From an uncultured Clostridia bacterium (GTDB lineage: Bacteria > Bacillota > Clostridia > Christensenellales > UBA1242): 64,000 nucleotides of DNA. How positions within the stretch are numbered: the stretch's first letter is position 1; each line of letters opens with the position of its first letter. Shown one piece after another: positions 1-64,000 of the stretch. The stretch is taken from positions 73,178 through 137,177 of the forward strand of contig CALWRJ010000010.1 of the NCBI GenBank assembly GCA_944383915.1, in the 5' to 3' direction. The notes beneath the pieces were generated by a model, which worked only from the letters and a program-made list of their open reading frames with translations, was not told where the DNA came from and did no database searches. Made by a program: the position numbers and the translations under genes.

Positions 1-369
1 AACTTTACACAAAATAGTCCGTACAATAAACCTCAACCTCAACCACAACCTCAAAGACCTATGCCACAAAATCAAAATATTGCGCAACCGCGACCAAATG
101 TTGCTCCACAACAGCAATTTAATCAACCGCAACAACCGCGTCCGCAAAATCAGTTTAACCAAACATTCCCACAACAACGCCCTGCAATGCCTCAACAACC
201 ACAACAACCAAGACCACAAGGCAGTCCTTTTGCACCCCCTCCACCACAACCAGCAAGACCAGCACCGCGCCCGCCAGTTACTCCATTTACAGGCGCAAAC
301 AACCCAAATACTGCGCCAAAACCTAATGGAAACAATAACGGTACAAATGGCACAAATAATGCAGTGTAA
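1..369 (+). CDS. C-terminal part of a proline/glutamine-rich low-complexity protein (5' end outside window)
   Basis: Frame 1 is open from nt 1 (NFTQNSPYNKPQPQPQPQRP...) into the listed 61..369 ORF. P/Q/N-rich composition, no recognisable domain. Confidence 0.45.
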   Translation, partial: NFTQNSPYNKPQPQPQPQRPMPQNQNIAQPRPNVAPQQQFNQPQQPRPQNQFNQTFPQQRPAMPQQPQQPRPQGSPFAPPPPQPARPAPRPPVTPFTGANNPNTAPKPNGNNNGTNGTNNAV

Positions 370-378
370 GGAGAGTTT

Positions 379-732
379 ATGAGAGAATTAAAGACTGTTT
401 GTATTCGTTGCCCTATAGGGTGTCATCTAACAATTACTGATGCAAGCGGAGAAATTGTCGTTACGGGCAATCGCTGTCCGCGTGGCGCCGAATATGGTAG
501 GCAAGAATTTACCGCACCTATGCGCACAATAACAACGGTTTATCCTAGGAAGCAAGGCGGCACTCTTGCGGTGCGCACAAGTACGGCTGTGCCAAAAGAG
601 AAGTACTTTGAAGTACTAAAAGAAATAAAGTCTGTACCCGAACCGAAAAGCCCACATTTTCACGATATTTTAATAAAAAATGTATGTGGGACAGGGGCTG
701 ATGTTGTAATTACAGAAATAAATGATGTTTAA
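379..732 (+). CDS. DUF1667 domain protein
   Basis: Begins 10 nt after the previous stop, with an AGGAG-like RBS. CxRCPxGC...GNxCPRGxEYG motif pattern typical of DUF1667 proteins. Confidence 0.75.
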   Translation: MRELKTVCIRCPIGCHLTITDASGEIVVTGNRCPRGAEYGRQEFTAPMRTITTVYPRKQGGTLAVRTSTAVPKEKYFEVLKEIKSVPEPKSPHFHDILIKNVCGTGADVVITEINDV

Positions 733-1005
733 AAAATGTCATTATAGAAATAAAAGTCTGCTTAAATTAAAAGCAGATTTTTTGATATTTTTAAATATTT
801 TTTACTATTTTCCATTCTATTATATTATACATATTTATTTAAAATATTTTGATAAACTATTGAAAGTAAAATTTAGCAAAAATGAAAAAGAAAATGCAAA
901 GTTTTATTGACAAGCAGTTATAGTTGTGTTAGAATATGTCTAGAATAATTTTTGCTAAATAAATAGCAAATTTATTTTAAATTTAATAATAACGAGGTGC
1001 CTTTT

Positions 1006-1665
1006 ATGAGTGAAAAATATTCACCAGACGAAATGAAACCGCTAGTTTTAGCAAATGCTTTTGTAACATGCCACCGCTTTTTAACAGAAGTTACAGCCCT
1101 TGGCGCGTGGGTTTTTGCTTCGGCAAAAAAATCGAAAGATTTGCTTAATGTGCACCCAAATGAGCAGAATACAAAAATTTCAATGTTATCTGTTAAAAAC
1201 CTTATTTTGCCTGAAACTGCAAGGCAAAGTATAAAGCAAAATTTAAGCGTATTTTTTGATAAAGATGGCGTTTTCCGTCAGGAATTAAGGGAAGCATGGC
1301 GCGATATAACCGGCTATGACGAAGTTATAGAATATTTTAAGGCTAATCCGCCATCAAGATATCTCGCAACTTTAAATCCGGATACCGTTCACACACTTAA
1401 TACTGATTTAGTGCGCAATTTGTCTACTGACCACAGGTATGTGTCATTTTTAAAGGATAGTGTAAGAGAATACAAAGATGCCGACCTTGAAAAAAGCAAG
1501 GATATGACGCACGAGGCTGTTTCCGAATATCTTGATGACCTTGTAGATTACGGTGTAAAATGTAACCATCGTTATGAAGCAAATCGAATATTTGAAGGCA
1601 CAGCGCAAAATACAAAATCAAACGCGTCAACAAATTCACATATTGACGAACGCGCAAAATTTTAA
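1006..1665 (+). CDS. hypothetical protein
   Basis: Long ORF. I prefer ATG at 1006 (GAGG 8 nt upstream) over the GTG at 997. Followed by a terminator; no domain recognised. Confidence 0.55.
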   Translation: MSEKYSPDEMKPLVLANAFVTCHRFLTEVTALGAWVFASAKKSKDLLNVHPNEQNTKISMLSVKNLILPETARQSIKQNLSVFFDKDGVFRQELREAWRDITGYDEVIEYFKANPPSRYLATLNPDTVHTLNTDLVRNLSTDHRYVSFLKDSVREYKDADLEKSKDMTHEAVSEYLDDLVDYGVKCNHRYEANRIFEGTAQNTKSNASTNSHIDERAKF

Positions 1666-1669
1666 TAAA

Positions 1670-1691
1670 AGAGGGCAATGCTCTCTTTTTT
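1670..1691 (+). terminator. rho-independent terminator
   Basis: Stem agagggc/gctctct with a 3-nt loop, followed by a T-run. Confidence 0.55.
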
Positions 1692-1765
1692 GTTTTATGA
1701 CGATTTTTCACGCATATTTCACAATGCTAAATTAAATTTTTATAAAATCACTTAGGAGGAAATTT

Positions 1766-2428
1766 ATGGAAAAAATTTTAATTGTTGATGATGAAAAAAA
1801 TATAGTTAATGTATTGCGTGAATATGGCGAATTTAATGGTTTTTTAGTAGATTGCGCGTACGATGGAATTGAAGCACTAGAAAAACTTGAACGCACAAAT
1901 TATGATTGCGTTCTATTAGACATTATGATGCCAAATTTAGATGGTTTTAGTACAGTAAAGGCTTTAAAGGAAATAAAAAATACGCCTGTAATAATTATGA
2001 GCGCAAAGACGCAAGAGGAGGATAAACTTCAAGGGTTTGAGTTGGGTATTGATGATTATGTGACAAAACCTTTTTCGCCAAAAGAAGTTATGGCACGAGT
2101 AAAAGCAGTTATCAAGCGCACAAAAGGTTATCTTGATTATGCTGAAATTAAAGAAATAAAACTTGATTCATTAAACAAGCGAATTTTAGTAAATGGAAAA
2201 GATGTCCACGCAACACAAAAAGAGTTTGATTTACTTAGTGTACTTATTCGTAATAAAGGGCTTGTTGTATCCCGTGAAAAATTGTTAAATGAAATCTGGG
2301 GGTATGATTACAACGGTGATGAGCGGACTGTTGATACACATATAAAAATGTTGCGCGCACACTTAGGAGAAAGTGCGAAATACATAAAAACTGCCCGCGG
2401 GCTTGGGTACGAGTTCGTGGCTGATTAG
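1766..2428 (+). CDS. OmpR-family two-component response regulator
   Basis: Receiver domain (ILIVDDE...DCVLLDIMMPNLDG...SAK) plus winged-helix output (TVDTHIKMLRAHLG...GLGYEF). GGAGG RBS. Confidence 0.93.
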   Translation: MEKILIVDDEKNIVNVLREYGEFNGFLVDCAYDGIEALEKLERTNYDCVLLDIMMPNLDGFSTVKALKEIKNTPVIIMSAKTQEEDKLQGFELGIDDYVTKPFSPKEVMARVKAVIKRTKGYLDYAEIKEIKLDSLNKRILVNGKDVHATQKEFDLLSVLIRNKGLVVSREKLLNEIWGYDYNGDERTVDTHIKMLRAHLGESAKYIKTARGLGYEFVAD

Positions 2429-2435
2429 GAGAATT

Positions 2436-3839
2436 ATGGCAAAAAATAATAGACGCGCTCGCACAATAAGAGCGAATATTTTAATAAATTATCTAATAAT
2501 TTTATGTGTTATTTTTGCGCTTTATTGGATTCTTGAAGTCGTCTTTTTTGATACTATTTATCACAGTATTAAAGTTAAGGAAGTAGAGCGCACATTAGCG
2601 CAAACTATTGAATATTATCACGAGGAAGATGGCGATGCTTTATTTGAGTTGTCTGTCACAAGTGATTGTAATATTGTTATTTTTACTACAACGGTTACGG
2701 AAACAGAAACGAGTTATAGTTTTAAATTTAATAGTTCGCGTATAACTGACCCTATAGAACTTACTAATACAATACGCTTTCTTGTAGAGGCTCTTGATGG
2801 GCGTGATAGCGTTCGGTATGAAGATGACAGATTTGATGATGACCAGGTGCTAATTGTTGGACAAAAAGAGAGCGTGGAAGGGAGCGAACCTATTTATTAT
2901 TATGTGAGTAGTGTAGTTACCGCATCGGCGTATACAACTAATGTTATAGTTTATTTACTCTTAATAATAATGTCTATAAGTCTTGTTGTTACAGTGGTAA
3001 TTTCATATTTATCATCGAATGTGCTTTCTAAACCAATTAGACAAATTGCCGACCAGGCAAAGCAACTAAATGCGGGTAATCTTGATGTAAAATTTGACAA
3101 TCGCGAATATAAAGAAATTAGTGAGTTATCTGACACATTAAATTATGCTATTGCAGAAATTCAAAAAGGTGAGAATCTAAGGAAAGAAGTTATGGCTAAT
3201 GTGTCTCATGAGTTACGCACACCTCTTACGATGATAAAATCGTATGCGGAACTAATTAACGACATTAGTGGAAATGACCCCGAAAAGCGAGCCGAACACA
3301 TAAAGATAATTTTAGAGGAGACGGATAGGCTTGAATATTTGGTAAACGATATTATGGATTTGTCGAAACTTCAAGCAGGCTCTATTTCGTACAATTTTGA
3401 GCGTTTCAATATTTCTGAGAGTCTTGAAAAGTTTGAAAAATTTTATAAAGAAAAATTCACAGACTTTCAATTTACCTTCGAATATCCAAAACGCGTCTAT
3501 GTATTTGGAGATAAAAAGAGGTTGGAACAAGTTATCATAAATTTACTTAATAACGCGGTAAATTATTCACAAGACGAAAAAAGCATAACGGTAAAATTGT
3601 ATAAGGTGCACGGCGAAAAAATTCATAGACTTGAAGTAATTGATAAGGGCGTAGGAATTAGCAAAGAGGAGCAGAAGTACATCTTTGACAGGCATTTCCG
3701 TGCGACAAGTTCTAAGCGCGCTGTTACGGGAAGCGGAATAGGGCTTTCAATTGTTAAAGAAATTTTAAATTATCACCACTGTAAATTTGGTGTTATAAGT
3801 GATGTAGGCAAGGGAAGTACTTTCTATTTTGAATTTTAA
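2436..3839 (+). CDS. sensor histidine kinase (2 TM, HAMP, HisKA, HATPase_c)
   Basis: H-box SHELRTPLT, N-box LLNNAVNYS, G-boxes DKGVGI and GSGIGLSIVK. ATG at 2436 with GGAG RBS preferred over the overlapping upstream start. Confidence 0.9.
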   Translation: MAKNNRRARTIRANILINYLIILCVIFALYWILEVVFFDTIYHSIKVKEVERTLAQTIEYYHEEDGDALFELSVTSDCNIVIFTTTVTETETSYSFKFNSSRITDPIELTNTIRFLVEALDGRDSVRYEDDRFDDDQVLIVGQKESVEGSEPIYYYVSSVVTASAYTTNVIVYLLLIIMSISLVVTVVISYLSSNVLSKPIRQIADQAKQLNAGNLDVKFDNREYKEISELSDTLNYAIAEIQKGENLRKEVMANVSHELRTPLTMIKSYAELINDISGNDPEKRAEHIKIILEETDRLEYLVNDIMDLSKLQAGSISYNFERFNISESLEKFEKFYKEKFTDFQFTFEYPKRVYVFGDKKRLEQVIINLLNNAVNYSQDEKSITVKLYKVHGEKIHRLEVIDKGVGISKEEQKYIFDRHFRATSSKRAVTGSGIGLSIVKEILNYHHCKFGVISDVGKGSTFYFEF

Positions 3840-3868
3840 TTATTAATAAAAAACTTTTATCAAAATAT

Positions 3869-3897
3869 TTGCTTTTTTTTGCAAAAAGCATTATAAT
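3869..3897 (+). promoter_or_regulatory. candidate sigma-70-type promoter (TTGCTT-17-TATAAT)
   Basis: TTGCTT at 3869-3874, a 17-nt spacer, then TATAAT at 3892-3897, about 50 nt upstream of the 3949 start. Confidence 0.4.
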
Positions 3898-3948
3898 TAG
3901 TCTAACTTGGGGCAAATTAATTTGAGGCTATTCAAAAGAGGTGGAAAT

Positions 3949-4398
3949 ATGGAAAAATTGGCTTTAACAGATGCGCAAAAAGAATTGATGGCGCAGACTG
4001 ATGGTATAATTAAAACAGGCGATGTAAACTTGATGCTAAAGCACTTTGCTTTGCTTATGACAGACGGGCTAACACCTACACCAAAGCAAATTGCAAAGGT
4101 TAGTGCATATGTATATAAAACGGGCGATGAAAATCTTATGCTAGATTTCGCTGTTGAATTTGGCGGAATGGGGGCATTCGTACAAAAACTTGGTGAGGTT
4201 GTAATTGAACAAGGCGATGCCGAGGATAATTTTGATTTTGCGCAATATGCTTCGGGGGCGGATGTAGTTGCTCACGGAAAAGCAATCAAGAAAAAGAAAA
4301 ACAAACTTTGGTGGAGTGCTTTTTGTAAGCGTTTTCCAGAGCAGGCACGCATTATAGAGCAAAATAGCAGATCAAGAGAAGAAGTGATTAATAGGTAG
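3949..4398 (+). CDS. hypothetical protein with three internal G-D-x-N-[LF] repeats
   Basis: ATG at 3949 with AAGAGGTGG RBS. Repeated KTGDVNLMLKHFA / KTGDENLMLDFAVEF / EQGDAEDNFDFAQYA. K-rich C-terminus. Confidence 0.55.
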   Translation: MEKLALTDAQKELMAQTDGIIKTGDVNLMLKHFALLMTDGLTPTPKQIAKVSAYVYKTGDENLMLDFAVEFGGMGAFVQKLGEVVIEQGDAEDNFDFAQYASGADVVAHGKAIKKKKNKLWWSAFCKRFPEQARIIEQNSRSREEVINR

Positions 4399-4406
4399 GG
4401 TAAGTA

Positions 4407-5615
4407 ATGGAAACTGATAAAATGGGAGTAGAGGAGCCACAAGGAGAAGTTACTTATTTTGTGTTTGACAATGATAAGGGCTTCGTAAGTGGAGAGCATG
4501 ATGTAAATAGAATGCGGTCGCTTCGTTTTAAAGATGTGATATTTAATGACCTTGTTGGCGATTTTGACGAAAAAGGTAAATATGTAATAGCAGAAAATAT
4601 TGAAGTTGACCTTGTCAATTTAAAAAAAGAAATAGTGGAAAATTCATTAAATGGAGTAGAAGGGCGCGCTGTTATTGATGACCGAGTATTCACTTTTAAT
4701 GTTACTCCGCCACAGCCACTAGGTAACGGTAATGCATATTGTTATCTACAGTTGCTTGAGGAGTTGCCACGCGTAAATGGTTATTATATTGATACTCTTA
4801 CTTCTACAATTGCGACATATGAATACAAAAATGATGAATATTTTTTTGATAATGCGCTAAAAGTATTCAATTTTTTTGAAAAGAAAGGTGTTGAAGATGA
4901 TGACAAGCAAATATTACCAGATAGTTTGCGTGCGCGTTTTGTAATGCTAGCGCAGATGAGGGAACAGGCATATGACCCTTTAGATAAACTTGAAGAGGCG
5001 TATTTCAATAAGCGTTTGCAACTGTTAAGTGAGGACCCCGAACTTGCTATAATTTTGGCTGAATTTGCGAACAAACGCAACAAACTAGAACCATATTTTG
5101 CAAATGCAGAGCATAAATACATTTTCTTAAATCAAATTTTAGATGAAGTGCTAGATACTGCGGTTGCTATAAAAGCACTTGATAAATCGCCTTCTATTAA
5201 GGAGCAATTAAAAGAGGCGGACAACAAGGCATATGGGCTTGCTATAAAAGTTGAGGAAAAAGTTCGTCAAGACAATACGATAGAAAAGGCGCAAGAAAAT
5301 GTGATGTTTACTGAAAACATTGGAGAAAAATCTCAACCAAAACCTGCCAACAAAAATGTAAAAGTAAATAAGGGCGGTAATGCACCAAAGAAAGAAAAAT
5401 CCGCTTGGGAATACAAGTCCAACGCAAAAGGTAATTATGTATCTCCTTACCAAAAGTCATCTAAGGATAAAGGCAATGATAAACAGGCTGGCGGTGGCGG
5501 TGGAATGTCAAATAGTAATGATGATTGGGGAAAGACAAACAAAAAATCATTTAATAATGATCGTAGTAGAAGCCCGACTCCACCGACACAAACGGGCCCA
5601 ACTATGAATAGATAA
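4407..5615 (+). CDS. hypothetical protein (402 aa) with K/N/G-rich tail
   Basis: Long ORF 8 nt after the previous gene (operon-like). No domain recognised. Terminator follows. Confidence 0.55.
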   Translation: METDKMGVEEPQGEVTYFVFDNDKGFVSGEHDVNRMRSLRFKDVIFNDLVGDFDEKGKYVIAENIEVDLVNLKKEIVENSLNGVEGRAVIDDRVFTFNVTPPQPLGNGNAYCYLQLLEELPRVNGYYIDTLTSTIATYEYKNDEYFFDNALKVFNFFEKKGVEDDDKQILPDSLRARFVMLAQMREQAYDPLDKLEEAYFNKRLQLLSEDPELAIILAEFANKRNKLEPYFANAEHKYIFLNQILDEVLDTAVAIKALDKSPSIKEQLKEADNKAYGLAIKVEEKVRQDNTIEKAQENVMFTENIGEKSQPKPANKNVKVNKGGNAPKKEKSAWEYKSNAKGNYVSPYQKSSKDKGNDKQAGGGGGMSNSNDDWGKTNKKSFNNDRSRSPTPPTQTGPTMNR

Positions 5616-5638
5616 AGAGTACTTAAATACTCTTTTTT
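5615..5638 (+). terminator. rho-independent terminator
   Basis: aagagta-cttaaa-tactctt hairpin followed by a T-run. Confidence 0.6.
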
Positions 5639-5707
5639 GTTTTTTACTCTTGAAAAATTATATTTATTATGTTATAATATTAAAAACTGAAAAGGTGGTT
5701 AAGTTTT

Positions 5708-6508
5708 ATGGCACTTACTTCAAATCAAATTTATGCTGTAGCCGGTTCGGGACAAACTCAAATAAATAATTTTTTTGAGGAAGCATTTAATAGAAACCTA
5801 CTAGGCTCCGAATCTGGTTATGTTACTCCTAGTGGCGTGTTTTATGATAACTATATTTCTCCAAATGCAAAATGTGGTAGATTGTCTACACAAGCACCAG
5901 TGAATGTAGATAAGGAATCAACTCGCGAGTTTTTTAACATCTTTATGAAAGAGTTAAATAAATATGACATCAATTCAAAGGGCAAAGATTTGATTTTCGA
6001 AAATTACTTAGCAATTATGACAAATGCTTTAAATATATATTTTGGTGGTCAAGTTGCTCAAGACGGTGCTTATAAAGATTTTACCGCAAATGGAGAAAAA
6101 TCTTTAAGTAACTTTAAAGGCTCAAATAAATCATCAGAATTAGAGCGCGCGCTTTTAGCACACAATACAAATAAGTTGCTTGGAATTAATTCTAGTATTA
6201 TCTTTAATAACAATAAAGTTTTTGTAGGTTGTGACGACCCATTCGATAGAACGGCATACACAATTTTTTATCCTGGTTGCTACATTTTCTTTAAAGACCA
6301 TTTGCCAGCGACAAGTATGACTTCTATAGATATGTCGGACAAAAACACACTTTTATACGGCAAAGAAAAAAATTCTATTACTGTCGGTGATTTTAAGGAT
6401 ATTGAACGCCAAATAGGTGTTAGCAATTTTTATCACGATTCTAATTTTGAGGTTGACATTTACTGTTTGGGACTTGAAAGAAAAATGTCTCAAACAAGAG
6501 AAAAATAA
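5708..6508 (+). CDS. hypothetical protein (266 aa)
   Basis: AAAGGTGG RBS upstream. Monocistronic, flanked by terminators. No domain recognised. Confidence 0.55.
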   Translation: MALTSNQIYAVAGSGQTQINNFFEEAFNRNLLGSESGYVTPSGVFYDNYISPNAKCGRLSTQAPVNVDKESTREFFNIFMKELNKYDINSKGKDLIFENYLAIMTNALNIYFGGQVAQDGAYKDFTANGEKSLSNFKGSNKSSELERALLAHNTNKLLGINSSIIFNNNKVFVGCDDPFDRTAYTIFYPGCYIFFKDHLPATSMTSIDMSDKNTLLYGKEKNSITVGDFKDIERQIGVSNFYHDSNFEVDIYCLGLERKMSQTREK

Positions 6509-6509
6509 T

Positions 6510-6543
6510 AAGAGTTAAGCGCGAGAACGCTTACTCTTTTTTT
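6510..6543 (+). terminator. rho-independent terminator
   Basis: agagt(t)aagcg / cgcttactct stem followed by a T-run. Confidence 0.6.
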
Positions 6544-6623
6544 ATTGCGCTTAGAGTGTATGTCAATTGTTTGACTTTTTTCATAATTTATGTTATTTTT
6601 TATCTAAAAGTGAGGGGGCTGAA

Positions 6624-8657
6624 ATGGCGCAGAAGGATATTGAATGGCAAAATGAAGTAAATCATCTTGAAAACACACTACAATCGATTGATGCAAGTAT
6701 TGAAAAATTAGACCGCGATGTTGGGGAGTTGAAAAATGTTGTTGCGGAACTTCGCGAGTACTACATTCGCGGAACGCAAATTTTCGGTGACATTGACCCA
6801 CAAGAGCGCGTAAGCATAAATGAACGAATTGATAATTATATAGAAATCGGCAATCAACATATCGACCAAATTGAGAGATTAAAGAAAAATCGCGCTCGTC
6901 CGTATTTTGGACGCGTCCGTTTTGAGTCTAAAATTGACCCAGCAGATTTTTATGTTGGGTTAATGGGGATAGAAAAAAATGGCGAATATTATGTATATGA
7001 CTGGCGTGCGCCTATTTGCGAACTTTTTTATGATTTTGGGTTAGGTAAGGCGCATTACAAATCACCAAATGGCGATATCACAGGCGAAATTACTCTAAAA
7101 AGACAGTATGAAATTGAAAACGGCAAGTTAATTGATTTTTTTGATAAAGATTTAAACCTTTATGACGAGTATTTGCAAAAAGTTTTGAGCAAAATTAGTA
7201 CCGATAAATTGCATAATATCGCATCTACTATTCAAATGGAGCAGAACGAGATTATTCGCGATTTAAAAAATGATGTCGTCATTGTGCAAGGTTATGCGGG
7301 TAGTGGGAAAACGACAGTTGCGCTTCACCGTATTGCTTATTCACTATATCGACTGAAAGATTTAAAGTCGGCAAATATTTTAATTTTTACTTTAAACGAT
7401 GCTTTTATGTCGCATATTGAGGGGGTTTTACCTGAACTAGGAGAACAAAACACTCGTAGTGCTACATTAGCGCGTTTTGCTGGAAGGTTGTTAAAATTTC
7501 CAAAACATTTTGAAGAGAGCGATATGTTTATGACGCGCTATCTCGGGCTAAACGATTTGGCAAAGGCTGAAATTTTGGCAAAACTAGACTTTTCTATAAA
7601 AGAAAAAATGGCTCAATTTGTACAAAATTTAGTAGAAAACACGCACGCAACAAAAGGTTTTAAGGTGCGCGAAGTACCTTTTACCGCAAAACTATTAGAA
7701 AGGTTGTTTACTCGTGATTTTAGTGATACTCCTTATTTAGATAGGTTTAATCAAATTTCAAAATATGTTTTAGAAAAAATTAAAGCCAAAGATGACGAAC
7801 TAGTTTTTGCGCAGGTAAAATCGCACGTGGCAAAGTGTTTTGATGCGGACATTAATCTTGAATCGCTTTATACTAAATTTTGCGTTTATGCTGGTTTTAG
7901 CGAACCTGATTTGTCTATTATAAAAATGGAAGATGCTATTTTATTATGTTTGTTAAAACAAAAATTAGAGGATATGATTATAAAAATGGATATTCGCCAT
8001 ATAGTAATTGACGAAGCGCAAGAATATCCAGCATTATTTATCGATTTTTTAATGAAAGTTTTCCCGCGCGCGCAATTTAGTATTTTTGGTGATAAATATC
8101 AGCAAACGAATCCCTTAGGCGTTGGAGATTTACAAAAAATAGTTGATATGCATTCGCACTATGGCGATTATAAATTGTACACTCTAGATAACTCTTATCG
8201 TAGTAGCGAGGAAATTGTGGAGTATTCATCTAGACTAATAGGAAATCCTCGTCACAATGCATTTAGATTGCTAAATGGGAATAAAGTTGACGAACGCGAA
8301 CTTGCAGATACTAATAAAATGGTGGCATCTCAAATTCTTTCTATTTTGGAAAGTGAAATACAAAACGGTGGAACGATTGGCGTAATTGTTGGTGATGTTG
8401 AAAGCGCGCGCGAGATTGAAAGCGAAATAAAAAAAGTAGCACCGAGTAAAGTTTGTTTGGTGGATAGTGCGCGTAGTGATGCTTTTGCGCAAGTACAAGT
8501 TTTACCAGTTATTTTGTCAAAAGGCTTGGAATTTAATACCGTTATTGTTGTTGATAATGGGGGATTGTTTGATAGTAAATTAGGTCAAAATTTGAGATTT
8601 ATTGCTTGCACTCGTGCTGTTAATAAATTGTATGTTTTGCGTAAATTTGATAACTAA
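6624..8657 (+). CDS. helD: HelD-like UvrD/Rep superfamily-1 helicase (RNA polymerase recycling ATPase type)
   Basis: N-terminal coiled coil, YFGRVRF and YVYDWRAPICELFYDF signature, Walker A GYAGSGKTTVALHRIAY, VIDEAQEY, C-terminal GLEFNTVIVV. ATG at 6624 with GAGGGGG RBS. Confidence 0.8.
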   Translation: MAQKDIEWQNEVNHLENTLQSIDASIEKLDRDVGELKNVVAELREYYIRGTQIFGDIDPQERVSINERIDNYIEIGNQHIDQIERLKKNRARPYFGRVRFESKIDPADFYVGLMGIEKNGEYYVYDWRAPICELFYDFGLGKAHYKSPNGDITGEITLKRQYEIENGKLIDFFDKDLNLYDEYLQKVLSKISTDKLHNIASTIQMEQNEIIRDLKNDVVIVQGYAGSGKTTVALHRIAYSLYRLKDLKSANILIFTLNDAFMSHIEGVLPELGEQNTRSATLARFAGRLLKFPKHFEESDMFMTRYLGLNDLAKAEILAKLDFSIKEKMAQFVQNLVENTHATKGFKVREVPFTAKLLERLFTRDFSDTPYLDRFNQISKYVLEKIKAKDDELVFAQVKSHVAKCFDADINLESLYTKFCVYAGFSEPDLSIIKMEDAILLCLLKQKLEDMIIKMDIRHIVIDEAQEYPALFIDFLMKVFPRAQFSIFGDKYQQTNPLGVGDLQKIVDMHSHYGDYKLYTLDNSYRSSEEIVEYSSRLIGNPRHNAFRLLNGNKVDERELADTNKMVASQILSILESEIQNGGTIGVIVGDVESAREIESEIKKVAPSKVCLVDSARSDAFAQVQVLPVILSKGLEFNTVIVVDNGGLFDSKLGQNLRFIACTRAVNKLYVLRKFDN

Positions 8658-8739
8658 CCGTCTAAATTTTGTTATATAGTGTTTAATTTTTGTAGTTTAG
8701 TGCTTAAATTTGCTTAGAGTAATTAAAAGGGATATTTAT

Positions 8740-9222
8740 ATGAAATGTAAGTTTTGTGGCTGTCAAGATAGTAAAGTGATAGATAGCCGTACTAATGAAG
8801 ATTGTACAATTGTACGCCGTAGGCGTGAATGTGTAAAGTGTGGTAGGCGTTTTACAACTTTTGAGGAATATGAAACTATACCAGTGCTTGTGGTAAAGGC
8901 AAATGGCGACCGCCAGCCTTTTGACCGTGAAAAAGTAAAGCGTGGTATAATAAAGGCTTGTGAAAAGCGACCTGTAACTTTTTCTCAAATAGAGGAGATG
9001 GTTTCTAATATAGAAAAATCAATTTATAATGCATTAGAGCCCGAGGTTAACAGCAGTAAAATTGGCGAACTTGTAATGGACGAGATTAAAAAAGTTGATG
9101 AAGTTGCCTATATTCGTTTTGCTTCTGTGTATAGACAGTTTAAAGATGTGAGCAACTTTATTGATTTGTTGAATGATTTTAAAAAGGATATGGAAAAAGA
9201 TAAAGCAAAAGCGACTGAGTAA
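8740..9222 (+). CDS. nrdR: transcriptional repressor NrdR
   Basis: MKCKFCGCQDSKVIDSR...RRRRECVKCGRRFTTFE zinc ribbon plus ATP-cone. RBS AAAAGGGA. Confidence 0.93.
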   Translation: MKCKFCGCQDSKVIDSRTNEDCTIVRRRRECVKCGRRFTTFEEYETIPVLVVKANGDRQPFDREKVKRGIIKACEKRPVTFSQIEEMVSNIEKSIYNALEPEVNSSKIGELVMDEIKKVDEVAYIRFASVYRQFKDVSNFIDLLNDFKKDMEKDKAKATE

Positions 9223-9394
9223 AAAATTTTTGCTTTTTCTATTATAGTTATTAGCAAATAATAAATATTTAATAAATTGATAGAAGCAAAAGGTTAGATT
9301 AAAAAATATCGCATTATGTTTTTAAATTTTTACAAAACTGCGGTATTTTTTCTTTTTTAGTCTTAAAAGACGTATTTTTTTCATATTTTAAAGT

Positions 9395-9619
9395 ATGAAA
9401 TTGACACAAGCCGAAACTAATGCGAATGTTCGCGTAATTGATATAAATGCACCTATTATGTTAAAGCGCAGAATTTACGACCTTGGTTGCACACCTAAAA
9501 CGGAAATTAAAGTGCTAGCAGGGCAAAATAGGCTTTCAGGCGGTATTTATGTTGTTAAAAATTGCGTTTTAGGTATTAAGCGCGATATTGCAGAGCGAAT
9601 TTTGGTGGAAAAATTATGA
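9395..9619 (+). CDS. feoA: FeoA-family ferrous iron transport protein
   Basis: 74-aa SH3-like FeoA-sized protein. 4-nt overlap with feoB. Confidence 0.8.
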   Translation: MKLTQAETNANVRVIDINAPIMLKRRIYDLGCTPKTEIKVLAGQNRLSGGIYVVKNCVLGIKRDIAERILVEKL

Positions 9620-11718
9620 AAAAAATATTTTTGGTAGGACTTGCGAACGCGGGGAAGTCCACAATTTTTAACGCTCTTACAAAAAGCCATGTCCATACGG
9701 GAAATTGGCACGGCGTTACGACTGATTCGGCTAAAAATATTCTCGAAATTTTAGGGGAAAAATACGCAATTTACGATTTGCCGGGCGTTTATAGTTTAAC
9801 TCCTTTTACGCCTGAGGAAAGCGTAACTGTTCGTGAGATTTTAAACAATCAAGATGCGCTGATTGTAAATATTATTGATGCGAATAATTTAGCGCGCTCA
9901 TTAAATCTTACAGTTCAACTTTTAGAACTAGGTTTAAAAGTCGTAGTTGGTCTAAATTTTTTCGATGATGCAAAAAAACGCGGTATTGAAATTGATATAT
10001 CTGCGCTTCAAAATAGCCTTAATTGTATTGTTTTGCCTTTAAGCCTAAAAAACAAAAAATTAATAGAGATTTTTAGCACTTTTATTAAACAAGGAAAGAA
10101 ATTAGAGCCACCGAAATATATAGGAGGGTGGCAGTTAGAACGAGTTTATAATTCGTTAAATGGTGTATGTAAACCTGAATACAACACCTACAACGCAATT
10201 CGCTTGCGCGAAGGAGCGGTTGACGAAATTTGGGGGTGCGAGCCGACTCTTAACGAACAAGCAAATTTGCGTAATTTTGCCTTTTTTGATGGTGTAAAAC
10301 GAATCTATGTTGATAGGCAAAAAAATATCGATAAAATACTCGAAAAATGTTTAATAAATGAGGGAAAAATACCATATGGTAGTAATAAATTAGATAAAAT
10401 TATATTAAATAAATATCTTGCGTTACCGTGTTTTTTGTTTGTAATGCTTGCGATATTTTTTATAACATTTGGATATATTGGCGATATTTTATGTAGAATT
10501 ACCGAGTATCTAGCAGTTGATGTTATCGGTGGCGGAATAATTTGGCTATTTAACTTATTGAGTGCGCCTATTTGGCTGATTGACTTTTTTAATCAAGCAT
10601 TAATAGGTGGGTTAGGAAGTATTTTTGGCTTTTTACCTCAAGTTGTTTTACTATTTTTATTTTTAGAAATTTTGGAACAAAGTGGTTATATTTCGCGTCT
10701 TGCGTGGACACTTGATTCGCTGTGCTCTCGGCTGGGGCTGTCTGGAAGAAGTGTTTTTAGTTTGTTAATGGGGTTTGGGTGCAGTACAACAGCGATTCCT
10801 ACCACAAAGACGATAAAAAATGACAACGCGCGCAAAAAAACAGTTTTGCTAATACCGTATATGTCTTGTAGTGCAAAATTACCAGTATATAGCGCGCTTG
10901 CGGGTGCGTTTTTCGGCGTAAATAGTGTTTTTATAATTTTTGGGCTTTATTTACTCGGCGTTGGGGTGGCAATATTACTTGCTTTTATTTCACAAAAAAT
11001 TTATCCAACAATTACAAATATCGAAGTGCTAGAATTTACTCCTATGCGTATGCCGAGTGCAAAAAAAGTTTTTTCAATAGTAAGTACTCATACACTTGAA
11101 TTTTTGGCGCGAATTTGGAAAGTCTTGCTCGCTTGCACGATAATTATTTGGTTTCTTGATAATTTAACACTGTCTTTTAGTTATATAACTGACGAAAACG
11201 CGCAAAATAGCATTTTGGAAAGTATTGCAAAAATATTAGCGCCTATTTTTGCTCCACTAGGTTTTGGGTGGGGCGCTGTGTGTGCTCTATTATTTGGGCT
11301 GGTTGCAAAAGAATTGACGCTTTCGGGTATTGCAATACTTAATAATGTTAGTGGAAGCGAAGTTGCAAGTAGTATTTTAGGTGGTGGAATTGTGTCGTTT
11401 ACGCCTGCTTCGGTGTTATCCTTCTTGGTGTTCTGCTTACTATATTCTCCATGCATAAGTGCGTTAATTCAAGTTAGAAATAATGTGCCTAAAAAGATGT
11501 TTTGGTGGTATATAGTAGGGCAATTTTGTGTAGCGTACATCTTTGCTTTGATTACTTACGGAATTGCGTCACTTGTCACTATGCTAGGATTGATTGAAAG
11601 TGCGTGGCTGTGTCTTGCTGTTGTAGTCGTGTTTATCGTGCTAGAAATCTTTATAATTAGCCTTATAAACAAAAAAAATTGTGGCGCGTGCAATTATTGT
11701 AAAATAAATCGTAAATAA
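9616..11718 (+). CDS. feoB: ferrous iron transporter FeoB
   Basis: N-terminal G domain (GLANAGKSTIFNALT, DLPG) followed by a polytopic membrane domain. Confidence 0.95.
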   Translation: MKKIFLVGLANAGKSTIFNALTKSHVHTGNWHGVTTDSAKNILEILGEKYAIYDLPGVYSLTPFTPEESVTVREILNNQDALIVNIIDANNLARSLNLTVQLLELGLKVVVGLNFFDDAKKRGIEIDISALQNSLNCIVLPLSLKNKKLIEIFSTFIKQGKKLEPPKYIGGWQLERVYNSLNGVCKPEYNTYNAIRLREGAVDEIWGCEPTLNEQANLRNFAFFDGVKRIYVDRQKNIDKILEKCLINEGKIPYGSNKLDKIILNKYLALPCFLFVMLAIFFITFGYIGDILCRITEYLAVDVIGGGIIWLFNLLSAPIWLIDFFNQALIGGLGSIFGFLPQVVLLFLFLEILEQSGYISRLAWTLDSLCSRLGLSGRSVFSLLMGFGCSTTAIPTTKTIKNDNARKKTVLLIPYMSCSAKLPVYSALAGAFFGVNSVFIIFGLYLLGVGVAILLAFISQKIYPTITNIEVLEFTPMRMPSAKKVFSIVSTHTLEFLARIWKVLLACTIIIWFLDNLTLSFSYITDENAQNSILESIAKILAPIFAPLGFGWGAVCALLFGLVAKELTLSGIAILNNVSGSEVASSILGGGIVSFTPASVLSFLVFCLLYSPCISALIQVRNNVPKKMFWWYIVGQFCVAYIFALITYGIASLVTMLGLIESAWLCLAVVVVFIVLEIFIISLINKKNCGACNYCKINRK

Positions 11719-11796
11719 TTGAAATTAAAAAGCAAAAATCTTGTAAAAATAATTATTTTATGGTAAAATTTGTCTAAACATTAACGAGGTGCAGAA

Positions 11797-13116
11797 ATGA
11801 ACAAGCCGATTGTGGCAGTGGTAGGGCGCCCAAATGTCGGTAAATCGAGTTTTTTTAATCGCGTGGCAGGGAAGCGAATAAGCATTGTTGAGGATATTCC
11901 AGGGGTAACGCGCGATAGAATTTACGCCGATGCCGATTGGGCTGGATATGCTTTTACTTTGATTGATACAGGTGGAATTACGCCATCAAAAGATGACGAG
12001 TGGCAAGAGTATATTTTGATGCAAGCGCAGTTGGCAATCGATGTTGCCGATGTTGTGCTTATGATTGTTGATGGACGCGAAGGTGCAACACCAAACGACC
12101 AACATGTTGCGCAAATTTTAAGAAAAAGCAAAAAACCTATAATACTTGCCGTAAATAAGACAGAAAATTTAAATCCTGATGAAGCAATAGCATTTTACGA
12201 ATTAGGACTTGGCGAACCTATGCCGATGAGTTGTACGCACGGAACGGGAGTTGCTGATGTGCTAGACGCAATAGTTGCAAAATTTAAAAATAAGGTTGAT
12301 GCGCTTTCAAAAGATGAAAGGCTAAATGTTGCTATTGTTGGCAGGCCAAATGCTGGAAAAAGTAGCATTACAAATAAGTTGTTAGGCGAGGATAGGGTGG
12401 TCGTAAGTGATGTTGCAGGAACGACTCGTGACGCGGTTGATATTCCCTTTAAGTATAATGGAAAAAATTACACGCTTATTGACACCGCAGGAATTAGGCG
12501 CAAGAACAAAATTGATTATGAGTCAATAGAAGGTTTTAGCGTGATGCGAAGCCTTGCTGCAATTAGGCGCGCTGATATCGTTATTTATGTACTTGATGCG
12601 AGCGGAGAAATTACCGAACAAGATGTACGAATTTTGGGATATGTTCACGAACAAGGCAAGCCTAGCGTTATTTTATATAACAAGTGGGACTTAGTCGAAA
12701 AAGACAGTAGCACGGTTAATCGATATAAAAATATTCTGCGTTCGAGTTTAAAATTTATGGATTATTTTGTTGTAGAGTATGTTTCGGCTTTAAAAGGTAT
12801 TCGTATGGGGCAGATTATGGAAAAGGTTGAGTATGTGTACAACAACGCTTGCACGCGTATTACAACAGGGTTACTTAACGAAATTTTACAAGACGCCCTT
12901 TCGACTCAAGAACCGCCAACACATAATGGGCGAAGGCTTAAAGTTAACTATATTACGCAGGTTGGAATTTGTCCGCCGACATTTGCAATTTTTGTAAACA
13001 ATCCAGACCTTGTACATTTTAGTTATATAAGGTATTTAGAAAATTGTCTAAGGCGCGCCAAAAATTTCGAAGGTACGCCGATAAAAATTTATATTAGAAA
13101 AAAGAGTAAAGAATAA
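11797..13116 (+). CDS. der: ribosome-associated GTPase Der/EngA
   Basis: Two tandem G domains (GRPNVGKSSFFN and GRPNAGKSSITN) plus a KH-like C-terminus. Confidence 0.95.
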   Translation: MNKPIVAVVGRPNVGKSSFFNRVAGKRISIVEDIPGVTRDRIYADADWAGYAFTLIDTGGITPSKDDEWQEYILMQAQLAIDVADVVLMIVDGREGATPNDQHVAQILRKSKKPIILAVNKTENLNPDEAIAFYELGLGEPMPMSCTHGTGVADVLDAIVAKFKNKVDALSKDERLNVAIVGRPNAGKSSITNKLLGEDRVVVSDVAGTTRDAVDIPFKYNGKNYTLIDTAGIRRKNKIDYESIEGFSVMRSLAAIRRADIVIYVLDASGEITEQDVRILGYVHEQGKPSVILYNKWDLVEKDSSTVNRYKNILRSSLKFMDYFVVEYVSALKGIRMGQIMEKVEYVYNNACTRITTGLLNEILQDALSTQEPPTHNGRRLKVNYITQVGICPPTFAIFVNNPDLVHFSYIRYLENCLRRAKNFEGTPIKIYIRKKSKE

Positions 13117-13118
13117 TT

Positions 13119-14018
13119 ATGGATATAGTTCTTATTATTGGTTTAGTAATGATTAGTTACCTTTTTGGTAGCATAAGTTTTGGGCGTTTGCTTGCGCGTG
13201 GGCAAAAAGTCGATGTTACAACTCAAGGTTCGGGGAACACAGGCGCTACAAATATGCTCCGTACTTATGGAGCAAAGTTAGGAGCGCTAACTCTCCTTTT
13301 AGATTTGTTGAAAGGAATAATTCCAGCGCTTGTAGGATACTTTGCGTTTGGTGGCGCTGGTGCCATTCCTGATAGTTACATAGGGCTTTATGCGTGCGGA
13401 CTTGCAACAGTTTTAGGGCATATTTTTCCGCTATACTACAAGTTTAAAGGCGGAAAGGCGGCAGCAACGGCTTGCGGTGTGTTTTTAGTTGCACAACCTG
13501 TAATCGCTCTATGTGCGTTCGTTTTGTGCGTTGGCCTTGCTTTTATAATAAAATATGTTTCGCCGATGTCACTTGTCTTTATGTTTATTAATGTTTTGTG
13601 GCAATGCTTGTTTATGCCAGAGTTTACTTTTGCACCAGGAGAAAGTGTTGCAGTAGTTGTGCTTGTAGTTTTAATAGGTGTAGCAGTTTATGGCGCGCAT
13701 TGGCAAAACATTGTTAGATTGTTTAATGGTACGGAGCGCAGAACGGACCTTTGGGCAAAATTTACTGAGAAGGTGAAAAAATCTAGCGATGAAAATAAGC
13801 AAATTAGCGAACAAGAAATTGAACAAGACGCGCAGGACGAAGTGAAAATCGAGAAAGAAGCGGACAGCGAAAGTTTAAATGAAAGCAACGAAATTTTAAA
13901 TGAGAGCAGTGAAAGTTTAAATAAAGATAGTGAAAAGAACAAATTTAAAGATAGCGAAAATAACGATGATGCTATTGAGAACGAAAAAGAGAATGATGGC
14001 GAAAGCAAATCAAAATAA
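13119..14018 (+). CDS. plsY: acyl-phosphate glycerol-3-phosphate acyltransferase PlsY, paralog 1, with ~85-aa acidic S/E/N-rich tail
   Basis: GSGNTGATNMLRTYG, LLLDLLKG, GHIFPLYYKFKGGKAAAT motifs. Conserved der-plsY linkage. Confidence 0.9.
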   Translation: MDIVLIIGLVMISYLFGSISFGRLLARGQKVDVTTQGSGNTGATNMLRTYGAKLGALTLLLDLLKGIIPALVGYFAFGGAGAIPDSYIGLYACGLATVLGHIFPLYYKFKGGKAAATACGVFLVAQPVIALCAFVLCVGLAFIIKYVSPMSLVFMFINVLWQCLFMPEFTFAPGESVAVVVLVVLIGVAVYGAHWQNIVRLFNGTERRTDLWAKFTEKVKKSSDENKQISEQEIEQDAQDEVKIEKEADSESLNESNEILNESSESLNKDSEKNKFKDSENNDDAIENEKENDGESKSK

Positions 14019-14046
14019 GTGTAATATTTAGCAAAGGGAGGTCGGC

Positions 14047-14931
14047 ATGAACTATTGGTTGCTTGCGATTTTAGTGGTCGTGTGCTATTTTATCGGTAAC
14101 ATAAATTTCGGTAGAATTATTTCACGCACAAAAAATGTCGACCTAACTAAAAAGGGTTCGGGAAATTTAGGCGCTACTAATATGTACCGCACTCTTGGTG
14201 CAAAACTTGGGTATCTAACTTTACTTCTTGATGCACTAAAAGGTATAATTTCGGCATTAGTTGGGTATTTTGTATTTGGTGGAGCAAGTGGAGTGTATCC
14301 TGATGCGCTGATAGGCTTGTATTCGTGCGGGCTTGTGGCAATCATTGGCCATATTTTCCCTGTAATATATAAATTTAAGGGCGGAAAAGGAATTTCAACT
14401 ACGATTGGTGTATTTTTGGTATCACAGCCACTTGTAACCCTTATAACTTTTGTCTTTTGCTTTGTGTTGGTTTGGTATGTAAAATATGTTTCGCTTGCCT
14501 CACTAATTTTGGTAACCGTTGGTGTCGTTGTGCAAAATCTAATGTTGCCCGAGCCGAATCTTACAATAACTCTTTTAACTTTTGCAATTTTTGTGCTTAC
14601 TTGGTTTGCGCATCGCAAAAATATCGAAAGGCTAATTGTAGGTAAGGAGAACGAAACAAACATCAAACTAAAAATTATGCGCGACCAGAAAAAACTCGCG
14701 CGTCTTGCGGTTAGACAAGAGCAAATAGAGGCTAAAAGCGAAATAAAGAACGAATTAAAGCAAGAAAAAATTATTTATAAAACTGAGAAAAAAGAACATA
14801 AAACGAAATACAAGTTAAATAAAAAAAGTATTAAAAATGAGAAAAAATACAACGCAAAATTTCAAAAAGCCACTCTCAAAAAGCACAAGCCTTGCAAGGT
14901 AAAGGGTAAGAGTAAAAAGAAAAGCAAATAA
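14047..14931 (+). CDS. plsY: PlsY paralog 2 with ~95-aa lysine-rich basic tail
   Basis: GSGNLGATNMYRTLG, LLLDALKG, GHIFPVIYKFKGGKGIST motifs. GGGAGG RBS. Confidence 0.9.
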   Translation: MNYWLLAILVVVCYFIGNINFGRIISRTKNVDLTKKGSGNLGATNMYRTLGAKLGYLTLLLDALKGIISALVGYFVFGGASGVYPDALIGLYSCGLVAIIGHIFPVIYKFKGGKGISTTIGVFLVSQPLVTLITFVFCFVLVWYVKYVSLASLILVTVGVVVQNLMLPEPNLTITLLTFAIFVLTWFAHRKNIERLIVGKENETNIKLKIMRDQKKLARLAVRQEQIEAKSEIKNELKQEKIIYKTEKKEHKTKYKLNKKSIKNEKKYNAKFQKATLKKHKPCKVKGKSKKKSK

Positions 14932-15080
14932 GATTTTGCTTAAAAAGAGTAAATTTTCGCAATTTTTTGATATTTTTCTATATTTTTTGCGTTTTAAATT
15001 AAATTTACTTTACAAATAAAACTGTATTTTGTAAAATATAATTAAAAGTTTGATTTTTGCTTGTGGAGATGGAGGTATCT

Positions 15081-16139
15081 ATGAAAATAAAATCAAAAAT
15101 CGGTGATGGTTTTTTTATTGGACTAGTTGTATTTACGATTTTAACTCTTGCAATGTATGTTTTGTGGGTGCTAACTAATACTTGGTGGCCTGCAATTTTG
15201 CTTACTGCGATTCTTTTAATCGTTATTGCCCCTGTTTATTTCTTTACATATTATGAATTAACGCGTACCGAACTCAAAATCTATTCTGGAATACTAGGGA
15301 AGTCTATTCCGTATCGTTCAATCATTTCAATGACCGATGCTGATAGCATTGCACCTGGATTTTGTTTGAGTCACCGCAGAATACTAATTCGCTATATGGA
15401 AGGGGACAAAATAAAGGCAACTTATGTTTCACCAGCCAACCGTGAGCAGTTCCGCGATTTAGTAAATGCTGAAATAAACAAAACTGTTGCCCTATATGAA
15501 GATGCGCCAAAGACGAAGTTGGATAAAGATGTTGCAAAGGCGCGTAAGACTCCTGTTGAACCGACAAACGCAGAAATTCGTGCGGTAAAGGTGGCAGAAC
15601 AAGAGGAACAAGCACGCAACCAGGCAGTTGTTGATAAGGAATTGAGAAATCTTGATAAAATAATCGCGCAAAATTCGAGTCCTGTATCTCAACAAGAGCG
15701 AAAGAAAGCGGAGAATAAACTTCTTGCAAAGGTTAGGAAGTTGAGTCGCAAGTCTAAAAAAGACGAAGCAGAATCTACAACAGCTCACGAAACAGAGGAG
15801 CAAAAGCAAAAGCGTCTTGCAAAAGAAAAGGCAAGCCTAATTAATGCGATTGAAAATGCGAAAAAAGACCAGTATGTTCCTCCAAAACACCAAAGTGCAA
15901 AAAGCACGGCAAAAACTGAGCCCGCAGAAGTGGTAGACTTGACGGAGTCAGTTAACAATTCGGCTAAAAAAGTTAAAAAGGTAGATACTGAAAATCATAC
16001 TGTTAATTTAGATGAAGTAAAGGCTGACGAAAAAGCAACTGAGACAAAAGAGCCTAAAAAAGAGAAAAAGACCAAAGTTGAGCAGGCGAAAAAATCAAAA
16101 GCAGTTGTTAAAAAGATAAAAAAAGTTAACCAAAGATAA
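15081..16139 (+). CDS. membrane protein with bacterial PH-like domain and long K/E/A-rich tail
   Basis: ATG at 15081 with GGAGG RBS. Two N-terminal TM helices, then a short beta-rich segment resembling YdbS/bPH-type domains. The rest is low complexity. Confidence 0.55.
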   Translation: MKIKSKIGDGFFIGLVVFTILTLAMYVLWVLTNTWWPAILLTAILLIVIAPVYFFTYYELTRTELKIYSGILGKSIPYRSIISMTDADSIAPGFCLSHRRILIRYMEGDKIKATYVSPANREQFRDLVNAEINKTVALYEDAPKTKLDKDVAKARKTPVEPTNAEIRAVKVAEQEEQARNQAVVDKELRNLDKIIAQNSSPVSQQERKKAENKLLAKVRKLSRKSKKDEAESTTAHETEEQKQKRLAKEKASLINAIENAKKDQYVPPKHQSAKSTAKTEPAEVVDLTESVNNSAKKVKKVDTENHTVNLDEVKADEKATETKEPKKEKKTKVEQAKKSKAVVKKIKKVNQR

Positions 16140-16144
16140 TAAAA

Positions 16145-16172
16145 AAATCACAGTTTTACTACTGTGATTTTT
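16145..16172 (+). terminator. rho-independent terminator
   Basis: aaatcacag / ctgtgattt stem plus a T-run. Confidence 0.65.
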
Positions 16173-16326
16173 AAATAAATGACATTTTTAAGGGAAAATT
16201 ATTTTTAAAAAAGTAAATTTAAAGAGAAAAGTTATTTTAACAAACAAGTAATGTAAAAAAATCTAAAAATAATGAAGCCATATTATTTTTGTCTACAAAA
16301 AATTTTAACATTGATTTTTAAAAGCC

Positions 16327-17073
16327 TTAATTAGTAAGGGTAGTGTTTTTTGGACTTTGAGGGAATGATTCAACATCTGGGGGAGTTATTGATTCTAGGT
16401 CGACATAGTAGTTATCGGGTTTGTTTTCGTTATAATAGACATTTACTAAACTATTTGTAGTTACGATATGGCTTTGTTTAAAGGGGAAACTCTCAAATCG
16501 CGCGTGGATATTTTCGTCAATCGGCTCGCAAATTACTACATTGTTTACAAGCCTTCCATTCATTCTGTACGAAGTGTCGGGGATAACATCAGTAATTCTA
16601 CATTTAATAATTTTTCCGTTTGCGCGAGCGGACTTTAAAAGTAATTCTTTTTTGTGGTATTTTAATAGCATTAAACTGCCAACAAGAGCGAAAACAACAC
16701 CAAATGCAAAAAGGATACAAGGAATAAAGATTGCAGGAAATAGCGAAGTCGTTTTCGTGGGGTCATTTTTGTGACAATAAATTGTTATCTCATCACCAAC
16801 TGCCATTCCCGAACTCCAATAATTTAATTCAATATTGGAGTATTGCTCTCCATTAAATTCGAAATCTACAAATACATCATAACTCCTATCACCATCTCTA
16901 TCACGATAAGAATTTATTTCTACGATTGTAGCTGTTGTGGCTTGGTAATCTTGCGTCAAAACACCATAATAAATAGCGAGCGCGATACTTCCTAAAATTA
17001 GCAAACTTCCAATAATCGTAAAAACGATTAGAATCGCGGTAGGCTGTTTACTTGCTTTAATTTTTTGCGCCAT
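16327..17073 (-). CDS. DUF3592-like membrane protein (two beta-rich modules separated by TM helices)
   Basis: TM - ATIVEINSYRDRDGDRSYDVFVDFEFNGEQY...ITIYC - TM - TM - second similar module. AGGAG RBS. Confidence 0.65.
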   Translation of the reverse strand: MAQKIKASKQPTAILIVFTIIGSLLILGSIALAIYYGVLTQDYQATTATIVEINSYRDRDGDRSYDVFVDFEFNGEQYSNIELNYWSSGMAVGDEITIYCHKNDPTKTTSLFPAIFIPCILFAFGVVFALVGSLMLLKYHKKELLLKSARANGKIIKCRITDVIPDTSYRMNGRLVNNVVICEPIDENIHARFESFPFKQSHIVTTNSLVNVYYNENKPDNYYVDLESITPPDVESFPQSPKNTTLTN

Positions 17074-17339
17074 AATTTCTCCTAAACTCTATATCAATTT
17101 ATATATTATCATATAAAAAATTAATTGTCTATAAAATATAACTAATGCTAAATTTAAAATTTGTTGTTTAATAAAATAATGTAAAGTTAATTTAATATAT
17201 TTGCGATATAAATTAATTAGTAACGATGTAAACATCATTTCAGTTTTGCGAAATTTGGTATTGCTTTGTTTTTTAGCTAGGTGTATTGAAATTAATATAA
17301 TAATATGTTATAATGAATTACAAAAGAAAGGATATATTT

Positions 17340-18845
17340 ATGAGAATAACAAGAAAGGGAATTATAGAGAATAAAGAATTTTTAACGAAGTATGTTGAGC
17401 AAAACTTGCTTAAACAAAAAGATGAATTTTATCCTATTGCATATTATAATGGCTCTCATATTTTTACTGGTTCAATAGAATCAGTAGCGGTAAAAGGATT
17501 GGATATTAATAAATCATCAAGATTTATAAAATTACCAAATCCTAGTAAAAAAGATTATTATGCTTGCGCAATATATGCTCGAAAAAATGATTTTGCTAAA
17601 ATAAACGGTATGTTTGGCTATTCGCTTAATGAAAAATTTAAAATATCTCCAGATATTGAAGTTTATAATGCCTTCAAATACAACTTTTATGGAGAAAAAC
17701 GCAAGCCACATGATATACCTATTTTAATAGCTGATGCTAGTCATTTTAGCGAGGAAAACATAACACCATTTATGCAAACTTTAAAAAATAAATATAATGT
17801 TGATACTATATACTATAAAGTTTTGCGCAATGTAAGTGGTGAGATTCGAGAGTACTTTGAGGTAAATTGCGACCTATCTGTTTTTTATAAAAATTTTCAA
17901 ACTAGTAAAAATAGAGAAAGTTATTTAAAACGGATAGTATCGGATGCTTTGAATTATTTTGATAAGCATTTTGATTATATTTATTTAGTTCAAGCGGACG
18001 GTCAAGATATTTGTAGTATTGATAAGCATAGATCAAAAATACAAAAGCGATTAGACGAGTATTCTTATGATATAAGACCGATGCCATATAAATTTGTTGA
18101 ATATTTTGCAAATAAAGGATTTAAAGTAGATTCTACCAAATTAGAGAAAGAACAAAAATCTTTGCCGTTCCAAAGAAAGTATGCAGGCATATATACAACA
18201 AGTTTAAATGAAAAAATAAATTTAGTTCGTGCCGATGATGAGTTTTATCGAACTGCTTTGTTTTATTTGGAGAAAGCAAAGAATCCTAAAGGACTTACAG
18301 TAAATGATAGTTTAGCATTAGAATATCCTGATAAAAAGTACCTTGATGTTCGAATTATTCAAGAAGACGGTAAGCCTGCATATGCAAAAAGTATTTCTGT
18401 GACTTCAAAAGACGATGAAGTTTTTGCTACAACTATGCCATTATTTTATAATAGGTGGAAAAAATTAGGTTTGTTAAATAGAGTAGACGATTTGTATTAT
18501 ATCAATGTTTACAACGAATTACGCGATTGCTCTCAAACTTCTTTTGCTATTGTGCAGACTGATTTTGTAGATGAGACGGAAAAAGTATTAAATGAATTAA
18601 GTAAACGCTATAAATATGAATTTCAATCACAGCCCATAGTTCGCGAAATAGCGGGTGAACCTAAAGAGTGTTTTGAGTTGAGTCTAGATTTGTTTTCAAA
18701 TAGTGAGTTTAGATTTTCGCGTGTAGATGAGTTTCGTAAAAAGGCTACACCTATCTTATGCGATATAAAAGCAGAAACGAGCGACTATGCTGATAAAAAT
18801 GGGCTAGAATGTTACACAATTTGCGCAAATGGTGCTATAAAATAA
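17340..18845 (+). CDS. hypothetical protein (~500 aa) with an internal ~50-aa duplication
   Basis: ATG at 17340 with AAAGGA RBS preferred. Visibly AT-rich gene. Repeat: VLRNVSGEIREYFEVNCDL vs IVREIAGEPKECFELSLDL. Confidence 0.55.
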   Translation: MRITRKGIIENKEFLTKYVEQNLLKQKDEFYPIAYYNGSHIFTGSIESVAVKGLDINKSSRFIKLPNPSKKDYYACAIYARKNDFAKINGMFGYSLNEKFKISPDIEVYNAFKYNFYGEKRKPHDIPILIADASHFSEENITPFMQTLKNKYNVDTIYYKVLRNVSGEIREYFEVNCDLSVFYKNFQTSKNRESYLKRIVSDALNYFDKHFDYIYLVQADGQDICSIDKHRSKIQKRLDEYSYDIRPMPYKFVEYFANKGFKVDSTKLEKEQKSLPFQRKYAGIYTTSLNEKINLVRADDEFYRTALFYLEKAKNPKGLTVNDSLALEYPDKKYLDVRIIQEDGKPAYAKSISVTSKDDEVFATTMPLFYNRWKKLGLLNRVDDLYYINVYNELRDCSQTSFAIVQTDFVDETEKVLNELSKRYKYEFQSQPIVREIAGEPKECFELSLDLFSNSEFRFSRVDEFRKKATPILCDIKAETSDYADKNGLECYTICANGAIK

Positions 18846-18887
18846 ATTTTGTATGTAAAAAAATTTTTTGTTTGGAGTAAAATAAGA

Positions 18888-19604
18888 GTGAAAAGTAATC
18901 AAAATAAAAATGATGATAGTATAGATATTATTGCTAAAAATATAAAAATTAAAAAAATTTTATTAGGTGTTTGGTTTGGTATACTTGCGGCACTATTAAT
19001 TGCTGTGTTTATTTTAGGACAAGCAGGGCAAGAGGGCGAGTACGAAAAGATTGAAGGTATTATTATGATTGTTTGGGCTGTTCTTGTCGTGATTGGCGGA
19101 ATAGCCGCGCTTGTTATTAATAAATTTATGCCAACGCCTGATACCGCACTTTTTCAAACTGATGTAGAAAATTTGCCCCAGTATGATTTTGATTATCAAA
19201 GTGTAACAGAGCCAAAAGCCGAATTTGATTGTTTAAAATATTTGTTAGATGAAAAAGGGCATTTTAAAGGAGAGCCTGAGCCGAGTAAAATCGAGTTTAC
19301 TGACTATGGTGTTGAGCATTTAGGACAAATTACTCAATATATTGATATAGTTATGACGCTTGAAGCGGAAGATTCGGGTGAGGAGTTTTCACTCGTTATG
19401 TCTTTTAGCACTGAACAAGGCGGTTTTGAGATTAAACTTGATAAAGATTTGATATATTATATAAAACACTTTAAAATAGAAGTCTTAAATGATAAAGAAT
19501 TTAATTTTTTAATTGAACATCAAACGAAGGCATTAATTCAACTCCGTGCATACGGGTCAATATTAGGTGTTGAAAAGAATAAAAAATCAAAAGATGCAGT
19601 ATAA
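18888..19604 (+). CDS. hypothetical membrane protein (2 TM plus soluble C-terminal domain)
   Basis: ORF is open from a TTG at 18849. GTG at 18888 has GGAG 10 nt upstream, so the start is uncertain. Confidence 0.5.
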   Translation: MKSNQNKNDDSIDIIAKNIKIKKILLGVWFGILAALLIAVFILGQAGQEGEYEKIEGIIMIVWAVLVVIGGIAALVINKFMPTPDTALFQTDVENLPQYDFDYQSVTEPKAEFDCLKYLLDEKGHFKGEPEPSKIEFTDYGVEHLGQITQYIDIVMTLEAEDSGEEFSLVMSFSTEQGGFEIKLDKDLIYYIKHFKIEVLNDKEFNFLIEHQTKALIQLRAYGSILGVEKNKKSKDAV

Positions 19605-19621
19605 AATAATATTAATAAAAT

Positions 19622-19651
19622 AAAAAATGAAGGAATAACCCTTCATTTTTT
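19622..19651. terminator. bidirectional rho-independent terminator between convergent genes
   Basis: A-run, atgaagg / ccttcat stem, then a T-run. Confidence 0.65.
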
Positions 19652-19675
19652 AGTATAAAGATAACAAAACTATTT

Positions 19676-20779
19676 TTAAATCTTGTGCATTGGGAGAATT
19701 AGATACAAGTAGTCCTCGCTTTCTTGCGGAACGATTACGCAAGGGTGAACAGGGCTACCATATTTAATTTGTACAAATTCATCTGAAATAACGCGCAACG
19801 CATCAGCAAAAAGTCTACCGTTAAATTCAATTTTAAGGTCCGCACCTGAGTGAGTGGTTTGTAAGTGTTCGGTAATGTTTCCAAGTTCACTTTCACTGCT
19901 AATTACCATATCTTTACCATTAATATCAAATTTAACAATAAAGTTGCGGTCAACACGACTCAACAAGCCTGCTCTCTCAATAGTGTCGAGTAAGTGACGG
20001 CGGTTAACATTTGTAATGGTTGTAAAATCTTGCGGTAAAATTTGTTTGTATGAAACATAATCACTTTGCATACCCATAAGACGAGTCATAAGAATTGTGT
20101 CGTCTAGGTTGATTTGCAAGTGGTTTTTCTGTGTGCAAATCTTGATTAATTGGTCGCTATCAGGAAGTAGGCGAACAATTTCAATCAAACATCTTGCGCT
20201 AACGACTATTCCAAATTCCGCACTTTGAGAAGTAATTGGCTTTTTTATAAGTGCCATACGCACACCGTCAAGCGCAACTCCGCGAATCTCGTTTTGCGCC
20301 ACTTCAAGCAAAATTCCGCGTAGCATTGGGCGAGAATCATCTTGTGCAACGGCAACGCTAGCCTTTGTTACTAAATCTTTAAAATTATCACTGCGAATTT
20401 CTACAAATTCTGGCTGGTCTAATGTCTTGGGCTCTGGAAATTCGCTTGCATCTTGGCATTGGAAGTATGCGTTGTTTTCGCCATAAGTAACATCAAGAGT
20501 TTTGTCCCTTAAATTAAATTCTATTTGATCACTGCTAATTTTACTAGCAAAGTCTGCAAAAAATTTCGCAGGAATAACAGCAACCCCAGGTACTTTTACA
20601 TCGGCTCTAATTGATTTTGTAATTGTGAGTTCGAGATCGGTACAAGTAAGCGTTAGTCGGTCGTCTTCTGCCACCATTTTTACACATTCCAAAATTGGAT
20701 TGGTCGTTCTAACCGCAGCGGCCTTAACGACTTTGAGCACTGCATCTGCAAGTTCTAATCCTTGACAACTAAATTTCAT
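19676..20779 (-). CDS. dnaN: DNA polymerase III beta sliding clamp
   Basis: 367 aa, MKFSC...L..A...V, three-domain clamp-like length and pattern. GAGGTG RBS. Confidence 0.92.
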   Translation of the reverse strand: MKFSCQGLELADAVLKVVKAAAVRTTNPILECVKMVAEDDRLTLTCTDLELTITKSIRADVKVPGVAVIPAKFFADFASKISSDQIEFNLRDKTLDVTYGENNAYFQCQDASEFPEPKTLDQPEFVEIRSDNFKDLVTKASVAVAQDDSRPMLRGILLEVAQNEIRGVALDGVRMALIKKPITSQSAEFGIVVSARCLIEIVRLLPDSDQLIKICTQKNHLQINLDDTILMTRLMGMQSDYVSYKQILPQDFTTITNVNRRHLLDTIERAGLLSRVDRNFIVKFDINGKDMVISSESELGNITEHLQTTHSGADLKIEFNGRLFADALRVISDEFVQIKYGSPVHPCVIVPQESEDYLYLILPMHKI

Positions 20780-20888
20780 CTTTTTTCACCTCGTTAGTTT
20801 TCTTGATGCGTAAATTATACCAAAGATTAACGAAAAAGACAAGACTTATTATTAATTTTGTAAAATTTAAAAAGTTACTTTTTTAAAA

Positions 20889-20916
20889 CAAAAAAGCCTT
20901 ACAGTTTTATAAGGCT
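20889..20916 (-). terminator. rho-independent terminator of the upstream XRE gene
   Basis: agcctta / taaggct stem with a T-run on the minus strand. It separates the XRE gene from dnaN. Confidence 0.6.
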
Positions 20917-21023
20917 TGAATGTTTTATTTAAATTTAAAAGGGTATGTTTTACTGATTTTTACTGCATTGTTTAAAAGGCAAGTAAGATAAAAAATAAAA
21001 TTTAACCTTTTTTTCTAATAATT

Positions 21024-21338
21024 TCATTCTTTTATTGTGAGTTTTTGGATTAGAGCGGAAAGTATTTCGTAATTTTGGTCGTCAAAAGCAAAGTCTACGC
21101 GTTTTGAGCCTTGATAAAGGGAGATAACATTGTTTTTGTCCGAGTTGTCTACGCCGAGTAAATAATTGGGGTCAGTGTCTAAAATTGAGCAAATTTTATT
21201 TAGCATTTCAGGGGGTGGGGTGGTGTTATACAATTCCCATTTACCAATATTTGTTGTGTCTACGCCGAGCATTTCGGCTAGTTTTGCCTGTGTTAGCCCT
21301 TTCTTTTTGCGTAATTCGCGCAATCTTTTGCCGTGCAT
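21024..21338 (-). CDS. XRE-family helix-turn-helix protein
   Basis: LRELRKKKGLTQAKLAEMLGVDTTNIGKWE HTH_3 signature. Confidence 0.8.
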   Translation of the reverse strand: MHGKRLRELRKKKGLTQAKLAEMLGVDTTNIGKWELYNTTPPPEMLNKICSILDTDPNYLLGVDNSDKNNVISLYQGSKRVDFAFDDQNYEILSALIQKLTIKE

Positions 21339-21359
21339 TTGTTACTCCTAGTTAAATTT

Positions 21360-22193
21360 TTAAAAACAAATAATCAAGCCTTTTTCAAGTGCGTAGTACG
21401 AACAAAGTCCGCGCATTTCGTGAATGTCTACCTCTTTAAAAGGACAAACCTCTAGCAACATTTCTTTGATTTTTAGTGCGTCATCAAGGTTATCGCAGTG
21501 GGTGATAACGAGTTTTCTATCCTTAAAGTCTGTGCAACGCTCTTTTGCGAGTTCGACAAGTTTTTTGTACGCACCGAGAGAACCGATAGACTTGCTTACC
21601 ATATCGATAGTGCCTTCTGGGCTTGCGGTACAAACTGGGCGAATAATTAGTGTTTTAGCCATAAAGCCTGCGAATTTAGACATACGCCCGTTGCTTACTA
21701 GATTATCAAATTTGTGTAGGATAAAGAATAGGTTGCGCGATTTAATAAATTCGTCTACCATTTTTATAATTTCTTGAAACTCGCGCCCTTCGTCAATAAG
21801 GGCTACAATTTTATCTACTACTAATTGCATCGTGCCTGATGTAGCAAGAGTGTTGAAAACATAAATATTTTCTTTATTTTTAGCCATATCGCGAGCGACA
21901 ACAGCCGAATTGTATGTGCCAGAAAGTTTGCTAGTCATAGCAACGGCAAAAGTGTATTCACTCTCGTCATAGTGTGAAAGCCATGCTTCTGGACTTGGGC
22001 AAGCCGAGCGCGAGCCGTCTTTACTCTCGTGCATCGCGGTAAGCATTTCGCGTGGGTTAAGAGAATCATTATCTACAAATTCTTTATCTCCTGCGTATAT
22101 AGAAAGCGGAATAATTTTAAATCCTAAATCATCGCGTTTAATGTAATCTGATTTTAAATCGCAACTACTATCAACTAATATTTGATATTTCAT
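21360..22193 (-). CDS. DegV-family fatty-acid-binding protein
   Basis: MKYQILVDSSCDL start and ~280 aa DegV architecture. Confidence 0.88.
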   Translation of the reverse strand: MKYQILVDSSCDLKSDYIKRDDLGFKIIPLSIYAGDKEFVDNDSLNPREMLTAMHESKDGSRSACPSPEAWLSHYDESEYTFAVAMTSKLSGTYNSAVVARDMAKNKENIYVFNTLATSGTMQLVVDKIVALIDEGREFQEIIKMVDEFIKSRNLFFILHKFDNLVSNGRMSKFAGFMAKTLIIRPVCTASPEGTIDMVSKSIGSLGAYKKLVELAKERCTDFKDRKLVITHCDNLDDALKIKEMLLEVCPFKEVDIHEMRGLCSYYALEKGLIICF

Positions 22194-22195
22194 TT

Positions 22196-22804
22196 TTAAT
22201 TCTCCTTATAAATTGCTTTTGAGCCAGCAATATGATACTTGTCTATTTTTTTGAGAAGTACCTTTTTTTCGTCATCACTTTTGTCCATTTCTAAAACTTG
22301 TACATACATTTGCACATTGCTTGCGATTGTCATCGCGGATATTTCAAGGAAGTGCCTAGGTAAGTCTTGATTTAGCCGAAAAATTGTTTTCTTTTTGTAT
22401 GTGAGCAAATTTTCGACAATCAAATCGAGTCGTTTATCGTATTCGCTCCCTAGGTAGTGATTTTTAAGAATTATACACCGCAGGGCATTTTTTATAAAGA
22501 AGGGATAAAAAGTTTTATCAAACCACTTCTCAATCTCAGGCTGTGCAGTGCCTACGATAATTTCGATGTGGTAAATTGTGCGCTTTACTAAAAGGTCGTG
22601 CATCTCTTCAAGAAATTCATCAGTAATGAGATTTTCGTAAATGTCTGCCTTGCTTTCAAAGTACTTATACACATTACCAGTAGAAATTCCACATTCGCGC
22701 GCAATGTCTTTTATTGAAGTTTCGTTATATCCGTTCTTTGCAAATGAGTGAAGCGCGGTGTCCAAAATCGCTTCCCTTATGTTCTCTTTTTTACATTGTG
22801 CCAT
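22196..22804 (-). CDS. TetR/AcrR-family transcriptional regulator
   Basis: N-terminal HTH (FAKNGYNETSIKDIARECGISTGNVYKYFESK). Lies 2 nt upstream of degV. Confidence 0.88.
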   Translation of the reverse strand: MAQCKKENIREAILDTALHSFAKNGYNETSIKDIARECGISTGNVYKYFESKADIYENLITDEFLEEMHDLLVKRTIYHIEIIVGTAQPEIEKWFDKTFYPFFIKNALRCIILKNHYLGSEYDKRLDLIVENLLTYKKKTIFRLNQDLPRHFLEISAMTIASNVQMYVQVLEMDKSDDEKKVLLKKIDKYHIAGSKAIYKEN

Positions 22805-22967
22805 ACTCCGTCCTTATTACAAAAGTGAACTTACATTCACTATTATACTTATTATGCGCAAATAGTCAAATGATTGAACACTTTTTTAAAAAAATTTATA
22901 GAAAACTTGCTTTTAAATTTTTGCTTATGTATAATATTGTCTATAATTGTATTATAAAGGGGGAAGT

Positions 22968-23666
22968 ATGGCATACAAACGCGAAAATTCGACAAGTTAC
23001 GCACTCGGCGCTTTTGCTACATTAGAGTTGATAAAATATAGACCGAGTGAAATCGTAAAAATATACACTCACAAATCTATGAAAGTTTCGCAAGACATCG
23101 AAAAAATTATTTCTTTTGCAAAATCACATAATATTCAAGTTGTTGAGAATAGTCATTTAATAGAAAATATTAGTAAAAAAGAAAATATATACATTATGGG
23201 TGAGTTTAGAAAATACACTAGCGAACTTAAAAGTGGCAATCAAATTGTTTTGTATCAACCTAGTGATATGGGAAATCTCGGTACAATTTGTCGTACTTCT
23301 CTTGGCTTTGGCGTGGATAACATAGTTTTAATAACACCATGCGCCGATATTTTCAACCCTAAAACAATTCGCGCATCTATGGGGGCGGTGTTTGGGTTGA
23401 ATATTGTTGAATATGACTCTTTTGAAAGTTATGCTAAAGTTAACGATATTAAAAAATATTTATTTATGCTAGGTAGCAAGCAAACTTTGCAAGATTTGGT
23501 TGTGCCGAATGAACCTGTGGCGTTAGTGTTTGGTAACGAAGCAAGTGGCCTGCCTAAAAGTGTATTAAAATTTGGCACGCCTATATTTATTCGCCACAAT
23601 GATAAAATTGATTCATTAAATCTTGCGAACTCTGTGGCGATTGCGCTTTTTAAGTTTAGTAAATAG
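22968..23666 (+). CDS. SpoU/TrmH-family RNA 2'-O-methyltransferase
   Basis: SPOUT C-terminal motifs (GNLGTICRT, VFGNEASGL, SLNLANSVAIALF). ATG at 22968 with AAAGGGGGA RBS. Confidence 0.85.
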   Translation: MAYKRENSTSYALGAFATLELIKYRPSEIVKIYTHKSMKVSQDIEKIISFAKSHNIQVVENSHLIENISKKENIYIMGEFRKYTSELKSGNQIVLYQPSDMGNLGTICRTSLGFGVDNIVLITPCADIFNPKTIRASMGAVFGLNIVEYDSFESYAKVNDIKKYLFMLGSKQTLQDLVVPNEPVALVFGNEASGLPKSVLKFGTPIFIRHNDKIDSLNLANSVAIALFKFSK

Positions 23667-23945
23667 TAGAGTTGGGCAATAGTAAATAGTACGATAATCT
23701 GAGCGCAAAGCGAGTAAGTTACTTTGTGTGTTAAAATCAAAGATATATTTTTAAAAAAGTCGGTTTTTCGTATTATTTTAAATATTACTATTGATACCAA
23801 AATACAGTCGTTTATAACACATAGTCATAAAATTTTGCGGTATAGTTGCTATTTTTAGCGAGTATATTGCAAATTTACTAGATTTAGTATATTTTTAAAA
23901 AGTTTGTTTAATATAAAGTTAGAGGCAAACTAGTAGGAGAGAAAA

Positions 23946-24674
23946 ATGATAAATTTTTTAGAGAATAAAAAGTTATTTATTATCAATATTGTTTTAGCAG
24001 TTGTAATAATTGCGATGGATATTTGCCTTATTTGCGTAGGAGAGCCTTATATTTTTAAAGTGCTTGCAAGTGTCTTTTTTGTAGTTATGGGGGCGGTGAA
24101 TTTTGCCTTTATATTAATGGAAAAAAGCGAGCGCAAGCCTTTATTTAAGTACTTAATGCTTGTTGGGTTAATCTTTGCGTGCCTTGGAGATATAATTTTA
24201 ATTAGCAATTTTGTAGTTGGCGCGGTTTTATTTGCAATAGGGCATATATTCTTTTTCGCTGGGTATTCGGTGCTTGTAAAACCGAAGTGGCGCGACTTAA
24301 TTATTTCGCTAATTTTGTTTGCGATTGCGTTGATTGTAATTCTAGTACCGCAAATTTATGACTTCCGCGGAATGATGGCTGTCGTCATCGTATATGCATT
24401 AATTATTTGCTTTATGCTAGGGAAGGCGATATCAAATGTTTTTGGAAAAGAATATAGAGCGGAAAATATTTTAATTATGATTGGTAGCCTATTATTCTTT
24501 TTGTCTGATATGATGTTGCTATTTAATAATTTTACGGACTTTTCTAATGTTTTTGGAATTTTATGTTTAGTGCTATACTATCCAGCAGAAATTATTTTAG
24601 CAGGTTCTATTTACTACTCAAATAAGAAAATTGATTATTCAAAAAGTGCTGTAATGGAGAGCGGAAATAAATAA
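23946..24674 (+). CDS. YhhN-family (lysoplasmalogenase-like) membrane protein
   Basis: ~8 TM segments. GDIILI and FAIGHIFF motifs are typical of YhhN/TMEM86. Confidence 0.7.
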   Translation: MINFLENKKLFIINIVLAVVIIAMDICLICVGEPYIFKVLASVFFVVMGAVNFAFILMEKSERKPLFKYLMLVGLIFACLGDIILISNFVVGAVLFAIGHIFFFAGYSVLVKPKWRDLIISLILFAIALIVILVPQIYDFRGMMAVVIVYALIICFMLGKAISNVFGKEYRAENILIMIGSLLFFLSDMMLLFNNFTDFSNVFGILCLVLYYPAEIILAGSIYYSNKKIDYSKSAVMESGNK

Positions 24675-24824
24675 GCATAAAAATATTTAAACCTATTTTA
24701 AGTTTTAAATATTAGAAGGCTACATTTTAGCGTAACATTTTTTGCATTTTGATAAAATTTTAATAAATAATTCGATTATAAAGTTAACAATTAATTGTAT
24801 TTACTGTATCCTTTAATAAATAAA

Positions 24825-24857
24825 AGAGATAACGCTTTTGTGTGTTATCTCTTTTTT
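24825..24857 (+). terminator. rho-independent terminator
   Basis: agagataac / gttatctct stem plus a T-run. Confidence 0.6.
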
Positions 24858-25027
24858 GATAAAGTAATTTATTTTGAATTTTTATATTAATAACAAATTA
24901 CGCCACTTCTTTTAAAATATTTAAGGTGTTCATTGTGTTAGGGAAACCAACATAAGGCAAGCATTGTAGCATAGTGGCAATAATTAGTTCACTATCGCTA
25001 TTAGTTATTTACAGGCAAAGCAAAGTG

Positions 25028-25600
25028 CTAGTTTTGTGGAACTTTAAAATTTTTTGGAAGGCGGGCAACTATTGTGCGCGGGGTGGCGACATTATTATCA
25101 TCCCCCATAGCCTCGACAATGCTTGTGTCGCTCGTGGTAGCAATTTTTACTCGTGGTGCAAAAGTGCCATTTGTGTATTTTTTGCTTGTGTCATTTATGA
25201 GAATAACTCCGTCACTGCTTCCTATTATCATTTTTGGGGTAAAGGAAGTGTCTTTTGTTGTAATAGAAGTTATATAAAATTTGTCGTCAAATTCGATTTC
25301 GTTTACATAGCCTAAAAAGTTGCCACTAATTGAGAAAACTAGCGAATTTAATAAGCTTGGAATTGTGATATCCGCCGTTACATTAAGTGCGTTGCGGTTG
25401 CGAATAATTACTGCATCGTTTATAGCAAAAATTCTCTCAATTGGCACTAAAAATGTCGTTTCGTCATCATTTCCAGAAACTAGCAAATAGCGTGCGCGAG
25501 TGCGTTTTTGATTAAATAAAATATTTATAACCACGCCAACAACAGCGCAGTTGTGCGCGCAAATTACTTGCGCTCCTATAATTTCGGTAAATTTTTTCAT
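25028..25600 (-). CDS. PRC-barrel domain protein (two modules)
   Basis: N-terminus resembles YlmC/YmxH-type PRC barrels (EIIGAQVI...VGVV..I......R..YLLV). AGGAG RBS. Confidence 0.55.
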   Translation of the reverse strand: MKKFTEIIGAQVICAHNCAVVGVVINILFNQKRTRARYLLVSGNDDETTFLVPIERIFAINDAVIIRNRNALNVTADITIPSLLNSLVFSISGNFLGYVNEIEFDDKFYITSITTKDTSFTPKMIIGSSDGVILINDTSKKYTNGTFAPRVKIATTSDTSIVEAMGDDNNVATPRTIVARLPKNFKVPQN

Positions 25601-25817
25601 ATCATACTCCTTTTTGTGATTTTTATTAAAATCTATGCTAACTCAAACTTCTTTTTTCCTAAAAATAAAGACAACTTTTAGCGAAAAATGTTTGCTTGTT
25701 CTTTTTTGTTTTCAAAAAAAGCGTCTTTTAGATTAAAATTGAATAAATTTCCTTTTTTAGTTTGCAAAAAATATTATTTGTGTAGTATAATAAGAAAAAT
25801 AAGTAAAGTAGGTAAAT

Positions 25818-27089
25818 ATGGGTTTTTTCGATTTATTTAAAAAAAAGAAACAAAGCGCTCTCCAACTTCCCGAAAAATTCAGCAGTGGGTTTATTCAGCC
25901 ACTTACTTCACAGCGTCTCGAAATAAAACTGGGCGAAAAATTGATAGTAAACGATGGTTGGAGTGCGTGTATAGTAGTAAAAGACAAACCACAAGATGTT
26001 TTTGGGGCGGGTGAGTATGAGTTAAATTTACCTATGATACCGCGCACGACTCGCGCTCTCAAACTTGATAAAAGCCGTATTGTAAAGCACAAAGGCAAGC
26101 AAGAGGTAGTTTTTAAAAATTCTTTTAAGTGCGACTTGTATTTTGTCAATATGGCGCCTTTTACCCTTCAACCGTGGCAAGCAAACCGAGTTAGCAAGAA
26201 AAATAAATTGCACGGCAAATTTAATGTTGCGTTAAACGGGACTTGTACATTTCAAACAACAAATGTAGTTGATAGTATAAAGTTATTTTTGTTAGAATGG
26301 GCAAAAATTCCAGCAGGAAAAGCGCAAGGACGTTTGCTCGAATATATTAGCGAATTTGCAAGTTCTGCGTTGGAGTGGAGCAGGGTTAGTGAGCCAGAGA
26401 TTATTAACGACAAAGTCAAAATTGCTGAAATTATTAAAGAAGGCGTTTCTAAAAATTTAAATAAGTACGGAATAGCCCTTTCTGATTTTGTTGTGGACGA
26501 AGTTATTTTTGATAGAAATATCTCGGCATATTTAGAGCAGAAAAAGCGCGATGAGCCTGAAATTAAAGCAGATGAGATTGTAAATAACCTAAATCTCGAA
26601 AAAGAGAGTGAGCCCGTAACAATTAATCTTGACAACGCAAGTGAAAGTACTGTAAGTGTCGAAAAAGACAGTAAACAAACAAATGCCGATGCGCAAGTTG
26701 TAAATCTTGATGAAGCAAATATTGAGAATGAAAAAGTTGTATTAAAAAAGGACAACAAAAAGTCTAAAAAATCTAAAAAAATAGAAAAAATTGACGAAAA
26801 ATTGTCAGAAAATAAAGAAAACACAAAAGAAAATGCCGAAGTAATTAATTTGGATAATGGCAAAGATGAAAAGGTTGAAACAAACCCTGAACCGCTAGAT
26901 TTTACAACAATGAGCGATGCGGAACTTTTAAAAAGCATTGTAAAAAAAGGAAGTAAAAAGGCGCAAAATAATGACAAAGCAAAAGAAAGCGAAAACGACT
27001 TGCCCGAAAATTCGAAAAAATGTCCAAATTGCGGAAAAATTCACAACAGTGATGACAAGATTTGTGATTGTGGTTGCAATTTAGAATAA
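25818..27089 (+). CDS. SPFH-domain protein with C-terminal zinc ribbon (COG4260/YdjI-like) and K/E/N-rich linker
   Basis: MGFFDLFKKK start, ~240-aa SPFH-like body, low-complexity linker, CPNCGKIHNSDDKICDCGCNL ribbon. Confidence 0.6.
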   Translation: MGFFDLFKKKKQSALQLPEKFSSGFIQPLTSQRLEIKLGEKLIVNDGWSACIVVKDKPQDVFGAGEYELNLPMIPRTTRALKLDKSRIVKHKGKQEVVFKNSFKCDLYFVNMAPFTLQPWQANRVSKKNKLHGKFNVALNGTCTFQTTNVVDSIKLFLLEWAKIPAGKAQGRLLEYISEFASSALEWSRVSEPEIINDKVKIAEIIKEGVSKNLNKYGIALSDFVVDEVIFDRNISAYLEQKKRDEPEIKADEIVNNLNLEKESEPVTINLDNASESTVSVEKDSKQTNADAQVVNLDEANIENEKVVLKKDNKKSKKSKKIEKIDEKLSENKENTKENAEVINLDNGKDEKVETNPEPLDFTTMSDAELLKSIVKKGSKKAQNNDKAKESENDLPENSKKCPNCGKIHNSDDKICDCGCNLE

Positions 27090-27155
27090 TTTGGAGTATA
27101 ATATCTTTTATACCACACAAACTAATTTGTGTTGAGTAAAAAGGAGAAAAGTAAA

Positions 27156-27458
27156 ATGGCTTTTAATAAAGATATGACTTTAGGCGAGATTTTAGATGCT
27201 AATCCAGATGCACGCGCAGTGCTAGAAGGTTTTGGAATGCACTGTTGCGGTTGCCCTGTTAGTCAAGCAGAAACATTAGACGAGGCTTGCGATGTGCACG
27301 GCGTAGAACTTGATTTAGTATTAAACGAGTTAAATAGACTCGATGCTTCTTGCGGATGCGGAGACCCTGCTTGCAAGTGTGGTGACGATTGCAACTGCAC
27401 ACCCGAGAATAACTGCGGTTGTTCTTGCGGAAGCGAAGCCGAAAGCAAAAGTGAATAG
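27156..27458 (+). CDS. DUF1858 (hybrid-cluster-protein-associated redox disulfide) domain protein with Cys-rich tail
   Basis: TLGEILD..P....VLEGFGMHCCGCPVSQAETLDEAC signature. AAGGAG RBS 9 nt upstream of the ATG at 27156. Confidence 0.75.
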   Translation: MAFNKDMTLGEILDANPDARAVLEGFGMHCCGCPVSQAETLDEACDVHGVELDLVLNELNRLDASCGCGDPACKCGDDCNCTPENNCGCSCGSEAESKSE

Positions 27459-27607
27459 TTTATTAAACACGCAAAAAGTGAAATTTATAGATTTTAAACT
27501 CATTAAATAGCGTGTTTTTCTTATTTTAAAAGGCATAAAGTAAAATTTAAACACAAATTTATAAAATAATTCATAAAGTACTTAAAACCTTTTTAGGAGA
27601 GTATTTT

Positions 27608-28681
27608 ATGCCTTATAATAATCCTCAAAATTACTTAATTGCAGGAAATGACGAACACGGGGTAAACCCGCCAACATTAGGAAAACGCACACCTGTTATG
27701 CCTTATATTAATAGGCAAATTTACGAAAACGAATTTAATTACGCCGCGAAAAATGCCTTTTTGGCGGACTGCTTGCGAATAGGCTTTAATATTTTAGATG
27801 TTAAACCAAATAGGCAAGATTTATCAATTTCGGAGCGTGTAACAATAGTAAATAGGGCTCGTCCTAGTGCGCTTGTTACATTTGCATACAACGCCTTTGG
27901 CGATGGCACGACTTTTAATGATGCAAACGGGCTAGAAGGATATTATTCGCCACTTAATCCTTATCCTACGCAAAGCCGGAATCTTGCAGATTTGGTGTAT
28001 AGTAGCATCTTGCTTGCGACAAATTCTAATGCGCGTGGAGTAAAACCGCTTGATGTGGGAATGTTAAGTAATGTTAATACTATTGCCTGCCTTATGGAGT
28101 GTGGTTTTATGACAAATTTCCGCGAAGCAAAACTTATGCTTGACCCTGATTTTGTGAATGCAGTTGGGCGCGCTGCTTGTCGTGGTGTTTGTCAGTATTT
28201 TAATGTCGAATATATAAATATAGAAGACTTCACTTTTAGTACTTTAAGAGTTGGGAGTCAGGGTAGTCTTGTTAGATATCTGCAATTTTTATTAAAAACA
28301 TTAGGTTATTCAGTAGGGAGCGTAGACGGAATTTTTGGAAGTAATACAGAAAATGCGGTGCGTGCTTTCCAACAGGCGAACGGACTTGACCCGGACGGAA
28401 TAGTTGGGCGGTTAACATGGTATAAACTAAATAATTTGACGCCTGAAGCAAGTACTTTGCGATATGGCAGTTATGGTGCGGAAGTGCGCTATTTACAGCA
28501 AAAATTATATAGTAAACTTTATCCTGTTGGTACGATTGACGGAATTTTTGGAGCGAACACACAGCAAGCGGTAAAAGATTTTCAACAAGCAAATGGGTTA
28601 GTGGTAGACGGAATAGTCGGCAAAAATACCTGGGCTGCGATTGCTGATGAAAGTACTTCGCGTCCGTATCCTACCGAGTAA
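27608..28681 (+). CDS. N-acetylmuramoyl-L-alanine amidase (Amidase_3-like) with two PG_binding_1 repeats
   Basis: LMECGFMTNFREA amidase motif. Two GIFGxNTxxAVxxFQQANGLxxDGIVG repeats. The position usually holding the third Zn-ligand His seems to read FAYNAF and needs a proper alignment. Confidence 0.78.
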   Translation: MPYNNPQNYLIAGNDEHGVNPPTLGKRTPVMPYINRQIYENEFNYAAKNAFLADCLRIGFNILDVKPNRQDLSISERVTIVNRARPSALVTFAYNAFGDGTTFNDANGLEGYYSPLNPYPTQSRNLADLVYSSILLATNSNARGVKPLDVGMLSNVNTIACLMECGFMTNFREAKLMLDPDFVNAVGRAACRGVCQYFNVEYINIEDFTFSTLRVGSQGSLVRYLQFLLKTLGYSVGSVDGIFGSNTENAVRAFQQANGLDPDGIVGRLTWYKLNNLTPEASTLRYGSYGAEVRYLQQKLYSKLYPVGTIDGIFGANTQQAVKDFQQANGLVVDGIVGKNTWAAIADESTSRPYPTE

Positions 28682-28759
28682 TTGTATTTTGGGCTTGCTT
28701 TTTATTAAAAAATATGATATAATATAAATTATAATAGTAATTAAGGAGAAAAATCACTT

Positions 28760-29185
28760 ATGGAAAACGACAAAATCGAAGTTGATGGGCAAGCAACTCC
28801 TGTTGTAAAACTTGATGACGACATCAATACTTTTGAAAGTAACGACAAAGACCCCAATCTTAATTTTGACAAGCAAAAGGCACGCGAGGAAAGCGAAAAA
28901 GAGCGCGTTGAAATTGAAGAGCCTGTAGAACGCAAATTTACAATTTCATTAAGTATGCTAAACATAATTTTAAGTGTTGTGGCAATTACTCTTGGTGTGC
29001 TTGTGCGTTTGTTTGCAATGAATGGTTGGGGCGTTGTAGTGCTAGTATTTTATTGGCTTGCAGTGATTGCTTTGATTGCGACTTTGGCAATTTATATCGT
29101 TCAATTAATTAAAGACAAAAAAGTTGCATTTGACCCGTCATTTGTTTTATTAATACTTGCAATTTTGATAACCGCAGTTATTTAA
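28760..29185 (+). CDS. hypothetical membrane protein (acidic N-terminus, 3 TM)
   Basis: AAGGAG RBS. Hydrophobic C-terminal half. Confidence 0.5.
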   Translation: MENDKIEVDGQATPVVKLDDDINTFESNDKDPNLNFDKQKAREESEKERVEIEEPVERKFTISLSMLNIILSVVAITLGVLVRLFAMNGWGVVVLVFYWLAVIALIATLAIYIVQLIKDKKVAFDPSFVLLILAILITAVI

Positions 29186-29199
29186 TGTAAAAAATGAAA

Positions 29200-29226
29200 A
29201 ATACTGTATAAAGGCAGTATTTTTTG
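29200..29226. terminator. rho-independent terminator
   Basis: aatactg / cagtatt stem plus a T-run. Confidence 0.6.
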
Positions 29227-29229
29227 TTT

Positions 29230-29421
29230 TTATTTAATTATTGCTACGTACCATTTTTTATTTTGCGGGCACCTTAAAACCGCGTAGTTAGGGCACGAGC
29301 GCCACAAATATTCGGGAGTGTGCCCGTTCGCGTTGTATGCGTACTCTAAAACTTCTTTGCGAGTTGCTCCGTCTATTTTTTTCCATAATTTTTCACCTTT
29401 GTTGTAACTTTTTACAATCAA
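29230..29421 (-). pseudogene. N-terminal fragment of an MmcQ/YjbR-family protein
   Basis: 63 aa with EYLWRSCPNYAVLR..NKKWYVAI resembles the first half of ~115-aa YjbR proteins. TTG start, no RBS. Confidence 0.45.
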
Positions 29422-29575
29422 TATAATTGTATAACATTTATTAGTATTTTCAAAATAAAATTAAAGATTTTAATATTTTAGCATAATAAAATAAAAATAA
29501 AAAACAACTATTTTTGCAAAAAATCTATTGACTTAAAGGCGGGAATTTAATAATATAATATCTACGAGGTTTAAA

Positions 29576-31735
29576 ATGAAAAGATATGTTTATGAAATAC
29601 GAAATATAGACTGCGCACAATGTGCAAAACATCTTGAAACGGCGATTTCGCGCATAAAAGGTTTTGAAAATGTCAGTTACAACTTTGCCACTATGAAGTT
29701 GACTTTTGAAACGGAAAGAACGGACGACTTTTTCCCTGACCTAAAACGCGCAGTTTACAATACCGAACCCGATGCTCAAATTATTCACGATAATTCGCAA
29801 CATCGCACGCGCAAAAAGTTTTTTACCCTTGATTTAATTCTCTTTTTAGTGGGGGCGATAATCGGCTTTGTTGGATATTTAGTGCCTATGCCAGTTACTG
29901 CTAAAATTGTTTTAATCAGTATTGGTATGTGCTTGCTTTTATATAAAACAGCGTACAAGGCGGGCGTGCAATTATTCAAAAATAAAAATATCGGCGAAAA
30001 TTTCTTAATAACTATTGCAGTACTGGGTACTTTTGGACTTGGGCTATTTAATACGATTGTTGAGGAAGGGTATCAAGCGCTCGGCGAAGGTATTGAAGAG
30101 TGCCTTATGGTAATCGTTTTATATAGTATCGGCAAAATGCTAGAATCAAGCGTGCTAGCAAGTTCGCGTAAAAGTATTAGCAACCTTATGGAAATTCAAC
30201 CTGATTTTGCAATGCTTGTTCATGGTGACCACGAACACAAAGTTCCGCCACAAGATGTAAAGATTGGAAGTATTATAAAAGTGCGTCCAGGTGAAAGGGT
30301 GGCGCTAGACGGAGTCGTTAAAAGCGGAAGTGCGAGTGTCGACATTAGCCATTTAACAGGGGAGAGCCTGCCTATTAGTATGAGTAAAGGAAGTAAAATT
30401 TTGGCTGGCACGATTTTGTTAGACGGTGTGCTTGAAATCGAAACTACAAGCCTTTATACTGAAAGCGCGGTGGCTCGCATTATGGACTTAATCGATAACG
30501 CGAACGACAAAAAAAGCAAGACGGAAACTTTTATAAATAAATTTTCAAAATGGTATACCTTAATCGTTATTGGACTTGCTGTAATTGTGTTTTTTGGCGC
30601 GTGGGCGCTAGGGTATCCTATCACGACAGGAATTTATTACGCGTTAATTTTGCTCTTTATCTCGTGTCCGTGTGCGTTTGCAATAAGCGTGCCACTGGCG
30701 TATTTTAGTGCGCTAGGACGAGCAAGTAAAGACGGAATTTTAATTAAGGGAAGTAATTACCTAGATATTTCTGCAAAAGTTAGCAAAGTTATTTTTGATA
30801 AAACAGGTACTTTAACCACAGGGCAATTCGTGGTAAAAGATATCATTTCGCTAGACACAAAGTATTCTACACAAGATATTTTAAAATTTGCCGTTCTCGG
30901 TGAACAAAATTCTATTCACCCTATCGCGCGTGCAATTCAACACCGCGGGCACGGAATAAAACTTGAAAATGTTTCAAATTTTGTGGAAAACAGCGGAAAG
31001 GGTGTAAGTTATACTTATAAGGGCGATGTTGTGTTTGTGGGGAATATTTCTCGCGACTCGACAGACGATTTAACAAGCGTCCAAGTAATAATAAACGACA
31101 AGCCAATTGGTAAGATTCTCCTTGCGGACTCGCTAAAAGCAAATTCGGTGGAGTTGTGCGAGTATTTAAAAAAGCAAAATGTAAAACTCGCTATGCTTAG
31201 CGGGGACAATAAACAAGTAACTTCTCATGTAGCCGAAATGTTAGGAATTGACGAATTTAAATCAGGGCTAACTCCCGAGCAGAAGTACACACTTTTAGAG
31301 GAGGACCTCAAAAATAAAAACAAAGATGAGTATATCGCCTTTGTCGGTGACGGAATTAATGACGCGCCGAGTTTGTCGCGTGCAGACTTGGGAATTAGTA
31401 TGGGGCTTGCGGGAAGTCCTGCCACTGTCGAAGCAAGCGATATAGTCGTTGTAGACGATGACCCAGGTAAAATCAAAGACTTGCACAAATTATCAAAATA
31501 CACGCGCGGTATTGTTTGGAGCAATATAATTTTTGCGTTGGTTACTAAAATTGTAATAATTGTGCTTGAACTATGTGGCGTGTTTAGTGAAGGAATGCTA
31601 GTTGCAGTTTTTGCCGATGTCGGCGTAACACTTCTTGCAATAATTAATTCATTAAGATTACTAAAATACAACTTTGGCAAAAAGAAAGCCAAAGGCGAAA
31701 AAATCGTAACTATTAAAGAACAAAGTGCACACTAA
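29576..31735 (+). CDS. heavy-metal (Cd/Zn/Co-type) translocating P1B-type ATPase
   Basis: N-terminal HMA CxxC (DCAQCAKH), TM CPC motif (SCPCAF), DKTGTLT, GDGINDAP. Confidence 0.93.
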   Translation: MKRYVYEIRNIDCAQCAKHLETAISRIKGFENVSYNFATMKLTFETERTDDFFPDLKRAVYNTEPDAQIIHDNSQHRTRKKFFTLDLILFLVGAIIGFVGYLVPMPVTAKIVLISIGMCLLLYKTAYKAGVQLFKNKNIGENFLITIAVLGTFGLGLFNTIVEEGYQALGEGIEECLMVIVLYSIGKMLESSVLASSRKSISNLMEIQPDFAMLVHGDHEHKVPPQDVKIGSIIKVRPGERVALDGVVKSGSASVDISHLTGESLPISMSKGSKILAGTILLDGVLEIETTSLYTESAVARIMDLIDNANDKKSKTETFINKFSKWYTLIVIGLAVIVFFGAWALGYPITTGIYYALILLFISCPCAFAISVPLAYFSALGRASKDGILIKGSNYLDISAKVSKVIFDKTGTLTTGQFVVKDIISLDTKYSTQDILKFAVLGEQNSIHPIARAIQHRGHGIKLENVSNFVENSGKGVSYTYKGDVVFVGNISRDSTDDLTSVQVIINDKPIGKILLADSLKANSVELCEYLKKQNVKLAMLSGDNKQVTSHVAEMLGIDEFKSGLTPEQKYTLLEEDLKNKNKDEYIAFVGDGINDAPSLSRADLGISMGLAGSPATVEASDIVVVDDDPGKIKDLHKLSKYTRGIVWSNIIFALVTKIVIIVLELCGVFSEGMLVAVFADVGVTLLAIINSLRLLKYNFGKKKAKGEKIVTIKEQSAH

Positions 31736-31926
31736 TTTAGTGCGCTTTATTTTTTATTTAGATAATAAATTATTTTTATCCTATAAAGTGATAGGTGATA
31801 AATTTCAATGTTTGCGTTAATAAAGTATTTATAGTAAGGCATTGTTGATAGTTATTAATAGTGTTATTTAATGCCATTTTGAATTTTTTAAAATAACCTA
31901 AAAATAAAAAAATTTAATAAAATACT

Positions 31927-31961
31927 TGCATAATACCTATGCATAATACCGTGCATAGTAC
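31927..31961. repeat. 35-bp element with three direct TGCATARTAC repeats
   Basis: tgcataatacc-tatgcataatacc-gtgcatagtac. A near-identical copy lies at 40693-40727. Confidence 0.8.
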
Positions 31962-32181
31962 TTTAATTTTGTTATTTTTTGCGATTTTTTAGTATTTTTA
32001 TATATTTTTAAAAAATAAAAAGCACCCTCGCGCACAAAGGATGTTTTTATGTTTAAAAGGAAAGTTTTATTATGGAATTTTATTAAGGTACGCATTGCCT
32101 TATAAAAGCGCACCTAGACGAAAAGAATAGTATTTTTAAGTAAAGGAGCGGAGGTTATTTTATTATGTTTAAAAAGGTAGG

Positions 32182-32895
32182 TTATTTGTATTCTGTTCTG
32201 TTGATTGTACTGCCTTGCATTATTAGGCAGTTTGTAGTAGAGTTTGAGGTAGATGATACACCTTCTGCGTTAATGACCAATTCGGAGTTATTAATGGTCA
32301 ATACATTTGAAACGAAAACTCGTCCACTCGCAGAGATGTCTAAATTTACCGCGGAAATATTTATGCTATCCGCAATTATACCGTCTCCGCCAAGTCCTGT
32401 AATAATTAATTTGCCCTCGCCACTAATTTTTATAGACTTTTGGCAGTTTATCGCACCGCTGGTATTTACCAAACTATCGGCAAGATAATTTTCGGTATCT
32501 TTGAGTGCAATAATTGAGCATTTACCGCAATTTTCGGTAAATTGAATGCATGCGCCATTATTACTTATAATTTGCACATTGTTTAAAATAATGGAAACAT
32601 TTTGTAGGTTAGTATCAACTACAATGTTGCCTTCAAAATTACCACATAACTTGTAGTTTCCACCACGAGTTATATAGAGAGTATCATTCGAGAAATTAGC
32701 ATATTTCGTAGACTTGCGCTCATTTAAATCAATGACCGTTATATTTATTTTGTCTGTGCGCTTCTGGACAAAATCGTGTAAGTTGATAAAAGCGTGTACT
32801 TTGTCTTTTGCGAGAATGTACTTCGCTCTAATTCCGTCATTTGAAATGTAAGCGCTAAGAGTAAGAGGTAATGCCCAAAATTGTTTTATTTTCAA
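32182..32895 (-). CDS. Cthe_2159-like carbohydrate-binding / beta-helix protein (short form)
   Basis: TTG start with AGGAG 8 nt upstream. ITRGGNYKLCGNFEGNIVVD...VSIILNNVQI pattern is typical of the PF14262 family. Confidence 0.5.
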   Translation of the reverse strand: MKIKQFWALPLTLSAYISNDGIRAKYILAKDKVHAFINLHDFVQKRTDKINITVIDLNERKSTKYANFSNDTLYITRGGNYKLCGNFEGNIVVDTNLQNVSIILNNVQIISNNGACIQFTENCGKCSIIALKDTENYLADSLVNTSGAINCQKSIKISGEGKLIITGLGGDGIIADSINISAVNLDISASGRVFVSNVLTINNSELVINAEGVSSTSNSTTNCLIMQGSTINRTEYK

Positions 32896-33026
32896 AAATT
32901 TTTGCTCCTTTTATCTCAAAAATACGCACTCATTTTAAGCGGAATTTGTGTAATTATTGTGAAAATAAATACTTTTTTTAAAAATTTTTAAATTTTTTTT
33001 AAAAAACAAAAAAGCGCGTTTCTGCG

Positions 33027-33917
33027 CTATTTGTATTTGTTGCTTTTTAATAAAAAGTCGAAAAAATTTTCAACTTGTTGTAATCGCGAGTACGCGTTTA
33101 GGTATTCGGCGGTGTTCATTTTTGTTTCAATAGACAAAAAGTTTAGTGTTATACTATATCTAAACATATCTATTGTAATAGACAAGTCATCGCAGTACGC
33201 CTGCCCGTTGCGATTGTACAAATTTTTATTTGTGTGTACGCGCAACACATCTTCCCAAGCATAAGTTTTTCCGTCACCACGGTCACCTGTAAGTAGCCAC
33301 TTGTGATATGTGTAGTTTACTAATAGGCGAGTGTAACTGTTTACTTCGAGTATCTTTTCACTGTCAAAGTCGGTATAATTTTTAGCACGGCGCTTTAAAA
33401 GTTTGTTCGCTTGCGAGCCCGCTATATTTAAAACTGTGCCTAATATGGTAAAAATTATTCCACCAGCAAGACTAATGTAGGGTAACCATTCCGCCACGCT
33501 AAAAAAGAGCAAAATCACAAACGCAAAAAGCAGGAACGCGCCCAGCACATTAAAAAGCGTGCCGAAAATATGGTTTAAACTGCTTTTTCGCTCTAAGTCT
33601 ACACCCCAAATTTTCATACTTCCGCCCGAAATAGCAAGATTGCGCAAATCGCGGAAGTGGTACACATCATTTACTTTTAGTGTGTGAATATTTTGCGGAC
33701 CAACATTTTTTATAACCACATTTGCGTTTTTTAGTCCGCCAAGCGTGCTAAAATTAATTTTTGCACCGCATTTTTCGCATAGCCCCGTTGCGTTAGACCA
33801 AAGCCCACGCTTTATGTGTACTTGCCAATGCGTGCGCTCGTTGCAAAAAGGGCATTTTGTTAATTCGCTATCCAAATAGTTTTGAATGCGCGAATGTTTG
33901 TATCTTTTAAATTCCAT
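33027..33917 (-). CDS. hypothetical membrane protein with N-terminal zinc ribbon
   Basis: CPFC...CEKCG ribbon, two TM helices, C-terminal soluble domain. Confidence 0.55.
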   Translation of the reverse strand: MEFKRYKHSRIQNYLDSELTKCPFCNERTHWQVHIKRGLWSNATGLCEKCGAKINFSTLGGLKNANVVIKNVGPQNIHTLKVNDVYHFRDLRNLAISGGSMKIWGVDLERKSSLNHIFGTLFNVLGAFLLFAFVILLFFSVAEWLPYISLAGGIIFTILGTVLNIAGSQANKLLKRRAKNYTDFDSEKILEVNSYTRLLVNYTYHKWLLTGDRGDGKTYAWEDVLRVHTNKNLYNRNGQAYCDDLSITIDMFRYSITLNFLSIETKMNTAEYLNAYSRLQQVENFFDFLLKSNKYK

Positions 33918-34053
33918 AACTTTTCACCGAAATAATTATATCACTTTTTAATATCTATTTCAAGAGTAAAGGACAAATTTGGTTTTAAGAGATTTTGGTA
34001 TGAAAGTCTGTTGCTATATTGTGTTTTTTAAATCTTAAAAAATAGTTATGCTT

Positions 34054-34223
34054 GTAATAAGAGATAGGGCATATGTAATAAGAGATAGGGCGTGTGCAAG
34101 AAAAGATAGAGTATTTGTATAATAAGAGATAGTATTTGTAATAAAGAGATAGAGTATTTGTAATAAGAGATAGAGCATCTGTAATAGGAGACAGGGCATT
34201 TGTTAATGAGAGATGGGGCGCGT
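34054..34223. repeat. tandem array, 8 x ~21 bp (consensus GTAATAAGAGATAGRGCATNT)
   Basis: Units read directly at 34054, 34075, 34096, 34117, 34138, 34160, 34181 and 34202. Edge units are more diverged. Confidence 0.85.
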
Positions 34224-34291
34224 GTAATTAAATAAAAAATATGTAATTATGTAGATAAGAGTTGAATTAATAAATTTTTTATCATAATAAA

Positions 34292-34520
34292 TTATTCATC
34301 TAGCGGTGCGCCACAACTCTTGCAAACTTTGTCCGTCCCTTCATTCTTACGACCACAGTAACTGCAAATTTTAGGTTTCGTTTTATTTAATTCTCTTTTT
34401 ATTTTTTCTTTTTCCAACTTGTTTTTAAGTTCTATAAGTTCGCTATCGATGTGATTTTCATTATTTGTATTTTCGTCTTTTTACTAAAATAACAGTTGCT
34501 GAAATTTTATTGTTACCCAT
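34292..34520 (-). pseudogene. small zinc-ribbon protein gene interrupted by a frameshift in an A-run
   Basis: GGAGAAATT-ATG MGNNKISATVILVKRRKYK* then, in the +1 frame, KDENTNNENHIDSELIELKNKLEKEKIKRELNKTKPKICSYCGRKNEGTDKVCKSCGAPLDE*. Confidence 0.4.
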
Positions 34521-34677
34521 AATTTCTCCTATGTACAATTAAAGATAAAATTTTTTGCGTTATTTTTATAGACGCTTTCAATTAAAAGTCGTATAAAATT
34601 AATTATCATTTTATTTTGATATTTGCTTAAAATTTGATATAATTAAAGAAATGCTAAAATATTTTAGGGGGAATTTT

Positions 34678-35706
34678 ATGCAAAATAGAATTACAAAGCC
34701 TACCAAACTATTAGATGATGAAGGGAATTTGATTGAACCTGGGTATGCTACTTCGTTGTTGTATGAGTACAATCGTAACGAAATAGGGGCGAATCCGTGG
34801 CGCATTAAGGAATGGGACTATTATTTGATTTACAATCAAGATTTTGCTATCGCGCTAACCGTTGCGGACAATAGTTATATGGGTATGGTGTCGGCTAGCG
34901 TGATTGACTTTAAAAAGCCGACAGAAAAAACGGTTAGTCCTATGTTTTGGGCGCCATTTGGTAAGACGAATTTGCCACATACTTCAAAAACGGGGGACAC
35001 AAAGTATAGAAACAAGCGCGCAAATTTCGAGTTTGTAAATTTTGAAGGCAAGCGCAAACTTCGTGCCGAGATAAAAAATTTTGATGATGATAAAGATTTT
35101 GTTTGCGAGTTTGAACTTTTTGACGAGCCAGCCGAAAGTATGGTAATCGCTACGCCTTTTGATAAGCCAAAGCACTTTTATTTAAATCAAAAAATCGTTG
35201 GTTTTCGTGCGAGTGGTTTTGCGCAGGTGGGAAGTGAGAATATAAATTTTGATAAAAATAATACTTTCGCCATTCTTGATTGGGGGCGCGGTGTCTGGAC
35301 TTACAAAAACACTTGGTATTGGTCTAGTGCGGTGGGCGAGATTGACGGAAATATTTTCGGCTTTAATCTCGGTTATGGTTTTGGGGACACTAGCAAAGCC
35401 ACCGAAAATATGCTCTTTTACAACGGAACTGCCCACAAACTCGAGGACATTCAATTTATCATTCCAACGAAAGACGGCGAGCCTGATTTTATGGGTGAAT
35501 GGAAGTTCGTTTCTAAAAACGGACGATTTAATGCGACTTTTACGCCTATTATTGACCGCCATTCAAACACGAACGCGCTAGTTTTAGGTAGCGACCAGCA
35601 CCAAGTTTTTGGACGATTTAATGGTACAGCGATTTTAGATGATGGTAAAGTTATAAAACTAAACGACTTTTTAGGTTTTGCTGAAAAAGTGGTGAATAAG
35701 TGGTAA
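34678..35706 (+). CDS. DUF2804-family protein
   Basis: N-terminal LLDDEGNLIEPGYA...NPWRIKEWDYYLI pattern. ATG at 34678 with GGGGGA RBS. Confidence 0.65.
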   Translation: MQNRITKPTKLLDDEGNLIEPGYATSLLYEYNRNEIGANPWRIKEWDYYLIYNQDFAIALTVADNSYMGMVSASVIDFKKPTEKTVSPMFWAPFGKTNLPHTSKTGDTKYRNKRANFEFVNFEGKRKLRAEIKNFDDDKDFVCEFELFDEPAESMVIATPFDKPKHFYLNQKIVGFRASGFAQVGSENINFDKNNTFAILDWGRGVWTYKNTWYWSSAVGEIDGNIFGFNLGYGFGDTSKATENMLFYNGTAHKLEDIQFIIPTKDGEPDFMGEWKFVSKNGRFNATFTPIIDRHSNTNALVLGSDQHQVFGRFNGTAILDDGKVIKLNDFLGFAEKVVNKW

Positions 35707-35937
35707 AAACGCACTTTCCCTTAAAGGAAAGGCTTTTTATTTTTTTCAAATTTTGCAAATTAATTTAAGTAAAATCAGCACTTATTTTTAATTTTTGCGG
35801 TCTGATAATAAAAACAAATAATCGATAATAAAAACTAAAAATACTATATAATATGAAAAATTTTAAATCATTATAAATTTTATCAACTTGCTAGTGTAGT
35901 TATTGCTTTGGAATAAATTTATAATTTTCGTAGATAT

Positions 35938-36387
35938 TTAAAATGAATTCATAATATCATTTACCATACTCATAACAGCAAAGTAGTATATAAGCCCTAC
36001 AATCAAACCTACGGCAATGACCGTTCCAAAGCCAGAGCCCCAGCCCTTTAAAAATGTTTCGCGTTCATAGTCTTGATACATAAACAACCCGATAATTAGC
36101 CCGATTATTCCTAAAAAGAAGCCACAGACAAAGCCAACACCTTTTTTGGAATCGCCGATTGCCTGTTTTTGATGCTTTTCTGCGGAGTGATTTTCCATTC
36201 GCTCGTTTTGATAATAATTTACTTGTCGCCGTAATCTTTCGATTTCGCGGTCTTTTTCGTCATAATTGAATGCGCTATTATTACTAGAATAAGAGTTTGT
36301 GTTGTTTTGCTGTGATTTTTGCGAATTTTCTTTGGCTTTGTCGTCCTCGTATGCTTTTAATAATCTTTTGTATTCCTCGTCATCCAT
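35938..36387 (-). CDS. hypothetical membrane protein
   Basis: Charged N-terminal half and two C-terminal TM helices. AAGGGG RBS. Divergent from the XRE gene. Confidence 0.55.
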   Translation of the reverse strand: MDDEEYKRLLKAYEDDKAKENSQKSQQNNTNSYSSNNSAFNYDEKDREIERLRRQVNYYQNERMENHSAEKHQKQAIGDSKKGVGFVCGFFLGIIGLIIGLFMYQDYERETFLKGWGSGFGTVIAVGLIVGLIYYFAVMSMVNDIMNSF

Positions 36388-36490
36388 TTTTAACCCCTTT
36401 TTTATTTAAAAAGTAAAAGTGCAGAAAAACTTTTTAACACTTTTTTATAAAAAACTTTTTCTTTTGCTTTCCCTTTTTTATTATTATACT

Positions 36491-36533
36491 CTTACAATAG
36501 TAAGAAGTCAAGTATTTTTCTTACAATTGTAAT
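36491..36533. promoter_or_regulatory. two candidate operator half-palindromes CTTACAAT(A/T)GTAA
   Basis: cttacaatagtaag at 36491-36504 and cttacaattgtaat at 36520-36533, 29 bp apart, immediately upstream of the XRE gene in a divergent intergenic region. Confidence 0.4.
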
Positions 36534-36546
36534 AATAATAGTAATT

Positions 36547-36753
36547 ATGAAAAATGTTTTCGGTGAAAATTTAAAAGCGCTCAGGCTTGAACAGGGAATA
36601 GGGCAAGTCGAGTTGGCAAAGCAAATAGGAGTTAGTAAGGGTATTATTTCGCTTTGGGAAAATGGCTTGCGCGAGCCAACACTTTCTAGTCTTGTGCGTC
36701 TTGCGCAATTTTTTGGTGTTAGTATTGATTATTTAGCAGGTTTGGAAAATTAA
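36547..36753 (+). CDS. XRE-family HTH transcriptional regulator (68 aa)
   Basis: LKALRLEQGIGQVELAKQIGVSKGIISLWENG HTH_3 signature. Confidence 0.85.
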   Translation: MKNVFGENLKALRLEQGIGQVELAKQIGVSKGIISLWENGLREPTLSSLVRLAQFFGVSIDYLAGLEN

Positions 36754-36966
36754 AAAAGCCATAGCAAACGGCTATGACTGTTTTTTATAAATTGTGGAGT
36801 TTTTACAAATTTGAGATTAATTATATACAGCGAGTTTTCTTTATTTAATAATTTTTTATAAAGATATAAATTTAAAATAATTTCCATTATATTTTTTATT
36901 TATTAATTAAAAAGAGTGTAATTTTACTTAAAAACTATAATTTTTTAGCAATTTTTCTATTTTTCG

Positions 36967-38088
36967 TTATTTTTTAGTTTTTATATGGAATTTTAATGTT
37001 GTTGCAGGCTTTGAAATTTGTTTTTTATTTTTGAGTACTATAGAATTAAACTCTATAAATTTTCCTATACGAGTTGCGGGCAAGTCGGCTTTTAATTTCG
37101 TGATTTGGCTATTAAGTTGATTGCGCTTCTTTTCGAGATTTTTAATCTTTTTCTGCTTTGATTGCTTGTGAAGTTTATCAAATGCGCCGATTTCTAGAAG
37201 TTTTGGGGTCTCAACTTTCGGCTCTGGCTTTGGCTCAACTCTTTTAGGAAGTGGTGCTTTGTCATAGGGCAAAACTACATCATCATTTCGCATACGCACT
37301 TCAATTGAACTATAAGATAACGAAATGCCGTTGCGCTTAAATTCGTTGTACACGTGTTCCATTATGTAGAAATAAACATCCCAATATGGCGCTTTTGTCC
37401 AGCAAGTTAAGAACAAACTCATACCCGAATCTTTAAAGTATTTTAAATTTACTGTTGGTTCGGGGGTAAGAATAATGTTTCCGTTACTGTGGCAAACATC
37501 TAAAATTACTTTTTTAGCAAGATTAATATCAGTTTCATAAGCCACATCAAAGTACATCTCAAGCCTACGACTGCCTTGTGTCGAATAATTTATTACTTCC
37601 GAACTCATAATTGTTGAGTTTGGAATTACAATCGTCTTGTTGTCTGTTGTAATGAGTTCGGTATTCATAATTTTTATGCTTTTAACAGTGCCCTCTAGGT
37701 CGTCAATTTGAATGTAGTCGTTTTGTTTAAAAGGTTTGTTTGTAATAATTATCATACCACACGCTACATTTGATAAACTGTCTTTTAGTGATAAAGCAAT
37801 CGCAGCACCAGCCGTTGCAAGAACTGTTACAAGTCCGGTAATAGGTATGCCGAACATCTGTAAAACTGCAAAAATTAAAACGACATACAACAAAACTTTA
37901 ATTATTGAGCGGATAAAACCCTGTGCTATGCGTTCAAGTTTTGTCTTTAAAAGCAATTTCGCAACTAATTTGTTTATTAGTTTTATTGCAATTAAACCAA
38001 CAATCAAAACTAGAATCGCATACAAGAGTTGTAGTCCATTAGTTGTAAAAAAATTTACAATGTTTGTCCAAATAGTATTCCAATCCAT
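36967..38088 (-). CDS. MscS-family mechanosensitive channel with extended K-rich C-terminus
   Basis: 3 TM segments plus the conserved beta domain (NVACGMIIITNKPFKQNDYIQIDDLEGTVKSIKIMNTEL). Confidence 0.88.
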   Translation of the reverse strand: MDWNTIWTNIVNFFTTNGLQLLYAILVLIVGLIAIKLINKLVAKLLLKTKLERIAQGFIRSIIKVLLYVVLIFAVLQMFGIPITGLVTVLATAGAAIALSLKDSLSNVACGMIIITNKPFKQNDYIQIDDLEGTVKSIKIMNTELITTDNKTIVIPNSTIMSSEVINYSTQGSRRLEMYFDVAYETDINLAKKVILDVCHSNGNIILTPEPTVNLKYFKDSGMSLFLTCWTKAPYWDVYFYIMEHVYNEFKRNGISLSYSSIEVRMRNDDVVLPYDKAPLPKRVEPKPEPKVETPKLLEIGAFDKLHKQSKQKKIKNLEKKRNQLNSQITKLKADLPATRIGKFIEFNSIVLKNKKQISKPATTLKFHIKTKK

Positions 38089-38271
38089 TTTTTCACCTTC
38101 TTTGGTATTTCTTTTGTACCCTTATATTATAGCCTCATTTTGATAAAATGACAATACTTTTTTAAATCTTTTAATAAAAATTTTAACTTTTGCGATTGTA
38201 TATGGCAAAATAAAAATTAAAGAACTTATATAATATAAATTATAAAAAACTTAATATGATATAATTTAGTA

Positions 38272-40512
38272 TTATTTATTATTTATAAAGCGCAAATCAA
38301 TTAAGTTTCTTGTTGCTTGGCGTTTGTCTATTAATTTATTAGAAAATAGGGTAAAATAGCAAGAGGAAATAGTGTGCCTAAATATATTGTATTCGCGTCC
38401 ATCATTTCCTACAAATTTTAAATTTTTGCTAAATTTACAGTTTTTACACGAATTTTTAAATAGCGTTTTAAAAGGGCAGTGGGCAAAGGACATAAGCGAG
38501 TGTTTGCCAAAAGTTAATTGATAAAAGTTTTCGCTAGGAGATTTTCTTTCTTTGCTCCAAATTATTTCACTAACTCCTAAATTTGATAAAATATTAGCGT
38601 CTAAAATATTGTAAACATTCATTCCTAATCCTGCAATAATATTGCGGTTAGTTTTAGTATAAATTAGTCCCGATAAATTATTAATTACTAGACTAAAATC
38701 TGCTGGCAATTTTTCTATTATTTTATTTAAAATTTTAATATCTTTTCCGTTTGATATAATAGGGAGTTCAAGCGCAAAATTTGCTGTATTTTTTATAAAA
38801 TTTTCTTTAATTTTTAGTATTTTCTCTAAGTTGTAACTCAGAGGGTTAATAATTACCAAATCGTTATTCGTGATTTCGCTAATAGGTGAAAGATTATTTT
38901 CATTCACTACATACATATTATTATATTTACGAGCAAATTTTTGTTGCATAGTACCTAAAAAATGTTGCATAGTACTGAATTTTTGGGTATTTTCTGCACT
39001 TTTTATGTTATTTTCATATTTTTCAATTATATCTTGTCTTAACTGCATAGCATCATCACGGCGTGCTTGATTTAATATAGATTTTGGAATAAATAAATTT
39101 TGGGCGGTTATTTTTGCGTTTTCTAAAACAAAATCAGTATCATTAAGTTTGTTAATTTGTGTTAAAATTTCATCTTGCGAAGTGGGTGAATTTTGTGCTC
39201 TTGAAACTATATAATCACTTGTGATTTTTGCGCTAATTTTTCCATCTTTTGTTGTATATAAAAACTCTAATGTAAAGGGCTTATTTTCTTGTGCGTCAAA
39301 AACGCAATCAATACCTAATTTTTTTGAATTACTTAACAAATTTTCCTCAAAAAATTTATCTAGTGTGCGGTATACCGTATAGTTTTGTTTTACTCGCGTT
39401 TTGGAGTATATATTATAGCGATTATCATCTATTTTTTCGATATTTCCGACACCTAAACTTGCGCGTTCATTCTCTTGCTTGTCTAAAAATTTTAAGCCGT
39501 CACCAGAGTGAATTTCTGTATTGAGTTTTAGTGTAATTTTAAATAAATCTTTAAATGGTGTGATTTTTTCTACAAAGCCTATTTTTTCACCTAAATGATT
39601 TTGGATAGTAGGATTAATAATATTATCGGGTGTGCCAGAATCTAGATATGCGCGTTTATTATATTCGCCACGGGCAAAAACTTTCTTTAAAACATTAATT
39701 TCAGTGTTAAAATTGATTTTTTCGTTATTTTTTAGGGCATCAACAGCAAATCGATAACTTTTCACGCTTTGAGCAACATAAGCGGGTCGGCGTAAGCGCC
39801 CTTCTATTTTTAGACTATCAACGCCGGCATTTTTTAATTCTGCTAAATTTTCAATTAAACATAAATCACGCGCGGAGAGCAAGAACCCTGTGCCGATTTT
39901 TTTATTGTCAATGTAGGCAGTATAGGGGAGTCGGCAAAGTTGTAGACATTGTCCGCGGTTTCCGCTTTTGTCGTGTTCGAGTGCGCTGAGATAACAATTT
40001 CCGCTAAAAGCAACGCAAAGTGCGCCTTGCACAAAATACTCAATTTCAAGCCCTGTTTCCTTCTTTATTGCGCGAATGTCATCTAACTTTGTTTCTCTCG
40101 AAAGTACTACGCGAGTAAAACCAAGTTCTTTTGCTATTTTTGCTCCTTCAACATTATGGATACCCAATTGTGTACTTGCGTGAATTTCAACATTATCAAA
40201 AGCATCGCGTAAAATATTTGCTACCGCCAAATCTTGTACGATAAACGCATCTGCTCGTGCTTGTATGCATTTTTTAGCAAATTCAAGAAAAGATGGTATT
40301 TCATCATCTTTTAGTAAAGTATTTGTAGTAATGTATACCTTTACGCCGAAAAGGTGGGCGCGCTCAATAAAGAAACGAATATTTTCTAAATTAAAAAAAG
40401 TTGCTTTTGCGCGTGCGTTAAAATCGCCGAGCCCTAAATAAATAGCATCTGCACCATTATTTATTGCGGCTTCAAAACTTTCACCATCGCCACAGGGCGC
40501 TAAAACTTCCAT
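38272..40512 (-). CDS. U32-family peptidase (long form)
   Basis: MEVLAPCGD..., E..VQGALCVAFSGNCYLS, LKIEGRLRRPAYV motifs of peptidase U32. Confidence 0.88.
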   Translation of the reverse strand: MEVLAPCGDGESFEAAINNGADAIYLGLGDFNARAKATFFNLENIRFFIERAHLFGVKVYITTNTLLKDDEIPSFLEFAKKCIQARADAFIVQDLAVANILRDAFDNVEIHASTQLGIHNVEGAKIAKELGFTRVVLSRETKLDDIRAIKKETGLEIEYFVQGALCVAFSGNCYLSALEHDKSGNRGQCLQLCRLPYTAYIDNKKIGTGFLLSARDLCLIENLAELKNAGVDSLKIEGRLRRPAYVAQSVKSYRFAVDALKNNEKINFNTEINVLKKVFARGEYNKRAYLDSGTPDNIINPTIQNHLGEKIGFVEKITPFKDLFKITLKLNTEIHSGDGLKFLDKQENERASLGVGNIEKIDDNRYNIYSKTRVKQNYTVYRTLDKFFEENLLSNSKKLGIDCVFDAQENKPFTLEFLYTTKDGKISAKITSDYIVSRAQNSPTSQDEILTQINKLNDTDFVLENAKITAQNLFIPKSILNQARRDDAMQLRQDIIEKYENNIKSAENTQKFSTMQHFLGTMQQKFARKYNNMYVVNENNLSPISEITNNDLVIINPLSYNLEKILKIKENFIKNTANFALELPIISNGKDIKILNKIIEKLPADFSLVINNLSGLIYTKTNRNIIAGLGMNVYNILDANILSNLGVSEIIWSKERKSPSENFYQLTFGKHSLMSFAHCPFKTLFKNSCKNCKFSKNLKFVGNDGREYNIFRHTISSCYFTLFSNKLIDKRQATRNLIDLRFINNK

Positions 40513-40692
40513 AATATCACCACTTCTTTTTTGTTAATTTTATCAAATTTAAGCAAAATTGTCAAATTTTTAATTTTCGGTGGTTTTGTCTATTTTTCTA
40601 TATTTAATTTATTTAGGGATATTATAAACCTTATATTTTTAAATTAAATAATTCTATTGTATTTAAAAATGCCCTAATCGAATTGTTTTTAA

Positions 40693-40727
40693 CGCATAAT
40701 ACTATGCATAATACCTATGCATAGTAC
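40693..40727. repeat. second copy of the 35-bp triple TGCATARTAC element
   Basis: cgcataatac-tatgcataatacc-tatgcatagtac, about 180-215 bp upstream of the U32 peptidase start. Confidence 0.8.
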
Positions 40728-40931
40728 TTAAGTTTTTATAAAAATAAATTAAAAATTAATAAAAATATTAAAAAATAAGCAAAATTTCTATGATTATGTT
40801 TTTGTTTGATAAATTTTTATATAAATAAATTTTATTTTTTTGATTTTAATAAAATTAAAAAAAATAACAAAAACAAGCAATTAATTAAAATAAAAACCAC
40901 TTTATTTTTGACTAAATAAAGTGGCAAAAAA

Positions 40932-41420
40932 TTAATTGTAACTTTTGTCGTAGTTTTCTCTTTTTTCAATATTATCTTTGTGTTGTTCGACTATTTCGTT
41001 GTATTCGGTTTCTTTCTTTTCATATTGTTCTATAGAATAATCGTGAAATAAAATACAATTTTTTTGAGCGCGTCTTGTATAAATATATCCGCCAGCAACA
41101 ATGCACGCAGAAGCGCCAAGAAAAGCAGTATTTAAAATGGGGGAGGTATTAGAAAGTAAATCTCTTGTTAAATTAACTGCACTTATGATACCTGCTCCAA
41201 TTCCTGTGCTTGCGGTTAATAAATTCATAAATTTTAAATATTGAAGCGCCAAACTGCAATTGTTTATATTATTTTGCAAGGCTTCTTTTTCGTTTTCTAA
41301 TTCATCCAATTTGTCATCATTGATATAAAAAAGTCTGTTATTTACGAACATCGCGCGGTATTTAGTTTCATTAGTTTCCGTGTTTTCGTATTCATCGTCA
41401 TAATCGTCAAAAGATTCCAT
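40932..41420 (-). CDS. hypothetical protein with central TM hairpin
   Basis: AGGAG RBS. Acidic N-terminus, G/A-rich hydrophobic core. Confidence 0.5.
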   Translation of the reverse strand: MESFDDYDDEYENTETNETKYRAMFVNNRLFYINDDKLDELENEKEALQNNINNCSLALQYLKFMNLLTASTGIGAGIISAVNLTRDLLSNTSPILNTAFLGASACIVAGGYIYTRRAQKNCILFHDYSIEQYEKKETEYNEIVEQHKDNIEKRENYDKSYN

Positions 41421-41672
41421 AATAAACTCCTATGGTTTGTTGTTGATTGAATTATATCATAAGATAATCAATTTTGCAATAGCGAATATAAAATTAGATG
41501 ATTTTTATTTTTCGATAAAAAACGAAAGTAAGGATAGATTATTAATTGCATTGCTCTTTTAAAATTTTTAATTTAACTAATTTTTTTATTTTAAATTATT
41601 GACAAACATTATAAAAAGTACTATACTAAATAAGTATCTACAAAAAGGTACTATCTTTATTATACATTATAT

Positions 41673-41706
41673 GCGCCATTAGCTTTAGTTGATAGAGCGT
41701 TGGTCT
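41673..41706 (+). pseudogene. 5'-half copy of tRNA-Arg (acceptor 5' strand, D arm, 5' anticodon stem)
   Basis: gcgccattagctttagttgatagagcgttggtct matches nt 1-34 of the intact tRNA at 41877 except in the D loop. No matching 3' half follows. Confidence 0.6.
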
Positions 41707-41876
41707 AAGACAAGCAAGGAGATGATCGAACCGCTTGCGGATTCGAAAATCGGGCTTGCGCAGTCGCCTTGGTAATATGAATCTTTTGCGAAGCAAAGGT
41801 GCGTAGCATCCATATTACCAAGACAGGAACCTTTGGTTCCGTACAAGTTTATTTTTTACAACTGAATAGTATTTAT

Positions 41877-41953
41877 GCGCCATTAGCTCAATTGGATAGA
41901 GCGTTGGTCTACGGAACCAAAGGTTGGGGATTCGAGCTCCTCATGGCGCACCA
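41877..41953 (+). tRNA. tRNA-Arg (anticodon ACG), CCA encoded
   Basis: Cloverleaf folded by hand: GCGCCAT/ATGGCGC acceptor, GCTC/GAGC D stem, TTGGT-CTACGGA-ACCAA anticodon arm, GGGGA-TTCGAGC-TCCTC T arm. Confidence 0.9.
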
Positions 41954-41958
41954 AAGAA

Positions 41959-41991
41959 AGTGTATGCCTAATTTATGGCATACACTTTTTG
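41959..41991 (+). terminator. rho-independent terminator after the tRNA
   Basis: agtgtatgcc / ggcatacact stem plus a T-run. Confidence 0.7.
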
Positions 41992-42175
41992 TTTTGTGTT
42001 GTTGTCGCTTGAATCCTGTTGGGGATTTGGTCCTTTCGGACACGAACCGCGAGCAAGTTGCTCCCACCTTTCGTTAAAAAGCATATAATGTAACAAAATT
42101 AGAAAAGTGAAAAGTAAAACAAATTTTGCTAATTTTATAGTTTTTGAAAATTTTTGGTTATTTGTGTAAATTTGA

Positions 42176-42206
42176 TTGACTTGGAGTGTACTCCAGGTGG
42201 TAAAAT
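42176..42206 (+). promoter_or_regulatory. MerR-type promoter with 19-bp spacer containing a palindromic operator
   Basis: TTGACT, then a 19-nt spacer tggagtgtactccaggtgg holding the inverted repeat TGGAGT/ACTCCA, then TAAAAT. Lies 28 nt upstream of the merR-like start. Confidence 0.6.
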
Positions 42207-42233
42207 TAGTGGCAAAGGAGGTCGAAAACTAAA

Positions 42234-42623
42234 ATGAATATAAGTGAAGTGAGCAAAACTTGCGGAGTTTCGCAAGACACTTTGCGGTACTATGAAAAAG
42301 TTGGGTTGATTAATCCCGTGCCAAAAAAGAACGGCAAGCGCGACTACGGTCAACGCGATTTGGACAACATAAATTTTATATTATGTATGCGAAGTGCTGG
42401 GCTTTCGATTGAGATTTTAAAGGAATACATTTCGCTAACTCGCGAAGGTGACGGCACGGCTGAGCGTAGAAGGGAAATTTTGATTGAACAACGGGATAGA
42501 CTCAAAGAGAAAATTAAGGAAATGCAAGATGCTTGCAAAAAACTTGATTACAAAATTGATGTTTACTACACAAAAATGCTGTCTAGTGAACAAAAATTTT
42601 TAAAAGGAGAAGGGCATGAGTAA
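42234..42623 (+). CDS. MerR-family transcriptional regulator
   Basis: MNISEVSKTCGVSQDTLRYYEKVGLI HTH plus a coiled-coil dimerisation helix. Confidence 0.9.
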   Translation: MNISEVSKTCGVSQDTLRYYEKVGLINPVPKKNGKRDYGQRDLDNINFILCMRSAGLSIEILKEYISLTREGDGTAERRREILIEQRDRLKEKIKEMQDACKKLDYKIDVYYTKMLSSEQKFLKGEGHE

Positions 42624-43128
42624 AGTTTTAGTTGTTTATTTCTCGCGTGCTGGGCAAAATTACACTACTCACGGACTACAAAATTTGCAAAAAGGCAATA
42701 CTGAAATTGTGGCTGAAAAAATCGCAAAATTTTTAGGCGCGGACTTGTTTAAACTCGAAACAGAGCGCTCATATAGTACGGAGTATTATGCTTGTTGTGA
42801 TGAGGCAAAAGAGGAGCAGAACAACGATGCGCGCCCAGCACTAAAAAGCGTGCCAGATATTTCAAGTTTCGATACAATCATTTTGGGGTATCCAAATTGG
42901 TGGGGCACGATGCCAATGGCTGTTTGGACATTTTTGGATAGCGTTGACACGAGTGGGAAAACTATTTATCCATTCTGCACAAATGAAGGTAGCGGAATGG
43001 GGCGTAGTGCTAGTGATTTAGCGAAACTTGCTCCCAGCGCAAACATCCAAAAGGGCTTGGCAATCATTGGTTCTCACGCAAATGAAGCGGACGAAATGAT
43101 AAAAAATTGGCTAAAAGATTTGGCATAA
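42616..43128 (+). CDS. flavodoxin-like protein (Flavodoxin_4 type)
   Basis: KVLVVYFSRAGQNY...ILGYPNWWGTMP pattern. 8-nt overlap with the merR-like gene. Confidence 0.85.
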   Translation: MSKVLVVYFSRAGQNYTTHGLQNLQKGNTEIVAEKIAKFLGADLFKLETERSYSTEYYACCDEAKEEQNNDARPALKSVPDISSFDTIILGYPNWWGTMPMAVWTFLDSVDTSGKTIYPFCTNEGSGMGRSASDLAKLAPSANIQKGLAIIGSHANEADEMIKNWLKDLA

Positions 43129-43255
43129 TTTAAATTAATTTTCAGCATATTTTAATATTTTAGGAAATTTTTAGCCATTTTTCTATATATTAAGTTTTTC
43201 AAAAATTTATAAATAAATATTAGGGCTATTGATATTATTAAAAGATTAGAAAAGT

Positions 43256-43317
43256 TTAAGGAGTTATTACTTAAAATATTATAACTAGGTATTCCAGCCA
43301 TAATTCAAAATTCAAAA
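43256..43317. repeat. left arm of a 62-bp perfect inverted repeat (mosaic-element copy, minus orientation)
   Basis: ttaaggagttattacttaaaatattataactaggtattccagccataattcaaaattcaaaa is the exact reverse complement of 45938-45999. Confidence 0.85.
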
Positions 43318-43456
43318 ACCTAATTCAAAACTAAGCAAAGCCGAACAGCAAAGCGTAAAGTTCATAGCGTAAGAAAGGCTTTGTTTTTTTATTTTTTCAG
43401 TGCAAACACTTGCTTAATATTACTCATTTTTTGTATAATAGATTAGAGGTTGTGTT

Positions 43457-43594
43457 ATGTGTCTATTTAGATTATTAAAAATTTTTATACCTATTGCAAT
43501 AATTGGTGTTGTGGTGTATTTTGTGTTTTTCTTTGATACATCGCAAACTGATGAAAGCGCAGAGGCGCTATTGCATTTAAATTCTATTTTTTAG
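43457..43594 (+). CDS. candidate 45-aa small membrane protein
   Basis: AGAGG RBS 7 nt upstream. MCLFRLLKIFIPIAIIGVVVYFVFFFDTSQ... has one TM. Stop is 9 nt before the next gene. Confidence 0.4.
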   Translation: MCLFRLLKIFIPIAIIGVVVYFVFFFDTSQTDESAEALLHLNSIF

Positions 43595-43603
43595 AGGTGA
43601 GTA

Positions 43604-44227
43604 ATGCAAGAAAATGAAGATTTAGAACAAAATAACGAAAGTCAAAAAGATTCGCAAGAATCTCAAGCGAGTGCGAATTTAGATGAATCTAATAGACAAC
43701 AGGCAAAAGGTGCAACTACTCTAGAATCGGAGCAAAGTGCTCAAGAAACAGATATGAGTGGCAAGCGCAGTAATCCTATAAAAGAAGCGCAAAAGCGCCG
43801 AGAATTAAAAAAAGCAAAGAAAACGACTATGAAAACTTTGCGTAAGAACCCTTATCGCAAAAATCAAATTATTTTACGAAAGGCTGAAAATCAAGCAAAG
43901 GAGAATCCTCAACTTCGGTCTAATTTAAAAAATTTTAAAGATAAGGTAAGACAGCGTGAACAACTTGGACCTAAGATTCGTGAAGCAAATGATATTGAAC
44001 AATTAAATGAATCAAAAAATGAACTAGAAAAAGAGGACAACAAACTACAAAATATGTCTCAACCTATAAAACTTATGATGTTCCTAGAGGATATGAAAAA
44101 TGTCTTTTCTGGTCCAAAGGGTTGGGTGAAAGGTTGTAAGGGGTGTTTTTCTAACTATTGTATAATGCTTTGCGTTATAGGAAGCGGTGTGTTGACAGGT
44201 ATCCTAGCGCTTACAGGGGTGTTTTAG
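43604..44227 (+). CDS. hypothetical tail-anchored protein (Q/E/K-rich, C-terminal TM)
   Basis: AGAGGTGA RBS. Disordered body, Cys-rich juxtamembrane segment (GCKGCFSNYC) and a terminal TM. Confidence 0.55.
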   Translation: MQENEDLEQNNESQKDSQESQASANLDESNRQQAKGATTLESEQSAQETDMSGKRSNPIKEAQKRRELKKAKKTTMKTLRKNPYRKNQIILRKAENQAKENPQLRSNLKNFKDKVRQREQLGPKIREANDIEQLNESKNELEKEDNKLQNMSQPIKLMMFLEDMKNVFSGPKGWVKGCKGCFSNYCIMLCVIGSGVLTGILALTGVF

Positions 44228-44230
44228 TTA

Positions 44231-45052
44231 ATGGCTAAATTAAAAAACAAAAAAGGTTGCTTAAAATATGGTATTTTGTTTCTTGTGGCTTTTGTAATTG
44301 TTGCGGTTGTGGCAGTTATTTTGATACTTAATAGTCTAAATAATCAAGAAACTTTTAATACGCGTTTAACCGAACTTTTGTGTAGGGAATATACTCCGCC
44401 AACAAATATGGTTGACGAGTACGCGGTTACATCTTTTAACAACAAAATTTCTACCACGGTTAGCGCACTTGACGGCGAGCCGTTGGTTGTGAATAATGTG
44501 CTTGATGTGGCGAGATTTGTTTCGAATAATATTGTTTTTCGCAGTCAGTTAGTGTTAAATAGATACGATATTGCAGTTTTTGTAAATGATTTTTTTGCGA
44601 ATCAAAATGTTGGTGATAGCGAAATAAATTCGGCTTTTAGCCTTGTAAATTTAGATATAGATTATCAAGTTGAGTCAATGCGCAGGATAGTTTACAGGGC
44701 TACTTTTCAAGTTGAGTTGGATAAAATGCTAACACTTCCCGTTAATAAATCGCAAGCGCCAGAATATATGTATCTAACTTTAAGTGCTACATACAATCTA
44801 GATGCGCAGACGCAGAACGCGATTGAAAGTGCTAGTTTAAGCGTAAATGGGCTTTGGGGTGATGATAACACTTATGCGGTAGAACAAATTTTAGCAGTGT
44901 TTGATAAAACAACGAATGATATAGCAGGCTTTGCGCGTGCGCCTTTTGAATATATAACAAGGCAGTGTCAGGTGTGGGGCGTAATATTTGGTGTAGAAAA
45001 AGATAGTTTAGACAATACTTTGTTTACTTTTGGTTATAGAACAGGTGATTAA
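44231..45052 (+). CDS. hypothetical N-terminally anchored extracytoplasmic protein
   Basis: Signal-anchor LKYGILFLVAFVIVAVVAVILIL. Starts 3 nt after the previous gene. Confidence 0.55.
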   Translation: MAKLKNKKGCLKYGILFLVAFVIVAVVAVILILNSLNNQETFNTRLTELLCREYTPPTNMVDEYAVTSFNNKISTTVSALDGEPLVVNNVLDVARFVSNNIVFRSQLVLNRYDIAVFVNDFFANQNVGDSEINSAFSLVNLDIDYQVESMRRIVYRATFQVELDKMLTLPVNKSQAPEYMYLTLSATYNLDAQTQNAIESASLSVNGLWGDDNTYAVEQILAVFDKTTNDIAGFARAPFEYITRQCQVWGVIFGVEKDSLDNTLFTFGYRTGD

Positions 45053-45682
45053 ATGCAAAATGATTTATACGAAATTTTATCTAAAAAAGATGTTTTTTTA
45101 ATGGATTTTGACGGTACAATAGCGGACACCGAACCGCTAAATTTCCTTACTTTAAAAACTCTACTTAAACGCGATGGGCTCGAATTTACAGACGAGCATT
45201 TTCGCCAAATGGTAGGGAAAAGTGCTTTTGAATATTTAGACCTTATAAATAAAATTTTCGGTACTCATTACACAACCGAAAATGAAGGAAAGTTGTATAT
45301 CGATACTTTTAAGGAAATTGCGCATACTCACGCGCTTCCTGTTTTTAAGTATATTGGTGAATTGCTACAAACTTTCCCTAATAAACGCAAAATTATATTA
45401 TCTAATCAGTCTGATTCTGTTATTAGAGATATTTTGTCCAATTGTGGTATTGTAGATGAATTTGAAAACATTGTTTCGTGTTTTGTAAAGCAAATTAAAA
45501 AGCAAGATTATTATCTTAATACGAAAGAATTTTTAAATGCCGAGCCTGATAAAATTGTTCTTTTTGAGGACTCGCAACGCTACATTGACAATGGCAAAAG
45601 CGCAGGCTTTACTACAATCGGCGTAACAAATATTTATAACGGCGGAAAATTGAAGGCAGATTTAATTATTGAGGGACAATAA
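45053..45682 (+). CDS. HAD-superfamily hydrolase (subfamily IA, phosphatase/beta-phosphoglucomutase-like)
   Basis: DFDGTIADTE motif I. ~210 aa with a cap domain. Confidence 0.85.
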   Translation: MQNDLYEILSKKDVFLMDFDGTIADTEPLNFLTLKTLLKRDGLEFTDEHFRQMVGKSAFEYLDLINKIFGTHYTTENEGKLYIDTFKEIAHTHALPVFKYIGELLQTFPNKRKIILSNQSDSVIRDILSNCGIVDEFENIVSCFVKQIKKQDYYLNTKEFLNAEPDKIVLFEDSQRYIDNGKSAGFTTIGVTNIYNGGKLKADLIIEGQ

Positions 45683-45690
45683 AATTAATA

Positions 45691-46306
45691 AATTAGCAAT
45701 TAGCAATGAGCAATTAGCAGTTGTTGTGCGCGTGCGCGCAAGCCTTTACGCTTCGCCGTTCGGCTACGCGTAAATTAGGAATTAAAAATTAAATTAATTT
45801 TTATCATATTATGCAAAAATTTTTGCAAGTAGCAAAATCTTTTTGCAAGATAAAATTCCGCTACGCGCGGTGCGGCGGGGGTAGAGCCCCCGCTGGCTCA
45901 TTACGCCTTCGGCGAGTACTTTATCGCTATGCTCAAATTTTGAATTTTGAATTATGGCTGGAATACCTAGTTATAATATTTTAAGTAATAACTCCTTAAC
46001 TGCTAATTGCTAATTGCTAATTCTCGCAAAGCGAGTAAGACTGCTAATTGCTAATTGCTAATTCTCGCAAAGCGAGTAAGACTGCTAATTGCTAATTGCC
46101 TTTACGCTTCGCCGTTCGGCTTCGCTTAATTTTGAATTTTGAATTTTGAATTTTGAATTAAGGCTGGAATTATTTAAATATAATATAATTTTATACTCAG
46201 CAATAACTGCTAATTGCTAATTGCTAATTGCTAATTTGCGCTACGCGCATAGGCTTGCGCGCACGCGCCCCGTAATTCCTAATTACTAATTCCTAATTTC
46301 TAATTA
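45691..46306. repeat. mosaic repeat island B (heptamer arrays, triloop hairpins, GC-rich modules, AT-rich cores)
   Basis: Read directly. (AATTAGC)4 at 45691; GC module at 45721-45770; 16-bp palindrome tgcaaaaatttttgca at 45812; three-hairpin module at 45855-45935; (GAATTTT)n at 45936 and 46128; (GCTAATT)n at 46000, 46043, 46084 and 46208; 41-bp tandem units at 46023 and 46064; (TAATTNC)5 at 46273. Confidence 0.9.
45938..45999. repeat. right arm of the 62-bp perfect inverted repeat
   Basis: Exact reverse complement of 43256-43317. Confidence 0.85.
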
Positions 46307-46330
46307 ATTTTTAGTGATAACTTTTTTATT

Positions 46331-47065
46331 TTAATCGTTGTTGCGGAGAATTAGTATAGTTGTGATAAAACGGACAAGGGTAAGTATACTTATCAAAAGC
46401 GAAGCGACATAAGTCATTGCTGCGGCGGTGAGCATTGATTTCGCTTGCTTTATTTCGTCATCGGTGGTGATATAACCGCCTTCTTTTAATTGCCTCATTG
46501 CGCGTTTTGATGCGTCAATTTCGGTAGGCAAGGTTACAAGACTAAAAAGCATTGCTAGTCCAAAAAATGCAATTCCCGCGTACATAACAATATTTCCAAA
46601 AAGCGAATTCCAGCCTGCGAAAATATTTATAAGTAGCCCTATTATTACTAATGGCCATAAGATTTTGTCGCTAAAATTGATTACTGGCACTAAAAAAGTA
46701 CGAATTTTTGATGCAAGATTACCTTCTTTTCGTTGAATGGCGTGTCCAACTTCGTGCGCGGCTATACTAAGAGATGCAATAGTATTTTGTCCATAAACAC
46801 CTTGGCTTAGCGAAATTGTATCTTTGCTTGGGTTGTAGTTGTCCGTCATTTCGCCTGGAATTGATACAATATTTATCTCATAAAGGTCGTTTTTGTCTAA
46901 AATTTCGCGTGCGACTTGGTCACCTGTCTTATCGGTGCTAGATGGTTTTATGCCTTTTGTGCGTTTGTACGCGCTAGAAACTTTTGCTTGCGCCCAAATG
47001 GCTAAAATAATACCTGGCACCATAATAATACCTAATAGCCAATATAAAATATAAAAATCTAACAT
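46331..47065 (-). CDS. putative neutral zinc metallopeptidase (Zn_peptidase_2 / PF04298-like membrane protein)
   Basis: HEVGHAIQ zinc motif, TM helices at both ends. GGAGA RBS. Confidence 0.85.
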   Translation of the reverse strand: MLDFYILYWLLGIIMVPGIILAIWAQAKVSSAYKRTKGIKPSSTDKTGDQVAREILDKNDLYEINIVSIPGEMTDNYNPSKDTISLSQGVYGQNTIASLSIAAHEVGHAIQRKEGNLASKIRTFLVPVINFSDKILWPLVIIGLLINIFAGWNSLFGNIVMYAGIAFFGLAMLFSLVTLPTEIDASKRAMRQLKEGGYITTDDEIKQAKSMLTAAAMTYVASLLISILTLVRFITTILILRNND

Positions 47066-47241
47066 ATTTCTCCTAAAATAGTTTTTATCATTATACTATA
47101 AAATTAAGATAAAATCAAATGTTTAGCGCTCACTCTTTTATTAATTAAAATAATAACATTATTATAAACAAAATTGTGTGAATTTTGTGTAGTTTTATCT
47201 ACATTTCCACTTTTTTGTGGAAAACTTTGAGCGCAAATATT

Positions 47242-48204
47242 TTATGCGTAATCGATGTTTGTTATACGGTTTTCGCGAATGTCAAAGTGGTAAGTTTTGG
47301 TAAAACGCGGATTGCCGTTATATACGAGTGTTAGGTTATATGGTGTTTGTTCTAAACATTGTCGCACCTCGATAAAGTCGCCGAAATATGCGCGCAAATG
47401 CTCGTTTTTTAGGCTTGTGCTAAGGCTCGGGTGAAGGTATGTCCGCGCAAGTGAGTAATTTTCGATATTCAAGGCTTCCATAAAGGCTTGCGGAATTGCT
47501 TGCGGGCAGGCGGGCGAAATTGGTTCATTTTGAGTGAATACGGAATATTGATTATCCTTTATAAATGCTCCGTTTTTTTGTTGGTAAACGCTAACTATAC
47601 CGTGCCGTGCAATATCTTGTAAATTTTTTAGCGTAACAATTTTTGTGCCGTCAAACTCGATTTTGTCGGCGGTGTATTCAAATGCCACTTGTAAATTTTT
47701 ATTAAGTAACAATAAATAACTTTGTTCGTTTGCTAGTTTGCCTAAAATTTGGATAAAATCGTAATTTTTTGTGGCTTTTACATCAAATAAATCATTATTT
47801 AGCGGGTACGACAAATTGAGTTTGCCATTGCTGATATTTAGCATATGCTTATTGATTGTAATAATTGTGTCATCGAGAGTTGTATAAAAAGGTGCGGTAT
47901 TTTGTGCGGTGTTTGGAAGGGTTAGTGACGATGTCGAAACAATAAAGTTTCGCGCGCCGTAGTCGATAATTGCAATATTTGAATGGTCGCAAAGAAGTTT
48001 GTTGGCGCTAATATTAAGTTTTGCGGAAAACGGAATTGAAATTTCGTCTAACGAGTTTGAAAGGGGATAACATGACAAAATAAAGTCCTCGTCTATTTCA
48101 ATTGATAAGTAGTCGTTAGGGCTTTCAACAAAACCGATTTGATGATTGTTTATACAGTACATAGTTTTATCATTACTTGTGATATGCACAAAAATTTGTT
48201 CCAA
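47242..48204 (-). CDS. hypothetical protein (320 aa)
   Basis: TTG start with GAGG 8 nt upstream. No domain recognised. Confidence 0.5.
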   Translation of the reverse strand: MEQIFVHITSNDKTMYCINNHQIGFVESPNDYLSIEIDEDFILSCYPLSNSLDEISIPFSAKLNISANKLLCDHSNIAIIDYGARNFIVSTSSLTLPNTAQNTAPFYTTLDDTIITINKHMLNISNGKLNLSYPLNNDLFDVKATKNYDFIQILGKLANEQSYLLLLNKNLQVAFEYTADKIEFDGTKIVTLKNLQDIARHGIVSVYQQKNGAFIKDNQYSVFTQNEPISPACPQAIPQAFMEALNIENYSLARTYLHPSLSTSLKNEHLRAYFGDFIEVRQCLEQTPYNLTLVYNGNPRFTKTYHFDIRENRITNIDYA

Positions 48205-48308
48205 AATATAAACCTCGAAAGTGTATTTATTATAAAATATGCTTTTTAAAGTCTAAAATATAATTTTTTGGTTAATAATTGCCTTGATAATTTATTTAGG
48301 GGTGAATT

Positions 48309-49373
48309 ATGAAAGACTTTTCTATAATGGGTTGGAGCGAATTGGAGATTAAAAGATTGTTAAGTTTTGTGCTAAACAGGGGAGATAAAAGTTTATTATC
48401 CGTTTTTGATGATTTTGCAAGTAAAACGGGAAGGCGTCCGTATAGCGTGCGTAATTTTTATTATAAATTAATAAATCTTGCAGAGAAAAATAGCGAAGTG
48501 GCAAAGGCGGTTAATTTTAATAAAATTTCTAACAATATGAAAAATAATCATTTTTCACAAAACGACACTAAAAGTTTATTACGCACACTATTAAATAATG
48601 ACAAAAATATTAGTGTTAGACGCGCGTGCTTAAATCTAGCGAATGGTGACGCTAAACTTATGATTAGGTATCAAAATAAATATCGCAATATTTTAAAAAC
48701 TAATATAAAACTTGTTAACGAAGTGGCAAACGAGTTAAGACAAAATGGTGTGCGCGTGCGAAAATATGATAAATTTGGCAATAATTTAGTAAAATTTGAT
48801 AAAAATTATGGAAATTTCAATGATTTTGCACAAAATTCAACAAAATTTAGCGAAAATTATCAAAAAAATAATAAAATAGCAAAAAATACAGCAAAAATTA
48901 ATGAAAATTATTTAAAAAATGAGATTTTTAATCAAAAATCGGCAAAATTTAATGAAAAAACATTAAATTTTGATAAATTTAACCAAAATATAGCAGTTAT
49001 GCCTACGCAAAATGATAAACTTACGGAAAACGATATGCAGGCGCTTTTTTTAGGGCTAGTGCGTTTGGTGAAGCGGAGTGCCGAACACGAAGTAGCGCAA
49101 AATTTAAAAAGGGAAGCCGAATTTGCTAACTCCGCGCTTCAAAATTCTCTTATTGATTTAAGGCGTAAAGAAGTGTTGATAGCCGAACTTAAAGAGCAGA
49201 ACGAAAAATTAAAAATAAAACTCGATAAATTAGAGAAAAATTTCCAAAAAAATCAAGAAAAAATGGTTGGCAACATCTCGACAATTTCTGTTTTGTTAGG
49301 TAACTCTAAAATAGACGAACTAAAAAATTTTGTTGAGAAATTAAGTTTAAAAGAAAGGGGAGAGTTTGATTAG
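48309..49373 (+). CDS. hypothetical protein with SANT/Myb-like N-terminus, N/K/F-rich repeat region and C-terminal coiled coil
   Basis: AGGGGTGA RBS. WSELEIKRLLSFV...RRPYSVRNFYYKL. Central NF-x-KF-N degenerate repeats. Confidence 0.5.
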   Translation: MKDFSIMGWSELEIKRLLSFVLNRGDKSLLSVFDDFASKTGRRPYSVRNFYYKLINLAEKNSEVAKAVNFNKISNNMKNNHFSQNDTKSLLRTLLNNDKNISVRRACLNLANGDAKLMIRYQNKYRNILKTNIKLVNEVANELRQNGVRVRKYDKFGNNLVKFDKNYGNFNDFAQNSTKFSENYQKNNKIAKNTAKINENYLKNEIFNQKSAKFNEKTLNFDKFNQNIAVMPTQNDKLTENDMQALFLGLVRLVKRSAEHEVAQNLKREAEFANSALQNSLIDLRRKEVLIAELKEQNEKLKIKLDKLEKNFQKNQEKMVGNISTISVLLGNSKIDELKNFVEKLSLKERGEFD

Positions 49374-49374
49374 T

Positions 49375-49909
49375 TTGCATAGCACTATGCTTTAGTGCTA
49401 TGCAAAAATTAGCAATTAGCAATTAGCAATTAGCAGTTAAGGAGTTATTTCTTAAAATATTTATAATCTAATAAATTTCAGCCTTGATTCAAAATTACAA
49501 GAAAAATACGAGTTTTTATATGCATAGTACCTAAAATTTGTGGTTTTATGCATTATTTTTAGTGCATAGTACTATAAAATTTTGAACTTGTGTTCAAAAT
49601 TTAATTAGCAATTAGCAGTCTTACTTGCTACGCAAGAATTAGCAATTAGCAATTAGCAGTCTTACTTGCTACGCAAGAATTAGCAATTAGCAATTAGCAG
49701 TTATTGTGCGCGTGCGCGCAAGCCTATGCGCTTCGCTTAATTTTTGCCTTGGAGTATGCAATGCACACGGAAAGCCAGCCAATAGTTAGAGTAATTGTTA
49801 AAGTGAGTGGCTCACGGCTGAATTTTGAATTTTGAATTACGGAGTTATTTCCAAAAGTCATCTTATATTTAGAAATACCTTCCTTAACTGCTAATTGCTA
49901 ATTGCTAAT
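49375..49909. repeat. mosaic repeat island C
   Basis: 11-bp-stem palindrome ttgcatagcac/gtgctatgcaa at 49375; (AATTAGC)n; TGCATAGTAC motifs at 49520 and 49562; palindrome aaattttgaac/gttcaaaattt; two 41-bp tandem units with CTTGC-TAC-GCAAG hairpins at 49623 and 49664; GC module at 49703; (GAATTTT)n at 49820; (GCTAATT)3 at 49888. Confidence 0.9.
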
Positions 49910-49974
49910 TTGTAAAAGGTTGCTTTAATTTTTATTTTATGCTAAAATTGAATAAAAATTACAAAGGATAAAGT

Positions 49975-52900
49975 ATGCAACTTAATTTTGTTTTTGGAGA
50001 TAATTTTAACGACATTACAAGCGAGCAAATTTCGCTTATTGGTAAAGGTTTAAAAAACAACAAAAAGCAACTTGTAATTGTACCAGATAGATTTTCGCTA
50101 ACTATGGAAAATCGCATTTTAAAAGAGTTAAACTTGACTGCTACTTTCGATATCGAAGTAGTTTCTTTTGCGCGTCTTGCGAGCAAAGTTTTATCTAAAG
50201 AAAATGCTCCGCAAGTGTTATCTAGTCTTGGCGCGACTATGGTAATTGAAAAAATTATCACTGACCACGCAAACGAGTTGCAGTGCTTTAAAAATACTTC
50301 TAAAACTATCGCCTTTGCAAGTGTGTTGTTTGACTCAATAGCGCAGTTGAAAAGTTGCAAGGTTACGCCTGCTGATTTATTTAAAAATATGGATAATATT
50401 AAAAACAACGCACTCCGTTTAAAACTTAACGATATTGCGCTTGTCTATAAATATTATGAAGATTTTTTGGCGAACGATTTTATTGACTCAAATAATAGGC
50501 TGACGCTATTAGGCGAGATAATTACGGACTCAATAGATTTTGAAAATACCGATGTGCATCTATGTAATTTTGATAGCACTACGGCACGCGCGCTCGATGT
50601 TGTGCGCATTATGATTAAACACGCAAACTCGTTTAGTGTCGGGCTTCTTGTTCCTGAACAAAATCAAAAAAACGGCGATTATTATATTAGCGATATGCAA
50701 AATTACTTTTTTACACTTTCTAAAAATCTAGGCATTACTCCTAACTTTATTACCGCAAAAAACACGATGCCAGCCCTTTTTCGCCAAATTTTGCACAACG
50801 CTTTGGCAGTCGAGCCTGAAAAAAAAGAAATTACAACAAATGACGAAGTGCGCCTTTTTAGCACAAACAGCCCAAATAGCGAAGTCGAGTTTGTGGCGCA
50901 AGATATTATTTACAAAGTGCATAACGGTGCGCGTTTTCGCGATTTTGCGATAAACTGCACGAATATTGAGAGTTACGCGCCTATTTTTATTCGTGTTTTT
51001 GAAAAGTATAAAATTCCGTATTGGATAGACAACCCTGTAAAACTCGAGGATATCGAAGGCACAAAATTTATTTTGACCGCACTTGATGTCTTGCTTGATA
51101 ATTTTCAAGTAAAAGATGTGTTGAGTTTTGCGAAAAATGCGTTTAGTAATTTAAGTATCCGCGATTATTCGGTATTTGAAAATGTGGTTACAAAATACGG
51201 AATTGTTGGCGAGCGGTTTATGTCTAATGAAATCCCTGAATACGCCGATGATGAGTTTAAAGAATATTTGAGCATTAAGCAATTTTTAGTGCCACTTTTT
51301 GACCTTGATAAAAATATTTCGGGAAGCCACACGGTAGGCGAGATGATTTCGGCACTTCGCAATTTTATGACACAAACTAATCTGGAAGCAAATATTAATG
51401 GAATGGCGCAGGCGTTTAGCGAGAGCGGAAATTTGTTAAAGCAAAGTTTGTCGCGTCAAAATTTTGCAAAAATTGACAATGTGCTAACACAAATGCTCGA
51501 TATTTTAGGCGGTGTTGAATGCGATTTAGGGCAGTTTATCAAAATTTTACGCGCTGGAATCTCGACTGTAACGATTTCGCCCTTGCCTATGAGTGTCGAC
51601 TGTGTCTACATTGGGCAAAGTCTTGCGAGCGTCTTTAATGTAGTAGATTATTATTATATTGTCGGCGCGGTGGACGGAGCCTTTCCTGCATATGTCCTTG
51701 ATGTTGGGCTTATTGCCGATTATGATATTTTAGAACTCGGCGAGTCCGCTATAAAAATTTCGCCGTCTATTAGGGAAGTGAATGCGCGCAGTCGTGCAAG
51801 TGTCTTAAATAGTCTAGGAATGGCGCACAAGCAATTAAATATTTTGTACCCGCTTAATATGGGGGAGGATGAATGCAAACCTGCAAGCGTGGTAAGTAGC
51901 ATTTGCCAAATTTTACAATATAAAGGTGAAAATTTGCCTATTATTTCGCTTCCTGAAATGCTTGCGGACAACAACGCATTTGGCGGGCAAGAGCGAAGGC
52001 TAATGTTTCTTTGGAGCGAGCCAAACAAGATGTTGCGCGGTTTCGTTGACGAACTCCAAAACCCAAACAGCACGATTACTCCGCCGACACTTGCAAGTAT
52101 TTATAATTATTTAGTTGAAAAGGGCTATAAAGATAGGCTTGACGAGATTTTTAAAAATCTATATAGGCAAAATGTAGTTGAAAGGCTAAATAACCCTGAA
52201 AGCCTATTTTTTACGAATGGTAAAGCACGCGTAACGCAAATTGAACGCTTTTTTAACTGTCCGTATGCGCACTTTTTAAACTACGGACTTCGCCTTAAAG
52301 AAAGGGAGAAAAGTACGCCCGAGGCTGTGGATATTGGTAACATCTTGCACGCCGTTTTTGAAAATTTCGGCAAAATTATCCGCGAGCGCGAAGTAAGTGA
52401 TAGTGAGATTGAAAGCATTGTTCCTAAAATTTATGACGAGATTTTAGCGCGCAAAGAGTACGGAAGGCTTTTATATAGTGGCGAAAACGCGTACTTGCTT
52501 GAAACTTTAAAAAACGAGGCTGTGCGCGCGTGTAAAGCAATTAGTTATCAACTTTCGCATTCAAATTATAAAATAAAATTTATCGAAAGCAGTTTTGGAA
52601 GTCCTAACTTTGCGCGTATTCCCGAAGTGGCGGTGATTAATACTAATATTAAGGTAAAAATTAGCGGAAAAATCGACCGCGCCGATGTTTTTGGAAATCG
52701 ATTAAGACTGATTGACTACAAGACGAGTAAGGCGAGCGGAACGCTAAAACTTTTAGACTTTTATTTAGGCAAAAAAATACAACTTTTCTACTATATGCAA
52801 GTAATTTTACACGATTTAGGGCTTCAGCCTGGCGGTGCGTATTATTTGCCCGTTCACCGTGAATACGAGCGAGAAGGCAAGTCTACAATATATTCAAGTT

Positions 52901-53298
52901 ATCGTTTTGACGGAGTGTCTGTTTACACAGAAGCAAATATGCTGGCGCAAGATGACCAACTAAACTACGACCACCCGACAAGTGATATTGTCCCTAGTAA
53001 GATTAGTACTGCTAAAAAATATGTTGATGAAGGTGTTATAAAACTAAATGACATAAAGAATAGTTCGGCAACCGAGGAGCAGTTTAATAATATGCTAAAA
53101 TACGCAAAGGCGGTGCTAGAAGGTGCGATAAATGATATTTACAATGGCGAAATTAGACCGCTATTTATCGAAAACGCGTGCGAGTACTGTAAGTATAAGT
53201 ATATTTGCAAAAAAGGTGCTTCACCAAGCGTGTTAGAGCGCAAGAAAAATTTTGATGTAAAACTTGATTCTTTCGATTTAGGGGGAAATGATGGCTGA
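49975..53298 (+). CDS. addB: helicase-nuclease AddB/RexB subunit
   Basis: Position upstream of and overlapping addA. C-terminal RecB-type nuclease (GKIDRAD...LIDYKTSK) and Fe-S cysteines (CPYAHF...CEYCKYKYIC). N-terminal Walker A is degenerate. Confidence 0.9.
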   Translation: MQLNFVFGDNFNDITSEQISLIGKGLKNNKKQLVIVPDRFSLTMENRILKELNLTATFDIEVVSFARLASKVLSKENAPQVLSSLGATMVIEKIITDHANELQCFKNTSKTIAFASVLFDSIAQLKSCKVTPADLFKNMDNIKNNALRLKLNDIALVYKYYEDFLANDFIDSNNRLTLLGEIITDSIDFENTDVHLCNFDSTTARALDVVRIMIKHANSFSVGLLVPEQNQKNGDYYISDMQNYFFTLSKNLGITPNFITAKNTMPALFRQILHNALAVEPEKKEITTNDEVRLFSTNSPNSEVEFVAQDIIYKVHNGARFRDFAINCTNIESYAPIFIRVFEKYKIPYWIDNPVKLEDIEGTKFILTALDVLLDNFQVKDVLSFAKNAFSNLSIRDYSVFENVVTKYGIVGERFMSNEIPEYADDEFKEYLSIKQFLVPLFDLDKNISGSHTVGEMISALRNFMTQTNLEANINGMAQAFSESGNLLKQSLSRQNFAKIDNVLTQMLDILGGVECDLGQFIKILRAGISTVTISPLPMSVDCVYIGQSLASVFNVVDYYYIVGAVDGAFPAYVLDVGLIADYDILELGESAIKISPSIREVNARSRASVLNSLGMAHKQLNILYPLNMGEDECKPASVVSSICQILQYKGENLPIISLPEMLADNNAFGGQERRLMFLWSEPNKMLRGFVDELQNPNSTITPPTLASIYNYLVEKGYKDRLDEIFKNLYRQNVVERLNNPESLFFTNGKARVTQIERFFNCPYAHFLNYGLRLKEREKSTPEAVDIGNILHAVFENFGKIIREREVSDSEIESIVPKIYDEILARKEYGRLLYSGENAYLLETLKNEAVRACKAISYQLSHSNYKIKFIESSFGSPNFARIPEVAVINTNIKVKISGKIDRADVFGNRLRLIDYKTSKASGTLKLLDFYLGKKIQLFYYMQVILHDLGLQPGGAYYLPVHREYEREGKSTIYSSYRFDGVSVYTEANMLAQDDQLNYDHPTSDIVPSKISTAKKYVDEGVIKLNDIKNSSATEEQFNNMLKYAKAVLEGAINDIYNGEIRPLFIENACEYCKYKYICKKGASPSVLERKKNFDVKLDSFDLGGNDG

Positions 53299-56200
53299 TA
53301 ATTTCAACAAGGACCAACTTTTAGCAATAAACACTTTCGACAAAGATATTTTAGTATCTGCGGGGGCGGGAAGTGGTAAAACAAGTGTTATGATTGAGCG
53401 AATCGCGAAAAATATCATTGAAAACGATGTAAATGTCAATGATATGCTTGTCGTTACTTTTACTAACGCCGCGGCAAATGAAATGCGCCTAAAACTTGAA
53501 AAAAAGTTGTTTGATGTCTTAAAAACTACCACTGATGAAGGTGTTAAAAAGCGCCTAAGAGAACAGATTGATATGCTCGGGCAAAGTGATATTTCTACAC
53601 TCCATAAATTTTGTATATCGGTAATTCAAAAGTACTTTTATATAATCGATGTTGACCCATCTTTTGCGGTCGGTGATGAGAGCGAAACAGCGCTAATTCG
53701 TGCGCGCGCTTTAAATGATGTTGTGCGCGAGTGTGTTAAAAATAATGATGCGAATTTTAGGTTGATTGCTTCGACTTTTGACAGCAAGCGAAATTTTGAT
53801 AAAATTAAGCAAAATATCTATAAAATTCATATATTTTTGACTAATTTACCCGATATAAACGAGTACAAAAACCGCATAAACAAGGCATATAGCGGGGGAA
53901 TTGACGACAACGATTTTGCAAAAATTTTAAACAATTACATATTAGAAATTTTTGAGCATTATTCTTTGTTATTTAGTGATTTAAAAAATGATGCCACAAT
54001 TTTAGGCTATACTGATTTAGTTGCATACTTAAATGAAATTATCCCTATTTTAAATAATATTACCCCTGCTAAATCGTTTTCAAAAAACACTTTTGCAGTT
54101 TTTAACCTTCCACAATTTCCGCAACTTAGGATAAAGACAACTTCGCCCGAGCAAGACGATTTAAAGGATAAAACGGGTAAGGTAAAAGAAAGTTTTTCAA
54201 ACACCTTAAAGCAACTGCGCGAAAAATTAATAACTGACGATTTAGAAAAGTTGGAAAACGATTTACTTGACACCAAAAAAATAATTGACGCGATGTTTTA
54301 CCTTGTTGAAAAGTTTGAAGCGCGCTACGGGGCTCTTAAAAAAGAGCGTAATATTTACGATTTTTCGGATTTAGAGCACTTTGCGTATAAAATTTTGTGC
54401 GATGACACCGTTTGCGCTGAAATAAAAAACCGATATAAACAAATTTATGTAGACGAATATCAAGATATAAACGATATTCAAGAAGGAATTATTGCTCGCG
54501 TACATACCGAGCGCGACCTATTTTTAGTTGGCGATGTAAAGCAAAGTATTTACGGTTTTCGTAATACTAACCCGCAAATATTTTTGGACAAATTAAACGA
54601 TTTTGATAATTTAAATAACGATGAAAACTGCGCGATTAGATTAAATTTTAACTATCGAACGGACCAAAAAATTTTAAATCTTGTAAACTTCGTATTCGGC
54701 AAACTTATGACAAAACACCTAGGTGGAATAGACTATTTGCCGTCTAATAAAATGGAGTCTGACATCGAGTTTAAAATGCCAAAAAATAGCCTTCCTGAAA
54801 TCGAATTTAATATAATAAATAAGCCTTCTAACGAAAAAGAAAGGGAGGAGGTAAGTGGCGTTTACCAAGTTAGCACAGCGCCAATTATAGAAAGTGTAGA
54901 GCGCGACTACGCACACAGCGAAGGTGTGAAAATTGCCGAAAAAATAGCCGAATTTATGACAAAACAACGCGTTATTTATGACGCAAAAAACAAGACTTTC
55001 CGCGATATAAAATATAGCGATATCACCCTTTTGTGTAGCACGCGCTCTGACGATGTCTACACAATTTTAGACACTATTCGCGAGTACGGTATCCCTGTCG
55101 GCATTCTCAATAAAGACGATATTTTTAACGAGTACGAAATTCAAGTTTTGTTTGCGTATTTAAATTTGGTAAATAACCCCTTTAATGATATTTATCTAAC
55201 TACACTCCTTGCTAGCCCTATTATAAATTTAAGCGAAAACGACCTCGCGCGCGTGCGTGCGTGTGCGCCCGAGCGCGACAATTATTATGAATGTGTGCTT
55301 GATTATCTAAACCGCGATGATGAGATAGCGAAAAAACTAAATTATTGCTTTGAATTGATAAATAATGGTGTTGATTATTTATTAAATGACAATATTTATA
55401 ATCTATTAAATTATTTTTGCGAGCAAACGCAGTATTTGGTACTTATTAGTTCGCTTGAAAATGGTACTAACAGGGTAAAAAATATGATAGGGTATATAAA
55501 TAGTTTTACAGGCAAGAAATACAACAACAATTTGCGCGATTATTTGTCGAGCGTTGAGCAGGCGGAAAATACGCCAAAAGTTACGCCTGAAAACTCTATC
55601 GGCGATGATGCAATAAATATTGAAACGATGCACAAGAGTAAAGGGCTTGAATATCCTATTGTCTTTTTAATTAACACAGGTCACCGCTTTAATGACGAGA
55701 ATAGAAAGGGCGACTTTATACTTCATAATACCCTAGGTATAGGCACAAATAAATACGATGTCGAAACGCGTACGCAAGTGCCGACACTATCTCTTAATGC
55801 TATAAAAATTGCGATGCGCGACAAAGAATTTGCCGAAAGCCTAAGGCTATTGTATGTCGCAATGACGCGCGCAAAAAACCACTTAATTATTACAGGGTGC
55901 GCCGATGTTGAAAACCTAAAATCAAGTATAACAACATTTGCAATCAAATCAAATAACAACTTTTTACAAATTTTACTTTCGGCTCTAAATAAAGACGAAA
56001 TTACTTCTTTATCAAGTGGTATTACAGAGTTAAAACTGCCAGTAAGCGAAAATAACAGCCTAAAAATTTCCGTTTTTGAGCATATCGACTACAACACAGA
56101 AAAGCAATCTAACATTATAAAAAAGCACGATTTTGACAGCATAAACGCAAAAATGAGCGAGATACTTGCAAATTTTGGTGACTATACCTACAAATTTGAT

Positions 56201-56809
56201 AATTCCACGCACCTAGCACTTAAAAATTCGGTAACCGCGTTAAATCGCGAAAGCGAAAGCGAAGGCGAGAGCGTAAACCCCGAGCCAAAGCAATTTTTAA
56301 TTACGGAAAATAACACTTCTAGCGTGTCGACTCTACAAGGTATTGCGTACCACAAGGCAATGCAATTAATTGATTTTGATTTGCCTGATGCCGAGTCTAT
56401 TAGGCTATTTTTATTAAATAAAATGACGCCGAGCGAACTCGAATTAATCGACACAAATAAAATTTTTTCGGCAATACAAAATATTCGCCCCTTACTAGAT
56501 AATGCCCGAATATTACGCGAACAGCAGTTTATGATGCGAAAACCGTATTATAAGCTCGTAGGAAGTGGCGATAATCAAGACGAAATTTTGGTGCAGGGAA
56601 TTATAGATTTAGTCATAATTAGAAACAACGAAGTTATTTTAGTCGATTATAAAACGAGTGCCTCGCATAACATAGAAAAAACTGCACAAAACTATATTAC
56701 ACAACTTAATTGTTACGCTCAAGCAATCGAAGGGGCGCTCGGTGTGCTACCTACTAAAAAATTTCTTTACTTTTTTTTGCAAGAACGCTTAATATTAATT
56801 GACAATTAA
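53288..56809 (+). CDS. addA: helicase-nuclease AddA subunit
   Basis: UvrD-type motifs (AGAGSGKTSVMIERI, VDEYQDIN, GDVKQSIYGFR, LLYVAMTRAK) plus a C-terminal nuclease (GIIDLV...LVDYKTS). Confidence 0.93.
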   Translation: MMADNFNKDQLLAINTFDKDILVSAGAGSGKTSVMIERIAKNIIENDVNVNDMLVVTFTNAAANEMRLKLEKKLFDVLKTTTDEGVKKRLREQIDMLGQSDISTLHKFCISVIQKYFYIIDVDPSFAVGDESETALIRARALNDVVRECVKNNDANFRLIASTFDSKRNFDKIKQNIYKIHIFLTNLPDINEYKNRINKAYSGGIDDNDFAKILNNYILEIFEHYSLLFSDLKNDATILGYTDLVAYLNEIIPILNNITPAKSFSKNTFAVFNLPQFPQLRIKTTSPEQDDLKDKTGKVKESFSNTLKQLREKLITDDLEKLENDLLDTKKIIDAMFYLVEKFEARYGALKKERNIYDFSDLEHFAYKILCDDTVCAEIKNRYKQIYVDEYQDINDIQEGIIARVHTERDLFLVGDVKQSIYGFRNTNPQIFLDKLNDFDNLNNDENCAIRLNFNYRTDQKILNLVNFVFGKLMTKHLGGIDYLPSNKMESDIEFKMPKNSLPEIEFNIINKPSNEKEREEVSGVYQVSTAPIIESVERDYAHSEGVKIAEKIAEFMTKQRVIYDAKNKTFRDIKYSDITLLCSTRSDDVYTILDTIREYGIPVGILNKDDIFNEYEIQVLFAYLNLVNNPFNDIYLTTLLASPIINLSENDLARVRACAPERDNYYECVLDYLNRDDEIAKKLNYCFELINNGVDYLLNDNIYNLLNYFCEQTQYLVLISSLENGTNRVKNMIGYINSFTGKKYNNNLRDYLSSVEQAENTPKVTPENSIGDDAINIETMHKSKGLEYPIVFLINTGHRFNDENRKGDFILHNTLGIGTNKYDVETRTQVPTLSLNAIKIAMRDKEFAESLRLLYVAMTRAKNHLIITGCADVENLKSSITTFAIKSNNNFLQILLSALNKDEITSLSSGITELKLPVSENNSLKISVFEHIDYNTEKQSNIIKKHDFDSINAKMSEILANFGDYTYKFDNSTHLALKNSVTALNRESESEGESVNPEPKQFLITENNTSSVSTLQGIAYHKAMQLIDFDLPDAESIRLFLLNKMTPSELELIDTNKIFSAIQNIRPLLDNARILREQQFMMRKPYYKLVGSGDNQDEILVQGIIDLVIIRNNEVILVDYKTSASHNIEKTAQNYITQLNCYAQAIEGALGVLPTKKFLYFFLQERLILIDN

Positions 56810-56873
56810 TATCGATATTTTATATAATTATCAAGCAAAGATAGACAAATTTTTGTAAAAATGGGAGTTTATT

Positions 56874-59800
56874 ATGTTTTCAACATTAGGTGCTGATGCA
56901 GTAAATGCAATTGTTAACTTTATAGGAGACCTCTTAGGAAGTTTAACTTTTGACCAATTATTTTATATTTTTGTCGGTATTATTGCTGGCATTATCTTAA
57001 TTAGCGGTATTCGTCTTATTTGGTGTTATGAAAACCGCGCTATTAGGGCGATGCGAAGCGTCAACAAGTATTTAAAGAACAATCCAAAAGTTACCGATGA
57101 TAATTTAGTTGAGTTCCATAGTAAGATGAAACAACTTCCGCGCCGTATGCGTGACCGTTGGCAACTTTTTATGCTTGAGCGCGAAGGGAGTCCTAGTAGG
57201 TATATGACTGTTGAATACTGTGTTAAGCGTCCCTTATATAACAGTGCAGTTTTGATGAGCCAAAAACAAGTTTGGTATTTATCTATAATTTTGGCAATTT
57301 TAGGCTTTATTTTTGGGCTTTCAAACATTTCAATTAATGGACTAGGGGCTGACCTTGCGGGGATTTTACTTAACTCATTTGTTATCCCTGCCATTGTGCT
57401 AATTTTAGGTAGTATCTATGTAATGATTTTGCAAATTAGATACAACGCAATCAACCACGACTTTTACGATATGTTTACAAACTTTGTCCGCAATATCGAC
57501 AAAGCCACAAACACGATGCCAGATTATGTAGACTACGAACTCCTATTTACCAAAAAAGAAATCAACAAAGGTATTCCTGTTTTGCGTGAGTACCTAGAAA
57601 AGCGCGCTATGGAGGAGCAAAGACTTCTTGAAAAAGCAAAAAGGGAAGAGGTTAACCACAGCCCGTACGACTTTTCAAGTCTTGGCGTAAACGGTGCGCA
57701 ACTTATTGAACGCGCGGTAAACGAGAGTGAGCAATTCTTGACGCACAAAATTCAACTTCAAAATGAAATTAATGACCTCGAAAAGCAAGTGCAAAAGTCT
57801 GATGCCAATATGGAGGACATCGAGCGCGAGGCAAACAAGAAATTGCAGGCAATTAAGGAAAACCTCGAAAGACTTGATAAGGCTATGAACGAAACTACAA
57901 ACCGTGTAGAAATTAGTTATAACCGCCGTCAAGCATCTGCCGAGATGGACAAAAAACTAATGCTAGAAAAAGACCTCGAGAATATGTTAAACAAGGAAAA
58001 AGTTGCGCAAGATGCCCTAAAAGTTGAGATTCAAAAGCGCAAAGAGGAAATCGAGGAAAACAAAAAAGAAGTCGAGGAAGCGCTCAAATCGGAGTACGAT
58101 ACTTTTGCTACCAAAGTTTATGACGAGTTAAACGAGAAAATTACGCGCGATAACTCGGAGCAGTTGCACGAAATGGAAATGACTATCGCGCGCTTAAAGG
58201 CGAAGGTAAAAGAGTTTACTCGCGATATCGAAAAGAAAGATTCTCTAATTGAGGCGCGAAACCTTGAACTTGACAATATGCGCCAGCAAGTTAGCAAGCA
58301 AAAAGGAAAATCGAAGTCCAAAAAAGACTTTGGGCAAGATTATATAAAGGCGCAAGACAATGTGCCAGAAGGGACTATTAATGCGGTGCAAGTCGACTAC
58401 AACGACACCGTTCCGCAAGAAAATCAAGTGGCTGAAATTCAAAATGCTGAAAACTATGCGCAACCTAACGAGCAGTACGATTCTAGCATTTATCAGCCGA
58501 CTGAACCGCAGTACGATGTGCCACCACAAGACAATCAGCCCGACTATGCAGGGTATGACCAATATAATCAGCCTTATGACAATTCGCAATACAACGGCGA
58601 GTACACAGAAGGCGCTCCATATAATTATGACGGGCAACAATATGCGGAAAATGGCGAGCCGTATAATTACGAAATGCCACAGGGTGACGCTCAACCTGTT
58701 GAAAATGGTGAGCAAAATGGTGAAAATGGCGATTTAAATAGCGGACAGGGCGAGTTGCAACCTGAAAATGCGCAAAACTTTGACAATCAAAACGCAAATT
58801 ACGATGCGCAAAACTATGATGTAAATGGCTATTACGACCAAAACAATGTTGATTATAACAATCAATATGGACAGCCTTACCAAGACGCGCAAAATTATTA
58901 CGCACCGACTGACCAAACTGGAGAGCAGGGCGGAATTTATATGCCCGAGGACACAACCGATTTCAGCGTTGCGGAAAATCAAGCAAATGACGGACAACAG
59001 TACGCAGAAAATGGCGAAAATGCGCCTGTGGAAAATGTTGCGTCACAAGAAAATATCGAAGGTGTGCCTGCTGATAATGTTGCGCCACAAAATGTTGGTG
59101 ACGCAAACGGCGAGCAACCTGTTGAATTAACTCCTGAAAGCGCTCAACAACAAGCGGGAAGTGATGAACTTGTCGTAAGTGACGAAAATGTTAGCCTAGA
59201 CAATTCGGCTAACGCAAATACTGACACTGTAAATCTCGACAGCGACACCATTTCTCTTGACGAAGCGCCCGTTTCATTGGACGAGCAATCACCTGTTTCT
59301 CTTGATGAAAAGGCAAATAAAGAAAACGAGAGCGAAACAATTTCGCTTGACGAAAGCGCTACTGAACCTAAAAATGAAGCAAAAGAGAGCGAGCAAGCCG
59401 AAGTTAGTCTTGACGAAAAGAAAGACAGTGACGAGATAAAACCAGCAAAGAAAACGACTGCTAAAAAGTTTACTGACGGTAAGTCTAAATCTAGCGACAC
59501 TGAAAGCGAGAAAAAAGACGAGAAAGCAGACAAAGACGAGAAGGGAAGCGTTAAGGACGACAAAGCCGAAAAAGACGATTCTTTAAACGATGACGACAAA
59601 GGCAAAAAGGCAGATAAGGATGCCGACAAGCAAGAGCCAAAAGAGAGTAAGAAAAAATATGTAGAAAATGACGATTTGGAGGCTTTGCAGAAAAAGATTG
59701 AGGAGGAAAACGCTAGATTAAAGAAACAGCAAGAGGAGTTGCGCGCTCAAATTGATAAGACTTTGGCAACTATGGAAAAAGCCGAAAACGCGACTAAAGC

Positions 59801-59966
59801 CGAACGCACTCGTAATATTAAGAAAATTAAAGAAATGATTGCAAAACTTAAAGAGGAGGCGGAAACAGCAAAGGCGCGCGGAGCAAGCAAGACTCAAATT
59901 AATAAAATTAATAAGTCCGCTGCCGAACTTTTGAAAGTCCTAGCAGACTATCAATCTAAAAAATAG
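56874..59966 (+). CDS. large membrane-anchored coiled-coil protein with Q/N/Y/D-rich and (V/I)SLDE-repeat low-complexity regions
   Basis: GGGAG RBS. 4-5 N-terminal TM helices, ~300-aa coiled coil, prion-like Q/N/Y segment, seven [VI]-[SN]-L-D repeats, K/D/E tail. Confidence 0.6.
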   Translation: MFSTLGADAVNAIVNFIGDLLGSLTFDQLFYIFVGIIAGIILISGIRLIWCYENRAIRAMRSVNKYLKNNPKVTDDNLVEFHSKMKQLPRRMRDRWQLFMLEREGSPSRYMTVEYCVKRPLYNSAVLMSQKQVWYLSIILAILGFIFGLSNISINGLGADLAGILLNSFVIPAIVLILGSIYVMILQIRYNAINHDFYDMFTNFVRNIDKATNTMPDYVDYELLFTKKEINKGIPVLREYLEKRAMEEQRLLEKAKREEVNHSPYDFSSLGVNGAQLIERAVNESEQFLTHKIQLQNEINDLEKQVQKSDANMEDIEREANKKLQAIKENLERLDKAMNETTNRVEISYNRRQASAEMDKKLMLEKDLENMLNKEKVAQDALKVEIQKRKEEIEENKKEVEEALKSEYDTFATKVYDELNEKITRDNSEQLHEMEMTIARLKAKVKEFTRDIEKKDSLIEARNLELDNMRQQVSKQKGKSKSKKDFGQDYIKAQDNVPEGTINAVQVDYNDTVPQENQVAEIQNAENYAQPNEQYDSSIYQPTEPQYDVPPQDNQPDYAGYDQYNQPYDNSQYNGEYTEGAPYNYDGQQYAENGEPYNYEMPQGDAQPVENGEQNGENGDLNSGQGELQPENAQNFDNQNANYDAQNYDVNGYYDQNNVDYNNQYGQPYQDAQNYYAPTDQTGEQGGIYMPEDTTDFSVAENQANDGQQYAENGENAPVENVASQENIEGVPADNVAPQNVGDANGEQPVELTPESAQQQAGSDELVVSDENVSLDNSANANTDTVNLDSDTISLDEAPVSLDEQSPVSLDEKANKENESETISLDESATEPKNEAKESEQAEVSLDEKKDSDEIKPAKKTTAKKFTDGKSKSSDTESEKKDEKADKDEKGSVKDDKAEKDDSLNDDDKGKKADKDADKQEPKESKKKYVENDDLEALQKKIEEENARLKKQQEELRAQIDKTLATMEKAENATKAERTRNIKKIKEMIAKLKEEAETAKARGASKTQINKINKSAAELLKVLADYQSKK

Positions 59967-60021
59967 TCGCTAAAGTTAGTTAAATAAACTTAAAAAAGTA
60001 ACTTATTAATAGCGAAAAATA

Positions 60022-60057
60022 AAAGAACTTATCTAAATGTGGATAAGTTCTTTTTTT
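60022..60057 (+). terminator. rho-independent terminator
   Basis: agaacttatc / gataagttct stem plus T7. Confidence 0.7.
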
Positions 60058-60128
60058 GATTGATGTAAAATTAGTCAAATAAAAACTGTTTTGCTTTTTA
60101 AATAATTTCCCCGTGTCGCTTTTCGTGT

Positions 60129-60446
60129 TTAGAGTAGGGTGTCTAAATCGGCTCTGTATTTTTTTAAATCAACGCGCCCGCGCCAAATTTCGACTCCCTC
60201 GGCTAATAATTTTTTAGCCTGCATATTTGAGCCACCAAACGCATAGTTTGGCGCAAGACGACCAGCACTATTTACGACCCTATGACACGGAATATTTATA
60301 GGGTCTGTGTTTGAGTGTAGCGCGTTTCCAACCGCACGCGCACCGCCATTCACTCCAACCGCGCGCGCAATGTCGCCATATGTCGAAACTTTGCCTTTTG
60401 GTATTTTTGCCACCACTTTAAAAACTCGTTCTCTAAAATTTTCCAT
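60129..60446 (-). CDS. MGMT-family protein (methylated-DNA-protein-cysteine methyltransferase DNA-binding domain only)
   Basis: IPKGKVSTYGDIA...IPCHRVV with the PCHR active-site motif. ATG at 60446 preferred over the listed TTG at 60461. No clear RBS for either. Confidence 0.8.
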   Translation of the reverse strand: MENFRERVFKVVAKIPKGKVSTYGDIARAVGVNGGARAVGNALHSNTDPINIPCHRVVNSAGRLAPNYAFGGSNMQAKKLLAEGVEIWRGRVDLKKYRADLDTLL

Positions 60447-60466
60447 AGTAAGAGTATACAATAAAA

Positions 60467-61082
60467 ATTAGGAATTAGCAAGCAACTCGCTATGCGAGAA
60501 TTAGCAATTAGCAGGTAGCAATTAGCAGTCTTACTCGCTACGCTCAAATTAGCAATTAGCAATCTTACTTGCTTCGCAAGAATTAGCAATGAGCAATTAG
60601 CAATTAGCAGTTGTTGTGCGCGTGCGCGCAAGCATATGTGCGTAGCGCAATTTTGAATTTTGAATTTTGAATTATTGCAGGAATATCTAATAATTTTTTG
60701 CTCTTTTTAAACCATTTGCAAATTTTAGAACATTTGTTCGTTGGTACAAATAAAGTATTAACTTATAAATTAAGCACATTAAAACCTATGTTAATTAATA
60801 AATTAATTATAGTACTATGAGAGTTTTACTCTCATGATATTTCCTTGATTTTTAGTGGTAGTACTTTTAATTGTTGTTTGTTATAAAGCTATGAGAGTTT
60901 TACTCTCATCGCTATAAGTTAAATTAGGAATTAGTAATTAGGAATTTTGGTCGCTGACGCTCGAATTTTGAATTTTGAATTAGGAATTATGGCTAGAAAA
61001 TATTTAAAAATATTTTTAAATGCTTGCGCGCACGCGCACAACAACTGCTAATTGCTAATTGCTAATTCGCAACGAAGTTGCG
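60467..61082. repeat. mosaic repeat island D, left part
   Basis: Hairpins CTCGC-TAT-GCGAG (60486), CTTGC-TTC-GCAAG (60568) and CGCAAC-GAA-GTTGCG (61068). Also (AATTAGC)n arrays, GC module at 60611-60648, (GAATTTT)n at 60650 and 60964, two copies of ctatgagagttttactctcat at 60816 and 60889, and (GCTAATT)3 at 61046. Confidence 0.9.
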
Positions 61083-61110
61083 GAAAGCGCAGCCGAAAGG
61101 CGAAGCGTAA

Positions 61111-61209
61111 AAAAACAACCTAAAAACAACCGAAATTCAACCGAAAAACAACCTAAAAACAACCCAAATTCAACCCAAAAACAACCCAAAAACAACCCAA
61201 AAACAACCA
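61111..61209. repeat. tandem array, 9 x 11 nt (AAAWWCAACCN)
   Basis: Units counted base by base: aaaaacaacct, aaaaacaaccg, aaattcaaccg, and so on. Confidence 0.9.
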
Positions 61210-61463
61210 ATTGAAAATGAAATCGTGATCGTAAACGGAAATTCCGAACGATAAAAAAAATAAAAACTTTCTCTCTTTCTATGGCTTGTTGGGTGGCGAT
61301 AAAATGCTAATCTAATATTTATAATAATTTTAAATTTTAGTGGTGATAAAAACTTGTTAAAACAGTTTTAATGGATTTCATTTATATCACTTTTTAGAAA
61401 TATAATTCTAAATTTTTCGTCTATGAATGAATGGCTTTAATATAATCTAAATCACTTACAAAA

Positions 61464-61595
61464 AACCAAGAAAATAACCAAGAATAAAACCAGCAACATA
61501 ACCAGAGAAACAACCAGAGAAACAACCAAGAAAACAACCAGAGAAACAACCAAGAAAACAACCAGAAAAACAACCAGAGAAACAACCAGAAAAAC
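61464..61595. repeat. tandem array, 11 x 12 nt (AACCAGAGAAAC-like)
   Basis: Units counted base by base. Followed by a GGAAA-rich run and a ~60-bp tail shared with the 61111 array. Confidence 0.9.
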
Positions 61596-61740
61596 AACCA
61601 AAGGAAAAGGGAAACGGAAAGGAAAACGGAAACGGAAATTCCGAACGATAAATAAATAAAAACTTTCTCTCTTTCTATGCTTTGCGGTGGGGGAGAATAA
61701 AAAATCTTGTACAACAACATAATTATTACTCGCTACGCTC

Positions 61741-61855
61741 GAATTTTGAATTTTGAATTAGGAATTAAGGCTGAAATTATTAAATATAATATAATTTTAT
61801 ACTCATCCTTAACTGCTAATTGCTACCTGCTAATTGCTAATTCTCGCAAAGCGAG
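61741..61855. repeat. mosaic element copy (GAATTTT array - AAGGCTGAAAT core - GCTAATT array - CTCGC-AAA-GCGAG hairpin)
   Basis: The core aaggctgaaattattaaatataatataattttatactca is nearly identical to 46161-46199. Confidence 0.85.
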
Positions 61856-61874
61856 CAAACCGAATGGCTCAGCG

Positions 61875-62942
61875 TTAAGCAAAGTTTTCTAGTTTTAATC
61901 TTACTTCCTCTTTGTGTAGGGCATCGAGCATTTCGTCAATGTCGCCCTGCATAAAGTTGTTTATCGAGTGTAGACTCAAGCCTATTCTGTGGTCGGTAAC
62001 GCGGTCTTGCGGGAAGTTGTAAGTGCGAATGCGTTCACTTCTATCCCCAGTGCCTACTTGACTTTTTCGCTGTTGTGCGTTTTCATTAATTGCTTTTTGA
62101 CGCGCCATATCCTCTAGTTTTGCGCGCAAAATTTTCATCGCGCGGTCTTTATTTTTAATTTGACTTCGCTCGTCTTGGCAAGTTACGACAATTCCAGTTG
62201 GCAAGTGCGTTATGCGAATGGCGGAGTCGGTCGTGTTAACCCCTTGTCCACCGTGCCCGCCTGCGCGGTATGTGTCGATGCGCAAATCTTTGTCGTTAAT
62301 ATCAACATCGCTTTCCTCGACTTCAGGTAAAACTGCCACGGTAACGGTGCTTGTATGCACGCGCCCTTGCGATTCGGTCTCTGGCACTCGTTGAACGCGA
62401 TGCACACCGCTTTCCCATTTAAGAGCGCGGTAAGCCCCAACACCATCGACAAGCATTACGCCTTCTTTAAGTCCGCCAACTTCAGTTTCGCTGTACTCAA
62501 TAACCTCAACTTTCCACCCTTTTTTATCAGCATAACGGCGGTACATATTAAATAATTCCGCGCCAAAAAGCGATGCTTCATCACCACCAGCGGCTGGCCT
62601 AACTTCGATATAAACACTGTTGTCATCGTTCTTATCTTTCGGCAAAAGCATTATTCTAGCCTCGTCCTCAAGCCTTTCAATTTCCGCGCTCGCCTCGTCC
62701 TTTTCGACTTGCGCCATCTCGCTCAATTCAGCGTCCGTACTTTCCCCTAAAACAGCAACCGCCGAATCCAGTTTTGCCTTCGCCTTCTCGTATTTTTCGT
62801 ACAAATCATTGTATTCGCTAAGTGCAGAATGTTCTTTTGCGATTTTTGTGTATTGCGCTAAATCGGCAATAACATTAGGGTCGCACATTTTTTCGCCTAA
62901 CTCTTTGTATTTTTGTACGAATGGTAAAATTTTTTCAATCAT
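61875..62942 (-). CDS. prfA: peptide chain release factor 1
   Basis: PxT-type domain and RAGGHGGQGVNTTDSAIRITHLPTG GGQ motif. 355 aa. Confidence 0.95.
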   Translation of the reverse strand: MIEKILPFVQKYKELGEKMCDPNVIADLAQYTKIAKEHSALSEYNDLYEKYEKAKAKLDSAVAVLGESTDAELSEMAQVEKDEASAEIERLEDEARIMLLPKDKNDDNSVYIEVRPAAGGDEASLFGAELFNMYRRYADKKGWKVEVIEYSETEVGGLKEGVMLVDGVGAYRALKWESGVHRVQRVPETESQGRVHTSTVTVAVLPEVEESDVDINDKDLRIDTYRAGGHGGQGVNTTDSAIRITHLPTGIVVTCQDERSQIKNKDRAMKILRAKLEDMARQKAINENAQQRKSQVGTGDRSERIRTYNFPQDRVTDHRIGLSLHSINNFMQGDIDEMLDALHKEEVRLKLENFA

Positions 62943-63760
62943 TTTTTACTCCTTGCAATTACAAATCTATCAAAACCATAATAATCACTCATAATGTCGC
63001 AGTCAAAATTTTTATTTAAAATTTCAGCCACCGCGTCTGCTTGAAAATCGCCGACTTCGAGATACATAACACCGCCCGAATTTAAAAATTTGGGGGCTTC
63101 TGCGCTTAATTTTTTATAAAAATCAAGTCCATCGACACCACCAAAAAGGGCGCTACTCGGCTCGTAGTCTTTTACGCTTTTCGGCAAATTTTCAATTTCT
63201 TTTTCGCTCAAATATGGCGGATTGCAAACGATGATATCAAAAGTCCCTGTTACGCGCTCAAACATATCGCCAGACACAAAATCGACCTGTGCAAAGTTGG
63301 CTAGCGCATTTTGGCGCGCCACACTCAACGCTTTTTCGCTTATATCTGTTGCCAAAACGAATGCGTCAAGATTTTTTGCTAGTGCAACCGCGATGCAACC
63401 ACTACCTGTGCACATATCGAGGATTTTAGTCGGCACGCCCTCGTATTCGTTAATAATATAGTCGCAGAGTTGCTCCGTTTCGCTTCGTGGAATCAAAACA
63501 TCAGGGGTAACCTTAATTTCGCAGTTTACAAAAGGCACAGTACCTAAAATATATCCTAGCGGTTCGCCTGATTTTAGTCTTTTTAAATCGCGCTTAATCT
63601 CGTTCTGGTCCTTTGTGGAGATAACCTTGCTCCCCCATTCGATAGGCTCGCTTTTTAATTTTTCAACAATAAGCCAACCAAAATCGCGCGCCTGATTTTT
63701 ATCTAAATCTTTGTTATTTTCTGTAAAAAAATCTTTTATCGTCAATTCGTCTTGCTCCAT
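62939..63760 (-). CDS. prmC: release-factor glutamine N5-methyltransferase PrmC/HemK
   Basis: LDMCTGSGCIAV SAM motif and VCNPPY catalytic motif. ATGA overlap with the prfA start. Confidence 0.9.
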   Translation of the reverse strand: MEQDELTIKDFFTENNKDLDKNQARDFGWLIVEKLKSEPIEWGSKVISTKDQNEIKRDLKRLKSGEPLGYILGTVPFVNCEIKVTPDVLIPRSETEQLCDYIINEYEGVPTKILDMCTGSGCIAVALAKNLDAFVLATDISEKALSVARQNALANFAQVDFVSGDMFERVTGTFDIIVCNPPYLSEKEIENLPKSVKDYEPSSALFGGVDGLDFYKKLSAEAPKFLNSGGVMYLEVGDFQADAVAEILNKNFDCDIMSDYYGFDRFVIARSKK

Positions 63761-63827
63761 TTTTTGATTTAAAAATTTAAATTTGTTTTTATTTTATAAT
63801 TTATTTGATACTTTTTTGGCTTAAAAA

Positions 63828-64000
63828 TTCCCGCTACGCGAAAACATTTAAGCAAAGTAAACAAATTTTATTAATTTCAGCCACAATTCCTAATTTCTAA
63901 TTTCTAATTCCTAATTATCTTTGCACTCCGTGCAGGGCGGGGATAGAGCCCCCGCTGGCTCGATAGCGCGCAAGCGCGCGTACTTTATCGCTGGCGCTCA
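63828..64000. repeat. mosaic repeat island E (runs off the window)
   Basis: attcccgctacgcg at 63828, (TAATTNC)4 at 63886-63916, and a three-hairpin GC module at 63921-64000 homologous to 45855-45935. Confidence 0.85.

Follow-up and report, generated by a model that had tools for sequence, protein, structure and literature searches.

A perfect 62-bp inverted repeat around a conserved membrane-protein/HAD operon in an uncultured gut Clostridium: probably two copies of an intergenic mosaic repeat

The DNA analysed here (the window) is a 64-kb stretch from the genome of an uncultured Clostridia bacterium. Two arms of a long inverted repeat enclose four ORFs on the plus strand, separated by gaps of 9, 3 and 0 nt; these ORFs, their spacing and a HAD_2 match of the last one confirm the four tightly packed same-strand genes, including a HAD phosphatase, that had been noted in a preliminary description of the locus. 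The features of the locus are summarized in Table 1.

Table 1. Features at and around the inverted repeat; positions are those of the 64-kb window.
Feature	Position	Strand/orientation	Basis
tRNA-Arg(ACG), conserved left anchor	41877..41953	+	found in L007-L010 upstream of the cassette, on the same strand
Left arm: 'A-type' core module of the mosaic repeat plus two AAAATTC heptamers	43256..43317	reverse orientation	exact reverse complement of 45938-45999
Diverged mosaic module adjoining the left arm	43318..43360		inverted repeat I3, 80% complementary; BLAST, 87% over 71 nt
Long hairpin (GCAAAGCC...GGCTTTG), then T-run	43334..43400	+	MFE and centroid fold of 43129-43456
Operon promoter: -35 TTGCTT (43410-43415), 18-nt spacer, -10 TATAAT (43434-43439)	43410..43439	+	
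p45, small single-TM peptide (MCLxRLLK...), 45 aa	43457..43594	+	ORF
p207, charged, C-terminal TM anchor, 207 aa	43604..44227	+	ORF
p273, N-terminally anchored, uncharacterised family, 273 aa	44231..45052	+	ORF, alignment A4
HAD-IA family phosphatase, 209 aa, DxDxT motif in FLMDFDGTIADT	45053..45682	+	PF13419, TIGR01509
Convergent spacer, 648 nt, full of mosaic modules	45683..46330		repeat tables
Right arm: 'A-type' core module, then TGCTAATT arrays	45938..45999	forward orientation	same repeat match; contig L004
Zn_peptidase_2 gene, conserved right anchor, convergent with the cassette	46331..47065	-	PF04298, E=5e-75
Mosaic copy E, closest other relative of the arm core, common TTAAGGAGTTATT.CTTAAAATATT	49407..49505	-	
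Mosaic copy C, B-like core	61741..61842	+	

Homologues of p45 were found by tblastn in L006, L007, L008 and L010 (43-49% identity; 56% to L006 in a pairwise alignment), and in L009 the peptide is a called ORF. p207 carries a conserved Cys-rich motif (FSGPxGW..CKxCFSxxCIM); homologues with 37-38% identity are present in L006 and L007, none was detected in L008, L009 and L010, and no Pfam, NCBIfam or PHROG match was obtained. The p273 family comprises 31 clusters at 50% identity among 1.84 billion proteins and likewise gave no Pfam, NCBIfam or PHROG family; its AF2 model has a pLDDT of 88 and found no fold match in the PDB (best E 0.17). The phosphatase is assigned by HAD_2 (PF13419, E=3.9e-19) and by TIGR01509 (47.7 bits, cutoff 29.4). 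Three of the operon's products form a conserved set of uncharacterised membrane proteins, of which p273 has a confidently predicted fold with no relative in the PDB. GC content and GC skew of the gene block match the surroundings, with a plus-strand skew across the cassette of +0.17 to +0.20, as in the flanking plus-strand genes.

The promoter of the operon lies 93-122 nt inside the left arm, and the block GCTTGCTT, 17-18 nt, AGTATAAT, RBS and ATGTGT is kept in the window and in four MAGs of related bacteria (alignment A7). No ORF crosses an arm, and the segment encloses the promoter as well as all four genes. It had been proposed that an inversion would uncouple the cassette from a promoter at 43.3-43.45 kb; this is not so, because that interval is inside the arms and its promoter would turn together with the genes. 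Upstream of the promoter, the long hairpin with its T-run looks like the terminator of the upstream flavodoxin transcript, as judged from the fold, and was not called by a consensus terminator scan. The arm cores were also considered as outward promoters and rejected, with TTGAAT and TATAAT 19-25 nt apart across the copies; the consensus scan gave no outward promoter in either arm, and the only match reaching into an arm, from 46006 to 45978 on the minus strand, is directed inward. A structured RNA in the arms was rejected as well (no significant fold, z = -0.2 and -1.8; no Rfam family).

The arms are reverse-complementary at 62 of 62 positions, as had been seen by eye, enclose 2620 nt, and form the longest exact repeat of either kind in the window; such a match cannot be due to chance. 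Identity ends abruptly on the outer and the inner sides, and the flanks are unrelated. The left arm is without the outer TGCTAATT array, which each of the other five aligned copies of the repeat has after its core. Its inner flank (43318-43360) is about 80-87% like a module upstream of copy B (46100-46153) and is unlike the inner flank of the right arm. The outer flanks of the arms, ...AGAAAAGT and CTGCTAATT..., are unrelated (...GAAAAGT and CTGCTAA...), and no target-site duplication is present. The terminal TTAA of the arms was rejected as a candidate for such a duplication, since in four of the other five aligned copies CCTTAA(C) is a piece of the conserved core.

Both arms fall into one mosaic repeat family by alignment with five other copies in the window (A6), which agrees with the preliminary reading of each arm as a copy of a mosaic element. 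The family order is a GAATTTT array, GAATTA[A/T]GGCTG[G/A]AAT, an AT-rich core and CCTTAA; this module order is common to the aligned copies, and the cores are diverged (mean column identity 66%). Copies are present in the spacers 43129-43456, 45683-46330, 49374-49974 and 60462-61874, and from 63761 to the window end; arrays of the GAATTTT/GCTAATT type are all intergenic and lie between 43.3 and 64 kb. According to the alignment and the repeat tables, a few motifs are combined in varying order, number and orientation. The TGCTAATT arrays are followed by mini-hairpins with stems of 5-6 bp and loops of 3 nt, and these stems differ from copy to copy and stay complementary (CTCGC/GCGAG, CTTGC/GCAAG, TGCGC/GCGCA, CGCAAC/GTTGCG), in a small sample and with no formal covariation test. 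The convergent spacer downstream of the operon contains AATTAGC/TGCTAATT and GAATTTT arrays, GC-rich mini-hairpins, a 41-nt tandem duplication (45999-46099) and two copies of the core, namely A (the right arm) and B (46142-46229).

The arm pair had also been described as standing out among the copies. This holds in that the other cores are clearly diverged and no exact repeat is longer, and it does not hold in that other pairs of copies share exact tracts of 35-60 nt, i.e. of 60 and 58 nt (the 41-nt tandem duplications), followed by 44, 37, 36 and 35 nt. Since other mosaic pairs share such long tracts, the 62-nt pair stands at the upper end of a continuum rather than apart from it.

The repeat appears to be confined to this lineage. 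The whole element (GAATTWWGGCTGRAAT, a gap of 20-50 nt, TGCTAATTGCTA) gave no match in a pattern scan of 185,579 species genomes, an exact 22-mer of the arm core gave none in the JGI metagenomes, and the arm core gave none in viral contigs; a looser junction pattern had two matches in the JGI metagenomes, both unrelated chance matches on inspection. Heptamer-array strings in the literature led to unrelated papers only. The mosaic repeat is apparently a lineage-specific, REP/BIME-like family that is undescribed so far, here in a lineage of uncultured human-gut Clostridia.

The bacterial interspersed mosaic elements of enterobacteria (REP/BIME) share with this repeat that they are short, non-coding, strictly intergenic, present in many copies and lineage-specific, that they are mosaics of few motifs in differing orders and orientations, that they form small GC-rich hairpins whose stems carry compensatory changes (here CTCGC/GCGAG versus CTTGC/GCAAG), and that they often follow convergent or co-directional gene ends. 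They differ in having no sequence similarity to it, and the heptamer arrays (GAATTTT, GCTAATT, GGAATTA) and the AT-rich core of about 45 nt are not BIME features. REP/BIME elements are further recognized by association with a RAYT gene (IS200/IS605-like Y1 transposase) or by binding of gyrase, IHF or Pol I; a search for RAYT/Y1_Tnp gave no match in the 64-kb window. Intergenic arrays of 7-nt units are also found in the STRR, the heptanucleotide tandem repeats of heterocystous cyanobacteria, and the modular boxA-boxB-boxC elements (BOX) of Streptococcus pneumoniae resemble the repeat in their modularity, their variable number of internal units and their potential co-transcription with neighbouring genes. 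Both differ from it in unit sequence and host phylum, and the arrays of the window are joined with cores and hairpins into larger mosaics.

For the comparison with relatives, a 7-sequence alignment was used as the search profile. Four GTDB MAGs of related uncultured Clostridia (L007-L010) carry tRNA-Arg (+), p45, p273, the HAD phosphatase (+; homologues at the same position in L007, L009 and L010), the Zn-peptidase (-), p320 (-), p354 (+) and AddB (+), in an order and orientation identical to the window. The Zn-peptidase is 66-92% identical in these MAGs and lies on the strand opposite to p273. None of the four has, at the locus, an inverted repeat of at least 24 nt above 81% complementarity or a heptamer array of these types, and the spacer between the HAD and Zn-peptidase genes is 74 nt in L007, with a single bidirectional terminator, versus 648 nt in the window. 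The comparison of orientation across related genomes that had been called for finds the operon in the same place and direction in four species, without the inverted repeat and without mosaic repeats. Judged from these sequences, it shows the operon to be ancestral and the repeats to be, in all likelihood, late, lineage-specific arrivals.

Within the species, the right arm and the flanks on either side of it recur at 100% identity in an independent contig (L004, ERZ24773235), with the HAD gene, the right arm and the Zn-peptidase gene arranged as in the window. No other independent contig of the species resolves an arm junction, and the orientation in L004 is that of the window, with the reservation that consensus assemblies hide any minority inverted sub-population.

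No Pfam domain of a recombinase or transposase (Resolvase, Phage_integrase, other) was found in the scanned ORFs of at least 100 aa in the 64-kb window, and the earlier statement that none lies inside or adjacent to the cassette is borne out for the cassette and its neighbours; the search for an invertase or tyrosine-recombinase gene that had been suggested was likewise negative within the window. Two AddAB recombination genes were identified by precomputed annotation and similarity, not by the Pfam scan. Searches of plasmid, phage and viral collections with the element and with the segment gave no matches.

We consider it probable that the arms are oppositely oriented copies of an intergenic mosaic module that happen to flank an ancestral operon, that their identity derives from recent copying between the two spacers, and that the inverted geometry is a by-product. 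On this reading, the operon (p45, p207, p273 and HAD) would have been inherited vertically as a self-contained unit with its own conserved promoter, and the mosaic repeat would have filled the spacers on either side of it, the position and direction of the operon being older than the repeats. Recent copying between the spacers, 2.6 kb apart, would then have homogenised one 62-nt module, most likely through short-tract gene conversion or recombination at the module level, with mosaic elements that were already in place and otherwise diverged as partners. The arms would serve neither as recognition sites for an invertase nor as the termini of a transposable unit. Recent duplication or gene conversion, as had been suggested in the preliminary description, is the best explanation of a sharp-bordered, fully identical 62-nt tract in an otherwise differing mosaic context; gene conversion may be the source of the identity, a recent insertion of the module would fit equally well, and the inverted arrangement itself is presumably without function. 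The functional invertible or mobilisable segment that had been offered as the other possibility is opposed by the conserved locus and orientation, the orientation in L004, the lack of a recombinase in 64 kb and of a target-site duplication, and the lack of any plasmid, phage or viral match; as an old operon that has kept its place and direction in related gut Clostridia, the segment is in all probability neither a mobile cassette nor a genetic switch.

Of the other explanations, the one that survives best is a passive, RecA-mediated crossover at the 62-bp repeat, by which the 2.6-kb operon would occur in both orientations at low frequency and with no dedicated enzyme. Perfect homology over 62 bp is enough for occasional RecA-dependent inversion, the arms are only 2.6 kb apart, the sharp-bordered tract of identity is the trace expected of non-crossover recombination between the arms, and AddAB recombination genes are present in the same window; against this, the window, L004 and the four relatives all have one orientation, and the GC skew is consistent with long residence in it. 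We regard such flipping as the main explanation to be unlikely; as a side effect it is compatible with copying between the spacers, and, as the genes would take their promoter with them, the phenotype would hardly change. Still less likely, and to be read as a conjecture, is that this uncultured Christensenellales-like gut Clostridium has an undescribed, actively homogenising mosaic family of which the 62-bp pair flips a self-promoted membrane-protein/HAD operon at a measurable natural frequency.

An effect at the RNA level is very improbable. The flavodoxin mRNA would carry the left arm in its 3' UTR and the cassette mRNA would carry the right arm in its own, and a perfect 62-bp duplex, formed in trans or upon read-through, could be an RNase III target that couples the decay of both messages. 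Both arms are indeed downstream of plus-strand genes, the left arm precedes the terminator-like hairpin, and there is no canonical terminator between the HAD stop codon and the right arm; the case is nevertheless purely positional, the arms are not significantly structured (z = -0.2 and -1.8), and the relatives are entirely without them.

Slightly less credible still is an inverton, in which a recombinase encoded elsewhere would recognise the arms, flip the segment and regulate the membrane/HAD operon or its neighbours. Invertons, the invertible DNA switches of gut bacteria (Hin/Gin, Fim and Bacteroides Mpi-type systems, PhaseFinder-type candidates), resemble the locus in that inverted repeats bracket a discrete DNA segment in a gut anaerobe, and the arms are kept identical in two other assemblies too. 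The locus differs from them in lacking a nearby cognate serine or tyrosine recombinase (none in 64 kb) and in that its arms belong, as ordinary copies, to a dispersed repeat family, seen in one orientation in assemblies. With the promoter internal to the segment and every gene clear of the arms, a flip would have no obvious regulatory output; a spacing of 19 nt between TTGAAT and TATAAT leaves neither arm with a good outward sigma-70-type promoter, and relatives retain the operon without the inverted repeat.

The least probable explanation is a mobilisable cassette whose two repeat copies would be the ends of a composite MITE-flanked unit that imported the four genes. The locus shares with such units (e.g. 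integron mobilisation units) two small, non-autonomous repeat copies in inverted orientation around a compact set of cargo genes. The explanation is contradicted by synteny (four other species, all free of the repeats, have the cargo at this locus as an ancestral feature), by the lack of a target-site duplication (the terminal TTAA belongs to the conserved core of other copies), by the lack of a transposase in the window and of a copy in plasmids, phages or viral contigs, by a GC content and skew as in the surroundings, and by the element itself, which has no terminal inverted repeats of its own because its two ends are different arrays (GAATTTT versus TGCTAATT), and whose copies show no visible target-site duplication.

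The value of the locus is mainly cautionary, in that a tidy block of genes bracketed by a long perfect inverted repeat mimics a switch or a mobile cassette; if RecA-mediated flipping occurs, which is possible and would be rare, its effect would be small.

The mosaic repeats also break short-read assemblies at these loci. Two further contigs of the species, L003 (ERZ28614008) and L005, end in or beside repeats; L003 gives independent confirmation of the left junction over the initial 55 nt of the arm, where it breaks, as is expected for a k=55 graph. Exact-protein look-up of HAD, p207, p45, MerR and a 162-aa ORF gave no further same-species contigs over the left arm, and look-up of the U32 peptidase gave only a 2.9-kb contig that ends short of it. 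An apparent length difference of 100 nt in L005, at the tandem repeat at 49.6 kb, proved to be a scaffold gap of 100 N and not a polymorphism.

The two arms are exact reverse complements at 62 of 62 positions, as the preliminary description had read them, and are separated by 2620 nt. The identity stops sharply, the 60 nt outside and 80 nt inside the arms being unrelated by BLAST and repeat comparison. No other exact repeat in the 64 kb, whether direct or inverted, is as long; a chance origin is excluded. Independent metagenome assemblies of the same species confirm the arm sequence: contig L004 (ENA ERZ24773235; 9028 nt) corresponds to window positions 45226-54253 with one mismatch and contains the right arm and both its flanks, identical to the window, and contig L003 (ERZ28614008) extends from the flavodoxin gene to a point 55 nt inside the left arm, where it ends, the behaviour to be expected when a k=55 de Bruijn graph meets a 62-nt repeat. 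In these assemblies, contigs L001, L002 and L004 all end exactly at 45226, inside the HAD gene, where L001 and L004 abut; the common end is probably a shared coverage gap, and both assemblies possibly derive from the same low-coverage (~3x) reads.

Positions (window coordinates) of the arms, the enclosed genes and promoter, and the repeat features
Feature	Position	Strand	Description
Left arm	43256-43317		mosaic repeat, 'A' subtype
Inner neighbour of left arm	43318-43360
Long hairpin and T-run	43334-43400
Promoter -35	43410-43415
Promoter -10	43434-43439
p45	43457-43594	+	45 aa, single TM segment
p207	43604-44227	+	207 aa, charged, TM anchor at C terminus
p273	44231-45052	+	273 aa, anchored at N terminus
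HAD	45053-45682	+	209 aa, HAD phosphatase (PF13419, E=3.9e-19; TIGR01509 above cutoff; DxDxT motif)
Right arm	45938-45999		mosaic repeat, 'A' subtype
Module upstream of copy B	46100-46153
Copy E	49407-49505		nearest other relative of the arms
Mini-hairpins after TGCTAATT arrays	46023-46035, 46237-46249, 49624-49636, 60486-60498, 60568-60580, 61068-61082, 61843-61855
Tandem duplications	45999-46099, 49603-49701, 60516-60597		34-41-nt unit ([AATTAGC]n + mini-hairpin)
A/C-rich tandem array	61111-61208		unit AAAAACAACCC, x~9
A/C-rich tandem array	61460-61601		unit AAACAACCAAGA, x~12

Four tightly packed genes on the same strand lie between the arms, as described previously, with gaps of 9, 3 and 0 nt. 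The p273 family is small: 31 clusters at 50% identity were found among 1.84 billion representatives, and a word-indexed search yielded two clusters only. Its members (P0002-P0031) are N-terminally anchored proteins of ~260 aa with a conserved KKGC motif ahead of the TM helix and an IN-x-L-T-G-E-D-N-x-Y-A motif, and the gene always adjoins a TM peptide of ~45-56 aa beginning MCL. The AlphaFold2 model of p273 is confident (pLDDT 88, pTM 0.78); a Foldseek search against the PDB returned no fold match (best E 0.17).

The closest GTDB relatives are MAGs titled 'uncultured Clostridia bacterium' and 'uncultured Christensenella sp.'. A search of 185,579 species genomes with the p273 family alignment gave four loci (L007-L010), and a metagenome contig (L006) represents a fifth relative. 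Comparison by tblastn of the window proteins, ORF lists and tRNA scans revealed one arrangement, from left to right: tRNA-Arg(ACG)(+), 0-3 variable genes, p45(+), p207(+), p273(+), helicase, HAD(+), Zn_peptidase_2(-), p320(-), p354(+), AddB(+) and AddA(+). At this locus p207 is confined to the window, L006 and L007; HAD(+) is present in the window, L007, L009 and L010, with a 657-aa protein in its place in L008. On the left, synteny in L008-L010 extends to a U32 peptidase. The ~800-aa gene between p273 and HAD, which from its translation read by eye looks like a superfamily-2 helicase, occurs only in the closest sister lineage (L006, 2450-3709; L007, 11094-13505); given this insertion, the conserved p45/p207/p273 unit does not necessarily include HAD. 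The stretch between the tRNA gene and p45 (41954-43456 in the window) varies among species, with MerR and flavodoxin genes in the window, MerR and genes for 298 aa and 134 aa in L007, one 146-aa minus-strand gene in L009, and p45 only 179 nt after the tRNA in L008; it has the appearance of a small variable spot lying between the tRNA gene and the conserved operon.

All four MAG loci share the order of the window and, relative to both anchors, its block orientation, though p273 is only 30-50% identical; the orientation is thus fixed across species. The relatives lack notable inverted repeats flanking the block (best pairs 24-37 nt with 71-81% complementarity, typical of AT-rich DNA), heptamer arrays of the mosaic types, and BLAST matches to the mosaic spacers of the window. 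In L007, the closest relative (Zn-peptidase 92% identical), HAD and the Zn-peptidase gene are separated by 74 nt that hold one bidirectional terminator hairpin, versus 648 nt in the window. Since the block occupies the same place and orientation in relatives without the repeats, it is ancestral and vertically inherited; the repeats entered the two flanking spacers late and are specific to this lineage.

The repeats belong to a dispersed family that fills all the last third of the window (35% GC), from 43.3 kb onwards, in its intergenic spacers. Its short modules are combined as a mosaic and comprise heptamers in tandem (GAATTTT, TGCTAAT/AATTAGC, GGAATTA-like), an AT-rich core starting with GAATTA[A/T]GGCTG[G/A]AAT and usually ending in CCTTAAC, GC mini-hairpins (5-6-bp stem, 3-nt loop) immediately after TGCTAATT arrays, and larger GC palindromes. 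The mini-hairpin stems differ yet are complementary (CTCGC/GCGAG, CTTGC/GCAAG, TGCGC/GCGCA, CGCAAC/GTTGCG), and several carry C-GAA-G or C-GTA-G tri-loops; loops of the GNA type give unusually stable DNA mini-hairpins. Both features suggest that structure is under selection, as DNA or as RNA. There are no such heptamer arrays in the first 43 kb of the window despite many spacers of 200-800 nt, and the confinement of the repeats to its last third suggests a local, proximity-biased spread of modules.

Seven copies aligned in one orientation have a common module order and diverged cores (mean column identity 66%), and the arms are the only identical pair among them. The left arm is without an outer TGCTAATT array, and its inner neighbour is similar (80-87%) to the module that lies upstream of copy B but does not resemble the right arm's inner flank; as the contexts differ otherwise, the 62-nt perfect tract is embedded in different mosaic surroundings. 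Other copies share exact tracts of 60 and 58 nt (two 41-nt tandem duplications), then 44, 37, 36 and 35 nt, so module exchange or duplication is common in this genome. The arm identity had been thought to stand out, which holds for the sole identical pair among diverged cores; its length is the upper end of a continuum (35-60 nt elsewhere). Both 41-nt arrays are internally 100% identical, which indicates that slippage or duplication took place there very recently. Breaks or N-gaps in short-read scaffolds fall exactly at the tandem duplications (in L005, 100 N at 49.65 kb).

This perfect inverted pair is an ordinary consequence of repeat proliferation, and the best explanation of the arms, which we consider quite probable, is that they are a by-product of repeat colonisation. 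Both spacers would have been colonised by mosaic elements in opposite orientation, and a recent short-tract gene conversion or module-level copy between elements 2.6 kb apart would have produced the identical tract. The recent duplication or gene conversion proposed in the preliminary description is supported by the sharp borders of the 62-nt identity inside differing mosaic contexts.

Inverted copies that recombine may also do so with crossover, and the segment could then on rare occasions be flipped in a RecA-dependent manner; that such passive, low-frequency inversion additionally occurs is rather unlikely, and a flip would have little effect. When the ~150 nt preceding p45 are aligned between the window and the four MAGs, they show a conserved block (GCTTGCTT, 17-18 nt, AGTATAAT, RBS, ATGTGT), which places the window promoter 93-122 nt inside the inner edge of the left arm, where it would invert along with its genes. 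The earlier proposal that inversion uncouples the cassette from a promoter at 43.3-43.45 kb is therefore wrong, this interval lying between the arms. The long hairpin with T-run in the same interval may be the terminator of the flavodoxin transcript.

An RNA duplex between two 3' UTRs is very unlikely; the arms as RNA have no significant structure and match no Rfam family. A programmed switch is highly improbable; the locus lacks at least two of the tested defining features of an inverton. Domain scans covering the cassette, the neighbouring genes and the scanned ORFs (>=100 aa) of the 64-kb window detected no domain of a recombinase, invertase, transposase or Y1/RAYT protein, which agrees with the earlier reading for the cassette and its surroundings; the window is a housekeeping region (dnaN, der, plsY, nrdR, feoB, addAB, prfA, prmC). 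The promoter scan found no well-spaced outward sigma-70 promoter in either arm, and its sole arm-overlapping match (46006 to 45978, minus strand) is directed inward. On the + strand, the GC skew of the cassette (+0.17 to +0.20) is in line with that of the adjoining + strand genes. A mobile cassette is scarcely credible; at least two defining composite-transposon features are likewise missing. The outer arm flanks are unrelated, with no target-site duplication, and plasmid and phage collections have no similarity. A terminal TTAA was rejected as such a duplication because it belongs to the conserved mosaic core. The functional invertible or mobilisable segment suggested earlier was thus not borne out, there being no enzyme, target-site duplication or mobile replicon, and the orientation being fixed.

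Pattern searches did not find the mosaic element in viral contigs, JGI metagenomes or the 185,579 species genomes; two JGI metagenome matches were dismissed as chance. The elements behave like REP/BIME mosaics, with no RAYT within the 64-kb window, the heptamer arrays recall cyanobacterial STRR, and the modular build recalls pneumococcal BOX elements; there is no sequence in common with any of these. Of mild additional value are an apparently undescribed repeat family and an uncharacterised conserved membrane-protein operon. Distinct from the heptamer mosaic are the two A/C-rich arrays (61100-61700) within the 1.4-kb spacer downstream of prfA, each followed by the same ~60-nt tail, GGAAATTCCGAACGATAAA...AAAACTTTCTCTCTTTCTATG, of which 26 nt are exact (61258-61283 = 61654-61679).

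Follow-up and report, generated by a model that had tools for sequence, protein, structure and literature searches.

The intergenic regions in the right third of the window (i.e., the whole 64,000-nt stretch that we analysed) contain a real and previously undescribed family of patchwork intergenic repeats. These islands look like fast-evolving selfish or structural DNA, not like a gene or a structured RNA. The best reading is that they are a MITE/BIME-like, lineage-specific mosaic repeat that grows by slippage and by recombination between copies. All of the islands and modules that the initial annotation listed are present at its coordinates (Table 1), and within the window the modules occur in both orientations and are confined to intergenic regions. 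Its view that this set of modules may be undescribed also stands: no module sequence has a match in the literature searched, no Rfam family matches positions 43000-64000 at E ≤ 1, and in a scan of the whole window with the Rfam 15 covariance models, the only match at the gathering threshold was a tRNA-Arg.

The modules are far more common than dinucleotide shuffles would predict: 30 dimers of AATTAGC (allowing at most 1 mismatch) were observed versus 0.13 expected, along with 12 dimers of GAATTTT (0.70 expected), 13 of AATTAGR (0.46 expected), and 5 occurrences of GCGCGTGCGCGCAAGC (0 expected). All of these matches lie within 43.2-64 kb of the window. Tandem Repeats Finder (TRF) reports period-7 arrays of 2.1-4.9 copies, with three types of unit, all of them intergenic, and the counts of period-7 heptamers are 17-230 times the shuffle expectation. 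The array listing and the dimer counts bear out the claim that all three types of heptamer keep AATT. It is also true that the first 43 kb lacks islands, as modules are missing from all 28 of its intergenic regions that span 60 bp or more, and the degenerate hairpin fragment that had been noticed at 23699-23718 is there. Modules were not found in the 4.2 kb past the window's left edge either. Other parts of the initial description were too strong. The region 45683-46330 was said to consist entirely of reusable modules, but just 485 of its 648 nt (75%) match other islands (the parts without a match are 45766-45873 and 45900-45923), so it is not entirely modular. Islands were said to lie at every operon boundary, but four gene boundaries in the right third have no modules. 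And the islands are not the only sharply GC-rich stretches, as 13 segments have 80% GC or more over 20 nt, and 10 of these are inside genes; the islands are the GC-richest DNA among intergenic sequence only.

Table 1. Positions of islands, modules, heptamer arrays, and flanking features in the window
Feature	Position	Strand	Description
HAD hydrolase gene	45053-45682	+	Left neighbour of i45
Zn-peptidase gene	46331-47065	-	Right neighbour of i45
Solo core element	43236-43375	-	Reverse orientation; with (AAAATTC)2.3 and diverged P2 copy
Island i45	45683-46330		Entire convergent intergenic region between HAD hydrolase and Zn-peptidase genes. Order on + strand: (AATTAGC)4, P1, P2, degenerate heptamers, unique 108 nt, P3, (AATTTTG)2.6, core, ((GCTAATT)3 + hairpin + TAAGACT) x2.5, P2, (AATTTTG)4.6, core, (GCTAATT)4.7, hairpin, P1 reversed, (TAATTMC)5
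Island i49	49374-49910		Between 354-aa gene and addB: 14-bp-stem hairpin, (AATTAGC)4.7, reversed core, ancestral TGCATA-box segment, 41-nt tandem x2.4, P1, (GAATTTT)2.9, core, (GCTAATT)3.7
Island i60	60462-61110		Upstream of ogt: heptamer/hairpin units, P1, ~384 nt inner sequence with two cores, P1 reversed, (GCTAATT)3
Island i61	61718-61874	+	Directly downstream of prfA: hairpin, (GAATTTT)2.7, core (closest to the 46160-46207 copy), (GCTAATT)4.7, hairpin
Island i63	63828-64000		Upstream of prmC, cut by window end: reversed core remnant, (AATTCCT/AATTTCT)4.6, second P3 copy
Complete core element	45936-46022	+	(GAATTTT)n, GAATTATGGCTGGAAT, AT-rich stretch, TCCTTAAC, (TGCTAATT)n
Core segments aligned (A1)	45916-46040, 46098-46255, 43236-43375 (-), 49790-49930, 60940-61085, 61718-61862, 49385-49520 (-), 60625-60740, 63840-63935 (-)		9 copies
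P1 module	45724-45744	+	TTGTGCGCGTGCGCGCAAGCC
P1 16-nt cores	45728-45743, 49708-49723, 60618-60633	+	
P1 16-nt cores	46253-46268, 61022-61037	-	
P2 module	46100-46125	+	CTTTACGCTTCGCCGTTCGGCTTCGC, run of mini-hairpins
Further P2 copy	45744-45769	+	
Further P2 copy	43341-43368	-	Three substitutions
P3 module	45858-45935	+	Three-hairpin GC module
Second P3 copy	63920-64000	+	
41-nt tandem unit	45999-46099	+	(GCTAATT)3 + CTCGCAAAGCGAG + TAAGACT, 2.5 perfect copies
(AATTAGC)4.1 array	45691-45719	+	Example
Further AATTAGC arrays	49407-49439, 49603-49617, 49637-49658, 49678-49703, 60499-60527, 60547-60563, 60581-60609	+	
(GCTAATT)4.7 array	46204-46236	-	Example; AATTAGC unit on opposite strand
Further GCTAATT arrays	45997-46022, 46042-46063, 46083-46099, 49885-49910, 61046-61067, 61810-61842		
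(AATTTTG)4.6 array	46128-46159	+	Example
Further AATTTTG arrays	45936-45953, 49819-49838, 60649-60673, 60963-60981, 61741-61759		
AATTTTG array, reversed	43302-43317		
AATTAGG/AATTAGT/AATTAGA x4.9 array	46273-46306	-	Reads so on - strand
Further arrays of this type	63885-63916	-	
Further arrays of this type	60922-60946	+	
Further arrays of this type	45772-45793	+	Degenerate
Gene boundaries without modules	47066-47241, 48205-48308, 56810-56873, 59967-60128		

The basic unit of about 110-140 nt consists of a small GC hairpin, (GAATTTT)n, a conserved AT-rich core (GAATTAWGGCTGRAAT ... TCCTTAAC), (GCTAATT)n, and a second small GC hairpin. Each AATTTTG array has a small GC hairpin or motif (of the type CGCTAYGCTC) before it. 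The islands combine these units with P1, P2, P3, and the 41-nt unit in such a way that inverted AATTAGN arrays bound each island. The 41-nt unit has a counterpart at 49603-49701 that is oppositely oriented, has 2.4 copies, and uses CTTGC/GCAAG as its stem; there is also a 34-nt version at 60516-60597. It is not a CRISPR array: the units are identical throughout and consist of heptamers and a hairpin, with no unique spacers. The hairpins have stems of 4-7 bp and loops of 3-6 nt and are 11-19 nt overall. Their pairing is preserved by two-sided changes at 4 of 5 stem pairs, with a covariation score of 0.273 versus 0.168 in shuffles (5 of 500 shuffles reach 0.273). The third hairpin of P3 differs between its two copies, with CGCC-UUCG-GCG in one and GCGC-GCAA-GCGC in the other. 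The AT-rich core is different: a consensus fold of the 9 copies has 0 predicted pairs, and the orientation of these copies is not consistent with respect to the flanking transcription, so "structured RNA," as the initial annotation had suggested, can apply to the 4-7 bp GC hairpins only. The core does not look like a mobile promoter (the spacing of TTGAAT and TATAAT is 19-20 nt, and a promoter scan gave 72 hits versus 61 ± 8 expected), and, by eye, the AAGGAG of the reversed core has no suitably spaced start codon that could begin a small ORF.

The 62 nt at 43256-43317 match the reverse complement of 45938-45999 with 100% identity, and the 16-nt core of P1 is identical in all five copies. The match between cores that had been noted at 46161-46199 and 61768-61807 is real and extends further (46138-46247 and 61744-61853 are 76% identical over 110 nt). 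The 62-nt identity, the five identical P1 cores, and the nine alignable cores suggest recent copying. Also, the outer arms of i45 (45687-45756 and 46240-46309) are 79% complementary over 70 nt and the arms of i60 (60588-60635 and 61020-61067) are 98% complementary over 48 nt; in both islands the arms consist of a heptamer array plus P1, and this architecture is like that of terminal inverted repeats.

The gene order addA-addB-x-x-Zn peptidase-HAD is common to the window and its syntenic relatives, yet the spacer between the Zn-peptidase and HAD genes is 74, 29, or 200 bp in the relatives versus 648 bp in the window, and the relatives' spacer holds an ordinary bidirectional terminator and no heptamers. 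Similarly, the region upstream of addB is 296-340 bp in the relatives and 601 bp in the window. Compact relatives alongside islands in the window point to a lineage-specific gain, and such short, island-free spacers fit a MITE-like or expanding element. In the alignment of the region upstream of addB (A2), a block of (AATTAGC)4.7 plus a core lies exactly between TGCATA boxes that are conserved in the relatives, and it appears to be an insertion into an older spacer. By eye, there is an ancestral (C)AAAATT at the junction of this block and at the Zn-peptidase-side junction of i45. There is no clean target-site duplication at these two junctions, and the ancestral sequence is lost on one side. 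Next to the HAD gene, i45 lacks about 50 nt that belonged to the ancestral spacer, so this was not a simple insertion. A relative with 87% identity in RF1 has a related but different island at rpmE|prmC. In relatives that are further removed (79% and 75% RF1 identity), this spacer is 48-69 bp long, and heptamer arrays are absent across 20 kb. Neither RF1 nor the 220-aa response regulator had an exact match among recorded products. When we compared the modules other than heptamers (P1, P2, P3, S, the cores, and island-specific stretches) by BLAST to more than 150 metagenome, viral, and relative loci, we found only two chance matches of 17-24 nt. In the relatives L112 and L113, matches are limited to heptamers and a P1-like hairpin (TGTGCGCTAGCGCGCAAGC in L112), and scanning genome contigs with the GC palindrome GTGCGCGTGCGCGCAAGC gave chance matches in GC-rich genomes only, none of them with heptamers. 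The initial annotation had allowed that the modules might be confined to this 20-kb region; the copies that we saw do all lie within 21 kb. Because islands are found in 21 kb and not in the adjacent 47 kb, local spread or growth in situ fits better than genome-wide transposition. Within the species, the two other assemblies (L110 and L111) show no presence/absence polymorphism, and the heptamer copy numbers in L111 are the same as in the window. (An apparent difference in copy number in L110 is a run of 100 N, not sequence.) Across the roughly 10.2 kb that could be compared to contigs from other samples, all four differences are inside islands: one turns the first P3 copy into the sequence of the second copy, one SNP alters a heptamer unit, and hairpin SNPs break stems. 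This points to fast turnover of the islands.

Several known types of repeats resemble the islands in part. Like REP/BIME elements, they are extragenic mosaics with small GC-rich palindromes in both orientations and recurrent linker motifs, a palindrome-plus-linker unit is amplified in tandem, they are often at the 3' ends of genes, and compensatory variation in the stems sits beside a conserved flank (TAAGAC here, GTAG in REP). On the other hand, the hairpins here are of 13 nt, with stems of 4-7 bp and triloops, as opposed to REPs of about 35 nt; the flank is TAAGAC(T) with no GTAG; the linkers are tandem heptamer arrays; there is an AT-rich core within the unit; the host is a Clostridia bacterium; and there is no RAYT among the 13 window proteins that were scanned. 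More broadly, none of these 13 proteins matched a transposase or recombinase in Pfam, including the Y1 transposases. The islands share with BOX and STAR elements a modular (A-Bn-C style) or GC-rich makeup as short intergenic repeats of AT-rich Firmicutes with a variable number of modules. The pneumococcal BOX comprises boxA-boxB(n)-boxC modules of 59, 45, and 50 nt and is not known to have heptamer arrays; the sizes and composition of our modules differ. As for STAR, the direct repeats of Staphylococcus (TNTGTTGKGGCCCM) have one match at 2 mismatches, inside a gene, versus 2.0 expected. As in MITEs, the islands do not code for proteins, are shorter than 700 bp, have terminal inverted repeats and AT-rich targets, and are missing from the orthologous sites of relatives. 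Their ends, however, are heptamer arrays that vary in length, where MITEs have fixed terminal inverted repeats; target duplication is uncertain, and no parent transposon is known. The initial interpretation is supported as regards multiple copies, both orientations, and island-free relatives, and is not supported as regards RNA structure of the core.

The heptamer arrays as such also occur outside this genome and lineage. We found (AATTAGC)3 in at least 120 metagenome contigs with 26-66% GC and in 24 contigs from IMG/VR. In some metagenome contigs, (AATTAGC)n co-occurs with arrays of the AACAGTT and AACTGTC types; AACAGTT would correspond to the cyanobacterial STRR3 unit CAACAGT. Identical arrays in many unrelated phyla imply that arrays can arise by slippage without this mosaic element. 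(A cross-phylum tie of heptamer arrays to GAGCG-N-GCGA hairpins did not hold up: the enrichment was just 2-fold, from 6 cases.) Like the cyanobacterial STRR, Xanthomonas GGGAATC, Nostoc GGGGAYT, and Beggiatoaceae TAACTGA repeats, the arrays have a period of 7 and 2-5 or more units, come in several types per genome, are intergenic, and may vary between close relatives. Heptamer repeats elsewhere are sometimes in inverted pairs (PMC4692102) and often beside gene ends (PMC4679880). The AATT-phased heptamers belong to an already noted class of over-represented intergenic heptamer repeats (PMC4679880; PMC4692102); this over-representation goes back to Mrazek 2007, as reviewed in PMC4679880. The known heptamer repeats are described as stand-alone, whereas in the islands they belong as fixed elements to a larger unit that is copied and that also holds hairpins and a core. 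The heptamers of the islands are, moreover, rich in AT, keep AATT in phase, and come from a host in another phylum.

Could the islands instead be selected for their effects at the 3' ends of transcripts? As transcribed 3' UTRs, (AAUUAGN)n would provide stops in three frames, and the GC hairpins would block 3'-5' exonucleases or aid termination, as for enterobacterial REP/BIME. We think that this is rather unlikely. All four readable 3' ends of genes that abut islands (HAD, Zn peptidase, the 354-aa gene, and prfA) have AAUUAGN in the mRNA sense and then GC hairpins, but this reading at both ends of an island is expected anyway from the inverted symmetry. Among metagenome contigs, AATTAGC arrays at most 10 nt from an ORF's stop codon are in the sense orientation in 39 cases versus antisense in 17, and only 6 of 156 arrays are inside long open frames. 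Compared to shuffles, folding is better for the + strand of 45676-46000 (z = -4.6) but not for the Zn-peptidase-sense strand (z = -1.1). In the window, the island replaces the relatives' ordinary terminator between the HAD and Zn-peptidase genes, yet the role in termination that had been proposed finds no canonical intrinsic terminator behind it: a terminator scan detected no hairpin-plus-T-run within 45683-46330, and the sole qualifying one is at 60637-60649, followed by ATTTTGAATT. The variable orientation of the cores, the location of several islands upstream of genes, and the disruption of stems by SNPs between strains also argue against this explanation. The loops of the third P3 hairpin (cUUCGg in one copy and cGCAAg in the other) and the G-U pairs on one strand only of the P1 stems and of P3, read by eye, hint at some selection at the RNA level, which we count against the selfish-DNA reading. 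If the hairpins or the stop codons in all frames influence flanking transcripts, this would be a secondary and hypothetical effect.

Another idea is that AATT every 7 bp might act as a scaffold for a putative nucleoid-associated or site-specific DNA-binding protein, possibly linked to the replication terminus. Three heptamer units make two helical turns, and all three types of heptamer retain AATT. Triplets of the AATT heptamers occur in 24, 72, and 95 IMG/VR contigs, versus 1, 6, and 14 for permutations of the same composition without AATT, but there were only three of these controls and they were not matched for AT content. The islands are within about 18 kb of a turn in the cumulative GC skew (at ~60-61 kb), but that turn is based on 3 kb and three genes, and no dif-like (Xer) site was found near it or in the core (the best matches, at 19-21 of 28 positions, were scattered). 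Given that no candidate binding protein is known and that the array copy number varies freely, we consider this explanation improbable. It seems just a little less probable again that each array grew in situ by independent polymerase slippage, with no copying between loci. Among long simple repeats, heptamers show the strongest over-representation in many bacteria, with slippage as the proposed cause (PMC4679880; PMC4692102); furthermore, one of our heptamers occurs in unrelated phyla and the arrays start at pre-existing AATT. But complex non-repetitive modules are common to several loci in a conserved order (the 62-nt segment, the nine cores, P1, P2, and P3), so slippage alone is largely refuted for the composite units and is viable only for changes in array length. 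A long shot is a hybrid in which AATT-phased arrays are a selected cross-phylum element just past stop codons and, in this clade, form the variable-length ends of a novel mobile mosaic element that targets AAAATT with a putative enzyme, so that its termini would be microsatellites. Finally, an artefact of assembly or scaffolding, which the initial annotation had raised, is hardly credible. Contigs from other samples do end or have N gaps within islands, and the SNP that matches the other P3 copy could stem from cross-mapping of reads, but i45 and i49 are reproduced base for base in two independent metagenome assemblies from different studies. Over 9,028 nt that include two islands, L111 (from ENA) shares 99.99% identity with the window, and L110 is 100% identical except for a 100-N scaffold gap within the 41-nt tandem repeat. 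Since the same islands are in independent assemblies, they are not assembly artefacts.

We hold with about even confidence that the islands are non-coding mosaic repeats that are specific to one genus-level clade of uncultured Clostridia, and that they are mainly selfish or neutral DNA. Under this explanation, islands would be seeded at AT-rich intergenic sites that already held AAAATT and would grow as the heptamers and the 41-nt unit expand through strand slippage. They may then be copied and homogenised among nearby intergenic regions by recombination, gene conversion, or a putative mobilising enzyme. They would presumably be tolerated because they are outside of promoters and coding DNA.

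REP/BIME, BOX, and STAR elements are useful as strain-typing markers, as hot spots of recombination and rearrangement, and as modulators of mRNA fate, and no mosaic intergenic repeats are on record from this little-studied group of gut Clostridia. The practical significance of the islands is modest for now. They fragment short-read assemblies of the organism (a contig end and the scaffold N gap fall within them), and they concentrate the strain-level differences that we saw (4 of 4). As of 2015, there was no detailed literature on the cause of the over-representation of heptamers in intergenic DNA (PMC4692102). This is apparently the first case found of a larger copied unit that has heptamer microsatellites among its fixed structural elements, and heptamers within such a unit could help to explain why they are over-represented in the intergenic DNA of bacteria.

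The intergenic islands at 43-64 kb of the window are a real, undescribed family of mosaic repeats, which we know from one 21-kb neighborhood and its counterpart in one relative. In island i45, Tandem Repeats Finder reports arrays with a 7-nt period, built from three kinds of unit (AATTAGC, AATTTTG, and AATTAGG/A/T), and others at 43.3, 49.4-49.9, 60.5-61.1, 61.7-61.9, and 63.9 kb, where the initial annotation had placed the same modules. With chance expectations taken from dinucleotide-preserving shuffles, we observed 30 AATTAGC dimers (0.13 expected), 12 GAATTTT dimers (0.70 expected), 13 AATTAGR dimers (0.46 expected), and 5 occurrences of GCGCGTGCGCGCAAGC (0 expected), all of them at 43.2-64 kb. 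The first 43 kb has 28 intergenic regions of 60 bp or more, and none contains a heptamer dimer, in line with the earlier impression that large islands are missing there. An additional 4.2 kb beyond the left edge, supplied by another sample, is likewise free of them. Other statements were too sweeping: modules are missing from four gene boundaries in the window's right third, so islands do not sit at every operon boundary, and they are not the only sharply GC-rich stretches, as 20-mers that reach 80% GC mostly fall within genes.

An alignment of nine copies (A1) gives a unit of about 110-140 nt, which runs from a small GC hairpin through (GAATTTT)n, the core (GAATTAWGGCTGRAAT, an AT-rich stretch, and TCCTTAAC), and (TGCTAATT)n to another small GC hairpin. 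Copies at different loci are nearly identical. The claim that i45 consists entirely of reusable modules holds for 485 of its 648 nt (75%), which match other islands; the remainder does not. Inverted AATTAGN arrays delimit each island: the arms of i60 (array plus P1, a hairpin module) show 98% complementarity across 48 nt and enclose 384 nt, and those of i45 show 79% across 70 nt. The hairpins are short, with stems of 4-7 bp and, in most, triloops. Across 12 aligned hairpins, four of five stem pairs have two-sided changes (e.g., CTCGC/GCGAG vs. CTTGC/GCAAG), and the covariation score of 0.273 (vs. 0.168 in shuffles) was reached by 5 of 500 shuffles, which lends modest support to the idea that pairing potential is maintained. 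As for the suggested structured RNA or role in termination, RNAalifold predicts no consensus pairs in the core and a scan found no canonical terminator inside i45.

Islands, modules, and other features of the window
Feature	Position	Description
Island i45	45683-46330	Whole gap between HAD-family hydrolase gene (45053-45682, +) and Zn-metallopeptidase gene (46331-47065, -)
Island i49	49374-49910
Island i60	60462-61110
Perfect 41-nt tandem	45999-46099	Opposite-orientation counterpart at 49603-49701 (Tandem Repeats Finder)
62-nt stretch	43256-43317; 45938-45999	100% identity, opposite orientation
P1		16-nt core identical in five copies
P2		Mini-hairpins in a run
P3		Three hairpins; two copies
Heptamer + hairpin + TAAGACT unit		Builds 41-nt tandems
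Inner i60 hairpin ATGAGAGT-TTT-ACTCTCAT	60814-60836; 60888-60910	Identical, 8-bp stem, 74 nt apart; T-rich, terminator-like tail after first
TGCATA boxes	31927-31961; 40694-40727; 49374-49403; 49520-49575	TACTATGCATAGTACT-type palindromes, often tandem
Bidirectional terminator	60021-60054	Perfect; 15-bp stem, A- and T-runs either side; between 1030-aa gene and ogt
tRNA-Arg(ACG)	41877-41953
tRNA-Arg-like start	41668-41835	Just upstream of tRNA-Arg(ACG); GCGCCATTAGCT..GATAGAGCGTTGGTCT, then ~130 nt GC-rich, hairpin-prone sequence ending GGAACCTTTGGTTCC
11-mer AAAAACAACCC x9	61111-61208	Tandem repeat
12-mer AAACAACCAGAG x12	61460-61601	Tandem repeat; overlapped by ORF 61421-61720 (-)
21-nt tandem TTGTAATAAGAGATAGGGCAT	34052-34232	~8 copies, in 733-bp divergent intergenic region
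1030-aa protein	56874-59966	Internal 42-nt and 31-nt repeats near 3' end (58627-59090)
320-aa protein	47242-48204
354-aa protein	48309-49373

Known classes did not account for the islands. Rfam has no match at gathering score or E<=1, the orientation of the nine cores relative to flanking genes is inconsistent, a promoter scan shows no enrichment, and the STAR signature is absent. The 41-nt units lack unique spacers, so they are not CRISPR-like. Our literature search turned up no paper with the array sequences in such a context, only a fungal mitochondrial microsatellite and (AAAATTC)3 upstream of jamI in Lyngbya.

The islands are not assembly artefacts, because contigs from other samples reproduce them. 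Two ENA metagenome contigs also encode the Zn-peptidase protein: L111 agrees with the window at 9,027 of 9,028 positions, spanning i45 and i49, and L110 is identical save for a 100-N scaffold gap within the 41-nt tandem. Given this gap, and a third contig (L265) that terminates inside the island upstream of prmC, the islands evidently hamper short-read assembly. The window differs from contigs of other samples in four places (about 10.2 kb compared, about 15% of it island), every one of them within an island. One of these differences makes the first P3 copy match the second, which points to copy-to-copy exchange or, possibly, read cross-mapping.

The host belongs to an uncultured gut Clostridia lineage (35% GC); the best named homologues of its RF1 and Zn-peptidase are labeled "MAG: Clostridia bacterium," and its RF1 shares about 59% identity with the Candidatus Borkfalkia protein. 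The gene order addA-addB-x-x-Zn peptidase-HAD is kept in relatives' loci L267-L270 (Zn-peptidase 74-75% identical) and L266 (91%). Their Zn-peptidase/HAD spacers (29, 200, and 74 bp) hold an ordinary bidirectional terminator and, in L266-L270, no heptamer arrays. By eye, the left arm of that terminator can still be recognized at the Zn-peptidase end of i45, the island begins at the terminator's AAAATT loop, and the right arm is gone. Upstream of addB, the spacer is 601 bp in the window vs. 296-340 bp in relatives, and in our alignment (A2) an (AATTAGC)4.7-plus-core block sits exactly between TGCATA boxes conserved in relatives and adjoins an ancestral CAAAATT. In a relative at 87% RF1 identity (L112/L113), rpmE and prmC are separated by a related island that contains (AATTAGC)4, a P1-like TGTGCGCTAGCGCGCAAGC, and inverted TAATTCC-like units, and an AATTAGG array lies upstream of rpmE; at 79% and 75% RF1 identity, the rpmE/prmC spacer is 48-69 bp and there are no heptamer arrays over 20 kb. 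As far as the available sample goes, the family is thus limited to a narrow clade, and the islands are gains or expansions in older compact spacers. The TGCATA boxes, which are distinct from the heptamer islands, also occur upstream of addB in L267 and L269, despite only about 75% protein identity, and look like candidate operator sites of some regulator. For the 320-aa protein, identity drops to only 51% in the relative with the 91%-identical Zn peptidase.

The best-supported reading, which persuades us about halfway, is that the islands are a lineage-specific, MITE/BIME-like mosaic repeat. They would nucleate at AT-rich spacer sites containing AAAATT, expand by slippage of the heptamers and the 41-nt unit, and be copied or homogenized among intergenic regions nearby, probably neutrally. 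The original idea of an undescribed mosaic or MITE-like family is partly borne out. The observations establish the anatomy, the gain relative to syntenic relatives, the near-identical copies at different loci, the inverted boundaries, and the clustering of strain differences in islands; how the family spreads, which targets it prefers, and its neutrality are inferred. Its heptamer component is of a known kind. The islands resemble BIME and BOX elements in being modular mosaics, here combined with STRR-like heptamer arrays. Slippage as the sole origin would account for array length but leaves the shared complex modules unexplained.

The main rival, a selected role in 3' UTRs, seems unlikely to us. 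All four readable gene 3' ends that adjoin islands read AAUUAGN and then GC hairpins, AAUUAGN repeats provide stops in all three frames, some loops are UUCG or GCAA, and an island took the place of an ordinary terminator; on the other hand, island symmetry explains the AAUUAGN orientation, and i45 holds no canonical terminator. More doubtful still is a role at the DNA level, in protein binding or linked to the terminus, for which the strict AATT phasing and the closeness of the islands to the GC-skew turn near 60-61 kb speak.

Cumulative GC skew peaks at about 60000-61500, and from 61 kb on, where genes switch to the minus strand, skew is distinctly negative (-0.11 to -0.19); it is near zero in earlier minus-strand blocks. 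This may be a replication-terminus region; we found no dif-like site. The perfect terminator between the 1030-aa gene and ogt demonstrates that ordinary terminators remain in use beside islands. The 11-mer and 12-mer repeats are each followed by a shared tail of about 70 nt (GGAAATTCCGAACGATAAA...AAAACTTTCTCTCTTTCTATG, 78-91% identical), and might represent duplication of a low-complexity gene end or of a small gene between islands. The 21-nt tandem has no relation to the heptamer islands. Of the two tRNA-like sequences, ARAGORN and Rfam recognize just the downstream tRNA-Arg(ACG); the upstream tRNA-like start may be a copy of the tRNA that is disrupted or intron-like, or else an element derived from a tRNA. 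Pfam has no match for the 1030-, 320-, or 354-aa proteins.

At least 120 JGI/ENA metagenome contigs (26-66% GC among the matches listed) and 24 IMG/VR contigs contain the exact 20-mer of (AATTAGC)3. Some of these also carry AACAGTT-type and AACTGTC-type arrays; AACAGTT is presumably the cyanobacterial STRR3 unit CAACAGT. None of the contigs listed contains the non-heptamer modules. Their AATTAGC arrays are intergenic (6 of 156 lie within long open frames), in some metagenome contigs form inverted pairs, and lie within 10 nt of an ORF stop in 39 sense-strand vs. 17 antisense cases, a rough count given that the arrays contain stop codons themselves. In IMG/VR, three AATT-containing heptamer triplets are found in 24, 72, and 95 contigs and three same-composition permutations without AATT in 1, 6, and 14, which is only suggestive of a preference for AATT. 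Six metagenome or viral contigs (L235, L146, L180, L145, L225, and L254) have up to 20 perfect heptamer arrays within 10-14 kb, of many unit types (AACAGTT, AACTGTC, AATGGCT, AACCGCT, and others) besides (AATTAGC)n, and such contigs would be useful for a general study of heptamer arrays. Two published reports describe heptamer repeats as more over-represented than any other long simple repeat in many bacteria, intergenic and variable between close relatives, with slippage as the proposed cause and no established function (PMC4679880; PMC4692102). Our metagenome and IMG/VR findings agree, so the heptamer component is a feature of a kind already described. The novelty lies in heptamer arrays being fixed components of a larger unit that is copied.

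Follow-up and report, generated by a model that had tools for sequence, protein, structure and literature searches.

A 41-bp tandem repeat in the gene spacers of a Clostridia genome looks like recently expanded repeat DNA built from hairpin-capped heptamer arrays

BOX elements of Streptococcus pneumoniae are modular intergenic repeats with a middle box of ~45 bp that occurs in variable tandem copy number; they are not known to contain heptamer arrays and are probably unrelated in sequence to the family described here. The SDR4-6 repeats of Nostoc punctiforme, with units of 21-27 nt, are said in a 2008 study by Elhai et al. to share a hairpin kept by compensatory changes; these repeats are reportedly very small, often situated in tandem heptamer repeats and, it appears, recently expanded. 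In PF05635 cassettes and 23S rRNA intervening sequences (IVS), inverted arrays of about four heptamers close a long stem, and to our knowledge 13-nt hairpin caps are not part of this layout. REP, BIME and REPIN elements of Enterobacteria and Pseudomonas are small extragenic palindromes arranged in mosaics between genes, preferentially at gene 3' ends, and compensatory changes have been reported in REPIN stems (PMC3116915). At the level of the single hairpin, only GNA triloops give rise to an extraordinarily stable DNA mini-hairpin structure, with d(GCGNAGC) melting at 70-76 °C, whereas the single RNA counterpart quoted, r(GCGAAAGC), melts at 39 °C compared to 76.5 °C for the DNA; this motif is defined biophysically and at phage and plasmid origins, not as a dispersed repeat (PMC13037366).

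We examined a window of 64,000 nucleotides (the whole stretch of DNA analyzed here, C10:73178-137177) of a 1.18-Mb, 23-contig, ~35% G+C assembly from an uncultured Clostridia bacterium; the proteins nearest to its RF1 come from uncultured Clostridia and Christensenella-labelled MAGs (81% and 73% identity). A first-pass annotation of the window had described 41-bp tandem units with a variable 13-nt hairpin. These units are real: Tandem Repeats Finder (TRF) returns two perfect arrays of period 41 and 100% identity, one of 2.5 copies at 45999-46099 and an inverse one of 2.4 copies at 49603-49701 (Table 1). The 41-bp unit is one block, composed of a TAAGAYT linker (7 nt), a short GCTAATT array and a 13-nt capping hairpin. 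As the tandem units are two blocks of a repeat family found throughout the intergenic spacers of one species, their appearance is that of repeat DNA that expanded recently, not of a conserved RNA gene. Our preferred reading, to which we give a probability of about 0.6, is that the family is a species-private, recently expanded REP/BIME- or SDR-like mosaic of selfish or neutral DNA whose blocks persist only if they can fold. All of the hairpins listed in the annotation are present; CTCGC-AAA-GCGAG at 46023, 46064 and 61843, CTCGC-TAT-GCGAG at 60486 and CTTGC-TTC-GCAAG at 60568 lie exactly where they had been placed, but three starts had been set one base low, with CTTGC-TAC-GCAAG beginning on the + strand at 49624 and 49665 and CTCGC-TAC-GCTCA at 60534.

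Table 1. Repeat features of the window (positions counted from its first nucleotide).
Feature	Positions	Strand	Basis
Chain 1 (41-bp tandem)	45997-46099	+	sequence reading, TRF
13-nt hairpin CTCGC-AAA-GCGAG; linker TAAGACT at 46036-46042	46023-46035	+	sequence; DNA fold -4.5 kcal/mol
Second identical hairpin CTCGC-AAA-GCGAG; linker TAAGACT at 46077-46083	46064-46076	+	sequence
Four GCTAATT heptamers and cap hairpin TGCGC-TAC-GCGCA (46237-46249)	46209-46249	+	sequence
Four-heptamer array in opposite orientation (AATTAGC on + strand)	45691-45718	-	sequence, predicted fold
Chain 2, 41-bp block reversed, period 41; hairpins 49624-49636 and 49665-49677	49603-49701	-	sequence, TRF
Chain 3	60486-60608	-	sequence
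Three heptamers and cap hairpin CGCAAC-GAA-GTTGCG, 6-bp stem	61047-61082	+	sequence
Four-heptamer array (GCTAATT GCTACCT GCTAATT GCTAATT) and terminal hairpin CTCGC-AAA-GCGAG	61815-61855	+	sequence

The tandem at 46023 is situated inside a 648-nt spacer between a HAD hydrolase gene and a convergent zinc-peptidase gene, and the tandem at 49603-49701 lies upstream of addB. Chain 1 is ordered head-AACT, (GCTAATT)3, CTCGCAAAGCGAG, TAAGACT, (GCTAATT)3, CTCGCAAAGCGAG, TAAGACT, (GCTAATT)2. The array at 46209-46249, whose hairpin is followed by a GC-rich 28-nt module (TAGGCTTGCGCGCACGCGC...), forms the 3' arm of a spacer-wide fold-back: in the predicted fold of the whole spacer its heptamers (46209-46236) are paired with the 5' arm at 45691-45718. 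This predicted fold is far better than those of shuffled sequences (z = -14.4), and the RNA fold of the tandem region is no better than its shuffles (z = -0.1 to -0.4). Both hairpins of chain 2 read CTTGC-GTA-GCAAG on the module strand, with GCGTAGC in each. Chain 3 runs from a hairpin CTCGC-ATA-GCGAG (60486-60498) through four heptamers to TGAGCGTAGCGAG (60534-60546), followed by two heptamers, a hairpin CTTGC-GAA-GCAAG (60568-60580) and four further heptamers. The hairpin with a 6-bp stem at 61068 opens a longer GNA-rich multi-hairpin core and is a member of a separate class with 13 loci, and the array at 61815-61855 is located 19 nt past the stop codon of prfA, which is encoded on the other strand. 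No terminator-like sites, with a G+C-rich stem ahead of a T run, were found in the spacers 45683-46330 and 49374-49974, where the module tails are TAAGAYT, and we therefore rejected the modules as intrinsic terminators. Rfam 15, searched at the gathering score, matched only one tRNA in the 64-kb window; with no Rfam match for the modules, a known RNA family was likewise rejected.

The window harbors other repeats as well. Two C/A-rich tandem arrays, AAAAACAACCC x 8.9 (61111-61208) and AAACAACCAAGA x 11.8 (61460-61601), are each followed by the same ~55-nt segment, AAACGGAAATTCCGAACGATAAA...CTTTCTCTCTTTCTATG (61230-61290 and 61625-61690), a segment that resembles a structured element in duplicate. 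At 34052-34232, ~8 copies of the 21-nt unit TTGTAATAAGAGATAGGGCAT are arranged in tandem with 77% identity; they are unrelated to the heptamer family. A 1030-aa ORF downstream of addA (56874-59966), for which Pfam gave no match, has an internal tandem repeat of 42 nt (59006-59090).

Across the genome there are 203 arrays of at least two exact GCTAATT units and, in a broad catalogue, 139 hairpin modules in 95 chains; the modules are extragenic, just 4 of the 139 falling within crude ORF calls. Five Watson-Crick pairs form in 101 modules, and the others have one G.T (14), one C.A (6), one transversion mismatch (12) or worse (6). The change from C:G to T:A is therefore not always double, as had been claimed from the window, since single-side intermediates exist. 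The stems of the perfect modules are CTCGC (39), CTTGC (21), CACGC (16), CGCGT (16), TGCGC (8) and TTCGC (1), six types that are each fully complementary and are distinguished from one another by two-sided changes at four of five positions. We also assembled a set from flanks only, taking 13-mers preceded by two heptamers and followed by an NWRRAYT tail, which avoids choosing elements by their pairing. This set comprises 92 elements, compared to none when the genome is reversed as a control. Watson-Crick pairs number five in 60 of the elements and four in 13; ~12 are of the TGAGCGNAGCGAR type and ~7 are unrelated. Its alignment has 80.8% paired cells (65.6% in shuffles), 44 cells changed on both sides (17.5 in shuffles) and a covariation score of 0.447, compared to 0.221 in shuffles, with none of 500 shuffles reaching as high; when the partner column was slid by 1-3 positions the score was at most 0.171. 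Because the score exceeds all shuffles, and because paired changes separate the stem types at four of the five positions, hairpin pairing is constrained genome-wide. The copies are, however, paralogues of one genome that belong to a few amplified subfamilies and hence amount to ~5 independent compensatory events, not dozens; for the same reason the constraint could lie on propagation or stem from templated mutation, and it need not reflect a host function.

Neighboring hairpins are separated by 27, 34, 41, 48 or 55 bp, i.e., 20+7n, so the 41-bp period is one among several quantized periods. Many chains are mixed (e.g., CGCGT-GCA / CTCGC-AAA / CACGC-TTT / CTCGC-AAA), and although copies within a locus had been thought identical, only 10 of the 44 adjacent module pairs are, against 2.4 expected by shuffling. 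The other 34 join different types, and general local homogenization was rejected on this ground; of the earlier proposal that selection acts on the structure with local homogenization of the units, the part that holds is that pairing, not sequence, is kept. The 10 identical pairs are more simply explained as recent tandem duplications, and the spatial clustering of identical 13-mers is weak (47 versus 33.7 expected, a value that 86 of 2000 shuffles attain). In 28 of 53 chains the first hairpin comes after a complete array of four heptamers, which is also the modal length of uninterrupted arrays, and 29 further arrays end in a hairpin with no heptamers beyond it. The hairpin therefore caps arrays, and a random insertion of a 20-nt element into them was rejected on the same grounds.

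Chains are depleted from divergent, promoter-only spacers (0.12 per kb, versus 0.44-0.62 elsewhere) and reach 0.62 per kb in convergent ones. Of the 63 chains in spacers between co-directional genes, 43 are antisense to these genes. The antisense chains lie close to the stop codon upstream (median relative position 0.16), the sense chains close to the start codon that follows (0.75), and thus the chains point outward from the center of a fold-back mosaic. The blocks are strung outward from the heads of such mosaics at the 20+7n-bp spacing. Module density peaks at C10:180000-214000, where 40 of the 139 modules lie in 34 kb around dnaA, recF, clpX, clpP and tig, while contigs C13 and C16 carry a single module each and C5, C9, C19 and C20 carry no module.

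The loops, which had been described as varying freely, are restricted: a purine-N-A (R-N-A) loop is found on one strand in 125 of 133 foldable modules (34% expected) and in 38 of the 42 distinct 13-mers. Of the GNA loops, 51 are on the GCTAATT-reading (top) strand and 7 on its complement. The exact mini-hairpin motif GCGNAGC, with its C-G closing pair and GNA loop, occurs in 41 of 139 modules, 34 times on the top and 7 times on the bottom strand, whereas most modules have AAA, TTT or TAT loops or a T-A closing pair. It is 5.5 times denser in spacers than in genes, and within spacers it is found 130 times on the leading and 104 times on the lagging strand (p = 0.10). The copy at 60534, which had been regarded as a single broken one, belongs to a recurrent class of 25 copies, TGAGCGNAGCGAR, all of which contain GCGNAGC; read on the module strand it is TGAGCGTAGCGAG and carries GCGTAGC in a shifted register. 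The flanking 5'-YGAR-3' steps of TGAGCGTAGCGAG could, we presume, form tandem sheared G.A pairs.

In none of the relatives examined did we find the family. Searched with the module pattern, 40 relatives gave 0 matches, compared to 29-73 in the organism's own genome depending on the strictness of the pattern; a covariance model gave 0 in relatives versus 66 in its own genome, and the module had 0 matches in three public collections, which cover genomes, metagenomes and viral contigs. The closest public relative also has a repeat-free spacer downstream of prfA. The congener G003, a sister species, has GCTAATT arrays (55 matches versus 223 here), but no hairpin modules were found in it. It is syntenic around the tandem loci, and its two orthologous spacers are short and empty: the peptidase/HAD spacer is ~60 nt long (L101 7186-7246) and holds a bidirectional terminator, versus 648 nt here, and the addB spacer is ~245 nt long and repeat-free, versus 600 nt here. 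In the spacer 45683-46330 of the present genome this ancestral terminator is gone and the 648-nt mosaic abuts both stop codons. Motifs of the TGCATAGTAC type at 49524-49570 of the window are kept in the sister species (L101 4180-4230), unlike the surrounding mosaic. The sister species also has two PF05635 four-helix-bundle genes, L098 (G003:C23:4124-4435) and L099 (G003:C2:44949-45260), bracketed by inverted arrays of GAATTTT/AATTCAA (the reverse complement of TTGAATT) and AATTAGG/CCTAATT in four-unit blocks. A PF05635 search of the window's genome gave no match, and the heptamer families AATTAGG/CCTAATT and AATTTTG occur in its mosaics.

For a comparison of strains, three ENA contigs align with this genome from end to end: L010 has one mismatch in 4.8 kb, L102 is 99.985% identical over 6.5 kb and L104 is 100% identical over 1.1 kb. 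In L010 and L102, which come from one sample, five chains have the same copy numbers as here; such agreement in near-identical assemblies from other samples counts against our preferred reading. In the tig/clpP spacer, L103 (900-1250, from a third sample) has 2 modules versus 4 here and a different head, but its junctions lie in shared repeats and an assembly chimera is therefore possible, so that L103 may represent either a strain difference, which would speak for the preferred reading, or a chimera. Two other ENA contigs end in arrays or carry a gap inside them. Look-ups of DnaA and RecF for strain comparison gave no matches, and the protein clusters at 90% identity are singletons.

With REP and REPIN elements the family shares its extragenic location, its arrangement in mosaics, its preference for gene 3' sides and its compensatory pairing. 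It differs in that the hairpins are embedded in 7-nt arrays and private to one species, and in that they measure 13 nt, in place of an imperfect palindrome of ~20-40 nt with GTAG 5' of the stem; the left flank of the module is always the heptamer end AATT, and GTAG is found only 3' of CACGC-type stems. A REP/REPIN-RAYT system also requires a RAYT gene flanked by REPs. No intact transposase or RAYT gene was found in the genome, which counts against the preferred reading; the sole PF01797 (Y1 transposase) match, at C7:1772-2101 beside a tRNA gene, has two in-frame TAA stops and no modules around it. A RAYT was therefore rejected, the genome's only Y1 gene being an IS200-type pseudogene that is not flanked by modules. 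The Nostoc SDRs resemble the family in layout and in a hairpin kept by compensatory changes, with a 20-nt unit (13 + 7) between GCTAATT arrays. SDRs are, however, cyanobacterial, whereas the host here is a Clostridia MAG; their heptamer and hairpin sequences probably differ from those of the family, and the hairpin here sits at the end of a complete array as its cap, not within it. The long-stem arms of a PF05635 cassette have their equivalent in the arrays at 45691-45718 and 46209-46236, which close the fold with z = -14.4, but the four-helix-bundle gene between the arms is absent.

The conserved pairing allows for other readings. If the hairpins acted in RNA, for instance in read-through transcripts whose 3' ends they would protect or process as REP does in E. 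coli mRNA, host selection would keep the pairing. This keeps some weight because the chains favor gene 3' sides (0.62 per kb in convergent versus 0.12 in divergent spacers) and the bidirectional terminator that a convergent spacer still holds in the sister species is missing here; the fold of the whole spacer (z = -14.4) and the excess of G.T over C.A intermediates (14 versus 6) also favor it. Yet 43 of the 63 chains in co-directional spacers are antisense, so that the mRNA would carry UNC loops, not GNA, the hairpins, with 5-bp stems and triloops, lack a U tract, and the tandem region folds as RNA no better than its shuffles (z = -0.1 to -0.4). As the chains are also heterogeneous, show no conservation in any relative examined and match no Rfam family, we consider a role in RNA unlikely.

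The stems might also be a mutational by-product kept by no selection at all. Template-switch correction is an established mechanism for quasi-palindromes, and by switching within a strand it would copy a change in one arm to the other; in keeping with this, double changes dominate, single-side intermediates are few, and the mechanism needs only that a DNA hairpin form, which GNA triloops favor. As the whole account we find it similarly doubtful, as it leaves the R-N-A restriction, the 51:7 strand bias of the GNA loops, the fixed position at array ends and the amplification to 139 copies unexplained. Far less probable still is that the palindromes are double-stranded DNA sites for a dimeric regulator or nucleoid protein, with the heptamer arrays as spacers. 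The 13-mers are perfect dyads and module density is highest around dnaA, recF and clpX, but a single sequence-specific protein would hardly recognize six half-sites that differ at four of five positions, the copies of the recurrent TGAGCGNAGCGAR class lack dyad symmetry, and the 20+7n spacings are out of helical phase.

Our preferred reading remains recently expanded repeat DNA, in which we think the hairpins most probably fold as single-stranded DNA, given that DNA mini-hairpins have their optimum in C-GNA-G triloops. As selfish or neutral DNA, the family would have undergone a recent expansion in this lineage, and a block would survive or spread only if its own hairpin can fold. Compensated stems would arise via single-side intermediates that are purged or are corrected by template switching within the hairpin, and identical tandem units such as the 41-bp pair may result from replication slippage or unequal recombination between flanking heptamer arrays. 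Several observations count against this reading. No target-site duplication was found and no movement was observed; hairpins stand at array ends, not at random positions, which makes simple insertion unlikely; and module chains have no leading/lagging bias (47 leading versus 48 lagging), nor do the GCGNAGC motifs of the spacers. Predicted stabilities are modest, including that of the DNA (nearest-neighbor energies of -3.5 to -5.5 kcal/mol for DNA and -3.8 to -6.3 kcal/mol for RNA), AAA, TTT and TAT loops differ from the GNA optimum, and the asymmetry between G.T and C.A intermediates is not significant (p = 0.12). More speculatively, and with low odds in our estimation, the 20-nt hairpin-plus-linker block might be a minimal DNA unit that propagates without a transposase. 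Where a heptamer array ends, a C-GNA-G mini-hairpin would form in the single-stranded DNA and stall or re-prime synthesis, and slipped realignment on neighboring heptamers would then add a block; in this way hairpin-capped chains would grow on arrays whose origin lies in four-helix-bundle (IVS-type) cassettes. If true, this would unite heptamer repeats, REP-like hairpins and DNA mini-hairpin chemistry in one mechanism.

That the loops are confined to R-N-A and that modules carry the exact DNA mini-hairpin motif is a concrete, testable argument for a structural constraint at the level of single-stranded DNA as opposed to RNA: if this is true, the top-strand oligomers d(AATTCTTGCGAAGCAAGTAAG), d(AATTCTCGCAAAGCGAGTAAG) and d(TGAGCGTAGCGAG) should be more stable than their complements or their RNA versions. 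For those who assemble genomes of the host organism there is a practical consequence, as the hairpin blocks break short-read assemblies. The heptamer arrays that bracket four-helix-bundle genes in the sister species link the family to a wider, unexplained excess of heptamer repeats in bacteria. Overall, a dense and very young family in a 1.18-Mb genome, with its compensated-stem subfamilies, its quantized spacing and the empty sites of its sister species, bears on how families of this kind evolve.

Follow-up and report, generated by a model that had tools for sequence, protein, structure and literature searches.

A lineage-specific cluster of small hairpin-and-heptamer repeats in the prfA–MGMT spacer of an uncultured Clostridia bacterium

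What occupies the largest gap between genes in this stretch of a gene-dense Clostridia genome? In the window, i.e., the whole 64-kb stretch of DNA analysed here, the start of an MGMT-family gene and the stop of prfA are separated by 1,428 bp (60447-61874), vs a median gap of 131 bp and a next-largest one of 813 bp. The original prediction had described a gene-free 1.4-kb stretch at this place, which is borne out, and had offered two readings of it, a hotspot for accretion of a repeat family or a locus of long structured non-coding RNA. We find that the prfA–MGMT gap is non-coding DNA swollen by lineage-specific small hairpin-and-heptamer repeats, and represents neither a hidden gene nor a known RNA.

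Content of the prfA–MGMT spacer

Pfam searches gave no hit for any of the 10 ORFs of 30 aa or more in the spacer, in agreement with the earlier statement that it holds no credible ORF; what keeps these frames open is only the lack of T or A in the arrays. The longest, a 99-aa ORF on the minus strand, was rejected as coding, since a 1-nt indel between two paralogous units (copy spacing 397 vs 396) falls inside it. No tRNA or tmRNA was found in the region. By self-BLAST, 829 of its 1,413 nt (about 59%) have at least one further copy elsewhere in the region or the window, and the unmatched rest of the spacer (about 40%) is AT-rich single-copy DNA. The repeats are thus real, but the description of the stretch as composed entirely of nested repeat modules was overstated. 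The module list itself was accurate, each module being found where it had been placed. The features are, in window positions:

60129-60446, minus: MGMT-family gene, 105 aa, with PCHR active-site motif (Pfam PF01035, E=5.9e-28)
60446, minus: ATG of the MGMT-family gene, left bound of the spacer
60453-60481, minus: promoter-like site for MGMT (consensus scan)
60462-60612, plus: AATTAGG/AATTAGC heptamer arrays broken by short GC hairpins (TRF, repeat and hairpin listing)
60486-60498: hairpin CTCGC-TAT-GCGAG in this first array block
60486-60529 and 61812-61855: arms of the outer inverted repeat, 44 nt, 98% (repeat search)
60534-60546: degenerate hairpin in the first array block
60568-60580: hairpin CTTGC-TTC-GCAAG in the first array block
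60588-60635 and 61020-61067: arms of the inner inverted repeat, 48 nt, 98% (repeat search)
60610-60649: GC module
60637-60673, plus: hairpin TGTGCG-TAG-CGCA, then (AATTTTG)3.6 (the array itself 60649-60673, TRF)
60674-60915: AT-rich segment, largely single-copy, with a pair of identical hairpins
60686-60814, 60836-60888, 61284-61475 and 61680-61729: AT-rich single-copy stretches
60916-61110: mosaic element, consisting of T5 plus a hairpin/GC-rich module
60916-61067, plus: T-element copy T5 (alignment of seven copies)
61068-61110, plus: hairpin CGCAAC-GAA-GTTGCG and GC-rich module GCGCAGCCGAAAGGCGAAGCGTAAA
61111-61310, plus: unit U1 (TRF, repeat search, paralogy to U2)
61311-61459: AT-rich single-copy stretch between U1 and U2 (no self-BLAST match)
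61460-61705, plus: unit U2, direct paralogue of U1 at ~396/397-nt spacing
61728-61855, plus: T-element copy T6, a ~130-nt imperfect palindrome (alignment of seven copies)
61875-61877, minus: stop codon of prfA, right bound of the spacer
61875-62942, minus: prfA, peptide chain release factor 1 (homologues carry PF03462 and PF00472)

The first array block (60462-60612) has a 34-nt higher-order period. Both arms of the outer inverted repeat contain the rare variant heptamer AGGTAGC, and they pair with each other in the minimum-free-energy fold of the whole region. The left arm of the inner inverted repeat consists of heptamer array plus the GC module GTGCGCGTGCGCGCAAGC, a module that recurs at 45691-45743 and 49678-49725. 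The equivalent of the TGTGCG-TAG-CGCA hairpin at 46237-46249 adjoins an AATTAGC-type array instead. Within the AT-rich segment, the two identical hairpins CTATGAGAGTTTTACTCTCAT (60815-60835 and 60889-60909; 0 expected by chance) had been recognized correctly, although they start 74 and not 73 nt apart, at 60815 and 60889. Their segment has fold z-scores of -3.9 and -6.1 against shuffled sequence, and no further copy was found in the window or in any locus fetched for comparison.

T5 is built, in order, of an AATTAGG array, a degenerate hairpin, (GAATTTT)2.7, GAATTATGGCTAGAAA, an AT palindrome, an inverted GC module (61020-61042) and (TGCTAAT)3; the GCGCAGCCGAAAGGCGAAGCGTAAA module that follows it was also found, inverted, at 45745-45772 and 46100-46125. 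U1 joins an 11-nt A/C-rich array (AAAAACAACCN x8.9, 61111-61208) to a conserved tail of ~100 nt (GGAAATTCCGAACGAT...AAAAACTTTCTCTCTTTCTATG), and U2 joins a 12-nt array (x11.8, 61460-61601) and (AAACGG)n to a tail 94% identical to that of U1. Neither unit has relatives in anything searched, including IMG/VR for the tail, and the only match of the tail in JGI metagenomes was a chance match on an unrelated contig. The stretch between the units (61311-61459) likewise had no significant match in relatives. T6, the last mosaic element, ends at 61855, leaving a gap of 19 nt to the prfA stop, so that its placement close to that stop holds; on the minus strand it folds with -35.5 kcal/mol (z=-4.5).

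The repeat family in the window and in the closest relative

Mosaic repeats of the same family fill three other spacers of the window (45684-46330, 49375-49915 and 63780-64000). The ingredients are AATT-NNN heptamer arrays, 13-17-nt GC hairpins, the GC module and ~130-nt palindromic "T-elements". The four repeat loci hold 28 GC hairpins in 2.9 kb (9.8 per kb), all of them situated in spacers, against a background of 32 hairpins (0.71 per kb) over the first 45 kb of the window. Allowing at most one mismatch, AATTAGCAATTAGC occurs 30 times in the window vs 0.13 expected, and the heptamer arrays are all intergenic. At equivalent positions, the arrays differ freely in length and in the heptamer of which they are made. 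Seven T-element copies (~110-150 nt, with palindromic arms) are alignable and dispersed among the spacers; two of them, T2 and T6, possess the same AT-rich core while lying 15 kb apart. The T-elements fold as single long hairpins whose arms are heptamer arrays and not two REPs. The hairpins adjoining the arrays have four different stems with two-sided changes at four of the five pairs, their 100% pairing being given by construction because the hairpins compared were pre-selected as perfect.

In the closest relative (prfA 87%, AddA 69% identity), the orthologues of two of these neighbouring spacers measure 74 bp (one terminator) and ~230 bp, vs 648 and 601 bp here, and they are repeat-free, without any period-7 array. 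The repeats are therefore lineage-specific additions. In the two inflated spacers of the window, the sequence around the inserts still shows the ancestral terminator and the AddB promoter motif. Small versions of the repeat family occur elsewhere in the relative, flanking rpmE.

No orthologue of the prfA–MGMT spacer itself exists in the relatives retrieved, where other genes adjoin prfA and MGMT, and accretion is therefore demonstrated directly for the two neighbouring spacers only. The relative has the gene order clpX-MGMT-dnaA, MGMT lying between clpX and dnaA, and its prfA is followed by a plain terminator and then another gene; T6 occupies the place of this terminator. Judged by gene order, the prfA–MGMT region is located on a synteny breakpoint, a lineage-specific junction. 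With three other spacers filled, two of them repeat-free in their orthologous form, and with the region itself placed at such a junction, the accretion hotspot of the original prediction holds up.

The MGMT edge was said to lack a visible ribosome-binding site and possibly to draw its promoter from the spacer. Indeed, MGMT has no Shine-Dalgarno sequence, which most genes of the window have. A candidate -10, TATACT (60458-60453), is followed by the ATG 6 nt on and is separated by a 17-nt spacer from a candidate -35, TTGCTA (60481-60476), that lies within one of the AATTAGCAA heptamer modules. MGMT of the relative is leaderless as well (TGGTATCAT-ACGCAC-ATG) and shares the layout of -10, 6 nt and ATG; the -10 and leaderless geometry are therefore ancestral. 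Only the putative -35 of MGMT would come from the heptamer module, so that the promoter claim applies to this element and not to the -10.

Alternative readings of the spacer

Could the spacer be a product of assembly? According to this reading, the MGMT and prfA sides are both real, but shared 40-50-nt repeats led to their being joined, or to collapse or expansion of the interior, so that two or more separate repeat loci were concatenated. The exact MGMT protein and its flanks are present in three other assemblies, and the first 95 nt, as far as 60541, are identical in two of them, L132 and L133. These three independent assemblies, with an identical MGMT locus, end inside the first array at window positions 60541 (L132), 60541 (L133) and 60522, and a prmC contig from another sample ends inside another repeat locus (D). 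Furthermore, the modules of the region are 98-100% identical to one another and to other loci, and gene order and the sign of the GC skew both switch about here, the pattern that a chimeric join would also give. On the other hand, the contig is 214 kb long, which means that many such loci were resolved during assembly, the repeats do not reach the length of ordinary reads, and single-copy AT-rich segments and the U1/U2 units connect the repeat modules. The relocation of MGMT beside a 1030-aa gene was independently confirmed, which indicates that a real rearrangement happened here. We consider an artefact unlikely. The MGMT edge is backed by all three assemblies, but none of them runs past the first array; the internal join of the spacer is therefore provisional, and for annotation the contig across it should be used as such.

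Somewhat less probable still is that the phased heptamers and the 11/12-bp arrays, with a period of about one helical turn, are operator, centromere or nucleoid-organising sites. Heptad arrays are bound by ribbon-helix-helix proteins, e.g., omega of pSM19035, and R1 parC contains 11-bp iterons. By analogy, the contiguous 7-bp units, direct and inverted, resemble omega operators, and the arrays of 11-12-bp units resemble those of parC. The strict 7-nt periodicity with its invariant AATT core, the 11- and 12-nt periods near the helical repeat and the overlap of the arrays with the MGMT -35 position would all suit such a role. In contrast to these systems, however, the arrays show no similarity to plasmids or phages and have no cognate gene in their vicinity: Pfam searches of the window proteins revealed no partition, replication or ribbon-helix-helix gene adjacent to the arrays. 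The free variation in array length and heptamer identity and the absence of arrays from the relative's orthologous spacers also speak against protein binding, and identical heptamer arrays in unrelated phyla and viruses argue for a sequence-intrinsic origin.

The long structured non-coding RNA of the original prediction, or a locus of several small RNAs, fared worse and appears very unlikely. It would be in line with sub-elements that fold far better than shuffles (z -3.3 to -6.1), with a whole-region fold in which the inverted repeats pair, and with the two-sided changes in hairpin stems. Yet this structure is accounted for by inverted repeats at the DNA level, the region is not conserved in relatives, and the U1/U2 tails fold no better than shuffles (z +0.5 to -1.3). 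Searches of the whole window against Rfam 15 (including OLE, GOLLD, ROOL, HEARO and raiA) found nothing at the gathering threshold, and at E<=5 the interval 59.9-62.0 kb gave only two chance-level matches (E about 3), both outside the region. A consensus scan found no convincing promoter above chance, with 6 promoter-like sites in the region vs 6.4 expected.

That the repeats gather at a replication terminus or a fork-trap/dif region, where the replichores meet, is highly improbable: the cumulative GC skew does peak near 60-61 kb, the skew is -0.15 to -0.19 in minus-strand genes on the right and near 0 in those further left, and the four repeat loci all lie within the last 20 kb of the window, but only 4 kb of the window extend beyond the skew switch, a B. 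subtilis-type dif was not found at up to 3 mismatches, array orientations are mixed and not polar, and the relative's prfA and MGMT, within ~30 kb of dnaA, fit a rearrangement boundary better than a terminus.

Other identities were rejected outright. For oriC, TTATCCACA at up to one mismatch is absent from 60462-61874, no dnaA lies in the window, and a GC-skew maximum is the opposite of an origin signature; one perfect DnaA box was found at 60038, in the terminator separating MGMT from the 1030-aa gene, and the window-wide count (21 vs 15 +/- 4 expected) is not above chance. An iteron or centromere of a mobile replicon found no match among 72,556 plasmids or 50,697 phages (distant-mode blastn), nor any rep or par gene nearby. 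A CRISPR array would have 24-48-nt repeats and unique spacers, whereas here units of 7, 11 and 12 nt follow one another directly, with no spacers. The GC module includes GCGCGTG, the Lactococcus Chi sequence; a Chi role was dismissed, as the sequence occurs 28 times, no more than 1.5- to 5-fold above Markov expectations, and repeat loci account for only 5 of these occurrences. CodY boxes and telomere-like repeats matched the heptamers poorly by eye.

Relation to known repeats and a proposed origin

Our verdict is that the family represents a new form of the intergenic clutter known from REP/BIME, MITE and microsatellite sequences. As in REP/BIME/REPIN of Enterobacteria and Pseudomonas, short GC-rich imperfect palindromes exist in many copies confined to intergenic spacers, form mosaic clusters with other short motifs in both orientations, often stand directly past stop codons, where they are able to act as 3′ hairpins, and are lineage-specific, differing between relatives. 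However, there is no sequence similarity, the hairpins are only 13-17 nt long and each is set in a heptamer microsatellite array, and no REP-associated tyrosine transposase (RAYT) was seen; among the ~50 proteins of the 64-kb window there is no Y1_Tnp, other transposase or mobilising gene. MITEs and modular repeats of Firmicutes and Neisseria (BOX, RUP, Correia) are comparable in that the T-elements are ~130-nt imperfect palindromes in several spacers, and the modular build with a tandemly amplifiable middle recalls the boxA-(boxB)n-boxC of BOX. In contrast to MITEs, the arms are microsatellite arrays and not fixed terminal repeats, and for the T-elements no consistent target-site duplication, no terminal inverted repeat with such a duplication and no parent IS was identified. 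Tiny hairpins within repeat arrays are shared with the small dispersed repeats of Nostoc, reportedly the subject of Elhai et al. 2008. Long SSRs are said to have been treated by Mrazek et al. 2007.

Heptamer SSRs, including cyanobacterial STRRs and long SSRs, are likewise tandem 7-nt units in intergenic DNA, often touching start or stop codons, with a sporadic phylogenetic distribution. By TRF, the arrays here are such tandem 7-nt units, in at least 3 copies, above chance and non-coding; they differ in being built into larger palindromic, mosaic elements that also carry GC hairpins, and in that any of several related AATT-NNN heptamers can fill an equivalent position. We found period 7 to be strongly favoured, with 249 arrays vs at most 8 at neighbouring periods, and heptamer arrays, AATTAGC included, to be widespread over phyla and viruses. 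In IMG/VR scans AATTAGC had 24 hits and control heptamers of the same composition 1 to 115; AATTAGC is therefore frequent but not unique. TAACTGA repeats occur in Beggiatoaceae, Cyanobacteria and Bacteroidetes, and period-7 arrays are a general, already described phenomenon whose mechanism is unexplained (MacGregor 2015, PMC4679880).

Taken as a whole, we think it likely that a non-coding spacer at the lineage-specific prfA/MGMT junction was inflated about ten-fold by accreted mosaic, hairpin-forming intergenic repeats. Its blocks would be AATT-NNN tandem arrays (AATTAGC, AATTAGG, AATTTTG and complements), 13-17-nt GC hairpins adjoining the AATT of an array, the GC module, and ~130-nt imperfect palindromes with heptamer arrays for arms, while a local ~400-bp direct duplication would have added the two A/C-rich 11/12-nt minisatellites. 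Arrays may expand by replication slippage, and unequal recombination between arrays may then produce higher-order tandems of array and hairpin (41- and 34-nt periods). MITE/REP-like copying, or gene conversion between hairpin-forming copies, could spread whole elements among spacers, and recombination of dispersed copies could promote rearrangements such as the one creating the prfA/MGMT junction. The elements would occupy a neutral zone reaching from the end of one gene to the core promoter of the next. As side effects, T6 would replace the prfA terminator, probably serving as a 3′ hairpin or terminator, and the first heptamer module would give a -35 to the ancestral leaderless -10 of MGMT, both roles being predicted from consensus matches and folding.

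A wider and decidedly speculative extension is that these elements are a local case of widespread, undescribed tiny mobile or self-propagating palindromes with heptamer-microsatellite arms. In species-representative genomes of many phyla, a related inverted array lies within 250 nt of 36 of the 102 (AATTAGC)n arrays, compared with 10 when direct arrays are counted and 0 in shuffled sequence, and the paired inverted arrays often surround a GC hairpin; higher-order tandems of array and hairpin were also found in an unrelated Ruminococcus MAG. If true, the arrays could represent either footprints left by a hairpin-directed copying mechanism or its targets, and the mechanism would also drive rearrangements.

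For annotation, the stretch is to be labelled an intergenic repeat cluster, neither a gene nor an RNA locus. It provides a clean example of a small, gene-dense Clostridia genome tolerating a ten-fold swelling of certain spacers by mosaic repeats, and illustrates repeats that coincide with rearrangement junctions. Such repeats may take over the role of a terminator and give a -35 to a relocated leaderless gene. Bacteria are long known to favour 7-nt tandem repeats, a preference still without explanation, and the spacer adds a case from gut or rumen Firmicutes; it also shows heptamer arrays serving as the arms of palindromic elements.

The repeat-rich spacer between the MGMT-family gene and prfA

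The non-coding spacer between the MGMT-family gene and prfA, both on the minus strand, comprises 1,428 bp; no other gap of the window is as long (median 131 bp; second longest 813 bp). The window, part of a 214-kb contig of an uncultured Clostridia bacterium whose prfA has its best named relatives in Clostridia MAGs, has a GC content of ~35% and a coding share of ~82%. The original prediction was essentially right in its overall observation on this spacer, and each module of its inventory was located.

Modules of the spacer
60446, minus strand: ATG of the MGMT-family gene (Pfam PF01035), left boundary
60462–60612: AATTAGG/AATTAGC arrays, interrupted by small GC hairpins
60610–60649: GC module
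60649–60673: (AATTTTG)3.6
AT-rich segment: a 21-nt hairpin in two identical copies at a distance of 74 nt (0 expected by chance)
60916–61110: mosaic element
61111–61208: 11-nt array
61460–61601: 12-nt array
Final element (T6), ending at 61855, 19 nt short of the prfA stop
61875–61877: prfA stop, right boundary

Two nested inverted repeats of 48 nt and 44 nt (98% each) enclose the modules. The repeats are confirmed, but the spacer is not composed entirely of them as claimed: only 829 of 1,413 nt have another copy, and four stretches of AT-rich sequence occur just once. The two units consisting of an array and a tail, U1 (61111–61310) and U2 (61460–61705), are paralogous, with 78% identity between arrays and 94% between tails.

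None of the ten spacer ORFs of at least 30 aa had a Pfam match, the long ones staying open solely because stop codons need bases that are absent from the A/C-rich arrays. Moreover, U1 and U2 differ by a 1-nt indel within a 99-aa ORF (copy spacing 397 vs 396). A protein-coding gene was therefore rejected, in agreement with the earlier view that no credible ORF is present. Searching the spacer against Rfam yielded no match, which rules out a known RNA family and leaves the suggested long structured non-coding RNA unsupported. Part of a replicon was likewise dismissed, as the spacer matched nothing in plasmid and phage collections and contains no DnaA box, and a B. subtilis-type dif was not found.

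The sole perfect DnaA-box 9-mer of the window, TTATCCACA (60038–60046), lies within a bidirectional terminator hairpin (60021–60054) between MGMT and the gene of a 1030-aa low-complexity protein (56874–59966) without Pfam domain; it is probably a chance occurrence, because the window-wide count is no higher than expectation. At this convergent gene pair the GC skew changes sign from + to − (~59,900–61,000), with only 4 kb beyond. Minus-strand genes to the right have skews of −0.15 to −0.19, those further left are near 0, and the switch could mark a terminus, the edge of an inversion or a chimeric join.

A mosaic family of repeats

The spacer modules also occupy three further spacers, all within the final 20 kb of the window; its first 45 kb has no such spacer.

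Further occurrences of the repeat family
45684–46330; 49375–49915; 63780–64000: repeat-filled spacers
45999–46099; 49603–49701: perfect 41-nt higher-order tandems
45875–45899; 63937–63961: further GC-rich module GCGGGGGTAGAGCCCCCGCTGGCTC

The family comprises tandem AATT-NNN heptamers (double units 30 observed vs 0.13 expected in the window), GC hairpins of 13–17 nt immediately adjoining the AATT of an array, the GC module with two further GC-rich modules, and the T-element, a ~130-nt imperfect palindrome with seven copies. Among the hairpins, which were pre-selected, there are four different stems, in which 4 of 5 pairs show two-sided changes, and the T-element is predicted to fold into a single long hairpin (z-scores −3.3 and −4.5). 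Beside the same hairpin, equivalent positions hold AATTTTG, AATTAGC or AATTCCT, and array-plus-hairpin units build the 41-nt tandems; judged from these patterns, the heptamer swaps and tandems point to slippage and unequal recombination. An AT-rich core common to T2 and T6, 15 kb apart, indicates that whole elements were copied between spacers. No transposase was found among the ~50 window proteins. The spacer repeats are a REP/BIME/MITE-like mosaic on heptamer microsatellites, a novel variant within an already known class, and the proposed accretion of a repeat family at this site is supported.

Other repeats were seen as well. In the 733-bp spacer upstream of a DUF2804 gene, a 21-nt unit, TTGTAATAAGAGATAGGGCAT, is repeated in tandem about eight times (34052–34232), and shorter 21-nt doublets have a similar TTG...TATAGT appearance (8663–8711, 23829–23876, 38776–38816). 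A 13-nt motif, TGCATAATACCTA (variant TGCATAGTAC), is tandem in several spacers (31927–31961, 40694–40727, 49515–49600); as it is kept in the orthologous spacer before AddB of the closest relative (L130 6350–6385), it is a candidate regulator-binding site.

Gene order, assembly and promoter

The closest available genome (prfA 87%, AddA 69% identity) keeps the order HAD / Zn-peptidase / ... / AddB-AddA / 1010-aa protein. Its HAD/Zn-peptidase spacer (74 bp, one terminator) and the one ahead of AddB (~230 bp) are without period-7 arrays, whereas their window orthologues measure 648 and 601 bp. On either side, the window inserts are still flanked by recognisable forms of the upstream gene's ancestral terminator and of the AddB promoter motif TTTATGCTAAAATT. 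The short, repeat-free orthologues mark the repeats as lineage-specific additions, landing between a terminator and the next promoter; small versions of the family exist elsewhere in the relative, flanking rpmE.

The MGMT–prfA spacer has no orthologue in the closest relative. There, a canonical terminator, an ordinary 320-bp spacer and a different gene come after prfA, LemA comes after the 1010-aa gene, and MGMT is flanked by clpX and dnaA, the spacer to dnaA being 350 bp (L135 9960–10700). These different neighbours place the 1.4 kb at a breakpoint in gene order. No dnaA adjoins dnaN (DNA polymerase III beta subunit, 19676–20779) in the window, nor does dnaN follow dnaA in the relative; the two appear separated in this lineage.

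An identical MGMT locus in three independent assemblies from other samples (0–1 mismatch over 1.1–3.6 kb) establishes that the junction on the MGMT side is real, as is the gene's relocation. In one of them (L132 576–3644), the 1030-aa protein is called as two ORFs (430 and 579 aa), with a single mismatch to the window. All three stop within the first array (60541, 60541 and 60522), and the prmC contig of a fourth sample stops within repeat locus D. Because they span no part of the interior beyond the first array, a chimeric or collapsed join there through shared 40–50-nt modules retains some probability, albeit a low one.

As the original prediction had noted, MGMT has no Shine-Dalgarno sequence, in contrast to most window genes. 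A −10-like TATACT, ending 6 nt before the ATG, and a −35-like TTGCTA 17 nt upstream give a leaderless layout. The relative's MGMT, immediately 3′ of the clpX terminator, has an extended −10, TGGTATCAT, also 6 nt before the ATG, which marks both the −10 and the leaderless geometry as ancestral; the layout was conserved although the gene moved. TTGCTA is the complement of an AATTAGCAA module and the only promoter part from a repeat; the idea that the repeat spacer supplies the promoter thus holds for the −35, through the heptamer module, but not for the ancestral parts. At the other end, T6 begins 19 nt past the prfA stop, at the site of the relative's terminator, and, judged from its folding, may act as the prfA 3′ hairpin or terminator. 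Shine-Dalgarno sequences are also absent from prmC (start 63760) and the DUF2804 gene (start 34651), the latter with a leaderless-type TATAAT, 7 nt, ATG (34630–34653).

Heptamer arrays beyond this genome

Among the matches listed for species-representative genomes, more than 119 stretches hold exact (AATTAGC) arrays of ~3 copies, their sources including Cyanobacteria, Acidobacteriota, Bacteroidota, Planctomycetota, Myxococcota, Patescibacteria and many Clostridia; such arrays also occur in 24 viral contigs, including giant-virus MAGs (same-composition control heptamers: 1, 7, 15 and 115 viral matches). AATTAGC arrays are frequent, not unique. The fetched loci contained 249 perfect arrays of at least three copies at period 7 vs at most 8 at periods 5, 6 and 8–11. 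A related inverted array lay within 250 nt of 36 of 102 arrays (direct, 10; shuffles, 0). Such inverted pairs frequently surround a GC hairpin, and in a Ruminococcus MAG units of [AATTAGC x4 + hairpin], resembling those of the window, follow one another in tandem.

According to the summary in PMC4679880, an excess of heptamer repeats in bacteria (STRRs; Mrazek 2007) is described yet unexplained, TAACTGA repeats being one described case. The data from the window and across phyla fit this excess. The spacer repeats themselves are of modest interest, which would grow only should one shared and so far undescribed copying mechanism underlie the pairing of inverted arrays around hairpins across phyla.
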